NCBI GenBank assembly: GCA_963675515.1 | Contig: OY776328.1 | Span: 1,830,001 to 1,862,000 of the forward strand | Source of the DNA: Coprobacillaceae bacterium | GTDB taxonomy: Bacteria; Bacillota_I; Bacilli_A; Erysipelotrichales; Coprobacillaceae | DNA length: 32,000 nucleotides | Direction: 5' to 3' | Shown here: positions 1 to 32,000 of the stretch, one piece after another | How positions within the stretch are numbered: position 1 is the stretch's first letter | How the letters are laid out: the number at the start of each line of letters is the position of its first letter | Made by a program: the position numbers and the translations under genes | Notes under the pieces: model-generated | The model's input: only the letters and a program-made list of their open reading frames with translations | Database searches by the model: none | What the model was told of the DNA's origin: nothing

Positions 1-540
1 GATCTGTTTGGTCTGATTGACAATCTTGTTTTGATATTCCACAAACGACTTACCGGCGATAATTCCAAGTCCCAAGAGGATCAGCAGCGAGCTAAAGACA
101 ATCGTTCCCGAAGCAGCAAACAACACTCCAAGCATGGCAAACAAGCTCACACCGATAAGACCGCCGTGGCTGATGACATCACCTTGGAGATATTTTGAAA
201 TCGTTGCAAGACCGCTAAGACTTGAAGGAATTGCGACAATAAGCAAAATCCCCAAGAGCCCAAGATAAAGACCTATCATCTTCACGGTGACCATCACTGG
301 TTGAAGGCCGCGATAGATTACGGCTGCCGCATAACCCAGCGCCAGCGCGTAGATCAAAAAGCTGAAGTATCCAAACAGGTAAAACAAAGTCCCATCAACC
401 AGGGAACCTACCAGTCCCAGTTTGAAAAAACCGATTCCTGCCAAAAAAGCGACAACCAGCCCGATGATCCGGTTGACCAGCTCATTTGAAAGATGGGTGC
501 CTTTGTTTTTTGACTTGGTATTCTTGCTTGTTCTAGCCAT
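1..540 (-). CDS. ftsK: DNA translocase FtsK/SpoIIIE, N-terminal membrane region (5' part only; gene continues past the left edge)
   Basis: The minus-strand frame is open from ATG 540-538 to base 1, and it is absent from the ORF track because it has no stop. AGGAGG lies at 551-546, 5 nt upstream. Hand translation gives MARTSKNTKSKNKGTHLSNELVNRIIGLVVAFLAGIGFFKLGLVGSLVDGTLFYLFGYFS, a basic tail followed by Gly-rich TM helices as in SpoIIIE/FtsK N-termini. It sits downstream of RNase J, as rnjB...spoIIIE does in B. subtilis (from memory). Confidence 0.6.
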   Translation of the reverse strand, partial: MARTSKNTKSKNKGTHLSNELVNRIIGLVVAFLAGIGFFKLGLVGSLVDGTLFYLFGYFSFLIYALALGYAAAVIYRGLQPVMVTVKMIGLYLGLLGILLIVAIPSSLSGLATISKYLQGDVISHGGLIGVSLFAMLGVLFAASGTIVFSSLLILLGLGIIAGKSFVEYQNKIVNQTKQI

Positions 541-577
541 TTTTGCCTCCTTTTGAAAAAATAGCAAGTCACGCTTG

Positions 578-2263
578 CTATATTTCAATGATGATTGGTA
601 ATATCACTGGCCTTTTCCCAGTTTCCTTGGCGACATATTTAGCCACCTTGTCCTTTATTTGAGAACGGATCGTATTCACTTCGACATCCCCGTTATTTTC
701 GTATTTTTCAACAGTTTTGTTCGTGATATCCATCATCGCATTGATAACGTGGGCACTATCACGCAGATATATGAAACCACGGGTCTGGATATCGGTATTG
801 GCGAGGAGTTTGCGGGTCTTGCCATCGACAGTGACCCCGATAATAACAACACCATCGCTCGAAAGCTGGATACGATCATCGATAACCTTTTCACCGACAT
901 CACCGATCCCAATCCCGTCAATCATGACATCCGGTATTTCAAAAGTATCACGGTATCCTGCCAGTTTAGATCCCTCAAAAGTGATCTGTTCGCCGTTGTC
1001 GATAATGACAATGCGATCATCCTTGATTCCCATCGACAGTGCAACATTCCTGTTGTCTATCAGATGCGAATAGTCTCCCTTGATTGGAATGTAGTATTTG
1101 GGTTTGAACAACTGCATGATGAACTTAATATCCTCAGATGACGCATGCATCGATGGCAATTGCCGGTTTTTCAGGATTTTAACATTCGCAGGTGTCTTGA
1201 ACAGCTCGTTTTGAGCTTTTGTCGCTATTTTTTCAGTACCCGGTATTACCGGCGATGCCACAACGACACAGTCTTCTTTCGTGAATTTAAGCAGGTCGTC
1301 GCCGCCATCGACAAGATCAACCAGATCGTGATAGATCCGGTGAGGCGCTCCAGTAAGCAAGACAACGATATTGTCATCTTTGACGATGTGCGACTTGTCG
1401 ACAACCACCTCATTGAGTTTTTCAAATATCGGCGGGTTGATCTTGTTGTTTATTCTCAAAAGCGTATTGGTCGTGTCATAGTTGTCACGGCCATAGAACA
1501 CAAGTTTGCGACGATACTTGCGACACAACTCGATGATTTCGCGAGTCCGATAGACGTTTTGGGCATAAGATGTAATGATTATCCGCCCTTGTGCCTCTTC
1601 AAAAGTGTGTTCGATCTGGTTGGTCAGCTTGTGCTTTGGTGATGTGTAACCCTCATTTTTGGCATAAGAACTTTCAACCATCAAAGCCAATACACCTTTT
1701 TTGCAGATTTCCATCATCTTTGTCATATCCAATGTGAAACCATTGGGCGCCGACAAGTCAACCAGAAATTCTGAACCGTATACGATATAACCGGCTTTTG
1801 TCGCGATTGCCAGCCCGACAGCACCAGGAATCGAATGGGTAACCGGGAAGAATTCAACCTTGATGCCACCGATGTCGACACTACTTGTTCCTTCAACAGT
1901 ATGCAAATCAAGTCTGATAGACTTTTTGTACTGTTTTTCGAATTTTTCCAGCATTTGTTCGATGAAATAACCGGTCAGACTCGGAGCGAAAACAGGAACG
2001 CTGATCACTTCAAGCAGGTATGGCAATGCCGCCATAACGTCATCGTGTCCATGGGTGATGACAATTCCAACGATTCTATTCTTGTTTTCAGTTATATAGC
2101 TCAAATCTGGAATGATTATGTCCACCCCAAGTTTGCTCACTTCAGGGAATCGGATTCCGGAGTCGACAATCAAAATTTTGCCGTCGACTTCAAAGCAGTA
2201 CATGCTTTTGCCCATTTCGGCTTGACCGCCAAGCGGGAGTATTTTAACTAAATTTTTATTCAT
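578..2263 (-). CDS. rnj: Ribonuclease J (metallo-beta-lactamase/beta-CASP RNase), J2-like active-site motif
   Basis: The 561-aa ORF has an AGAGGT RBS. The N-terminus VKILPLGGQAEMGKSMYCFEVDGKILIVDSGIRFPE, the ITHGHDD motif and the C-terminus KRPVILPIIIEI all match the RNase J family layout. Confidence 0.9.
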   Translation of the reverse strand: MNKNLVKILPLGGQAEMGKSMYCFEVDGKILIVDSGIRFPEVSKLGVDIIIPDLSYITENKNRIVGIVITHGHDDVMAALPYLLEVISVPVFAPSLTGYFIEQMLEKFEKQYKKSIRLDLHTVEGTSSVDIGGIKVEFFPVTHSIPGAVGLAIATKAGYIVYGSEFLVDLSAPNGFTLDMTKMMEICKKGVLALMVESSYAKNEGYTSPKHKLTNQIEHTFEEAQGRIIITSYAQNVYRTREIIELCRKYRRKLVFYGRDNYDTTNTLLRINNKINPPIFEKLNEVVVDKSHIVKDDNIVVLLTGAPHRIYHDLVDLVDGGDDLLKFTKEDCVVVASPVIPGTEKIATKAQNELFKTPANVKILKNRQLPSMHASSEDIKFIMQLFKPKYYIPIKGDYSHLIDNRNVALSMGIKDDRIVIIDNGEQITFEGSKLAGYRDTFEIPDVMIDGIGIGDVGEKVIDDRIQLSSDGVVIIGVTVDGKTRKLLANTDIQTRGFIYLRDSAHVINAMMDITNKTVEKYENNGDVEVNTIRSQIKDKVAKYVAKETGKRPVILPIIIEI

Positions 2264-2389
2264 ATTTTACCTCTTCTAATTATAATATGTTAACTTACAT
2301 TAAACTAATGATACCATAATAATAGTCAAAAATAAATTAAGAAAACCGCCACTTTACAAGTTTGTCATAAATATTGTAAAATTAACTGG

Positions 2390-2899
2390 ATGAAAACAAT
2401 TACAAAATTATTTATGGAAAATTTCAAATTGATTGGTTCGCTTGTCCTGCTTTTTTCTTTTGTGACATTATTTTTTTTCGACCCTTTTTTGGATAATTAC
2501 ACCTATTTGTCTTACCATAGTGATTTTCCGATTATTTATTATGGCTGGGTTCTATCAACAACGTCGGTCATTTTCGCCGCTGTGATTATTTTGAGTTTGA
2601 CCAAAACGCAGAAGGCTCTGGCTTGGATATCGTACCTGATGGCCTTGGTTGGATTTTTCAGCCCGTACAATATTTCTCATTTAGATTTTTTCAGCATCAT
2701 TCATGTAGTCTTTCCTAATATTAGTGCATTTGCCCTGATTTGTCTATTAAAGATGCATCTTATTGGCGATTATTTTTTCGATTCCCTGATCGGGATTTTA
2801 TTTTTGATGCTTATTTTTACCGGTTATTACACCGGATTGATCGAGATTTTGTTTATCGCGATTGTAATCCATTATCTAATTCAAATTATACATAAGTAA
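2390..2899 (+). CDS. Hypothetical polytopic membrane protein (Phe/Ile-rich, about 5 TM)
   Basis: 169-aa ORF, strongly hydrophobic throughout, with no family recognised. The RBS is weak. Confidence 0.5.
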   Translation: MKTITKLFMENFKLIGSLVLLFSFVTLFFFDPFLDNYTYLSYHSDFPIIYYGWVLSTTSVIFAAVIILSLTKTQKALAWISYLMALVGFFSPYNISHLDFFSIIHVVFPNISAFALICLLKMHLIGDYFFDSLIGILFLMLIFTGYYTGLIEILFIAIVIHYLIQIIHK

Positions 2900-2978
2900 C
2901 TTTTTTGCGGATCATATCGAAAAATTCTTCTTTTGGAATGAAAAAGGAGTATAATCTAATTAAAGGAGTGATACGTTT

Positions 2979-3434
2979 ATGGTCAAAGTAATTTCAATCA
3001 AAGACAATCAAATGGACAAGGAAGCATTTATCGAGTATATTTCAAACGTTTGGGCCAATGATGAAAATTCAATGGTTTATCGTGACTGCATAGAACACTC
3101 GATGAATTCATTTTTGCCAAATTGGTACTTGCTGCTTGATGATGATAAAATAATCGGTTGTGCGGGCATCGTCCCCAATGATTTCATCTCGCGCATGGAT
3201 CTTTCCCCTTGGCTTTGTTCCCTATATATTGAAAAAGACGCCCGGGGCAACAACTACGGCAGCATCCTGATCGATCGCATCAAAAAGGATCTGACCGCAC
3301 ACAATTATCAGGAGTTCTATCTGTGCACCAATCTTGACAATTATTATGAAAAATACGGCTTGAGCTATTTTGGGCGGGGCTTCCATCCTTGGGGCGAGGA
3401 AGAGAAAATCTATCAGTTCAAAATCACCAACTAG
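2979..3434 (+). CDS. GNAT family N-acetyltransferase
   Basis: 151-aa ORF with an AAGGAG RBS. It has an acetyl-CoA binding-type segment, LYIEKDARGNNYGSILIDRIKKD. Confidence 0.75.
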   Translation: MVKVISIKDNQMDKEAFIEYISNVWANDENSMVYRDCIEHSMNSFLPNWYLLLDDDKIIGCAGIVPNDFISRMDLSPWLCSLYIEKDARGNNYGSILIDRIKKDLTAHNYQEFYLCTNLDNYYEKYGLSYFGRGFHPWGEEEKIYQFKITN

Positions 3435-3436
3435 AT

Positions 3437-3476
3437 AAAGAGGATTAAAAATGAATTCGCATTTTTAATCCTCTTT
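3437..3476. terminator. Bidirectional intrinsic terminator between convergent GNAT and DJ-1 genes
   Basis: Perfect 17-bp stem aaagaggattaaaaatg / catttttaatcctcttt, with A/T runs on both sides. Confidence 0.7.
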
Positions 3477-3478
3477 TA

Positions 3479-4030
3479 TTAGATGTTCGATTTCAAGTAA
3501 GTGTATTGGGTTCCGTCTTCTAGCTTCGCAGTGTCAACGCCCAGCTTGTTCAAAATGGCAAACGCGAAAGCAAATGTCGCTGCCGGACCTTTGGCAGTTA
3601 TTATATTTCCATCAACCATTACAAGACTTTCCTGGTAATTCGCACCGATCAGTTCCTTTTCAAATCCGGGGTAGCAAGTGACTGTCTTTCCTTCAAGGAT
3701 GCCTGCCTTGGCCAACACGATGGGACCGGCGCAGATTGCAGCAACCAACTTGCCATTTTCATAGTGGGATTTTACCAGTTCAACAACCGCATCATCATCT
3801 TGCAGGTTGCGGGCACCCGGCATTCCTCCGGGAATCACAATCGCATCGTAATCGGATTTGATCTCCCCAAAATCCAGGTCAGCCTCGATATTGATATTGT
3901 GACTTCCCTTTACCATCCTGTTGGAAAAACCGACGATGTCACATTGGACATTGGCACGGCGCGCCATATCCACGATTCCCAGAGCTTCCAATTCTTCAAA
4001 ACCATCTTTGCATAAAACAGCTATTTTCAT
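3479..4030 (-). CDS. DJ-1/PfpI (ThiJ/YajL-like) family protein
   Basis: The sequence MKIAVLCKDGFEELEAL...AAICAGP carries the nucleophile-elbow Cys. I chose ATG 4030 (AAGAGGTG RBS 6 nt upstream) over the track's GTG at 4039. Confidence 0.85.
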   Translation of the reverse strand: MKIAVLCKDGFEELEALGIVDMARRANVQCDIVGFSNRMVKGSHNINIEADLDFGEIKSDYDAIVIPGGMPGARNLQDDDAVVELVKSHYENGKLVAAICAGPIVLAKAGILEGKTVTCYPGFEKELIGANYQESLVMVDGNIITAKGPAATFAFAFAILNKLGVDTAKLEDGTQYTYLKSNI

Positions 4031-4079
4031 ATTGATCACCTCTTACTCCATTTTAGCATATCCCTAAAAGTTTTTCAGG

Positions 4080-4108
4080 TTGTTTTTTAAATTTTTTTTT
4101 GATATAAT
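4080..4108 (+). promoter_or_regulatory. Putative sigma-70 promoter for the ECF-S/coaX pair
   Basis: TTGTTT (4080-4085), a 17-nt spacer, then TGaTATAAT (4100-4108). Confidence 0.45.
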
Positions 4109-4168
4109 TCACACGATTTTAGTTTTGTTTTGATATAACACCGGACAGGATCGGTAGTGGAGGATAAT

Positions 4169-4771
4169 ATGAGAAACGAACAAACAAAAAAACTGACCTT
4201 GACAGCGATGTTCATTGCGATAGAACTGCTGTTGTTCATGGTCCCCTTTCTGGGATTCATTCCCATTGGTCCAATCAACGCGACCACGCTTCATATCCCA
4301 GTCATAATTGCGGGAATAATCTTAGGGAAAAACCGCGGCGCCTTGTTGGGATTGGTTTTTGGCATCGCCAGCATAACCAATGCGACAGTAAACCTGACCC
4401 CGGGTTCATTTCTTTTCAGCCCCTTCGTTTCAGGCAACCTGTTTAGCGCATTCATTGCAATAATCCCTCGGATGACTCTTGGATACTTGGCCGGCTGCTT
4501 GTTTGCCTTGCTTCAGAAAATCAGGCCGAATCTTGCTTTGAACATTCCAATTGTGGCTCTTGCAAGCAGCTTATTCCATTCGATATTTGTGCTTGGTTCG
4601 ATATATGTCTTATTTGGCCAGGCTTACGCATCCCTATATGATGTCTCGATTGACGCGTTGGCGGGGATCATTTTTGGCATTCTTGCATCCAACAGCATTA
4701 TTGAAGCCCTCCTCGGTGCGGTTTTGGCAACTCTTGTAAGCACCCCGATTTTGAAATATCTAAGAAAGTAG
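4169..4771 (+). CDS. ECF transporter S (substrate-binding) component, probably pantothenate-specific (PanT-like)
   Basis: About 200 aa and 6 TM, with the N-terminus KKLTLTAMFIAIELLLFMVPFLGFIP typical of ECF S components. GGAGG lies 5 nt before ATG 4169 (the track start 4157 is GTG). The specificity is inferred only from adjacency to coaX. Confidence 0.7.
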   Translation: MRNEQTKKLTLTAMFIAIELLLFMVPFLGFIPIGPINATTLHIPVIIAGIILGKNRGALLGLVFGIASITNATVNLTPGSFLFSPFVSGNLFSAFIAIIPRMTLGYLAGCLFALLQKIRPNLALNIPIVALASSLFHSIFVLGSIYVLFGQAYASLYDVSIDALAGIIFGILASNSIIEALLGAVLATLVSTPILKYLRK

Positions 4772-4780
4772 GAATAGAAT

Positions 4781-5551
4781 ATGTTAATTGCTGTCGACAT
4801 GGGAAACACCAATATCACCCTAGTGATATTCGACAATGACCAGATCATCGCTGAATATCGGCTTACAACCAAGCTCCAAAGAACATCTGACGAGTACGGT
4901 TTCATGATCAATAGTTTTTTGGATGTGTACAATGTGAAGGTGGAAGAAATTGAAGATGTCATAATTTCTTCGGTTGTTCCAAAGATCATGCATGCTTTCA
5001 CCAACGCAATCAAGAAGTATTTGAACCACGATCCGATTATCGTCGGTCCCGGAATCAAGACGGGAATCAAGCTGAAAATTCCTAACCCAAAAGGACTTGG
5101 GGCCGACCGGCTGGTCGATGCCGTAGGCGCCCACAATACATACAAGCGCGCATGTCTGGTGATCGATTTTGGCACCGCGACCACATTCGACGTGGTGGAT
5201 GGTGAAGGATGTTTCCTTGGCGGAGCCACTTCAACTGGAATCCAGGTCATGTGTCAGGCCCTGGCTGCCCAGGCGGCCATGCTTCCCGAATTTGAAATAG
5301 CCATGCCCCAAAATGTGATAGCCAAGGAGACGGTACCCTCAATGCAGGCCGGATGTATCATCGGCTATATCGGTTTAACCGAAAAACTGATAACGGAGAT
5401 CAAGAAGGAATATGGCGCAGACTTGCTTGTGGTTTCGACCGGTGGTCTGGGACGAGTGATTTCCAGCGAAACAGATTTAATCGATGTTTACGATAGAAAT
5501 CTCACTTTCAAAGGTCTCAAAATGATTTATGACAAGAACAAATACCAATAA
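4781..5551 (+). CDS. coaX: Type III pantothenate kinase
   Basis: MLIAVDMGNTNITLVIF and GADRLV/DFGTATTFD are motifs of the CoaX (ASKHA) family. 256 aa. Confidence 0.9.
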   Translation: MLIAVDMGNTNITLVIFDNDQIIAEYRLTTKLQRTSDEYGFMINSFLDVYNVKVEEIEDVIISSVVPKIMHAFTNAIKKYLNHDPIIVGPGIKTGIKLKIPNPKGLGADRLVDAVGAHNTYKRACLVIDFGTATTFDVVDGEGCFLGGATSTGIQVMCQALAAQAAMLPEFEIAMPQNVIAKETVPSMQAGCIIGYIGLTEKLITEIKKEYGADLLVVSTGGLGRVISSETDLIDVYDRNLTFKGLKMIYDKNKYQ

Positions 5552-5571
5552 ACAGGGATAACCTGTTTTTT
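5551..5571 (+). terminator. Intrinsic terminator after coaX
   Basis: Stem aacagg / cctgtt with loop gataa, followed by a T-run. Confidence 0.55.
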
Positions 5572-5686
5572 CATTATTTTATGCAATTCAAAAATTTCAA
5601 TATTTGAATTTTGGTTTTTGTTAAAAAATCTTGTATTCCGCTATAAATCGGTGTATAGTTTATTTAATTTATTTGGAGGTTATCGC

Positions 5687-6754
5687 ATGGATATCAAATT
5701 CGAAAAAGCTACACAATTGAAACAAAAACCTGACCAAACTTCATTAGGTTTTGGCAAATATTTTACCGATCACATGTTTTTAATGGATTATACCCAAGGA
5801 AAAGGTTGGCATGATGCCCGCATCGTTCCATACGCTCCTTTGCAGATCGATCCTGCCACAATGGTTTTGCATTATGCTCAAGAAACATTCGAGGGGCTTA
5901 AAGCGTACCGTCATAAGACTGGTGAAATAACATTATTCAGGCCGGAAATGAACGCACGTAGGATGATCAGATCAAACGAACGCCTTTGCATGGCAACATT
6001 GGATGAGGATTCATTCATCGAGGCCATTGATGAACTGGTTAAAGTCGAACAGGACTGGGTTCCTTCATTGAAGGAAACATCTCTTTACATCCGTCCTTTC
6101 ATGTTTGCTACCGAAACTTCTGTTGGTGTCCATGCCGCTAAATCATACAAGTTCATCATCATTCTGACTCCAGTTGGGGCATACTACCCCGAAGGAGTGA
6201 ATCCGGTTAAAATCTGGGTTGAGGACGAATATGTACGAGCAGTAAAAGGTGGAACCGGCTTTGCCAAATGTGGCGGGAATTATGCAGCAAGTATCGCCGC
6301 TCAAGAAAAGGCCCAGGCTCATGGCTACACCCAAGTCCTTTGGCTTGACGGTGTTGAACGCAAATACGTCGAAGAAGTCGGGACAATGAATGCTATGTTC
6401 GTGATCGACGACAAGGTCGTAACCGCTCCAATCGACGGTTCCGTATTGCCTGGGGTCACCCGTGATTCGATTATCACCCTGTTGAAGGACTGGAACATCG
6501 AGGTTGAGGAAAGAAAACTCTCAATCGACGAACTGATGGATGCGGCTAAAACCGGACGCTTGAAAGAAGCGTTTGGAACCGGAACTGCCGCCGTTATCTC
6601 ACCAATTGGGCAATTGTGCTACAAGGGCGAAGAAGTCCAAATCAATGGTTTCAAGACCGGGAAACTTACTCAAAAATTGTATGATACGCTGACTGGCATC
6701 CAATGGGGTGACGTTGAAGACAAGTTCGCTTGGAACCACGAAGTCAAACTATAG
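5687..6754 (+). CDS. ilvE: Branched-chain amino acid aminotransferase
   Basis: 355 aa counted from ATG 5687 (GGAGG RBS); the track's 5618 start adds an implausible 23-aa leader. The sequence FGKYFTDHMF...YAQETFEGLKAY...GGTGFAKCGGNYAAS is class IV PLP aminotransferase. Confidence 0.9.
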   Translation: MDIKFEKATQLKQKPDQTSLGFGKYFTDHMFLMDYTQGKGWHDARIVPYAPLQIDPATMVLHYAQETFEGLKAYRHKTGEITLFRPEMNARRMIRSNERLCMATLDEDSFIEAIDELVKVEQDWVPSLKETSLYIRPFMFATETSVGVHAAKSYKFIIILTPVGAYYPEGVNPVKIWVEDEYVRAVKGGTGFAKCGGNYAASIAAQEKAQAHGYTQVLWLDGVERKYVEEVGTMNAMFVIDDKVVTAPIDGSVLPGVTRDSIITLLKDWNIEVEERKLSIDELMDAAKTGRLKEAFGTGTAAVISPIGQLCYKGEEVQINGFKTGKLTQKLYDTLTGIQWGDVEDKFAWNHEVKL

Positions 6755-6800
6755 AAAAAAGCTCTTGTTCATATCAACCGATATGAGCGAGAGCTTTTTT
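6755..6800. terminator. Bidirectional intrinsic terminator between convergent ilvE and citrate synthase
   Basis: Long hairpin aaaaaagctct...ttcatatc-aacc-gatatga...agagctttttt, flanked by an A-run and a T-run. Confidence 0.75.
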
Positions 6801-6810
6801 GATCATATTG

Positions 6811-8145
6811 TTATCGTTTTTCCAAAGGAAGATAGACTTCGTTGGATTCGCCGACGAATTTGGCAGCCGGTCTGATGATTTTATTGGTTGAAACCTTGTT
6901 TTCGACATTATGGGCCAGCCAGCCGACAGTTCTGCCGATTACAAACAATGGTGTATAAAGTTCTTCAGGAATGTCTAGCATCTGATAAACAAATCCCGAG
7001 TAGAAATCGACATTGGCGCAAAGATTCAAACCCTTTCGTTCCTTGATGATTTTGATTGCCATCTTTTCAAACCGCTCATAGAAATCAAACTTGGCCTGCT
7101 GGTTCTTTTCAATGGCAAGCTCGTAACAGTTCTTCTTTAAAATCTTGCAGCGAGGATCACTCAATGTGTAAACGGCATGGCCGATACCATAGATAAGGCC
7201 GCTGTTGTCATTGAATTCCTTCGCCAGGATGTCATTGATCAGCTTTTCAAGTTGTTCATCATCGGGTTCAAGTCCCAGTCTTTCAATTGCCAGATTCATC
7301 TGTTTGATGACGGAATGGTTGGCGCCTCCGTGACGCGGTCCTTTCAGTGAACCGATTGCCCCTGAAAAAGCGGAGTAAATGTCGGTTCCGGTTGACGAGA
7401 TAACGACATTTGTGAAAGTAGAGTTGTTCCCCCCGCCGTGATCGGCATGGACGACTAGACAACTATCCAAAATCTGCGCCTCTTTTTGGCTGTAAACCCC
7501 ATCATCACGCAAAAGAAGCAGAATATTCTGGGCAATTGACAGATTAGGGTCGATATGATGGATGACAAGCGATTTCTTGTCAATTTTGTATGATTTGGTC
7601 CGGTATGCGTAGGCTGCCAGGTATGGTATTTTGGCAATCAGATCCAGACCCTTGTCTATTGTCGCTTCAACCGAAATATCTTCAGGAGTCTTGTCAAAAT
7701 TATAAAGCATCAAAACTTCCTGTTGAAGCTTGTTCATTATATTGAATGATTCCGTATTTATGATATTGCTTTCCAGGAAATTGTTTGGCAAGTCATAACG
7801 TGATGACATCTCTTTTTTGAAAACCTCAAGTTCTTCCCGGTTTGGCAGATAACCGAAGATGATCAAAAAACAGACTTCTTCAAAAAGATGAGTTCGGCCT
7901 TCAGCGCCGTTTATCAGGTCTTCGACCGAATATCCGCGATAAAACAGTTTACCCTCGACATCAACTTTCTTGTCCCCTACTTTTTCATAGCCGACAACAT
8001 CGGCTATTTTTGTCAATCGGACAAGGACACCTGTTCCATCCTCGTTTCGCAATCCTTTTTTAACATCGTAAATATTATAAAATTCATCGTCGATTTTATT
8101 AATATCAATACTTTTTTCATAAAATTTTTGAATATTACTATCCAT
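6811..8145 (-). CDS. Citrate synthase
   Basis: 444 aa counted from ATG 8145 (AGGAGG RBS); the track's longer start at 8220 lacks an RBS. VVHADHGGGNNSTF and GPRHGGAN are citrate synthase signatures. Confidence 0.9.
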   Translation of the reverse strand: MDSNIQKFYEKSIDINKIDDEFYNIYDVKKGLRNEDGTGVLVRLTKIADVVGYEKVGDKKVDVEGKLFYRGYSVEDLINGAEGRTHLFEEVCFLIIFGYLPNREELEVFKKEMSSRYDLPNNFLESNIINTESFNIMNKLQQEVLMLYNFDKTPEDISVEATIDKGLDLIAKIPYLAAYAYRTKSYKIDKKSLVIHHIDPNLSIAQNILLLLRDDGVYSQKEAQILDSCLVVHADHGGGNNSTFTNVVISSTGTDIYSAFSGAIGSLKGPRHGGANHSVIKQMNLAIERLGLEPDDEQLEKLINDILAKEFNDNSGLIYGIGHAVYTLSDPRCKILKKNCYELAIEKNQQAKFDFYERFEKMAIKIIKERKGLNLCANVDFYSGFVYQMLDIPEELYTPLFVIGRTVGWLAHNVENKVSTNKIIRPAAKFVGESNEVYLPLEKR

Positions 8146-8178
8146 AAAGTACCTCCTACAACTTAATGTACACACTGT

Positions 8179-8207
8179 ATTATAGCAAATATCGCAAAGA
8201 TTGTATA
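8179..8207 (-). promoter_or_regulatory. Putative citrate synthase promoter
   Basis: On the minus strand there is TGcTATAAT (-10 at 8184-8179, TG at 8187-8186). A weak -35 (TATACA) lies inside the 12-bp palindrome at 8200-8211. Confidence 0.4.
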
Positions 8208-8270
8208 CAATATATTTCAACTTTATTGAAGAATTTTAGTGTGATATAATTTGGTAAAGAGGTGATAAGG

Positions 8271-10601
8271 ATGGCACTTAGCGAAATATCCGGCTTGAGT
8301 TCAGACGAAATCAAAGGCCGAGTGGCCTTAGGTAAAGTCAACAATTTCCACGCATCCAACAGCCGTAGCTACAAAGATATTTTTTTCTACAACATTATCA
8401 CTTTTTTCAATTTTCTCAACCTTTTTTTGCTTGTTCTGGTATTGTCTACCAGGTCCTTTAGCAACGCATTGTTTGGAACGACCTTTGTCATCAACACCAC
8501 AATAGGAATCATTCAGCAAATCAGGGCAAAAAGAATTCTCGACCGGTTATCCAGCACCAAACCTGCAATAACCACGGTTGTCAGGGATGGCCAGGTTCAA
8601 AAAATACTTGATAATCAAATTGTACTCAATGACGTTGTCGTTTATGGAGCCAATGACCATATCGGTGTCGATTGCCATATTCTGGAAGGAAGCGGCGAAA
8701 TCAACGAGTCACTGATCACCGGAGAAGCCAACGGAATATTCAAAACAATTGGTGATTATTTGCTCTCGGGATCGATAGTGATCAATGGCAAAATTTATTG
8801 CGAAGTTGACCACGTTGGCCCCGACAATTATATTGAAAAAATCATCAAGGAGGCCAAACAATTCCGCCTTCATACCTCGAAGCTATATCGCTATTTGAAC
8901 AAAATTTTAAAAGTGGTATCTATTATTATCATCCCATTGGGGTTCATCTTGTTCTTGCAATCGTTCTATGTTTTGAAATTGGGTCTCAATGCGAGCATTA
9001 TCGCCATGACGGCGAGCCAGATAGGCATGATCCCTCAGGGACTTGTACTGCTCACTTCAATCTCATTGACAATCGGAACTATAATTTTGGCAAACAAGAA
9101 CATCCTCGTTCAGGAATTGTACTCGATTGAGACGTTGGCTCGTGTCGACACGCTATGCATCGACAAGACCGGAACATTGACGTTAGGCAAGATCCGTGTC
9201 GATGACATCATCAATCTGACCGACCTTGACACAAAAGAGGTGGTCGGCAATATGCTTAGTCACCTGGAAGTTGTGAATGAGACAGGCCGAGCACTAAAAG
9301 ATCATTTTCCAATTCATACAAATTACAAATGCGAACTGGTGTCCCAGTTCAACTCCGTGACTAAATATTCCCTTGTTACTTTTAAGGGTATCGGGACCTA
9401 TTACCTTGGTGCTCCAACATCAATATTCGATCAGCTTGACCCCGATGAGCTGTTGCTTATAAGCAACTATACGACCGAAGGATACAGGGTGCTAGGATTA
9501 GGCTACTCGCCACTGACATACCGGCAAGAAAAACACCAGCACATCAAGCTGGTGGCGTTGATCATCCTTTCCGATATTCTCCGCCCCAATGTCAATGAGC
9601 TGTTTGATTTTTTTGCAGAAAACAAAGTTGAAATCAAGGTCATCTCCGGTGACGATTTCAATACCGTATGCAATATTGCTTTGAAATGCGGTTTGACCAA
9701 TATCAAAGGACTGAATTGTTCCAATCTTGAAAAACCGGAACTTGAAAAACAGGCGCTGGAGTACAATGTCTTCGGTAGGGCCACACCCGAACAAAAAAGG
9801 ATTCTTGTAAAGTACTTCAAGCAGCAAAAAAGGACCGTTGCAATGACAGGAGACGGCATAAACGATCTGCTGGCGCTAAAAGACGCCGACTGTTCGATCG
9901 CTTTAGGATCCGGATCACAGGCAACCAAAAATATTGCCAACATCATTCTCCTTGACGACGACTTCAGTTCTCTTAAAGATGCATTGCAACAAGGGCGTCG
10001 TGTCATCAACAACATTTCCAATTCAGCTATTATTTACCTGATCAAGACCTTCTTTTCAATCATTTTGACATTATGTGCCATACTTTTTTCAATTCAATAC
10101 CCTTTCCAACCGGTGCAACTAAGTCTGATTTCGGGTGTTGCCGTCGGATTGCCGACCTTCTTTTTGACATATGAGCCCAATTACAACCGAATCAACGATG
10201 ATTTTTTCTTCAAAATATTTCTTCACTCCTTGCCTGTCGCTATTTCAATATGCATAAATGCGGTTTTTATTGTTCTGATTGGCCGCCACCTGGATTTGGA
10301 TACCTTCCAGATCGCCATGATTTGCGTCGCCAACAACGGTGCCAACTATTTCTACACCCTCTTTAAAATCTATCAGCCACTGAATAGATTCCGCATTTTG
10401 ATATTGGTTTCAAGTTTCAGCATTTTCATTGTTTCACTGTTCCTATTGAAAAGCATCATCAAAGTCGCTATGATTGACTTGGCAGGATGGTCGGTTTTTG
10501 GAGCATCTTTGATCGTAAGTTTGATAATTATCAAACTCAGCAAGTATGCCATTTTGTCCATCTACAAACTGTATTATACAAGGAGAAAACAATGGAAATA
10601 G
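8271..10601 (+). CDS. Cation-translocating P-type ATPase (P2-like, HAD-IC family)
   Basis: It has the phosphorylation motif CIDKTGTLT, the hinge TGDGINDLLALKDAD and an actuator LITGEA motif, with about 10 TM. ATG 8271 is preferred over the track's GTG 8262. Confidence 0.85.
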   Translation: MALSEISGLSSDEIKGRVALGKVNNFHASNSRSYKDIFFYNIITFFNFLNLFLLVLVLSTRSFSNALFGTTFVINTTIGIIQQIRAKRILDRLSSTKPAITTVVRDGQVQKILDNQIVLNDVVVYGANDHIGVDCHILEGSGEINESLITGEANGIFKTIGDYLLSGSIVINGKIYCEVDHVGPDNYIEKIIKEAKQFRLHTSKLYRYLNKILKVVSIIIIPLGFILFLQSFYVLKLGLNASIIAMTASQIGMIPQGLVLLTSISLTIGTIILANKNILVQELYSIETLARVDTLCIDKTGTLTLGKIRVDDIINLTDLDTKEVVGNMLSHLEVVNETGRALKDHFPIHTNYKCELVSQFNSVTKYSLVTFKGIGTYYLGAPTSIFDQLDPDELLLISNYTTEGYRVLGLGYSPLTYRQEKHQHIKLVALIILSDILRPNVNELFDFFAENKVEIKVISGDDFNTVCNIALKCGLTNIKGLNCSNLEKPELEKQALEYNVFGRATPEQKRILVKYFKQQKRTVAMTGDGINDLLALKDADCSIALGSGSQATKNIANIILLDDDFSSLKDALQQGRRVINNISNSAIIYLIKTFFSIILTLCAILFSIQYPFQPVQLSLISGVAVGLPTFFLTYEPNYNRINDDFFFKIFLHSLPVAISICINAVFIVLIGRHLDLDTFQIAMICVANNGANYFYTLFKIYQPLNRFRILILVSSFSIFIVSLFLLKSIIKVAMIDLAGWSVFGASLIVSLIIIKLSKYAILSIYKLYYTRRKQWK

Positions 10602-11041
10602 TATTACAACAATACCGGTCGCTTATCAAAAACTATGATGATGTGATAACACTTTACAGCAACACAAGCGCCTTTATCATGCAATTTTTCCCAAACATCT
10701 CATGGGCGGGGTTTTATCTGGACAAAGGAGCACACCTACAACTGGGACCTTTCCAAGGCAAGGTGGCATGCGAAAAGATCGCATATAACCGTGGTGTCTG
10801 CGGCAAGGCTTACCGTGAAAAAAGCGCTACGAACGTTCCCGATGTTCACCGCTTCGAAGACCATATAGCCTGCGACAGCGCTACCAACAGCGAACTCGTC
10901 ATCCCGATATATATAAATGATATCGGTATCGGGGTCCTTGATCTTGATTCGACGGAGTTTGATCGCTTCGATACAAAGACCCAGGAAATATTCGAAAAGC
11001 TTGTCGAGATATTGATTGAACAGCTGACAATGTGCCGCTAA
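10592..11041 (+). CDS. GAF domain protein, free methionine-(R)-sulfoxide reductase (YebR/MsrC-like) family
   Basis: 149 aa counted from ATG 10592 (AGGAG RBS), overlapping the ATPase stop by 10 nt. The pattern WAGFYL...LGPFQGKVACEKIAYNRGVCGKA...HIACDSATNSELVIPI is the pattern I associate with fRMsr-type GAF proteins. Confidence 0.7.
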   Translation: MEIVLQQYRSLIKNYDDVITLYSNTSAFIMQFFPNISWAGFYLDKGAHLQLGPFQGKVACEKIAYNRGVCGKAYREKSATNVPDVHRFEDHIACDSATNSELVIPIYINDIGIGVLDLDSTEFDRFDTKTQEIFEKLVEILIEQLTMCR

Positions 11042-11060
11042 ACCGGGACATTGTTTTTTT
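11027..11060 (+). terminator. Intrinsic terminator after the GAF gene
   Basis: 7-bp stem acaatgt / acattgt with a 14-nt loop, then a T7 run. Confidence 0.5.
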
Positions 11061-11146
11061 GTTTTGAGTAGTAATTTAATTTACTTTTTTGAAAAAATAT
11101 ACATATAGTTTTTGAATTATGATATAATCATTTGCAGGAGGTTTTT

Positions 11147-11521
11147 ATGGATACATCAATTAAAAGAGGCAGCATCATTTCTGTCAAAATTACCGGAATT
11201 CAGCCTTATGGGGCATTCGCCCTATTGCCTGACAACTCAACCGGGTTGATTCATATTTCCGAGATATCCGACAAATTTGTCAAATCAATTGAAAAATTCG
11301 TCAATATCGACGACGTTGTGAAAGTCAAGGTGTTGGATTTCGACCAAGACAATCATGCAAAGTTGAGCTTAAAAGCCGTTAATCGCAGAAACCGCCGCAA
11401 TAATCGAGTTTACTATAAAAACCCAAGAAGGCTGATCAAGGAAACGCCTAAAGGATTTGATTCTTTGGCCGATCTTTTGGATGGTTGGATTGAAAAAGGA
11501 ATAGTGGAGGAAAAGAAATGA
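11147..11521 (+). CDS. S1 RNA-binding domain protein (YugI / general stress protein 13-like)
   Basis: [38 protein letters not shown] is a canonical S1 fold sequence, and the C-tail is basic. AGGAGG lies before ATG 11147. The stop overlaps the pgi start (ATGA). Confidence 0.8.
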
Positions 11522-12798
11522 TTAATTTAGATTTATCGCAAGCTAAATTGGCTGAAGACCTGTCAGCATACGCTGGCAAAGTGAAAGAAATTCACCAAAT
11601 GATCAATGAAGGAACTGGACTTGGTAACGACTTTTTAGGTTGGTTGACTTTGCCATCTGACCATGACAAAGCCGAAGTTGAGTTGATCAAAAAAACCGCA
11701 GCAAAATTGCGCGAAGAAGTTGACGTATTGTTGGTTTGCGGAATCGGTGGTTCTTATTTGGGAGCACGTGCAGCAATCGATGCAGTAAACGGATTATACG
11801 GAAAAGACAAAATGGAAATCATCTATGTTGGGAACACTTTTTCTTCAACATATATCAAACAAGTTGCTGAGTATGTAAAAGACAAGGAATTTGCGATCAA
11901 CGTTATTTCCAAATCAGGTACAACTACTGAAACTTCAATCTCTTTTAGAATTTTCAAGGAAATGCTTGAAAACCAAAAGGGTAAAGAAATAGCAAGACAA
12001 AGAATCGTTGCGACAACTGACAAAGCAAGAGGTGCTTTGAAAACCTTGGCTAACAACGAAGAATACGTTACATTCGTAATCCCAGACAACGTCGGTGGTC
12101 GTTTTTCGGTACTTACTGCAGTTGGGTTGTTCCCAATCGCAATGGCCGGAATCGATATCGACGCGATGTTGAAAGGTGCATTGGATGCAAGCCAAAAATA
12201 TAACGACGACAATATCGAAACAAATGATTCTTATCGTTACGGTGTAGCCCGTCAATTGTTGGGAAAACAAGGTTACCCTGCTGAAATGTTCGTGACATAC
12301 GAATTGCAATTGGCTATGGTTGCTGAATGGTGGAAACAGTTGTATGGTGAATCTGAAGGTAAAGACGGAAAAGGAATTCTGCCTACTTCGGGAACATTCT
12401 CAACAGACTTGCACTCATTAGGACAGTTCGTACAAGATGGATCAAAGGTATTGTTTGAAACAGTATTGCAAATTGACAATCCTGCTTTGGATATCGAAGT
12501 TCCACATGACGCTGATGACCTGGATGCCTTAAACTATCTGACTGGAAAAACAGTTGATTACGTAAACAAAAAAGCTGCAGAAGGCACAATCGATGCCCAT
12601 GTCAACACTGGAAATGTACCAAATATCTTGATCAACCTTGAAAAAATGGATGCTTACGGCTTTGGATACATGGTTTACTTCTTTGAATTGTCTTGCGCAA
12701 TGAGCTGCTACTTCTTAGGAGTCAATCCATTCAACCAACCTGGTGTTGAAGTTTATAAAGCTAACATGTTCAAATTGTTAGGAAAACCTGGTTGCTAA
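11518..12798 (+). CDS. pgi: Glucose-6-phosphate isomerase
   Basis: 426 aa with a [33 protein letters not shown] and [16 protein letters not shown] are motifs of Gram-positive Pgi. Confidence 0.92.
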
Positions 12799-12809
12799 TA
12801 ATTTATTGC

Positions 12810-12845
12810 AAAGGTGTGAGGGAACGTTCTCTCCACCTTTTTTTC
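12810..12845 (+). terminator. Intrinsic terminator after pgi
   Basis: Stem aaaggtgtgag / ctc-caccttt with one bulge, followed by a T-run. Confidence 0.6.
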
Positions 12846-12870
12846 TTTACGGTATTTTTCGAAAAAACAT

Positions 12871-12899
12871 TTGACACATGAGTCAATGTTTGTTATTAT
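12871..12899 (+). promoter_or_regulatory. Promoter of the tRNA array
   Basis: Consensus TTGACA (12871-12876), a 17-nt spacer, then TATTAT (12894-12899), about 19 nt before the first tRNA. Confidence 0.55.
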
Positions 12900-12917
12900 A
12901 TATTGGCACTGACAAAC

Positions 12918-12993
12918 GGGGGTTTAGCTCAGTTGGGAGAGCATCTGCCTTACAAGCAGAGGGTCGGCGGTTCGAGCCCGTCAACCCCCACCA
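12918..12993 (+). tRNA. tRNA-Val (anticodon TAC)
   Basis: Cloverleaf read by hand: acceptor GGGGGTT/AACCCCC, anticodon arm tctgc-cttacaa-gcaga, GTTCGAG T-loop, encoded CCA. Confidence 0.92.
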
Positions 12994-13015
12994 TTTATTA
13001 TAAGCAATCAAAAAT

Positions 13016-13091
<76 letters not shown>

Positions 13092-13094
13092 TAT

Positions 13095-13178
13095 GGAGGA
13101 GTAGCGAAGTGGCCAAACGCGGCTGACTGTAACTCAGTTCCTTTCGGTTCGGTGGTTCGAATCCGCCCTCCTCCACCA
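13095..13178 (+). tRNA. tRNA-Tyr (anticodon GTA)
   Basis: Acceptor GGAGGAG/CTCCTCC, anticodon loop ctgtaac, long variable arm as expected for bacterial Tyr, encoded CCA. Confidence 0.9.
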
Positions 13179-13183
13179 TCTAT

Positions 13184-13259
13184 TGGGGTATAGCCAAGCG
13201 GTAAGGCAACAGACTTTGACTCTGTCATCTCCCTGGTTCGAATCCAGGTACCCCAGCCA
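13184..13259 (+). tRNA. tRNA-Gln (anticodon TTG)
   Basis: Acceptor TGGGGTA/TACCCCA, anticodon arm acaga-ctttgac-tctgt, encoded CCA. Confidence 0.9.
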
Positions 13260-13267
13260 ACTTTTTT

Positions 13268-13343
13268 GACCCGCTAGCTCAGTCGGTAGAGCATCTGACT
13301 TTTAATCAGAGGGTCAGGCGTTCGAGTCGCCTGCGGGTCACCA
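13268..13343 (+). tRNA. tRNA-Lys (anticodon TTT)
   Basis: Acceptor GACCCGC/GCGGGTC, anticodon arm tctga-cttttaa-tcaga, encoded CCA. Confidence 0.92.
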
Positions 13344-13354
13344 TTTTAAATATT

Positions 13355-13437
13355 GCGGGTGTGGCGAAATTGGCAGACGCACCAGACTTAGGATCTGGCG
13401 GGTAACCGTGGGGGTTCGAGTCCCTTCACCCGCACCA
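13355..13437 (+). tRNA. tRNA-Leu (anticodon TAG)
   Basis: Acceptor GCGGGTG/CACCCGC, anticodon arm ccaga-cttagga-tctgg, long variable arm, encoded CCA. Confidence 0.9.
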
Positions 13438-13448
13438 TACTAACAACA

Positions 13449-13470
13449 ACGGCTATTATGGCCGTTTTTT
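13449..13470 (+). terminator. Short intrinsic terminator closing the tRNA array
   Basis: Stem acggc / gccgt with loop tattatg, then T6. Confidence 0.5.
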
Positions 13471-13541
13471 GCTTTCAATTTATTTACCCGATATCCAAAT
13501 TGTTCGAACTTTTTATAAATATTAGGCCTGTCATAACATTG

Positions 13542-13609
13542 TATATTGTTCAAGTTTGAAACAATATATAATTGGTTAAGGACACAATTTCAATTATAAT
13601 TGTGTCCTT
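13542..13609. other. Two adjacent perfect hairpins at the tRNA-proximal edge of the AT-rich island
   Basis: Hairpin 1 has the stem tatattgtt (13542-13550) / aacaatata (13560-13568). Hairpin 2 has the 12-bp stem aaggacacaatt (13578-13589) / aattgtgtcctt (13598-13609). Neither has a clean U-tract on either strand. Confidence 0.5.
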
Positions 13610-13620
13610 CATAGAAATAT

Positions 13621-13905
13621 TTAATTTAGTTTTCTATCCCCCCAAAGCGTAATAGAATTCAAAGTCAAGAAAACGAGCATAGTTAACAAAAACACGAGAT
13701 AATATGATCTATTTTCATTAGTGGATGTTATCATACTGGTATCAATGTTCATAATATCAACTATTAAATAAATCATTATTAGAAGAATTCCAGAGAAAAC
13801 GACAATTCTAGCGTGCAATAATTTTGCTATCTTCCCGAAAATTCTAAAAACATCAAAAATTATCACCAAAACCAAAATGCATTCAACAAGATAAAATATT
13901 CCCAT
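13621..13905 (-). CDS. Small 3-TM membrane protein, immunity-like, paralog of 15328-15609
   Basis: 94-aa ORF whose ATG lies 2 nt after the stop of the upstream ORF, so the two are translationally coupled. It has three hydrophobic helices and a conserved ITSTNE.R.YY loop shared with the 93-aa ORF. Confidence 0.6.
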   Translation of the reverse strand: MGIFYLVECILVLVIIFDVFRIFGKIAKLLHARIVVFSGILLIMIYLIVDIMNIDTSMITSTNENRSYYLVFLLTMLVFLTLNSITLWGDRKLN

Positions 13906-13907
13906 AG

Positions 13908-14528
13908 TTATTTACTCACATAAGTGCCCTTTCCGTAATAAGTATTAGGCTCTTTAGCAGTCGGATAATTTGTCCAAACATCAGTCAAGCTGTGACTATA
14001 CCATTGGCCTTGATATGAGGTGTAAAACTGTGAATGTATTATCCCCTTCCCAGCATTACGAGCATCAATGTATGGCTTCTGAGACATATATGTGTCAAAT
14101 TCAGATAATAATATTGCTGCAGAAAAATATGTTGTACCCGCCCCAACCCATGCAGCTAGCGCCGTTGCAACTGCTGTCGAAAATCCTTTTTTTACCAAAT
14201 AGCTAATTGCATATTCTAACGATTTACCTGCTATGACTGGTATAGTGCCCTTAAATTCATTTATGAAGGACCCCGAACTGAACCCAGCACAAGTATATAT
14301 AACATCAACTTTAGAAATATATTCTATTTTTCTCATCCAAATGTTACCATTATAAATTACACTAGGTGCATCACTTTTATAATTCCAATATGCACCATTT
14401 GTTTGAGAATAGTGCGATGTACCATTCAATACTCCGTCAAAAATTGAACTCAGGGAATAAATACTTTCCGAATTATTCAATGAATATAACACCTGTTCCG
14501 CTTTTTCCTCAATATACTCTTTAAACAT
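13908..14528 (-). CDS. Hypothetical protein, distal reading frame of a frameshift-split ~261-aa gene (candidate effector/toxin)
   Basis: The 206-aa ORF from the track has no RBS before its ATG, and its frame stays open upstream to the A7 tract at 14626-14632. It has one Gly/Ala-rich hydrophobic helix (STAVATALAAWVGAGTTYFSAAILL) and an aromatic/Gln-rich tail. No family is recognised. Confidence 0.55.
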   Translation of the reverse strand: MFKEYIEEKAEQVLYSLNNSESIYSLSSIFDGVLNGTSHYSQTNGAYWNYKSDAPSVIYNGNIWMRKIEYISKVDVIYTCAGFSSGSFINEFKGTIPVIAGKSLEYAISYLVKKGFSTAVATALAAWVGAGTTYFSAAILLSEFDTYMSQKPYIDARNAGKGIIHSQFYTSYQGQWYSHSLTDVWTNYPTAKEPNTYYGKGTYVSK

Positions 14529-14545
14529 TGGAGCTTTATCATAAT

Positions 14546-14692
14546 CTAATATGTATGGATTTTCAGAAGTCCCATCACCTGATACAATTGAAGCGTCAAT
14601 TTCATCTTCATATATTGTATCAATATTTTTTTAACATCACCTTTCGCATAAATATCGTATTTGTTAACTAAACTAACACATTGACTGTTCAT
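14546..14692 (-). other. Proximal reading frame (48 codons) of the same split gene; carries the real start signal
   Basis: ATG 14692 is preceded by AGGTGG with a 6-nt spacer. It reads MNSQCVSLVNKYDIYAKGDVKK, then enters the A7 tract. In this frame it terminates at 14546; one extra A would fuse it to the 13908-14528 frame. Confidence 0.5.
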
Positions 14693-14831
14693 TTAATACC
14701 ACCTGATCTTGTTCAATCCGTTCAATGATTATCCATTCAAAGGACATCGTATTTTTAATTTCTGTTTTAACAACTGTCTGTCTTGCTTTTTTATTGCTTT
14801 CTAATTCTACAAGATGCCTGAAAAACAACAA

Positions 14832-15041
14832 TCAAAAGAATGATATTCTTCTCGAAAAAACCAACAATATCGGTAGAACAATAGTTATATATATCAAAAT
14901 AGAAAATAACTCAAGCACAGTGTTATCATGAATAAAAAAATTATCCACAATAAAGATGAATTCACTGATAACCAAAAAATATATTCGACTTGCAAATAGT
15001 ATGAATGCCCCCTTAATTAGAACCTCTGACCATTTCGCCAT
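14832..15041 (-). CDS. Small 2-TM membrane protein, first gene of the island cassette
   Basis: 69-aa ORF with AAGGAG at 15058-15053 (11-nt spacer). It sits downstream of a near-consensus promoter and has two hydrophobic helices. It could instead be a chance ORF in AT-rich DNA. Confidence 0.4.
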   Translation of the reverse strand: MAKWSEVLIKGAFILFASRIYFLVISEFIFIVDNFFIHDNTVLELFSILIYITIVLPILLVFSRRISFF

Positions 15042-15072
15042 CGTGTATCTATCTCCTTATCCCAACAGCTTA

Positions 15073-15101
15073 ATACTATCACAGGAAATTGATGGAGTCA
15101 A
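15073..15101 (-). promoter_or_regulatory. Near-consensus sigma-70 promoter of the island cassette
   Basis: The minus strand reads TTGACT (15101-15096), the 17-nt spacer ccatcaatttcctgtga, then TAGTAT (15078-15073) with an upstream TG (extended -10). Confidence 0.5.
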
Positions 15102-15327
15102 TATCCGTCATAATGAGCAATAAAAACAATTGTGTGTTTTTTGTATTCTGCGGTACGATGTTTACAACAAAAATATTTTATTAATCGATTCATTACAAAT
15201 CAAACACATAGAAAACATAATTCTCTAGCAGAAATTGCGTAAATCAATATTCATTCGCAATAGGCCCACAATAAATTATCACATGCGTGTAAATGCTAAG
15301 GGGCTAAGATCCTATAAATTATACTCA

Positions 15328-15609
15328 CTATCTATCCTTGTAAAGCGTAACACCACTTATCATAAGGAATGAAGATAAAGTTAAAACAAATAGATAATAG
15401 TAATTTCTATATTCATTAGTTGAAGTTATCAAGCTAAAGCTGGTACCGATGTCCATAGTCTCAATTGCAATATAGATTAAAATCAGAAAAAGACATCCAA
15501 AAAAACTAATAGCAGAGTGCAATTTCTTGGATATTTTTTTTGCAAGCCGCAAGATAGCAAAAATTATTAGTATAGTTAAATAGAATTCCATGAAAAAATA
15601 TAGTCTCAT
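15328..15609 (-). CDS. Small 3-TM membrane protein, immunity-like, paralog of 13621-13905 (orphan copy)
   Basis: 93-aa ORF with an AGAGG RBS 8 nt upstream. By hand alignment about 40 of about 92 positions are identical to the 94-aa ORF. Confidence 0.6.
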   Translation of the reverse strand: MRLYFFMEFYLTILIIFAILRLAKKISKKLHSAISFFGCLFLILIYIAIETMDIGTSFSLITSTNEYRNYYYLFVLTLSSFLMISGVTLYKDR

Positions 15610-15962
15610 TTTTAATACCTCTCACACATCAAACACAATTTACATTTTTCCTTTTAACACAAAGGGTTACCACCAAATAATTTGAAGAACAAGTATGACT
15701 AGATGTGTAAAATTTCAAATATTTATAACAATCGTGTCCAAATAATGCGTCTAGCTACAACTATCTTCGCAAGCCAAAATACGCTTCCTGTGGTTTATAG
15801 ACATTCAAGTATAGTATTAAAAATTATGTTCTATTACCATTCTACAAATTTGGCTATTACCCCAATATTTATTTCAGACCCATTATTATCTTTGACAATT
15901 ATTTTTACAGGATAAGATGTTAAAGTTAATACCTAGAATCCCGCGTAAATTTATAACAACAC

Positions 15963-16440
15963 CTAAGGTAGCGGGATGTTGAATGATTCATAGATGATTC
16001 GCCGTTCCTTTGTTACTGGAGCAATGATGCTTTGGCTGTTGATATCTTGGATACGCAACTTTGCAAGGATTTGGAGAAGCTCTTTCATCGTGTGTTTTTT
16101 GTACAAGCCCATTTCATTCATCACTTTGTTGATTTCTGACATGATCACTGATGCAATGAATCCGACAAATAGTTTCCCCTGCATCGCATTATCGCTGCGA
16201 ACTCGTAACCTACCAAGGTCGATGCGGTTTTAAGATTTTATTCAATAACGTCTGTCCTGATGTTGACAGTGTATCCATTGTCCTTCTTTTCGAATTTGCG
16301 GATAATCAGATACTTTCCACATTCCGCGTCATGTAGCCATTTTTCAGGATTTTCAGTTGCCTTTTGCCGGAGCATGGCTATTGAAGAATAAAGGTCTTCA
16401 CGGATTCCCACAGCCTTTTTAGCGCTGTAGTTATAACCTT
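15963..16440 (-). pseudogene. Decayed DDE transposase remnant (IS4/IS1634-like C-terminal part)
   Basis: The hand-translated minus strand gives GYNYSAKKAVGIREDLYSSIAMLRQKATENPEKWLHDAECGKYLIIRKFEKKDNGYTVNIRTDVIE, then an in-frame TAA. The expected NRIDLGRLRVRSDNA is readable only in a shifted frame. The original frame then resumes with MQGKLFVGFIASVIMSEINKVM...PLP. There is no intact N-terminal or catalytic part and I saw no terminal inverted repeats. The remnant may extend further toward about 16650. Confidence 0.65.
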
Positions 16441-17011
16441 ATGCGTGTAGGAGTATCAGACTACTTGTTTCAGGCTAACATGACAGCCATCATTCCAAGT
16501 ATTGAATATTCAGTTGTGATTTTCCAATTGGAAAATCCTCCCATTTCATGCCTAGGCACTTATAGGGAAACGTTTCGCACCATGACTAAAGTCACGAGTG
16601 TTCTCGACCAGTTAATAAACTGAATTGCTTTCTAGTTACCCTAATCTCGATTCGTCAATATTTCCAAGGTCAATACGAAAATCATAATTACCATAGTTAA
16701 GATTAAGTCATCGCTAAATCCGCCAACATACAAAGATATACATTTTTATCATGGTATCCTGTAGTCAATTCGTTTTTATCAAATTTGTAGATGTAAATTG
16801 AAGCACGTATACTTGAAGAATAACCCGCATAATCAGCACCATTGTCTCGCATCAGAAAACACATGCAAATGTTTGATAAAGACAAAATCGCAATTATTGC
16901 CGGTTTTATCATCTTCTTCAACAAGTCCAACATCCAAAAATGAAAATGTTAGTTTAAAAACTTACCGTATGCTTGAACCATGAAAGAAGAAACTGTTGCT
17001 CTCAACCGCCT

Positions 17012-17039
17012 ACTAAAAAAGGACGAATCAATCCGTCCT
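17012..17039 (-). terminator. Intrinsic terminator of the suf-flippase transcription unit
   Basis: Stem aggacg (17020-17025) / cgtcct (17034-17039) overlapping the TAG stop, followed on the minus strand by T6 (17019-17014). Confidence 0.6.
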
Positions 17040-18450
17040 ACTTAACTTTTCTGATCACTTTTTTTGCCATGTCCAGGATAAGGTCGATAGCCATGACATA
17101 GACGAAGAACAGGCCAACCACGATACCTGCCATCACAAAATAAATGTTTGACGAAATGACAGCATATCCCACCAAAGTCATCACAACGGCAGTGAATATC
17201 ACTTGACGCTTGTTGATTGTAAGTTTCATGAATCGTTTGTTGATGTCGTACATTCGGTAAAGCAGCAATGCCGAATTGGCAATGAAAGTCGAATATACAG
17301 CTATCTCCAGCCCGAAAAAAGGCATGAATGCCAAATTGATAGCGATGTTGACAACGGCAGCCACCGTCGTGGAGATTGTCATATTGTTCGTCTGTTTGAG
17401 TGCGATATAAATGCTGCCCAAAAACTGGGCAAGACTGTATATGAATACCGCTCCAATTAGAAGGGATGTGTATTTGAACCCCTCATAAAGTTTGATGTTG
17501 CGAATAAGCAACTGATATAGTACCGGTGAAATAATCATCAGCATTACCGATCCTGCCGCCAACAGACGGAACAGGATGCGGTACATCTTTCGATAATATG
17601 ATTCGCGGTCACTGTCATCGGCACTCTTGATTGCCGACTCCATCCAGGCCATATTGAAAGCCGGGTAGATTAGGTTCACAAGCGAAGGGATCTGATTGGC
17701 CGCACCATAAATACCGGTTGCCGCGGCACCGAAAAACAAATTCAACATCCAGCGATCCGAAGTGGTATTAAGATACCAGGCAATGTTGTTTGGCAAAAAC
17801 GGCAGGCTGTAATGCATCATGTCCCTGAACAAGTTGCTGTCAAACAGCTTTGGACGGTAATACTTGTATACCTGACCGACAATCACAACATACACTATTC
17901 CGACCAGATTGGCCAAAGCCAAAGAGAGTATAATTCCAGCATAACCAAGATGGAATACAACCAGGTTGACAAAGATGAATATGAAATTCACAAAAACAAT
18001 CAGAGCCGCCTGGGTTGAGTAACCCTTATACTTTGAAAATCCCCTCAATATGAACCGTGACTGCCCGGCCAGTATTTCTGAAAAAAGGTAAAATATCAAA
18101 ACAAACTTCCAGATGCCCGGATAAATCGAAATCGGTATAATGATTCCGATTACGCCAACCAAAGCCATTATCGCAAAAATAAAAGTCAACCCGGTTGTTA
18201 TAACTGTTTTTTTCTGCTGTTCATCTTTCGCATCGATCAAAAAGCGATAAAGCGATTGCTCGATCTGGAGCGAAATAATTGGGACTATCAACGAAATAAC
18301 TGTCGTTGTGGTCAGCTGATAATAGCCATAGCCGTCACTGGTTGTATTGGCCGTTATTATCGGTGTAGTAAAAAAACTCACCATCCGTGGCAGGAAAGTC
18401 CCCAGCATCAATATTAATGAATTAAAAATCAATTTTTTTTCTCTAGACAT
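17038..18450 (-). CDS. MOP-superfamily oligo/polysaccharide flippase (Wzx/Polysacc_synt-like)
   Basis: 470 aa and about 12-14 TM, with the N-terminus LIFNSLILMLGTFLPRMVSFFTTPIIT typical of this family. GAGGAA RBS. Confidence 0.75.
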   Translation of the reverse strand: MSREKKLIFNSLILMLGTFLPRMVSFFTTPIITANTTSDGYGYYQLTTTTVISLIVPIISLQIEQSLYRFLIDAKDEQQKKTVITTGLTFIFAIMALVGVIGIIIPISIYPGIWKFVLIFYLFSEILAGQSRFILRGFSKYKGYSTQAALIVFVNFIFIFVNLVVFHLGYAGIILSLALANLVGIVYVVIVGQVYKYYRPKLFDSNLFRDMMHYSLPFLPNNIAWYLNTTSDRWMLNLFFGAAATGIYGAANQIPSLVNLIYPAFNMAWMESAIKSADDSDRESYYRKMYRILFRLLAAGSVMLMIISPVLYQLLIRNIKLYEGFKYTSLLIGAVFIYSLAQFLGSIYIALKQTNNMTISTTVAAVVNIAINLAFMPFFGLEIAVYSTFIANSALLLYRMYDINKRFMKLTINKRQVIFTAVVMTLVGYAVISSNIYFVMAGIVVGLFFVYVMAIDLILDMAKKVIRKVK

Positions 18451-18462
18451 AATTTATTTTCC

Positions 18463-19011
18463 TCAAAGCTCATTATAGATAAAATTAAGAGGAAAATCAA
18501 ACGGATTTATATCAATCGAATCCGTCATTTGGAAACTGAAAGCCAATCCGATTGTTAGATTGTCAAAATCACTCAAATAGCGATCATAGTAACCCTTGCC
18601 ATATCCGATGCGATGATTGGCCTGGTCATATGCCAAGAGAGGTACATAGATGATGTCGAGATCGTTCTTTTTCGTGACTTTTTTGGCTGTTGGTTCCAGC
18701 ACCCCGAAAGTTCCTTGTCGTAACTGATCAAGTCTGTCTATTTCATAAAAATCCATTAACTCGCTAGACACCCGAGGGACGCTGACCTTCTTGCCGTTTT
18801 TCAGGCAATAAGCAATCAGTTTCAAAGTGTCAACTTCATTCTTGAAACTTACGTATAAACCTACATGATGAGCGTTTATAAAACGCTCATCATTAATCAC
18901 TTTATTAAAAATGAGGTTGGACAGCCTTTCAAATTCTTCAACTGACAAATCGTTGCGTCTTTTCATCATGATACGCCGCAATTTGTCCTTACCCAATTTT
19001 GCTGTCTCCAA
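18463..19011 (-). CDS. 5-formyltetrahydrofolate cyclo-ligase
   Basis: It has the [20 protein letters not shown]-terminal pattern and the [11 protein letters not shown] motif. The track start is a TTG overlapping sufB by 23 nt, no clear RBS is visible, and an internal ATG pair at 18969 is an alternative start. Confidence 0.8.
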
Positions 19012-20395
19012 AATCCATTTTGATCAGTTGGTTCAATTCAACCGCATACTCCATCGGCAATTCTTTTGAGAACGGCTCAATGAAGCCCATAATGATCATC
19101 TCGGCCGCCTCTTTTTCGCTAAGCCCGCGTGACATGAGATAGAACAACTGCTCTTCTGAAATTTTTGATACTGTTGCTTCATGCTCGATGATCGAATCCG
19201 CATTCAATGACAAGTTCGTTGGCAGCGTATCCGAAGTTGATTTCTCGTCGATAATCATTGTATCGCACTCCACCTTTGATCGGGCATTGTGTGCTGAAGG
19301 GTTATGACGGATCAAACCGCGATAATTGGCCTTCCCTCCATTTAAAGCGATGGACTTGGATACAATCGTGCTTGAAGTGTTTTTTCCCAGATGGATCATC
19401 TTCGCACCAGAATCCAATACCTGGTTGTTGCGGGCAACGGCAACTGTAATTGCGCTACCTTTCGAATTGTCCCCTGCCAATACACAACAAGGGTATTTCA
19501 TTGTCTTTTCGCTACCCAGGTTTCCGTCCACCCATTCCATGGTTGCGTTGTTTCCAACCTTGGCTCTTTGAGTTACCAGATTCAGGATGTTATGCGACCA
19601 GTTCTGGATTGTCGTATAGCGACACTTGGCCCCGTCGAGTACAACAATCTCGACAACTCCTGAGTGCAGCGCATCTTTGGAAAATGAAGGAGCTGTACAG
19701 CCCTCTACATAATGAACATCGGCACCTTCATCAACGATGATAAGTGTCCGTTCAAATTGACCTGAACTCTCAGTGTTGATCCGGAAATACGACTGAATAG
19801 GTTTATCCAGCTTTACCCCTTTAGGAACATAGACAAATGATCCACCAGACCAGAATGCGCCATTTAGAGCCGAAAATTTATTGTCGGTGTATGGAATTAC
19901 CGTATCGAAATATTTTTTGAACATTTCGGGATATTCCCTTAGCCCGCTGTCGGTATCAAGGAAAACGACACCTTTTTCACTCAGCTCTTCGAGCATGTTA
20001 TGATAAACCACCTCCGACTCATATTGAGTCGACATCCCCGCCAAAAACTTTTGTTCCGCCTCAGGAAGTCCAAGTCGATCAAAAGTATCTTTGATTGTCT
20101 CAGGCACATCTTCCCATGATGCGGTTTGTCTTTGCGAGGGTTTAATGTAATATGTATACTCTTCAAAATCTATGTCACTCAGATCGACACCCCAGGTCGG
20201 CATAGGCATTTCCTTGAATTTTTTCAATGATTTCAAGCGATATTCCAGCATCCATTCGGGTTCGTTCTTGATCTTTGACATTTCACGAACAACTTCTTCC
20301 TTTAAACCCTTAGAAGATGTGTAGTAGTTTTCAACTACGTCCGCGACACCAAAATCGTCAGTTTGAAAAGTTATGCTTTTTTCTTTTTCTTCCAT
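18989..20395 (-). CDS. sufB: Fe-S cluster assembly protein SufB
   Basis: 468 aa counted from ATG 20395 (AGGTGG RBS). It has the conserved core and the C-terminus [27 protein letters not shown]. Confidence 0.92.
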
Positions 20396-20404
20396 ATATA
20401 CCAC

Positions 20405-20848
20405 CTATTTTTCATTCAATAATTTTTCAATTCCATTCCAACCGATAGTGGCACACTTGATTCTGCTTGCCTGCTTATGGGTGTTTTTGAACGCAATTGC
20501 TTCTTCGAGAATTTCGGGGTCATAATCTTTTTCAAAAATCATGTTATTAAAATTCTTGATAATATCATTTGCTTCATCACGGGTTTTACCGATCAGAAGC
20601 TCGGTCATAATTGAAGTCGACGCTGTTGAAATAGCGCAAGATTCTCCGTCAAAACGAATATCTTTTATAGTGTCACCATCCATCAGCAGCTGGATGTCGA
20701 TATTGTCAATGCAAGTCGTCGAATCCATGTTGATTTTCTTATATTCACCGTCATCGACAAGCTTATGATGACGAGGATCTTTGTAGTGATCCAAAATGAT
20801 TGCTTTGAATAATTCTTCCTCATTAAAAGAAGGCATCGAGAAATTCAT
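20405..20848 (-). CDS. sufU: SUF-type Fe-S scaffold/sulfur-transfer protein SufU (IscU-like)
   Basis: It has the three-Cys pattern (TTCID, GESCAIS, RIKCATIGW). The start is ambiguous between ATG 20848 and ATG 20836, and both overlap the sufS end. Confidence 0.88.
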   Translation of the reverse strand: MNFSMPSFNEEELFKAIILDHYKDPRHHKLVDDGEYKKINMDSTTCIDNIDIQLLMDGDTIKDIRFDGESCAISTASTSIMTELLIGKTRDEANDIIKNFNNMIFEKDYDPEILEEAIAFKNTHKQASRIKCATIGWNGIEKLLNEK

Positions 20849-22046
20849 CTCCTTTCTTGCATACTTCTACAAACCGGTCAATATCCTCAAAGGAATTATA
20901 AAGATAGAGACTCGCTCTTAAAGTTTGGTTAGTATTTAAAAAATTGTGAAGCAGCTTGGCGCAATGGTTGCCATTGCGTACTGCAATTCCCTCTTTGTTG
21001 AAAAGTGAAGCGACATCCTGGGCAAAGACCCCTTTGATATTGAAGGCAATCGGGCCTGTGGAATTTTCATTGTAGACAATAACCTTGTCAACTTGCTTCA
21101 GTTTCTCAATCGCATATTTCCGCAGTTCGATTTCGTATTTATGGATTTCGTCGAAACCAATCGAATTCAAATAATCGATTGCGGCACCAAAACCAATCAC
21201 TCCTGCGATGTTGGGCGTGCCTGATTCAAACCGCGTCGGGATGTCCTTAAGTTTCAACTGACAATCCTTGTCATAACGGGCATTCGAGCCACCTCCATAA
21301 CGGGTCGGGTTCATCTGCTCCAAGAGACTCATTTTACCATACAGGATTCCTACACCAGTCGGACCGCACATCTTATGAGCGGAAAAAGCCAAAAAATCTA
21401 TATCAAGATCTTGCACATCGACTTTTTGGTGGGGAACCGACTGGGCACCGTCCACCACCACCACTATTCCTTTGGAATGCAAAAACGCGATAATGTCCTT
21501 CAAATCTATTTCATACCCAAGCACGTTTGACACCTGTGCCAAGGCAACAAGTTTGGTGTTTGGCTTAATCGCCTTTTTGACATTCTCCAAAGTCACCTTA
21601 CCTTCTGCGTCCAGGTCGATATAGCCGATTTGGCATCCGGTCTGTTTTGAAACTTCAAACCAAGGCAGAGTGTTCGAGGCATGTTCGGAATAGTTGATCA
21701 GGATTTCATCGTTTGCACCAAGATGGGTCAACCCATAGCCGTATGCAACCATATTGAGCGAATCAGTGGTGCCGGAAGTGAAAACAACCTCTTCCTTTTG
21801 GCAATTTATCAAATCCGCCACTTTTACCCTTACTCCTTCAAACAGCTGATCAACCTCCAAAGAAAGGTCATAGTCGCCACGATGGGCGTTGGCTCCCAAA
21901 TTGGAGTAATAATAAACAACTGCATCTATAACGGATTGGGGCTTGAGCGTCGTAGCACCATTGTCAAGATAAACTACCGGCTTGCCTTGCATTGTGGCAT
22001 TCTGTAAAACGGGGAAATCCTTGCGGATTTTTTCGATATCAAGCAT
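20823..22046 (-). CDS. sufS: Cysteine desulfurase SufS (class II aminotransferase V)
   Basis: 407 aa with the PLP-Lys context SAHKMCGPTGVGILYG and the active-site region NGNHCA. Its start overlaps the sufD stop (TGATG). Confidence 0.92.
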   Translation of the reverse strand: MLDIEKIRKDFPVLQNATMQGKPVVYLDNGATTLKPQSVIDAVVYYYSNLGANAHRGDYDLSLEVDQLFEGVRVKVADLINCQKEEVVFTSGTTDSLNMVAYGYGLTHLGANDEILINYSEHASNTLPWFEVSKQTGCQIGYIDLDAEGKVTLENVKKAIKPNTKLVALAQVSNVLGYEIDLKDIIAFLHSKGIVVVVDGAQSVPHQKVDVQDLDIDFLAFSAHKMCGPTGVGILYGKMSLLEQMNPTRYGGGSNARYDKDCQLKLKDIPTRFESGTPNIAGVIGFGAAIDYLNSIGFDEIHKYEIELRKYAIEKLKQVDKVIVYNENSTGPIAFNIKGVFAQDVASLFNKEGIAVRNGNHCAKLLHNFLNTNQTLRASLYLYNSFEDIDRFVEVCKKGDEFLDAFF

Positions 22047-22921
22047 CAGCCAATCACCTTCTCATTCAACAAATTGGCAACCTGTTCCTTGATCTGTTCA
22101 TTATTGATGTAGTTGATTACCGGTTTGAAATAACCGATAGTAACAAGGCTCATTGCCTGCTGTTGGGAAAGGCCTCGCGATTGCAGGTAGAACAACTGCT
22201 GATCATCGATTTTTCCAACACTGGCACCATGAGACGCGCTGACATCGTATTCATCCACCAGTAAATATGGATTTGCCTGTGCCTGACACTTCTTGTCAAA
22301 AACAATAATCTTGTTGATTTGGTGAGTGCTTGATTTAAGACACCCTTTGGCGATTTTACCGATACCGTTGATAATCAAAGATCCCGTGTTTTTAACAATG
22401 CCGTAATTGTCCATGTTACCATAAGTATGATGGCTGAGGTGATTCAATTCAATGTCGTACTTTTTCCTGCTGCCATCGCTCAATACACCCAAGTGGACAT
22501 GCGCCTGGGCTCCTGGCGAAAGCAAATTGTAATTGATCTTGTTTTGACAATTGGTTGCACCCAAATCGAGATAAGCGCTTCTGATCATCGCATCCTCAAC
22601 GTTGACTGTTTCAGTTATATTCAAAACATGTTTTTCCTGAGTGCGGTTTTCAACATAGCGATTAACCTGGACTTGAGACTCGATTTGATATTCATTTTCA
22701 ACATCACTGTCATCAAGAAATTCATAAAACTCGTAAAGATCAAGTTGGGCTTCAATTTTGAAAACCAGATTATTTAAACCGGGGGTTGATTTGTAAACAA
22801 CTTTAAGACTGGTAGGTTGTAAGACAATGATATTATTGCCAACAATTTTTATCTTGTTATCACTTTCAATAACACTAATTCCATTGTCGATTACAATAAC
22901 ATTATTGATAGCGCCGTTCAT
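22046..22921 (-). CDS. sufD: Fe-S cluster assembly protein SufD (short form)
   Basis: The beta-helix core and the C-terminus QQLFYLQSRGLSQQQAMSLVTIGYF are paralogous to SufB. It is only 291 aa. Its start overlaps the sufC stop. Confidence 0.8.
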   Translation of the reverse strand: MNGAINNVIVIDNGISVIESDNKIKIVGNNIIVLQPTSLKVVYKSTPGLNNLVFKIEAQLDLYEFYEFLDDSDVENEYQIESQVQVNRYVENRTQEKHVLNITETVNVEDAMIRSAYLDLGATNCQNKINYNLLSPGAQAHVHLGVLSDGSRKKYDIELNHLSHHTYGNMDNYGIVKNTGSLIINGIGKIAKGCLKSSTHQINKIIVFDKKCQAQANPYLLVDEYDVSASHGASVGKIDDQQLFYLQSRGLSQQQAMSLVTIGYFKPVINYINNEQIKEQVANLLNEKVIG

Positions 22922-23730
22922 TAAAATCTACCTGCGTGTGCACAATTTTCCAATAAAATCGGTTTCTTGTCTTCTTCTTGTTGTATATCAATCCCCAATT
23001 CTTTAACCCAGTCATATCCCTCGGTATCGATCTTGTCAACGATTTCAGGACCGCCTTCCAATACGATCACCCCGTTAACGATAACATGAACGTGCGTAGG
23101 TTCAACCAGTTTGAACATTCTTTCATAGTGAGAAACCAGCATCATGCTGCGTTCACCGTCGCGCATTTCATTGATAGCCTGAGCGACGATTCTCAAAGCA
23201 TCGACATCAAGGCCTGAATCTATCTCATCAAGCATCGCGATTTGCGGTTGCAATAGCTTCATTTGCAGAATCTCATTGCGTTTCTTTTCACCACCGGAGA
23301 AGCCGGCATTCAAGTAACGGTGAGCGAGATTCTCGTCCATTTTCAATTCTGTAATTGCACCATCAAGTTCTTTTATGAACTTGAACAGTGAAATCGGTGT
23401 TTCCCGGCGCGCATTCATTGCCGCCCGTAAGAAGTCCGATGTGGTTACCCCTGGTATTTCCTGAGGGTATTGCATTGCCAAGAACAAACCAGCCTTCGAG
23501 CGTTCATCTACGCTCATCTTAACCAATTCCTTACCATCCAACTCAATCGAACCTTCAGTTACAATATATTTAGGATTACCCATGATGGTCGATAATAAAG
23601 TTGACTTACCGTTACCGTTTGGGCCCATTATTGCATGAACTTCATTGGGATTAATTTCGAGATTTACGCCTTTTAATATTTTTTTACCTTCAACCTCGAC
23701 GTGAAGGTTATTAATTTTCAATATTGCCAT
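22921..23730 (-). CDS. sufC: Fe-S cluster assembly ATPase SufC
   Basis: It has Walker A GPNGNGKST, the signature FSGGEKKR and Walker B AMLDEIDSGLD. ATG 23730 has an AAAGGGG RBS; the track's 23754 start is unlikely. Confidence 0.93.
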   Translation of the reverse strand: MAILKINNLHVEVEGKKILKGVNLEINPNEVHAIMGPNGNGKSTLLSTIMGNPKYIVTEGSIELDGKELVKMSVDERSKAGLFLAMQYPQEIPGVTTSDFLRAAMNARRETPISLFKFIKELDGAITELKMDENLAHRYLNAGFSGGEKKRNEILQMKLLQPQIAMLDEIDSGLDVDALRIVAQAINEMRDGERSMMLVSHYERMFKLVEPTHVHVIVNGVIVLEGGPEIVDKIDTEGYDWVKELGIDIQQEEDKKPILLENCAHAGRF

Positions 23731-23931
23731 ATTACTGCCCCTTTCATACTTCAATATAATACTAAATGTAAGTACAAATTACAACAATTATGATAATTTA
23801 ATTCCATTCTAATAATTTTTTCTTAATTTGATAAAATAATTCGTTTTAGTGATGTAACAATTGCCACAACAACAAATAGTATTGGCTTGATAGATTACTA
23901 TCGTGTTATAATATCCATATGGGGTGATTCT

Positions 23932-25017
23932 ATGAAATTTATAAGAAAAATAATTGATTATCTAAGATCCAAAGAACTGACATTAATAGGAATCAATATC
24001 ATTATAGTATTGTTGTCAATCTTGCTTGTTCATCTTAATCTCGATTTTTTTAATAAGATATTTTCCACTCTTTTTGCCATTGCCAGACCTTTCATATATG
24101 GTGGCATCATCGCTTTCGTCCTCGAACCTTTAATTGGTCTGACAAACAGATTTTACAATAATCGCAATGTGTGTGTGGCGTTCGTCTATACGCTGATTCT
24201 CATTGGTATGATCGTTTTGATATCCTATTCAATCCCTTTGTTCTATATGAATGTCGTAGAGTTGCTTCCAAGCTTCAATTCTGGACTGGCCCAAGTTCAG
24301 GAACTGATTTTGAAGTATCTTCATTTGGATATCTCGCAAATAATAACCCAGATTCAAAATGACATTTCCCAAGTATTGACTAATGATGTTGTCATCAACA
24401 CAACCATCGGCATATTCAATGAGCTAATATCAGTAATTCTGAGCTTCATCATCTATTTCATCATCGGTATATACGTCTCGATCTACTATAAAAAAGTCAA
24501 ACTGTACATGTACCGCATTTCATTTCATATCGACCGAAAAATGCCAAGGTATATAATTGCCATCAATGAATCGCTGCACAAGTGGCTCATCGCATTTTTC
24601 ATCACAGCCTTGTATCAGGGATTGGTTACCGCAATCATGTATCTGATGATAGGAAACGAGAACTTCATAATATTGGGCATTCTGTCTGGTTTGACTTCAA
24701 TTATTCCTTATTTCGGACCTGTGTTTATCAATATGTTGGGAATTATCCTTTCATTGAATCTTGGTCTTGCAAAAATTGCAATTCTACTTTTTTTGATTTT
24801 GATCCAGTCGAATATTTTTGGCTACGTTGTTGTTCCCAAGATTTATTCAAAAAGAATCAATCTTGGTATCTTCGAAATTTTATTTGCAATATTGACAGGA
24901 AACACCTTGATTGGACCTTTGGGAATCCTGATATCAATTCCGGTTTTGGTTGCAATTAAGACAATCCACGATATTTTTACCACAAATTCACAAAAAAGCT
25001 CGGCCCAAAATAATTGA
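23932..25017 (+). CDS. AI-2E family transporter (PerM/UPF0118)
   Basis: 361 aa counted from ATG 23932 (GGGGTGA RBS). It is polytopic, with the ARPFIYGGIIAFVLEPLI segment typical of the family. Confidence 0.8.
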   Translation: MKFIRKIIDYLRSKELTLIGINIIIVLLSILLVHLNLDFFNKIFSTLFAIARPFIYGGIIAFVLEPLIGLTNRFYNNRNVCVAFVYTLILIGMIVLISYSIPLFYMNVVELLPSFNSGLAQVQELILKYLHLDISQIITQIQNDISQVLTNDVVINTTIGIFNELISVILSFIIYFIIGIYVSIYYKKVKLYMYRISFHIDRKMPRYIIAINESLHKWLIAFFITALYQGLVTAIMYLMIGNENFIILGILSGLTSIIPYFGPVFINMLGIILSLNLGLAKIAILLFLILIQSNIFGYVVVPKIYSKRINLGIFEILFAILTGNTLIGPLGILISIPVLVAIKTIHDIFTTNSQKSSAQNN

Positions 25018-25067
25018 AATGACCGGGCTTTAATAGTATAATCAGGATGTTACACAAGGAGGAAACT

Positions 25068-26045
25068 ATGAATTTCAAAAAAATCACATTGCCGTTTTTA
25101 GTAAGTGGACTAATTTTAACCGGCTGCCAATCAGGCGGTTCCATACCAAAGGTTGACAATCAGGACGTAATAGCTTCGCTTACAGACTATAATATCCTTG
25201 CGGATGATATTTTCAACAAGATCAAGGAAACCACCAACGGTAAAAACGCTTATTATGCTGTAGTTATTGAAGCAATCGTCGAAAAATATTTTCCGATAAC
25301 CGAAGATATGAAAAACGATGCGAAAATAACAAGAGAATCAATCGAAGCGAGCTATCAGAGCAGTTACGGTGATTCGGCTGATGAATATCTTACTCAGGCG
25401 TTAGCATATTATGGATATGAATCAATGGACGAATATGAAGAGTCCCTGATAAGCCAGTATCAATATATCGCATTTTTGCAAGATTATATCGACAACAATC
25501 TTGACACAGTATTGGCGGACTATATCAGTGTAGCTAAACCTAGAACAGCAAGTGTTATTTCAATAACAGTTGAAAATGCCGACAGTCTTACAGATGATGA
25601 GAAAGCCAAACTCGATGCAGTTGATGAAAAGATTGCTGCCGGAGAAGATTTCGCGACTATTGCAGCGGAATATTCATCCGACTCAACAGCGACCGCAAGT
25701 GGAAGTCTTGGCATCGTTGATATAAACACGGATCTAGATTCCACATATGGTGATGGTGCAACGGATGAGGTAATCGGTTTGAATGCCGGGGAAACCTCAA
25801 GTTGGCTTGCCAACAGCACTGTAATTTCCATTTTCAGATGTGACAGCACCGACAGCGAAACAATCAAAGAAAAAGTCCAAACACTTGGCATCGACTCACC
25901 ACTATTGACATACGATAGCTATATGGAATATCTTGCCTTCAACACTTATGAGATAACCTATAAGGATGATGATGCAAAAACAATAATCCAGGAGATGGTG
26001 GCTGACGCCTTAGAAACAAGAGCTCAAGAAAGAGGTGACAACTAA
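25068..26045 (+). CDS. PrsA-like foldase lipoprotein with degenerate parvulin domain
   Basis: The signal peptide plus lipobox reads MNFKKITLPFLVSGLILTGC, with a GGAGG RBS before ATG 25068. The parvulin-like core is GEDFATIAAEYSSDSTATASGSLG. Confidence 0.65.
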   Translation: MNFKKITLPFLVSGLILTGCQSGGSIPKVDNQDVIASLTDYNILADDIFNKIKETTNGKNAYYAVVIEAIVEKYFPITEDMKNDAKITRESIEASYQSSYGDSADEYLTQALAYYGYESMDEYEESLISQYQYIAFLQDYIDNNLDTVLADYISVAKPRTASVISITVENADSLTDDEKAKLDAVDEKIAAGEDFATIAAEYSSDSTATASGSLGIVDINTDLDSTYGDGATDEVIGLNAGETSSWLANSTVISIFRCDSTDSETIKEKVQTLGIDSPLLTYDSYMEYLAFNTYEITYKDDDAKTIIQEMVADALETRAQERGDN

Positions 26046-26890
26046 TGAAAAAATTTATTCCATTTGCATTAGGTGCGGTCATCCTTTCCGGATGCACATC
26101 CAACCAGACATATATATCGACAGTCACAGACGGTACCTCGGCTTTGGTCGAGATCGATGGTACAACTATAACTAAAAATGATATTTACCATTATTATATG
26201 GAGAACTACGGAAGCTCACAGGTCCTTGATTTCGCATTGACCCACATTGCTCAAATCGAAATAACTGATCAGGATACCATTGATAAAAAGCTTCAGGAAA
26301 CCATCGATACTTATACAACGTACGCAGGTGTCGATTTGGATAGCTATGCGACTTCCCTTGGATACGAATCCGGAGACCAATACACCCAAGAAGCCCTTTT
26401 ACCTTCGGTACTGCAGCAATTGCTGATCGAAAAATACGTGACCGATAATGTTGCAACCCTTAAGGACGAATATAAAATCAAGTACCTTAAGACTGTCACA
26501 TTCAACACGGAAATTGAGGCTACAGATTTTATCAGCTCAACGACGAACGAAAATTTTGATACTGCAATCAGTGACAAGGACGGACTAGATGTAGGAATTG
26601 TAACTCAGGACAACACCGACCTTGACACCAATATAATCGGTGAACTTGACAGCTTTTCGACAGATGGAATCTACCAGGAAGTTATCAGCACCACCGACGG
26701 AAAATTCGTTGTTGTTTATGTTTACAACACTGAACTTGATGACGAGTCAAAAGCCGAGGTAGTTTCAACCTTGATGACCAGCGATGGCATTTCAACAGAA
26801 TGCGAAAAATACTATTTGGACACGTATGAATTCAATGTCAATGAACCTTTGATCAAAGAGGTTATTGATGCTACTTATGCTACCGAGTAA
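26045..26890 (+). CDS. Lipoprotein, PrsA/SurA N-terminal-domain-like, no PPIase domain evident
   Basis: The signal peptide plus lipobox reads MKKFIPFALGAVILSGC. Its start overlaps the previous stop (TAATG). It is an acidic Thr/Asp-rich protein. Confidence 0.6.
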   Translation: MKKFIPFALGAVILSGCTSNQTYISTVTDGTSALVEIDGTTITKNDIYHYYMENYGSSQVLDFALTHIAQIEITDQDTIDKKLQETIDTYTTYAGVDLDSYATSLGYESGDQYTQEALLPSVLQQLLIEKYVTDNVATLKDEYKIKYLKTVTFNTEIEATDFISSTTNENFDTAISDKDGLDVGIVTQDNTDLDTNIIGELDSFSTDGIYQEVISTTDGKFVVVYVYNTELDDESKAEVVSTLMTSDGISTECEKYYLDTYEFNVNEPLIKEVIDATYATE

Positions 26891-26910
26891 AAATAAATTA
26901 GGAGAAACAT

Positions 26911-27315
26911 ATGGATAACTGTATTTTTTGTAAAATTGCCAACCATGAGATTCCAGGAAAAGTGTTATATGAGGATGAAGACTGCATTGCTTTTCTGGAT
27001 TTGTCGCAGACTACTTTGGGGCACACCCTTGTGATTCCCAAAACCCACGCCCCATCCGTTCTGGAAATTGACCAGGATAGCCTGACCAAGGCCTTTAAAG
27101 TGGCGCAAAACATGGCAAAAATGCTGAAGACCAAACTCAATTCCAACGGAATCAACATAATCACGAACTCTGGTGTTATCGCAGGACAGACAATCGAACA
27201 TTTTCATCTTCATGTGATTCCCCGATATGATGAATCTGATACGTTTGAGATCAATTTTACTGACAACTCAAAAGAGTGTGATCTCGAGGCAGTTTACAAT
27301 CTGATTGTCAAATAA
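26911..27315 (+). CDS. HIT family (Hint-like) nucleotide hydrolase
   Basis: It has CIFCKI at the N-terminus and the histidine triad HFHLHVIPR. AGGAG RBS. Confidence 0.9.
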   Translation: MDNCIFCKIANHEIPGKVLYEDEDCIAFLDLSQTTLGHTLVIPKTHAPSVLEIDQDSLTKAFKVAQNMAKMLKTKLNSNGINIITNSGVIAGQTIEHFHLHVIPRYDESDTFEINFTDNSKECDLEAVYNLIVK

Positions 27316-27353
27316 AAGCAAAATTATTCAATATAATTAAGATACACCATAAT

Positions 27354-27383
27354 AAAAGCGGCCACCAAAAGGTGGCCGCTTTT
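27354..27383. terminator. Bidirectional intrinsic terminator between convergent HIT and yhaM
   Basis: Perfect 13-bp stem aaaagcggccacc / ggtggccgctttt with loop aaaa. Confidence 0.8.
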
Positions 27384-27395
27384 ATTATGAATAGT

Positions 27396-28340
27396 TTATA
27401 TTTTGGGTTTGTAGAAACTGCGGTTTTCAAGCGAAAAAATCCTTTTAGTGAATTCTCCAGGTTCCACGACATCCAACGCCTTATCCATCATCAGCATTCT
27501 TGCATCGATATTGTCAATCAAAGATATGATCTCCGCCTCTTTTAGCTGAGGCAATACCGGAGATCCAAATTCTTGCTTCCCGTGATGTGAGAGGATGATG
27601 TGTTGGAGCAAAAAGACTTCTTCTCCCTCGATACCGAGCTCATCTGCCTTCGATTTGATCATGCAATTGGTAATTGAGATATGACCGACCAAACGGCCCT
27701 CAGGAGTATACTCCGGAACTATAGGACCAGACAATTCAATTATTTTACCCAAATCATGAAGGACAATCCCTGAATAAAGCAAATCAGAGTTCAACTGGGG
27801 ATAAATGACCAGTAAAGATTTCGCGATATCCAACATCGTTACTGTATGGTAGATAAGGCCGGATACAAATTCATGATGATTTTTACTTGCAGCAGGATAC
27901 ACCCTAAGCTTATCAAGATTTTCATTGAACAGCTTCGACGTAATCAGGAAAATGCTGTTGTTTTTGATTTTACCGATGTATTTCTCAACCTCTTCAACCA
28001 GGACATCGCTGTCTATTGGGGCTGATTCCACATATCTGATAGCATCCTTCTCGTCATCGGAGATGAACTTGATTTTGGCTACTTTCATCTGACGATCCAG
28101 ATTGTATTTGATAACATCCCCGGTCACCCTTACAACAGCGCCTCCCACAAACTTCTCTATTTGTTCATCAGTGGCAGACCACAGCTTCGCATCCAGTGTT
28201 CCTGTTGCATCCTGCAATGTCAAGGTAATGTAATTGGTCCTATTGGCTCCGCTCGTCTTTCCGACGATAGCCCGGTTGATCAAGCAATCAAACGTAACGT
28301 TGGCATCTCCTGCTTTCAAGTCTTTTATATTAATCATCAA
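27396..28340 (-). CDS. yhaM: 3'-5' exoribonuclease YhaM (OB-fold + HD domain)
   Basis: It has the N-terminal OB-fold YITLTLQDATGTLDAKLW and the HD motifs HHEFVSGLIYHT and VLHDLGK. Its start overlaps the upstream gene's stop by 11 nt. Confidence 0.85.
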   Translation of the reverse strand: MMINIKDLKAGDANVTFDCLINRAIVGKTSGANRTNYITLTLQDATGTLDAKLWSATDEQIEKFVGGAVVRVTGDVIKYNLDRQMKVAKIKFISDDEKDAIRYVESAPIDSDVLVEEVEKYIGKIKNNSIFLITSKLFNENLDKLRVYPAASKNHHEFVSGLIYHTVTMLDIAKSLLVIYPQLNSDLLYSGIVLHDLGKIIELSGPIVPEYTPEGRLVGHISITNCMIKSKADELGIEGEEVFLLQHIILSHHGKQEFGSPVLPQLKEAEIISLIDNIDARMLMMDKALDVVEPGEFTKRIFSLENRSFYKPKI

Positions 28341-30333
28341 GTACTTCTCCTCTTTCTACTATTTCCTTAATATCTTCATACCGGTAGCCTTTTTTCAATA
28401 AGCCATCGATACAGCGTTGTATCAATTCATCTCCTTGGTATTTTCGCTGGTATTTTCTTTGACACTTCATCAGTTCTTTTTCTAATGTTTCCTTCTCTTT
28501 CACGATGTCGAAACGCAAATTGATCGATCCCATGGCGATATCAATCGTTTCCGGGGTAAAGCCGCGGTTGAACAGTCGATTGCGGATGGCATTAATCAAT
28601 GAACGGTATGACTTGGTCGATTCCGTGGCATATATGTCTTCTATCATGCTTTTTGCGCTCTCGATTTGATTTTGCTCATCGAGATTCTCAATGGCATAAT
28701 CGATTGCATCAAGACGGACCTTGCTTTTTCTTAAACTATAGATAGCCCGGTTGATACCTATCGACTTCCTCGTGCAAATCTCAATATAGTCGCTTGCGTA
28801 GCGCTCGTCATTTATGAGATCCCGTTCCTTAAGGAACTCAATCGTAGTATCTATTTGCTCATCAGTAAAAAATCCCGCATCAACAAGTTTTTCTTTTAAC
28901 TGGGCTTCTGGATAATCCTTGAAGGCAAGCCACTTGAGTGCCTTGTTATAGGCGATTGTAATCTGTTCCAAATTCTTCAGCACATTGAATATTTCCCTGT
29001 TGATGACTTTGCCAACTGACAGCTCATATTCATCGATGAATTTCGCTGCCAGCTCAAGCGTGATCACGGTCTGATCAACTTTGAAATCGACATCGAAATA
29101 ATTCTGCTTGGAAGATTTGATTGCTGCAATTTCATAATTGTAGGTTTTAGAGACAACTGCCTCATCGTAAACTGTAATAATATCCTCATAAAACTTCTGC
29201 GAAGAAAAACGGACGCTATCTTCAAGGGATGATGCTTTCAAGTTTTCAATGTCCTTATCCATCAGATCAAGAACTATCCTTAACAATCCCTCCGTATCAT
29301 TAAAGAAAAAGCCATTTACGCCTTCCTTGATGACACCCTCAAGATTCTCGTCATAGCGGGCCAAAGCAGGTATTCCACTGGCCATAGCCTCGATATATGT
29401 CAACCCCTGGGTTTCGGACAACGATGCCGATATAAACGCATCGCTAATATGATAATGGGCAGGAACAAGCTCACCAAATTGGGGACCTGTAAAGATGACA
29501 TGATCTTCAATATCAGCCTCAGCAGCGAGATTTTTCAATTCCTCAAGATAATTTCCTCCACCGACGACCAACAAGACAAAGTCATCACGTATCTGTTTGA
29601 GTTTCGCCACCATTTCCAGCAATGACTCAATTGATTTTTCCTTGGCTACCCGCCCCAGGAAAATCATGACAAATTTTTCGTTCAGGTCATACTTTTCGAT
29701 CAACTTGGCCTCCAAATCAGGAGATCCATTGCAAGGATCGAATCTTTCCAATTCCAATCCGGTCGGTATGATCCGCGGTTTCTTTTTCAACCCATACTTT
29801 TTCAAAGCGTCGGCGGTCTTCTGTGAAGGAACTATAAGTTGTGAGCACTTGTTGGCGTACAGATTAGAAAGCCTTGAAATGATATTCTTCAAAAAATCAT
29901 CCAATACCTCATTATTGATCGGATTGACATAATGAGAATAATCAATATACATTGTATGGTAAGTATAAACAACAGGCAAATCAAGTTCCTGTGCAACAAG
30001 TCGGCCGAATATTCCTAGACCGAACTCAGTCTGTACATGGACAATGTCTGGCTGGAAATCCCGAATTTCCCGCATCCCAGAATAAGAATATATGTTGCAG
30101 GCGCGATATCCGTAAAGCAATGACATTTCCAAGCCTGGAACCCTGACAATATTGTCATTGATATCATCCTTATAATCGCTGTCACTAGGCAATTCGCTAG
30201 TGATGACAATGACCTCATGTTTGTTTTTAACCAGCGCATCATGCAATGTTTTCGTACTGGTGGCGACGCCGTTTAGATCCGGCAAATATGTATCTGAAAA
30301 TAACGCTACTCTCAAATTCTCTCTCCTAACCAT
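28330..30333 (-). CDS. Fusion protein: GT4 glycosyltransferase (diacylglycerol glycosyltransferase-like) + full-length RecX-like C-terminal domain
   Basis: Residues about 7-390 are GT4: RVALFSDTYLPDLNGVATS, then ETQGLTYIEAMASGIPALA (the E-x7-E region). Residues about 397-667 read like a complete Firmicute RecX: ...AYNKALKWLAFKDYPEAQLKEKL...LINDERYASDYI...GINRAIYSLRKSKV...LLKKGYRYEDIKEIV. A likelier start is TTG 30315, behind AGGAG with a 7-nt spacer, giving MRVALFSDTY. Confidence 0.8.
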   Translation of the reverse strand: MVRRENLRVALFSDTYLPDLNGVATSTKTLHDALVKNKHEVIVITSELPSDSDYKDDINDNIVRVPGLEMSLLYGYRACNIYSYSGMREIRDFQPDIVHVQTEFGLGIFGRLVAQELDLPVVYTYHTMYIDYSHYVNPINNEVLDDFLKNIISRLSNLYANKCSQLIVPSQKTADALKKYGLKKKPRIIPTGLELERFDPCNGSPDLEAKLIEKYDLNEKFVMIFLGRVAKEKSIESLLEMVAKLKQIRDDFVLLVVGGGNYLEELKNLAAEADIEDHVIFTGPQFGELVPAHYHISDAFISASLSETQGLTYIEAMASGIPALARYDENLEGVIKEGVNGFFFNDTEGLLRIVLDLMDKDIENLKASSLEDSVRFSSQKFYEDIITVYDEAVVSKTYNYEIAAIKSSKQNYFDVDFKVDQTVITLELAAKFIDEYELSVGKVINREIFNVLKNLEQITIAYNKALKWLAFKDYPEAQLKEKLVDAGFFTDEQIDTTIEFLKERDLINDERYASDYIEICTRKSIGINRAIYSLRKSKVRLDAIDYAIENLDEQNQIESAKSMIEDIYATESTKSYRSLINAIRNRLFNRGFTPETIDIAMGSINLRFDIVKEKETLEKELMKCQRKYQRKYQGDELIQRCIDGLLKKGYRYEDIKEIVERGEVLDD

Positions 30334-31342
30334 TAATTTCGCGATCTAACGCAAAGACAAGACCTCCCAAAATTAATCCCAAATAATATGTAATGATCCT
30401 CCATAAAAGCATAGTTGTCGGTGTCAACACCCCACCTAAAAGTGGTGAGAACAAAATGAAGTATATTCCTTCAGAGCCCCCACTAGCACCAGGAACCGGA
30501 ACAAATGCGGTAACCATATAAATAAACGAAGATATCCCGATGAATTCAAAAAGCTGATAGAAGTCCAAAGGGACATTCAAAGCCAATCCGGCAAAAAAGG
30601 GAATTGAATATATGAAAATAAGTTTGAGGACATTTCCAATTGAAGCCTCAACCAACAGTCTTTTGTTTTTCTTAAGATGTTTTACTTCTTTTCTGAAGTT
30701 ATTCAACTGAACCTCAAAACGGATCTTGGTGTCATGAAAATTCTTGACAATTTTCACCTTGGCCAGAAGCCTGATTACTACGTTTGAGATGAATTTTTGA
30801 AATTTTGACGAACTTGCACCAAGATACAATCCGACGATTACAAAAAAATTGACAAGGAAACCCACCAAAGTCAGAAGAAAAACGTCCGAATAGAGCGCCC
30901 TATAAGCATTGAAGCGAAAAGCAATGACAACAATCGAAAACGCGACCAAAACAGTCTGGTAGACAATAAATCCCATAAGCAATATGCTCGAAGACTCGCA
31001 AGGTTTAACCTTTTGTTTGTTAAACACGTAAACTTGAGCAAATTGCCCGCCGCTGCTAAAAGGAGTTACACCATTAAAAAAAGCAGCAGACAAGGAATTT
31101 TTAAGACCTTGTTTGTATTTATAATTTTTATTGTACATTCTGGAAAACTTGGTCAATATAAGTGCGTCAACCAGAAAATAACAGAACATCACAAAAAAGC
31201 CGATAAATACAAAGAACAAATTCGCATTCTTCAGTGCCCTCAAAGCATCACCCAAATTATCCTTGAATAGAAGATAAATAGAGGCCCCGGAGACGAGCAG
31301 GACAAGCAATAAATTCCTTAAAATAGTTTTCCGATTATTCAT
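30326..31342 (-). CDS. UPF0104 / lysyl-PG-synthase-TM (MprF flippase-domain-like) membrane protein
   Basis: 338 aa and about 8 TM, with a basic N-terminus, a mid-protein KK-rich loop, and a PVPGASGGSEG motif near the C-terminus as in the flippase-like domain family. Confidence 0.65.
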   Translation of the reverse strand: MNNRKTILRNLLLVLLVSGASIYLLFKDNLGDALRALKNANLFFVFIGFFVMFCYFLVDALILTKFSRMYNKNYKYKQGLKNSLSAAFFNGVTPFSSGGQFAQVYVFNKQKVKPCESSSILLMGFIVYQTVLVAFSIVVIAFRFNAYRALYSDVFLLTLVGFLVNFFVIVGLYLGASSSKFQKFISNVVIRLLAKVKIVKNFHDTKIRFEVQLNNFRKEVKHLKKNKRLLVEASIGNVLKLIFIYSIPFFAGLALNVPLDFYQLFEFIGISSFIYMVTAFVPVPGASGGSEGIYFILFSPLLGGVLTPTTMLLWRIITYYLGLILGGLVFALDREING

Positions 31343-31346
31343 AAGA

Positions 31347-32000
31347 TTACCTGTTGTTCAAAGTTTCGTGATAGACAGTTATCAACTGTTTACCAACCTC
31401 TTTTATATTCCGCTGTGAAGCTACTTCATAACCGGCATTTGCCAAACTATTTGAATCATTATAAATGATTTCATTCATTTGATGAATGAAATCCTCCAGG
31501 TCACTACCCATATGGCAATTGATTCCGCTTTGCATCCAGCCATCAAAAACCGGGATGTCACGCAACAAGACATTCTTGCACTTGCAAGCCAAAGCCTCAA
31601 GGACGACTATACCCTCAGTTTCTTCTCTGGACGGAAAGAAGAAAACGTCACACCTTGAATACGCGCCAATTAACGTTGTTGAATCAACGTAACCAGCCAT
31701 CAGTACATTGTCTGGCAAATTCCTGAGAATTTTCAATATATTTCCAGTTGGCGCCGACTTCTCAACGTCTCCGAACCAAATAAACTTTACGTCAGGAAAT
31801 TTCTTTGCCACTTCTATGAATGTATCAAAGCCTTTGCGTTCAAAAACCCATCCGACAGATATTACGATTTTATCTTCCGGATTTATCTTGAAATCGGACA
31901 CAAACTGATGTTCATATTCGCTGGAGTTTTTGAATCTATCCAAATCAATACCGTTGGAAATTGGCGTGATTGGAATCTCGATACCATATGATAACAAAAG
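31347..32000 (-). CDS. GT4 glycosyltransferase, C-terminal half (gene continues past the right edge)
   Basis: The frame is open to base 32000. EETEGIVVLEALACKCKNVLLRDIPVF is the GT4 Glycos_transf_1 nucleotide-sugar binding region. Confidence 0.75.
   Translation of the reverse strand, partial: LLLSYGIEIPITPISNGIDLDRFKNSSEYEHQFVSDFKINPEDKIVISVGWVFERKGFDTFIEVAKKFPDVKFIWFGDVEKSAPTGNILKILRNLPDNVLMAGYVDSTTLIGAYSRCDVFFFPSREETEGIVVLEALACKCKNVLLRDIPVFDGWMQSGINCHMGSDLEDFIHQMNEIIYNDSNSLANAGYEVASQRNIKEVGKQLITVYHETLNNR

Follow-up and report, generated by a model that had tools for sequence, protein, structure and literature searches.

Remnant of a mobile two-gene module in a Coprobacillaceae chromosome and its family of Sec-secreted, possibly toxin-like proteins with small membrane partners

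The window analysed here is a stretch of 32,000 nucleotides from the genome of a Coprobacillaceae bacterium (assembly GCA_963675515.1, contig OY776328.1, positions 1,830,001 to 1,862,000). Within it, a 3.6-kb islet of low GC content (approximately 13440-17037; GC 0.31-0.32 versus about 0.40-0.45 in the flanks) lies beside a tRNA cluster and is flanked on either side by housekeeping genes. Features of the islet and its border are collected in Table 1. Three ORFs of at least 93 codons occur in the islet where 0.29 would be expected, a number above chance. The transposase fragment, which covers profile positions 410-482 of the 483 in NF033559, marks the islet as decayed mobile DNA; a search around it for direct att-like copies of the 3' end of tRNA-Leu found none. 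The islet is best explained as what is left, after decay, of a mobile two-gene module that occurs in gut Erysipelotrichaceae and Lachnospiraceae.

Table 1. Features of the low-GC islet and its border, in window coordinates
Feature	Position	Strand	Remark
Six tRNA genes (Val, Thr, Tyr, Gln, Lys, Leu)	12918..13437	+	border of low-GC islet
12-bp hairpin	13578..13609	-	12 nt past the stop codon of the 94-aa small gene
Small gene, 94 aa	13621..13905	-	intact ORF; called gene P0141 in public record
Large gene, pseudogene	13908..14681	-	5'-truncated and frameshifted; two-frame tblastn match
A7 run with 1-nt deletion	14626..14632	-	frame shift site
Junction sequence, AGGTGG-N7-ATG (ATG 14692)	14682..14706	-	not homologous to intact 5' ends
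69-aa hydrophobic ORF	14832..15041	-	unsupported as gene; outside conserved module
Promoter-like match TTGACT-17-(TG)TAGTAT	15073..15101	-	chance-level in AT-rich region
Orphan small-gene paralogue, 93 aa, 3 TM	15328..15609	-	intact; called gene P0142 in public record
IS1634-family transposase C-terminal fragment	15963..16184	-	NF033559, E 5.4e-6

A preliminary description of this DNA read the minus strand as a three-gene cassette behind a near-consensus promoter. All of its ORFs (69, 48, 206 and 94 aa) are present, but the conserved unit consists of two genes, to which neither the promoter nor the 69-aa ORF belongs. The large gene is read in two pieces, of 48 aa (14546-14692) and 206 aa (13908-14528), and the view that these are halves of one ORF of about 261 aa split by a single frameshift is confirmed: adding one A at the A7 run, where the intact homologue L019 has AATAGAAAT, joins them into a continuous reading of 261 aa. 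The repaired protein shares 79% identity with P0001, an intact protein of 274 aa (E about 9.5e-133), and shows full-length homology to a family of about 270 aa, while lacking the Sec signal peptide and the intact reading frame that characterize that family.

DNA homology to the closest intact genes, L019 and L020, begins only at about 14681; identity to L019 is 0.12-0.40 within the junction sequence versus 0.85-1.00 just downstream. The native promoter, ribosome-binding site, ATG and about 17 signal-peptide codons have been replaced by unrelated sequence, and in alignments with intact homologues the core of the signal peptide is missing. The AGGTGG motif previously noted ahead of ATG 14692 does exist, but because homology to intact genes starts only at about 14681, this ATG is a fortuitous start and the true 5' end is lost. 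The apparent lack of a signal peptide, likewise, is an artefact of truncation, as all intact homologues (260-275 aa) have an N-terminal Sec signal peptide. Judged by its sequence, the window's large gene is a pseudogene, doubly inactivated by 5' truncation and a 1-nt deletion. We also considered programmed -1 frameshifting at the A-run, and rejected it because intact homologues are unshifted and the 5' truncation already abolishes export. The 206-aa hypothetical protein in the public record is a fragment of this pseudogene, and the only candidates for function in the window are the two small membrane genes.

The supposed promoter matches the consensus at 9 of 12 positions plus the TG, and 22 such sites occur versus 19.6 +/- 4.5 in shuffled sequences. 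The 69-aa ORF does have AAGGAG before its ATG; as a gene, however, it finds no support. The public record does not call it, and chance alone would yield about 1.7 ORFs of 69 codons or more in 3.6 kb of DNA this AT-rich. We rejected it as a conserved gene because it has no homologue at E<=0.01 among 5.8 billion proteins, and as a diverged member of the small-protein family, to which it is unrelated. Its only similarity, a weak one, is to a 66-aa ORF (L015 2674-2856) located 2 kb from the gene pair in one MAG.

The 94-aa ORF holds up as first described, with its ATG 2 nt past the stop codon of the large gene and with three predicted transmembrane (TM) segments; AlphaFold2 predicts three long helices at residues 2-22, 28-51 and 63-93 (pLDDT 76.5), and the topology is probably N-out/C-in. 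Small proteins of this family are 87-97 aa long, with three TM segments, an invariant Glu in TM1 (E8 in the family alignment) and a basic C-terminus, and both window copies show all of these properties. The diverged copy reported nearby is the 93-aa paralogue, 43-44% identical to the 94-aa protein (E 1.5e-22). Its gene is preceded by a GAGAGG motif resembling a ribosome-binding site, and tblastn with eight large-family proteins found no significant remnant of a large gene beside it. A third small copy, P0122, lies elsewhere on the chromosome, on the same 2.88-Mb contig as the window genes, and is a candidate orphan. The 94-aa gene encodes a candidate immunity or partner protein.

A profile search with the large protein recovered 104 representative clusters at 50% identity, with hosts in the Erysipelotrichaceae and Lachnospiraceae. 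Members share the motifs SGDGTxxNPY, GGYW, NGN, TSYQGxWY and TAxEPxxYGxG. The statement that the large protein belongs to no known family stands: it has no sequence match in Pfam, NCBIfam, PHROG, PADLOC or PDB, and no match to housekeeping or phage structural families. Scans of the window proteins plus 56 family members against the first four of these collections gave no meaningful match, with nothing from PADLOC for the three window proteins or their homologues, and a profile search of PDB sequences with the large family returned nothing at E<=1. Foldseek searches with the predicted structure of the large protein found nothing below E 0.4 in PDB or BFVD, and the small-protein model had no match in PDB. 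These family and structure searches linked the proteins, by sequence or by fold, to no known bacteriocin, colicin, pore-forming toxin or immunity protein, and literature searches turned up no earlier description.

The AlphaFold2 model of the large protein (pLDDT 85.7, pTM 0.76) combines an N-terminal helix / GDGTxxNPY-hairpin / helix unit with a conserved beta-sheet core interrupted by a helical insert at residues 141-226. This insert, about 85 residues in six short helices, is predicted to carry a helical hairpin that is rich in Gly, Ala and Ser and moderately hydrophobic; the Gly/Ala-rich hydrophobic segment of the preliminary description is present. A 19-residue stretch of the insert with Kyte-Doolittle hydropathy of 1.2-2.0 is found in most family members, a value borderline for a TM segment.

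The insert is also the least conserved region, with a mean pairwise identity of 17% versus 37-38% in the beta core. Over the N-terminal part the window copy is 92-100% identical to L019, a figure that falls to 50-55% where the insert begins, and dS between the two is 0.29 in the N-terminal part versus 1.52 in the insert. Comparison among homologues indicates that the helical insert is the most variable, mosaic part of the large protein. Family-wide dN/dS of 0.04-0.43 indicates purifying selection, and no elevation was found in the insert (0.10-0.43); its extra divergence reflects mosaicism or an older allele, not positive selection detectable by dN/dS. In L013, a natural in-frame deletion of 177 nt (59 codons) that runs between GCTGGAAAAGG repeats has taken out precisely the hydrophobic hairpin, and the small gene is still in place.

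Two checks bear directly on the proposed pairing, namely whether large and small genes co-occur among homologues and whether extra copies of the small gene accumulate, and both came out in its favour. A gene for an 87-97-aa 3-TM protein lies directly downstream of the large gene in L007, L012-L015, L018, L021-L023, L025, L026, L028, L029 and L034-L039, representing more than 15 independent loci; in this conserved module the second gene begins within a few nucleotides of the stop codon of the first, or overlaps it. In L018, L028, L029 and the window, the large gene is truncated or frameshifted while the small gene is intact. Tandem small genes occur in L018 and L036-L039. Orphan small genes with no large gene at all are found in L030-L033, beside an ABC bacteriocin exporter with a C39 peptidase, and the 93-aa copy of the window is another. 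Signs of carriage on mobile elements include a serine recombinase, restriction-modification genes, an IS remnant and the tRNA flank; the translation of L012 7164-7553, which has no Pfam match, we take to be a TraG/VirD4-like gene.

We infer a toxin/immunity function from these gene-neighbourhood dynamics together with the predicted structures. The explanation to which we would give an even chance is that the module encodes a bacteriocin-like toxin, secreted by Sec and directed at membranes, together with a membrane immunity protein, with two orphan small genes surviving in the window. The protein of about 270 aa would be exported through its Sec signal peptide as a bacteriocin-like antibacterial protein, comparable to non-lytic class III bacteriocins or pore-forming colicins. 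Its hydrophobic hairpin would stay buried in the helical insert while the protein is soluble and later insert into the membrane of a competitor, and cognate immunity would come from the small 3-TM protein, which would neutralize the toxin inside the producer's own membrane. In the window genome the large gene is dead; the two intact small genes, plus the third copy, have most plausibly been retained as orphan immunity genes against toxin-making neighbours. Of the toxin/immunity reading first put forward, the pairing, the extra and orphan small genes and the lack of any housekeeping family hold good; the three-gene layout does not, and one clade, described below, argues against a uniform toxin role.

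Known systems offer partial parallels. Gram-positive bacteria make large, heat-labile, non-lytic (class III) bacteriocins such as dysgalacticin, which has DysI as its immunity factor, and streptococcin A-M57; the family resembles this class in protein size (about 20-27 kDa), mobile-element carriage and proposed action on the target membrane, as well as in the pairing of a Sec-type leader with an adjacent membrane-associated immunity gene (a candidate one here); it differs from dysgalacticin and streptococcin A-M57 in having no Pfam or NCBIfam match and in its Erysipelotrichaceae and Lachnospiraceae hosts (PMC8308785 for the class III bacteriocins). A tblastn search with P0001 found no match among 72,556 plasmids, a collection that may not include the plasmids of dysgalacticin or streptococcin A-M57.

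Pore-forming colicins of the E1, A and Ia types combine a helical hairpin, an inner-membrane immunity protein with 3-4 TM segments, and a variable membrane-active region. The family would resemble them as a soluble secreted protein with a predicted hydrophobic helical hairpin inside a helical domain, with a small polytopic membrane protein (candidate immunity) encoded next door, and with a variable region that is the proposed membrane-active part and a candidate specificity determinant. Unlike colicins, the family has short helices of 10-14 residues inserted into a beta-sheet core, is exported by Sec rather than through a lysis protein, and has no receptor or translocation domains. Nor is there any PDB colicin match or Pfam Colicin domain, the pore-forming domain PF01024 being absent from 56 family members.

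Polymorphic toxin loci (CDI cdiA-CT/cdiI, Rhs, LXG) share with the family the presence of 5'-truncated large genes followed by intact small genes, tandem and orphan small genes, and a mosaic, recombination-like variable region. Pfam searches of family members found no LXG, Rhs or CdiA-type trafficking domain; the family thus differs in having no N-terminal LXG, Rhs, filamentous haemagglutinin or other contact-dependent trafficking domain, as well as in its small, Sec-secreted proteins and in a variable part that is an internal insert instead of a C-terminal toxin tip. In Bacillus subtilis, SdpC is a Sec-secreted precursor of about 200 aa with an internal hydrophobic segment, and the membrane immunity protein SdpI is encoded in the same locus. 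The family matches that plan with its Sec-secreted protein, internal hydrophobic segment and candidate membrane immunity gene at the locus, and departs from it in having no sequence relationship, a much smaller candidate immunity protein, no SdpR-type regulator and no sign of processing.

Not every branch of the family fits a toxin equally well. In the clade of P0028, P0029 and P0033, the signal peptide is replaced by a fused four-helix membrane domain, the context is chromosomal and non-mobile, and the insert is polar, without the hydrophobic hairpin; such features suggest an anchored protein of the cell surface rather than a toxin free to diffuse. In the P0013 clade no small gene lies downstream, and a 113-aa membrane protein is encoded upstream instead. 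One member bears C-terminal choline-binding (cell-wall) repeats. Small genes are only 39% identical between L025 and L034, whose large proteins are 84-96% identical, so strict cognate pairing is not evident. These observations, the anchored clade, the P0013 clade, the choline-binding member and the small-gene divergence, are on record against the toxin model, as are the lack of similarity to known toxins and immunity proteins and the borderline hydropathy of the hairpin.

Some of these observations bear on an alternative that we consider unlikely but far from negligible, in which the large protein has an accessory role, secreted or at the cell surface (for instance in the envelope, in adhesion or in mobile-element exclusion), the small 3-TM protein is its membrane partner or anchor, and the window copy is simply dead, with no antagonistic role. 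Natural fusions, located on chromosomes, that place a polytopic membrane domain at the N-terminus point this way, as do the choline-binding repeats and a match of the GDGTxxNPY unit to repeats of a 4905-aa protein with VWA and Listeria-Bacteroides repeat domains. The family alignment, in which the conserved positions are Gly, Trp, Tyr and Pro with no invariant residues of catalytic type, is consistent with it too. A mirror-tree test of small-gene divergence against three regions of the large protein gave Spearman coefficients of 0.56-0.58 for all, uninformative as to the insert, and the absence of region-specific co-divergence also fits this alternative. Such an accessory protein does not, however, predict that small genes occur alone or in tandem, that the large gene repeatedly decays beside an intact small one, that a deletion removes precisely the hairpin, or that the insert is mosaic and hypervariable.

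Improbable, in our view, is a pro-protein from which the internal Gly/Ala-rich hydrophobic segment is cut out as a membrane-active peptide bacteriocin, with the small 3-TM protein again as immunity factor, an arrangement we liken to B. subtilis SdpC giving SDP, with SdpI as immunity protein, or to propionicin F. In keeping with excision, the protein has both a Sec signal peptide and, in its interior, a hydrophobic hairpin some 45 residues long whose sequence resembles class II or circular bacteriocins, and the hairpin is a discrete deletable unit with the lowest model confidence in the insert (pLDDT 63-66, residues 200-220). Strong purifying selection, with the beta core and C-terminal strands the best conserved parts, is unexpected for a discarded pro-region; moreover, neither conserved processing sites nor a dedicated protease adjoins the pair, and there is no Pfam match to families of the SdpC/SdpI type.

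The preliminary description had offered a holin-like lysis remnant or an abortive-infection module as alternatives, for which we found no support. A lysis-cassette remnant, with the small protein as class I-type holin and the large one as a Sec-exported endolysin-like protein, is very improbable: the small protein is holin-like in size, with three TM helices and a charged C-terminus, and the 93-aa paralogue matches Phage_holin_9 weakly (E 0.09, under threshold), but no relative was found in 50,697 phage genomes by tblastn or in IMG/VR, no PHROG match is meaningful, the large protein has neither a muralytic domain nor conserved catalytic residues, the gene order is opposite to that of usual cassettes, and the loci do not sit in prophage lysis regions. 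A role in abortive infection or defence through action on the membrane is scarcely credible, since a protein exported by Sec cannot sense cytoplasmic infection and PADLOC returns no match; in its favour are the module's carriage on mobile elements and, at some loci, neighbouring restriction-modification and HEPN genes.

With somewhat less than an even chance of being right, the toxin and immunity reading can be extended to a tentative picture of a new Sec-secreted, membrane-inserting antibacterial family of gut Erysipelotrichaceae and Lachnospiraceae, having a fold without a Foldseek match in PDB, an insert diversified by recombination, and 3-TM immunity proteins hoarded by non-producers; the window genome would be one such non-producer, which lost its toxin and kept at least three immunity-type genes. 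If this is true, the large Sec-dependent bacteriocins, few of which are known in Gram-positive bacteria, would gain a new family with a new fold, from gut lineages that are abundant and little studied. The hairpin-deleted variant, the truncated alleles and the orphan immunity genes would serve as natural controls, making the family a clean system in which to study how toxins are lost while immunity is retained in the gut microbiome.

One further feature adjoins the 94-aa gene. The downstream hairpin pairs perfectly over its 12 bp, with a folding energy of -15.8 kcal/mol (z-score -4.4), and none of 200 shuffled sequences folds equally well; it has no U-tract, and may be a transcript-end or stabilizing structure.

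The repaired large protein of the window has 13 relatives of 260-275 aa, none annotated, among 5.8 billion clustered proteins, and an exhaustive profile search returned 104 representative clusters, nearly all of 230-290 aa. Pfam, NCBIfam, PHROG, PADLOC and PDB sequences gave no match, in keeping with the earlier view that the ORF fits no known family; no description of the family turned up in the libraries and literature covered by the search. All intact relatives have a classical Sec signal peptide at the N-terminus. In a wide set of relatives' loci (L007, L012, L013, L014, L015, L018, L021-L023, L025, L026, L028, L029 and L034-L039), a gene for a protein of 87-97 aa comes after the large gene, and its start overlaps the large gene's stop or lies within about 30 nt of it. 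As read from these loci, the conserved unit is a pair of genes, one large and one small.

The preliminary description had proposed a cassette of three genes. Its pairing of large and small genes recurs throughout these loci, while its first gene, the 69-aa ORF, finds no support: that ORF is not among public gene calls, has no homologue at E ≤ 0.01 in the 5.8 billion clustered proteins, and belongs to a size class with about 1.7 ORFs expected by chance in the AT-rich stretch. Its sole similarity is to a 66-aa ORF found 2 kb from the pair in one Massilimicrobiota MAG. It was also considered as a small-family member and rejected, being unrelated to that family. The promoter-like site at 15101-15073, thought to head the cassette, is a 9/12 match of a kind found at about chance frequency, 22 times in the region against 19.6 expected. 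ORF and promoter lie outside any conserved cassette.

Five minus-strand ORFs between 13621 and 15609 were considered in the window. The ORFs of 48 and 206 aa belong to a single gene read in two frames, as the preliminary description had recognized; they meet at an A7 run (14626-14632), where insertion of one A gives an unbroken 261-aa reading. DNA alignment to locus L019, which has AATAGAAAT there, shows one nucleotide lost from the window. Homology to the two nearest intact genes, in L019 and L020 (79% and 78% protein identity), starts only at about 14681 in DNA alignments. Upstream of that point, unrelated sequence replaces the promoter, RBS, ATG and first ~17 codons, and the encoded protein is without 13 signal-peptide residues that intact relatives have. 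Because homology begins only there, the ATG at 14692 behind AGGTGG marks a truncation junction rather than a native start, and the apparent lack of a signal peptide is an artefact of truncation. Taken by itself, the frameshift could stem from a sequencing error in the homopolymer, but the 5' truncation is not explicable in this way; judged by these alignments, the large gene here is a secreted-protein pseudogene.

Features of the window in and beside the low-GC islet
Feature	Position	Strand	Remark
Six-tRNA cluster (Val-TAC, Thr-TGT, Tyr-GTA, Gln-TTG, Lys-TTT, Leu-TAG)	12918-13437	+	Tight; bounds low-GC islet
94-aa small gene	13621-13905	-	Intact
206-aa ORF	13908-14528	-	Piece of large gene
48-aa ORF	14546-14692	-	Piece of large gene
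69-aa ORF	14832-15041	-	
93-aa small gene	15328-15609	-	Intact
IS1634-family transposase, C-terminal fragment	15963-16184	-	73-aa ORF against last ~70 model residues, E 5.4e-6

An AlphaFold2 model of the large protein, built on a 56-sequence alignment (pLDDT 85.7, pTM 0.76), has after the signal peptide a helix / beta-hairpin (GDGTxxNPY) / helix unit, a beta-sheet core formed from residues 114-139 and 230-273, and, at residues 141-226, an inserted stretch of six short helices. The Gly/Ala-rich hydrophobic segment noted at the outset is present as a hairpin within this insert. Foldseek returned nothing below E 0.4 from PDB and BFVD, and the predicted fold is without a Foldseek match in the PDB. 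Positions conserved family-wide are Gly, Trp, Tyr and Pro, none of catalytic type; this speaks against an enzyme and for a protein that binds a partner or acts on membranes. Ten repeats of P0103, a giant protein (4905 aa) that carries VWA and Listeria-Bacteroides repeat domains, are matched by the GDGTxxNPY helix-hairpin-helix unit as well.

The small proteins belong to a separate family of their own. Three TM helices are predicted (2-22, 28-51 and 63-93; AlphaFold2, pLDDT 76.5). A Glu in TM1 is invariant in every aligned small protein (residue 8 in the 13621-13905 copy), and the family further shows a conserved Lys following TM1, an outer-loop Asn and a basic C-terminus. Such an acidic residue within the membrane hints at a proton-linked function or a specific interaction. 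Directly upstream of the pair in L007 (4636-5805) and L015 (3633-4766) lies a divergent operon encoding PadR, DUF6120 and a secreted protein of 143-152 aa. The same operon adjoins an orphan small gene in L030, and it may regulate the module or be an accessory part of it.

Extra copies of the small gene accumulate. Loci L030-L033 have a small gene without a large gene, beside the PadR/DUF6120 pair and a C39-peptidase ABC bacteriocin exporter, which suggests a bacteriocin island; the exporter (Peptidase_C39 / ABC_membrane / ABC_tran, ~6766-9294) is about 2 kb from the orphan small genes and has small ORFs beside it. The window's 93-aa gene is another orphan, a large-gene remnant having been sought beside it and none found. 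A second copy of the 94-aa protein, P0122 (94% identical, 6 substitutions), is encoded outside the window on the same 2,881,239-bp contig, and tandem small genes occur in L018 and L036-L039. In L018, L028 and L029, as in the window, the large gene is 5'-truncated or frameshifted and the small gene intact.

The helical insert is the most variable part of the large protein: its mean pairwise identity is 17%, and that of the beta core 37-38%. Comparison of the window with L019 gives a nucleotide identity of 92-100% in the N-terminal part and 50-55% where the insert begins, rising again to 82-90% at the 3' end; dS values are 0.29, 1.52 and 0.69 in the N-terminal part, insert and C-terminal part, with dN/dS of 0.13-0.20 throughout. 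The drop in identity and peak in dS at steady dN/dS point to recombinational allele exchange under purifying selection. A natural in-frame deletion of 177 nt, in at least 13 sequences (P0009-P0011), excises exactly the hydrophobic hairpin between two direct GCTGGAAAAGG repeats (GCTGGAAAAGG(C/T)TTAA, both encoding AGKGL; L013 5945-6568 vs L022 4001-4813); outside the deletion the alleles share 97% identity, and the small gene behind them stays intact. The surroundings of the pairs are accessory or mobile in character: nearby lie a serine recombinase, restriction-modification genes and UmuC/LexA-like genes, and in L012 (7164-7553) a TraG/VirD4-like gene recognized by reading its translation, without a Pfam hit. 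No pair was found in the phage genomes, IMG/VR or plasmid collection searched.

Orphan and tandem small genes, decay of the large gene and a variable, mosaic insert are the pattern predicted by a secreted toxin with a membrane immunity protein; conserved pairing and a build-up of extra small genes are what the preliminary description had proposed to look for. We infer a membrane-inserting toxin of this kind as the most likely mechanism, with a chance of being right that we put at about even. The mature large protein of ~27 kDa would be released through Sec, its hydrophobic helical hairpin would insert into the membrane of related bacteria, and the 3-TM small protein would block it in the producer's membrane. 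The insertion would resemble the action of non-lytic class III bacteriocins or of pore-forming colicins. SdpC-like processing to a small hydrophobic peptide is a less likely variant, because conservation is highest in the flanking beta core. Here the putative toxin gene is dead, and the genome's two or three small genes would serve as orphan immunity genes. A bacteriocin/immunity system would be a further variety of an already known kind, and the window itself holds only a decayed copy.

Several relatives keep alive a non-toxic reading, doubtful though far from negligible, in which the large protein is a surface protein with a membrane partner. In the clade of P0028, P0029 and P0033, an N-terminal four-helix membrane domain is fused in place of the signal peptide; the fused reading frame is genuine and lies in chromosomal, non-mobile surroundings, its insert is polar, and no small-family gene lies beside it. 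The P0013 clade has a gene for a 113-aa membrane protein upstream and no downstream small gene. One member, P0091 (305 aa), ends in choline-binding (cell-wall) repeats. Very different small genes can stand behind almost identical large ones: the large proteins of L025 and L034 are 84-96% identical, their small proteins only 39%. In L036-L039, the large gene is followed by a P0137-type small gene and then by a 5'-truncated small gene of the L025 type. This points to small genes having been inserted or replaced at the junction. The holin-like remnant and abortive-infection module raised in the preliminary description fare worst, a holin/endolysin remnant being very improbable given the lack of phage context (phage genomes and IMG/VR) and of an enzymatic domain in the large protein, and an abortive-infection module slightly more so given an exported protein and no PADLOC hit.

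The four-helix domain of the fusions resembles the 113-aa protein encoded upstream of P0013. The positive-inside rule would place their large-family domain in the cytoplasm, and at locus L040 (2035-3081) the neighbours are DegV and Impact_N. The P0013-clade gene (L001-L006 1-6000, L017) adjoins a Tad/Flp-type pilus cluster with a Pfam hit for the T2SSF (TadB/C) gene only; Flp pilins and prepilin peptidase-like and TadE-like proteins were assigned by reading translations. A secreted 337-aa protein nearby has, by the same kind of reading, a papain/C39-like Cys...His motif and looks like a papain/C39-type cysteine peptidase. HU, HTH, DNA methylase and restriction genes come next, and the surroundings look like a conjugative or integrative element.

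The window's islet (~13440-17037) has 31-33% GC against ~40-45% in its flanks. Housekeeping genes border it: at one end pgi, whose protein falls in a cluster that a public source names Erysipelotrichaceae, and at the other the Suf operon and a flippase. The islet holds about ten times as many ORFs of 93 codons or more as chance would give, and the 94-aa gene is followed by a perfect 12-bp hairpin. An att-like repeat of the tRNA 3' end was sought around the islet and not found. A terminator-like hairpin (13448-13466) follows the six-tRNA cluster, and the accessory islet starts directly beyond. The transposase fragment is, from its match, an IS remnant within the islet. Adjoining it is a 57-aa ORF (16238-16411) for which no match was found; it looks like a further part of the same broken transposase gene, which would possibly reach ~16411.

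Follow-up and report, generated by a model that had tools for sequence, protein, structure and literature searches.

A glycolipid-type glycosyltransferase fused in frame to a RecX-like module and coupled to yhaM in Erysipelotrichales

RecX has been investigated as a soluble, free-standing protein that modulates RecA filaments. In Proteobacteria and Actinobacteria, recA and recX form pairs of co-transcribed or overlapping genes. The RecX protein of Bacillus subtilis (YfhG) represents the long class of the family with approximately 270 aa, in which an N-terminal β module is followed by three-helix repeats; it is inactivated by the substitution L101P (PMC3527212). Firmicute recX was described by Cardenas et al. 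(2012) as lacking a conserved genomic context (PMC3527212). The exonuclease gene yhaM of B. subtilis is a LexA-controlled unit that is unlinked to recX, and its product is needed for transformation with single-stranded DNA (ssDNA) intermediates (PMC12107432). Hanssmann et al. (2025) postulated an "unidentified interaction partner" that restrains or releases the YhaM hexamer on incoming DNA. Monoglucosyl-diacylglycerol synthases of the Mgs type (NF049988) are GT4 enzymes with a GT-B fold and an invariant EX7E motif that carry no C-terminal RecX. In Enterococcus faecalis, bgsB adjoins bgsA and is required for all glycolipid synthesis (PMC3083329).

At the locus described here, these elements are brought together in one operon. 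The window, i.e. the whole 32-kb stretch of DNA analysed, holds a single uninterrupted minus-strand open reading frame at 28330-30333 (667 aa from ATG 30333), which bears out the continuous frame reported by the first-pass annotation of this DNA. The features of the operon are as follows.

27347..27390, no strand assigned: strong, bidirectional intrinsic terminator at the operon end, between yhaM and a convergent HIT gene
27396..28337, minus: yhaM, predicted 3'-5' exonuclease with OB fold and HD domain, 313 aa (Pfam, NCBIfam)
28330..28353, minus: putative translational coupling site, with an AGAGGAG ribosome-binding site (28347-28353) in the RecX coding end (read from the sequence)
28330..30315, minus: GT4::RecX fusion gene, 661 aa plus stop from TTG 30315 (open reading frame listing, homologue alignments)
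28354..28998, minus: RecX helical repeats, residues 440-654, 12 helices forming four three-helix repeats (Pfam, model)
28999..29139, minus: N-terminal β-rich RecX module, residues 393-439 (PRK14135 alignment, strands in models)
29134..29148, minus: fusion junction, residues 390-394 (K-T-Y-N-Y), no linker (alignments, models)
29149..30315, minus: GT4 module with GT-B fold, residues 1-389, Mgs/BgsB-like candidate (Pfam, NCBIfam, AlphaFold and Foldseek)
29389..29415, minus: E301-x7-E309, catalytic motif of retaining GT4 enzymes (homologue alignment)
30313..30327, minus: likely translation start, AGGAG ribosome-binding site (30323-30327) and TTG (30313-30315) (read from the sequence)
30326..31342, minus: flippase-like membrane protein (LPG_synthase_TM / TIGR00374), 338 aa, same operon (Pfam, NCBIfam)
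31347..32000, minus: BgsA/IagA-type glycolipid glycosyltransferase, first operon gene, 3' part, cut by the window end

The fusion product probably comprises 661 aa translated from TTG 30315, since all aligned homologues start at this position and an AGGAG ribosome-binding site is located 7 nt upstream; the product called in databases likewise has 661 aa. Between the stop of the upstream flippase-like gene and this TTG, there are 10 nt. The gene order BgsA/IagA-type glycosyltransferase, flippase-like protein, GT4, RecX and yhaM is common to three loci (L001, L003 and L084). In relatives, the first enzyme has 335 aa, and the complete orthologue encoded in L084 reaches 460.9 bits with NF053513, whose cutoff is 460. 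Hence, as in E. faecalis, a GT4 enzyme is paired with a glycosyltransferase meeting the BgsA/IagA equivalog cutoff, but here a flippase-like gene lies between the two genes, which adjoin in E. faecalis.

The N-terminal part was earlier assigned to GT4 enzymes of the monoglycosyl-diacylglycerol synthase type, and the profile searches agree with this assignment. Pfam (667-aa numbering) places Glyco_transf_4 at 21-197 (105.6 bits) and Glycos_transf_1 at 213-360 (108.1 bits). Among NCBIfam families, Mgs (MGlcDAGSynMgs, NF049988) scores best by a wide margin, covering residues 8-394 with 230 bits, which is below the equivalog cutoff of 400; the free GT4 of the sister clade introduced below reaches 269 bits. 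In Foldseek, the AlphaFold model matches the GT4 enzymes MshA, BshA and PimA, in line with a GT-B fold. An alignment of 22 fusion proteins, whose identity is no higher than 31-51%, shows E301, E309, G221-R222 and K227 to be invariant. These residues suggest that the module is catalytically intact, and by its best family match it is a candidate α-monoglucosyl-diacylglycerol synthase.

The C-terminal part appears, by domains and predicted fold, to be a complete long RecX of the Firmicute type, as the first-pass annotation had proposed for the last ~270 aa. Pfam detects RecX_HTH1 at 461-501 (48.4 bits, cutoff 26), RecX_HTH3 at 615-658 (24.9 bits, marginally under the cutoff of 26) and, weakly, RecX_HTH2 at 508-546 (14.7 bits). 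As for B. subtilis RecX, the best match is PRK14135, whose 267 positions are nearly all covered (7-262) in the alignment to residues 402-661. The score of 124-127 bits is below the equivalog cutoff of 240, and so is that of the free recX product of the sister clade (130 bits, L078), which points to divergence of the lineage rather than to the fusion as the cause. This part of the protein is matched by eleven RecX models of NCBIfam and by no other family therein, and a sequence search of the PDB returned the RecX entries 3e3v (E=1e-8) and 3d5l (E=1e-4). Because the whole-protein model yielded only GT4 enzymes in Foldseek, the C-terminal 272 aa (residues 390-661) were modelled alone, giving a pLDDT of 87.9. 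The only significant fold matches of this model are the RecX structures 3d5l, 3e3v, 3c1d (E. coli) and 3dfg, with target-normalised TM values of 0.63-0.85 (3d5l 0.79, E 4e-10; 3e3v 0.85), so that the module would share the fold of the Lactobacillus proteins 3d5l and 3e3v. The three helical repeats counted initially have to be corrected to the four seen in the model. What sets the module apart from YfhG is its attachment to a 389-aa GT4 enzyme and the lack of a start codon of its own, besides a score under the family cutoff.

The two modules meet without a linker. The last glycosyltransferase helix (372-389) leads straight into the first RecX β strand (393-403), and the junction is tight and free of indels among fusion homologues. 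With a boundary at about nt 29142, the RecX coordinates first given (28330-29150) are essentially right. In the full-length AlphaFold model, the orientation between the domains is not predicted with confidence (pTM 0.56). Separate expression of RecX from an internal start was considered and rejected, as far as can be judged from the DNA: two homologue alignments contain no conserved Met column near the junction, no in-frame ATG, GTG or TTG was seen among the junction codons read, and promoter-like matches inside the fusion gene are not above chance (19 found, 14.0 ± 3.7 expected).

GT4 and RecX are truly one protein. The fusion is encoded in 39 of the 80 species-representative genomes, with 30-52% identity and in many Erysipelotrichales genera, while full-length homologues at 50-88% identity occur in hundreds of contigs, and about 21 further clusters (50%-identity level) consist of proteins with 650-665 aa. 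Isolate genomes with the fusion are those of Bulleidia extructa W1219, Amedibacillus dolichus DSM 3991, Breznakia pachnodae DSM 16784, Dubosiella muris and Lactimicrobium massiliense. A sequencing or assembly artefact, i.e. a missed stop or frameshift joining two genes, had to be considered at the outset, and split forms indeed occur in nature, one of them (L046) interrupted at a homopolymeric poly-A run. Yet, the junction in the window aligns gap-free to dozens of fusions from independent assemblies, among them those of isolates; the recurrence of the ~660-aa architecture effectively refutes an artefact and leaves it a vanishingly small probability. The architecture is therefore present in databases, and a literature search covering RecX fusions, RecX architecture, yhaM and Erysipelotrichaceae found no description of GT4::RecX.

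The coupling of recX to yhaM is a more telling pattern than the fusion itself. The gene downstream of the fusion shares its OB plus HD architecture with B. subtilis YhaM and Staphylococcus aureus Cbf1, and PRK13480 (YhaM) is its sole NCBIfam match (378 bits, below the cutoff of 460). Its ATG (28335-28337) overlaps the stop codon of the fusion gene (ATGATTAA, 28330-28337, 8-nt overlap), and the same overlap is found in L001, L003, L084 and L085. Overall, yhaM directly follows recX in 66 of 67 loci. This runs against the published view of a context-free Firmicute recX (PMC3527212), and in B. subtilis yhaM lies in its own unit unlinked to recX.

The origin of the fusion can be traced in a sister group of uncultured Bacilli with the same order of flippase-like gene, GT4, recX and yhaM, but with GT4 and recX unfused. 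There, recX is in the +1 frame, and its GTG or ATG start lies within the GT4 gene, 23 nt from the 3' end. Separate genes were scored at 29 loci, of which 3 are broken or fragmentary, and at almost all of these loci recX overlaps the 3' end of the glycosyltransferase gene in the +1 frame. In the 14 split junctions read, the recX start is as a rule preceded by a GAGG or GGAGG site. A GT-domain tree, which is a single neighbour-joining tree without bootstrap and was complemented by placements from nearest-neighbour distances, contains one all-separate, one GT-only and one fused clade, and inside the latter only L046 and L047 are split. A third split is represented by L087 and L088 from two independent samples, with glycosyltransferases nearest to fused Massilimicrobiota-like sequences. 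According to this distribution, the fusion goes back to a single basal frame change in the fused clade, and the gene was later re-split at least three times. The fusion is real, old, mostly retained and reversible. The initial remark that a tether between RecX and a lipid enzyme has no obvious rationale needs qualification, as an evolutionary one exists: in a conserved operon, the GT4 and recX genes had lain side by side with overlapping frames and coupled translation before a frame change merged them. As in the recA-recX pairs of Proteobacteria and Actinobacteria, recX is coupled to its upstream gene via overlapping reading frames; the partner there is recA, whereas here it is a lipid glycosyltransferase, and the overlap has collapsed into a fusion.

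In some lineages, the glycosyltransferase has been reduced to a stub, with RecX and yhaM retained. Proteins of 366-463 aa with a glycosyltransferase stub in front of RecX score 196-241 bits against a profile of the fusion-family RecX. In L085, the genes for BgsA and the flippase are gone but RecX and the overlapping yhaM are kept, and L089 and L091 hold recX-yhaM without any glycosyltransferase. Such stub-RecX proteins and GT-less loci suggest that RecX is independent of glycosyltransferase catalysis. The locus, which passes from split genes through fusion and re-splitting to a stub and finally to loss of the glycosyltransferase, offers a worked example of merger and decay of coupled genes. 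Both the sister clade and re-split relatives have their free recX at the same place, between GT4 and yhaM. Four stand-alone relatives were traced (P0270, P0125, P0309 and P0143), and each is found immediately upstream of yhaM; among the relatives traced, the module would hence hold the recX position of the lineage and not be an extra paralogue. P0121, the closest stand-alone RecX, was rejected as a second copy as it lies between GT4 and yhaM in a re-split relative, and P0125, P0309 and P0143 were dismissed because of the same locus position.

Sequence conservation points to strong purifying selection on both halves, with a RecX half that does not appear to be decaying. At matched glycosyltransferase identity, RecX is at least as conserved in fused as in separate proteins. 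A comparison of the window with a relative at 87% amino-acid identity gives a pN of 0.039 for RecX and 0.099 for the glycosyltransferase; even at this distance synonymous sites are saturated (pS 0.7-0.85), so pN and pS are given instead of the classical dN/dS.

Taken together, we consider it likely that two neighbouring cistrons merged in frame to encode a bifunctional protein, in which each module retains its ancestral function and the link is near-neutral. The ancestor would have possessed an operon for a BgsA/IagA-type glycosyltransferase, a flippase-like protein, an Mgs/BgsB-type GT4, RecX and YhaM, in which the GTG or ATG start of recX lay 23 nt inside the GT4 end, in the +1 frame and behind a GAGG site. 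The two reading frames would then have been joined by a frame change within this overlap, early in the fused Erysipelotrichales clade. The N-terminal module could still make monoglucosyl-diacylglycerol at the cytoplasmic membrane face, and the C-terminal module would be the ordinary RecX of the lineage acting on RecA filaments. As a consequence of the fusion, RecX would be made 1:1 with a membrane-peripheral enzyme and be attached to it covalently. This attachment as such is probably near-neutral, and the unit kept by selection would rather be recX translationally coupled to yhaM. As a counterpoint, retention of the fusion in almost every sampled species of the fused clade despite easy splitting could mean that the link is advantageous. 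In such a scenario, which takes up the membrane relocalisation raised by the first-pass annotation and which we regard as unlikely, selection keeps the fusion because RecX, and YhaM via the coupling, are anchored at the inner membrane face, where a RecA modulator and a 3' ssDNA exonuclease would be placed at the entry point of transformation ssDNA or, alternatively, where RecA bundles touch anionic lipids. Retention in 39 species-level genomes of many genera, the tight junction without indels and the slightly higher conservation of fused RecX at matched glycosyltransferase divergence are consistent with this idea, as are the role of B. subtilis YhaM in transformation with ssDNA intermediates (PMC12107432), the decrease of chromosomal transformation to 0.5% upon recX deletion and the sometimes polar, static RecX-YFP in competent cells (both PMC3527212). 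The N-domain stub that stays on RecX in some lineages after catalysis was lost would also fit, but it may alternatively be the only remaining translation start for RecX. Moreover, the at least three re-splits within the fused clade and the lineages that lost the glycosyltransferase entirely but kept recX-yhaM argue that RecX works without a tether, and membrane binding of the GT4 module is presumed by analogy to its family.

The first-pass annotation also raised the recruitment of the RecX fold to a role unrelated to RecA. Such a role could, for instance, lie in the regulation or scaffolding of glycolipid synthesis. Recruitment of this kind is very improbable in our view. The association of recX with the glycolipid operon does predate the fusion, and the RecX scores fall under equivalog cutoffs; however, RecX and yhaM outlast the loss of BgsA, the flippase-like gene and the glycosyltransferase catalytic domain, which disfavours such a role, and the constant partner is a nuclease gene instead of a lipid gene. 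Fold and sequence match RecX only, and helix 3 of RecX repeat 1 contains one invariant residue, the leucine L495, that appears to lie in the same helix as the L101P site of B. subtilis (PMC3527212) and may be its exact equivalent. Returning to the merger of coupled cistrons, Erysipelotrichales including the common gut genera Thomasclavelia, Catenibacterium, Dubosiella and Solobacterium appear to make RecX only as the tail of a lipid enzyme, and nature has thereby set up a test of whether a tethered RecX is functional.

Conceivably, RecX and YhaM form an ssDNA-handling pair in which RecX is the partner postulated by Hanssmann et al. (2025), and, in Erysipelotrichales, the GT4 fusion pins this pair at the cytoplasmic membrane face near the DNA-uptake machinery. 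We give this idea little credence; if true, membrane glycolipid synthesis would be physically linked with recombination control. RecX is nevertheless a concrete candidate partner for YhaM, which was proposed to need a regulator.

Regulation of the operon seems to differ from that of the LexA-controlled B. subtilis yhaM (PMC12107432), given that LexA-type boxes (GAAC-N4-GTTC) in the window are at chance level (14 found, 12.9 expected) and that just 1 of 66 related loci has an exact box in the 400 nt preceding the operon; SOS control was rejected on these grounds. No recA gene is located within the 32-kb window. At its distal end, the operon is closed by the bidirectional terminator, whose stem comprises 19-20 pairs, 9 of them G-C.

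The fusion of a putative glycolipid-type glycosyltransferase (GT) with RecX is part of an operon with the following gene order.

Minus strand, truncated by the window end: gene 1, a GT whose 335-aa orthologue scores 460.9 against the BgsA/IagA equivalog cutoff of 460
Minus strand, upstream of GT4::RecX: gene 2, a flippase-like LPG_synthase_TM protein
28330..30333, minus strand: gene 3, GT4::RecX, uninterrupted, 667 aa
Minus strand: gene 4, an OB + HD protein with YhaM as sole NCBIfam match
After yhaM, at the end of this gene order: a strong bidirectional terminator

The ATG of the fusion at 30333 overlaps the stop codon of the upstream gene. Six residues further, a TTG at 30315 with an AGGAG site 7 nt upstream is the start position in all homologues; the database form of the product has 661 aa, and its numbering is used here unless stated otherwise. 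At the other end, the yhaM ATG overlaps the stop codon of the fusion (ATGATTAA), with an AGAGGAG site 9 nt upstream within the RecX coding end. Gene order and yhaM overlap recur in Thomasclavelia spiroformis and other relatives.

Both the continuous reading frame and the GT4 and RecX domains claimed by the first-pass annotation are borne out. Pfam places Glyco_transf_4 and Glycos_transf_1 within the first ~355 residues, and the best NCBIfam match of this N-terminal part is alpha-monoglucosyl-diacylglycerol synthase (230 bits versus a cutoff of 400). RecX_HTH1 (above threshold), RecX_HTH3 (just below) and RecX_HTH2 (weak) all fall within the last ~200 residues, and the long Firmicute RecX model PRK14135 from NCBIfam matches the C-terminal part over profile positions 7-262 of 267 with 124 bits (cutoff 240). 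According to AlphaFold, residues 1-389 adopt a GT-B fold, whose last helix (372-389) is immediately succeeded by a three-stranded beta module (393-423) and then a helix stack. Modelled alone, the C-terminal 272 residues reach a pLDDT of 87.9, and their only significant PDB matches are RecX crystal structures (3d5l, 3e3v, 3c1d, 3dfg). The 12 helices of this model form four three-helix repeats instead of the three described initially, while the rest of that description was correct. The N-terminal beta module of the RecX part (model mc24a1031948f residues 4-50; window 28999-29139) weakly resembles small beta-barrel domains, i.e. Mop/tungstate-binding and OB-like proteins, over about 50 aligned residues (Foldseek E ~0.1).

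Several metagenomic contigs encode full-length versions of this architecture with 84-88% identity, a 2.6-Mb contig one with 73%, and hundreds of T. spiroformis contigs versions with ~50%. When only the RecX part served as query, an exhaustive search added about 21 clusters at the 50%-identity level; their proteins are 650-665 aa long and match RecX at ~390-660, identity to the query goes down to 24%, and Candidatus Fimiplasma and Catenibacterium are among the named members. When one genome per species was scanned, a single fused ORF was found in 39 of 80 loci; isolates with such an ORF include Bulleidia extructa, Amedibacillus dolichus, Breznakia pachnodae, Dubosiella muris, Lactimicrobium massiliense and [Eubacterium] hominis. 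A frameshift artefact, a concern of the first-pass annotation, is ruled out by this recurrence in many contigs and isolates and by a junction that aligns without sizeable indels across proteins sharing only 31-51% identity. Organism labels are those of the database records, and several MAG contigs are plainly mis-binned: four loci with a Bacilli-type operon (L050, L053, L068, L073) bear the MAG labels Coriobacteriaceae, Prevotella, Muribaculaceae and Gemmiger, which are probably binning errors in public assemblies. The fusion proteins are present in public databases as 'glycosyltransferase' or 'RecX family transcriptional regulator', and our literature search found no published description of the GT4::RecX architecture or of recX-yhaM linkage.

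Sorted by shared synteny, the loci (80 from genomes, three from metagenomes) comprised 42 fused ones, 29 separate ones (L032, L053 and L054 being broken or fragmentary), 10 with GT4 but without recX nearby, and two cut by contig ends. The typical separate form comprises a ~391-aa GT4, a 260-290-aa recX and yhaM, with recX nearly always in the +1 frame and overlapping the GT 3' end. In the junctions read, recX often begins, with GTG or ATG, exactly 23 nt ahead of the GT stop codon, and a GAGG/GGAGG site embedded in conserved '...EVY...' codons precedes this start. Translational coupling of this kind is ordinary, and shifting the frame by one nucleotide within the overlap would join the two proteins. 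A single neighbour-joining tree of the GT domain, without bootstrap support, divides into an all-separate clade, made up of uncultured Bacilli (e.g. Candidatus Onthovivens and Clostridium sp. CAG:288), a GT-only clade, and a fused clade with L046 and L047 as its only split members. The L046 split (Erysipelothrix MAG, 7150-7210) lies within seven consecutive A's (GAAAAAAATTAC), and deleting one of them restores the fused frame; the split therefore reflects a frameshift of very recent date or else an error in sequencing the homopolymer. A third split is represented by the closest stand-alone RecX of the exhaustive search (P0121/P0270), whose gene lies between a 393-aa GT4 and yhaM in the same wider synteny as in the window. 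The sequences closest to its GT are fused and Massilimicrobiota-like; the split was found in two independent samples. One old fusion with general retention and a few reversions is the simplest history.

Proteins of 366-463 aa carry a full RecX, which scores 196-241 bits on the fusion-family RecX HMM (free recX of the sister clade: about 50-156 bits), behind a 95-195-aa remnant resembling the GT4 N-terminal domain. One of them is encoded at L085:8001-9284, and others are P0131, P0165, P0192, P0215, P0224 and P0264. These stub::RecX proteins look like the enzyme half decaying after fusion. The L085 gene still overlaps yhaM (ATGATTAA), and this locus lacks the BgsA-type GT and the flippase-like gene, while L091 and L089 hold recX-yhaM without any GT. 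Together, the stubs and the GT-less loci show RecX to be independent of GT catalysis. The stub has plausibly been kept because the fused RecX had lost its own translation start.

Both halves of the intact fusions are conserved. G221-R222, K227 and E301-x7-E309 of the GT4 signature are invariant in 22 of 22 diverse fusions, and comparison at equal GT identity shows RecX conservation in fused pairs to match or exceed that in separate pairs (for instance 0.31 versus 0.25 at 45-55% GT identity; 0.42 versus 0.36 at 55-65%). The RecX-model score is 127 bits for the fused RecX part and 130 bits for the sister-clade free recX. Comparison of the window with an 87%-identical relative gives saturation at synonymous sites (pS 0.71-0.85) and a pN of 0.099 for the GT part and of 0.039 for the RecX part. 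In the 22-fusion alignment, L495 is the sole invariant residue in helix 3 of RecX repeat 1. This is the helix that holds L101P of B. subtilis recX342 (PMC3527212), with L495 as the presumable residue-for-residue equivalent.

In 66 of the 67 loci that carry RecX in whatever state and extend 600 nt or more beyond it, the start of yhaM is no more than 150 nt away from where the RecX reading frame ends. The statement of Cardenas et al. that Firmicute recX has no conserved genomic context (PMC3527212) does not hold for the lineages studied here. Hanssmann et al. 2025 showed YhaM of B. subtilis to be a 3' ssDNA exonuclease that forms hexamers and is needed for transformation, and proposed a regulatory partner for it, leaving the partner's identity open; RecX is absent from that paper (PMC12107432). 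Chromosomal transformation of B. subtilis drops to 0.5% when recX is deleted, and competent cells sometimes show polar RecX-YFP (PMC3527212). Given these transformation roles, the recX-yhaM pair is biologically plausible as an ssDNA/RecA module; that RecX and YhaM interact physically is only a hypothesis. No LexA-type box above chance level supports SOS control.

The protein is probably bifunctional, with both modules, whose functions we infer throughout, in their ancestral roles; the merger of the genes would have left RecX tethered to a membrane-peripheral enzyme as a side effect. The long retention of the fusion and the transformation link would also suit a covalent GT-RecX connection kept by selection, but natural re-splitting and loss of the GT make such an adaptive tether rather doubtful. 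A non-RecA role of the RecX module is very unlikely, because what persists beside it is the nuclease gene rather than the lipid genes. The fusion as such is accounted for and modestly interesting; the parts that merit further work are the coupling of recX to yhaM, which is conserved, and the series of tethered and untethered forms found in nature.

Upstream of the operon in relatives, L001:682-5949 and L003:528-5959 show a gap of about 5 kb to a pyruvate:ferredoxin oxidoreductase (PFOR) gene, with no called genes in L001 and just two short ORFs (93 and 73 aa) without Pfam match in L003; its length would suit an rRNA operon. L085, L091 and L093, where glycolipid genes are reduced or lost, likewise have PFOR as their upstream neighbour. 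Elsewhere in the window, further features were recorded.

12918-13434, then 13600-17000: six-tRNA gene cluster, then a low-GC stretch
13621-13905 and 15328-15609: two paralogous ~94-aa membrane proteins, 43% identical
26045-26890, plus strand: 281-aa lipoprotein-like protein, signal peptide with LSGC lipobox, no Pfam match

The low-GC stretch (GC 0.31-0.32) has short ORFs only, among them those for the two ~94-aa membrane proteins and one for a 206-aa protein without Pfam match, and may be a small island or toxin/immunity-like cassette. The lipoprotein-like gene directly follows a PrsA-like rotamase gene and is kept in L001, L003, L084 and L087.
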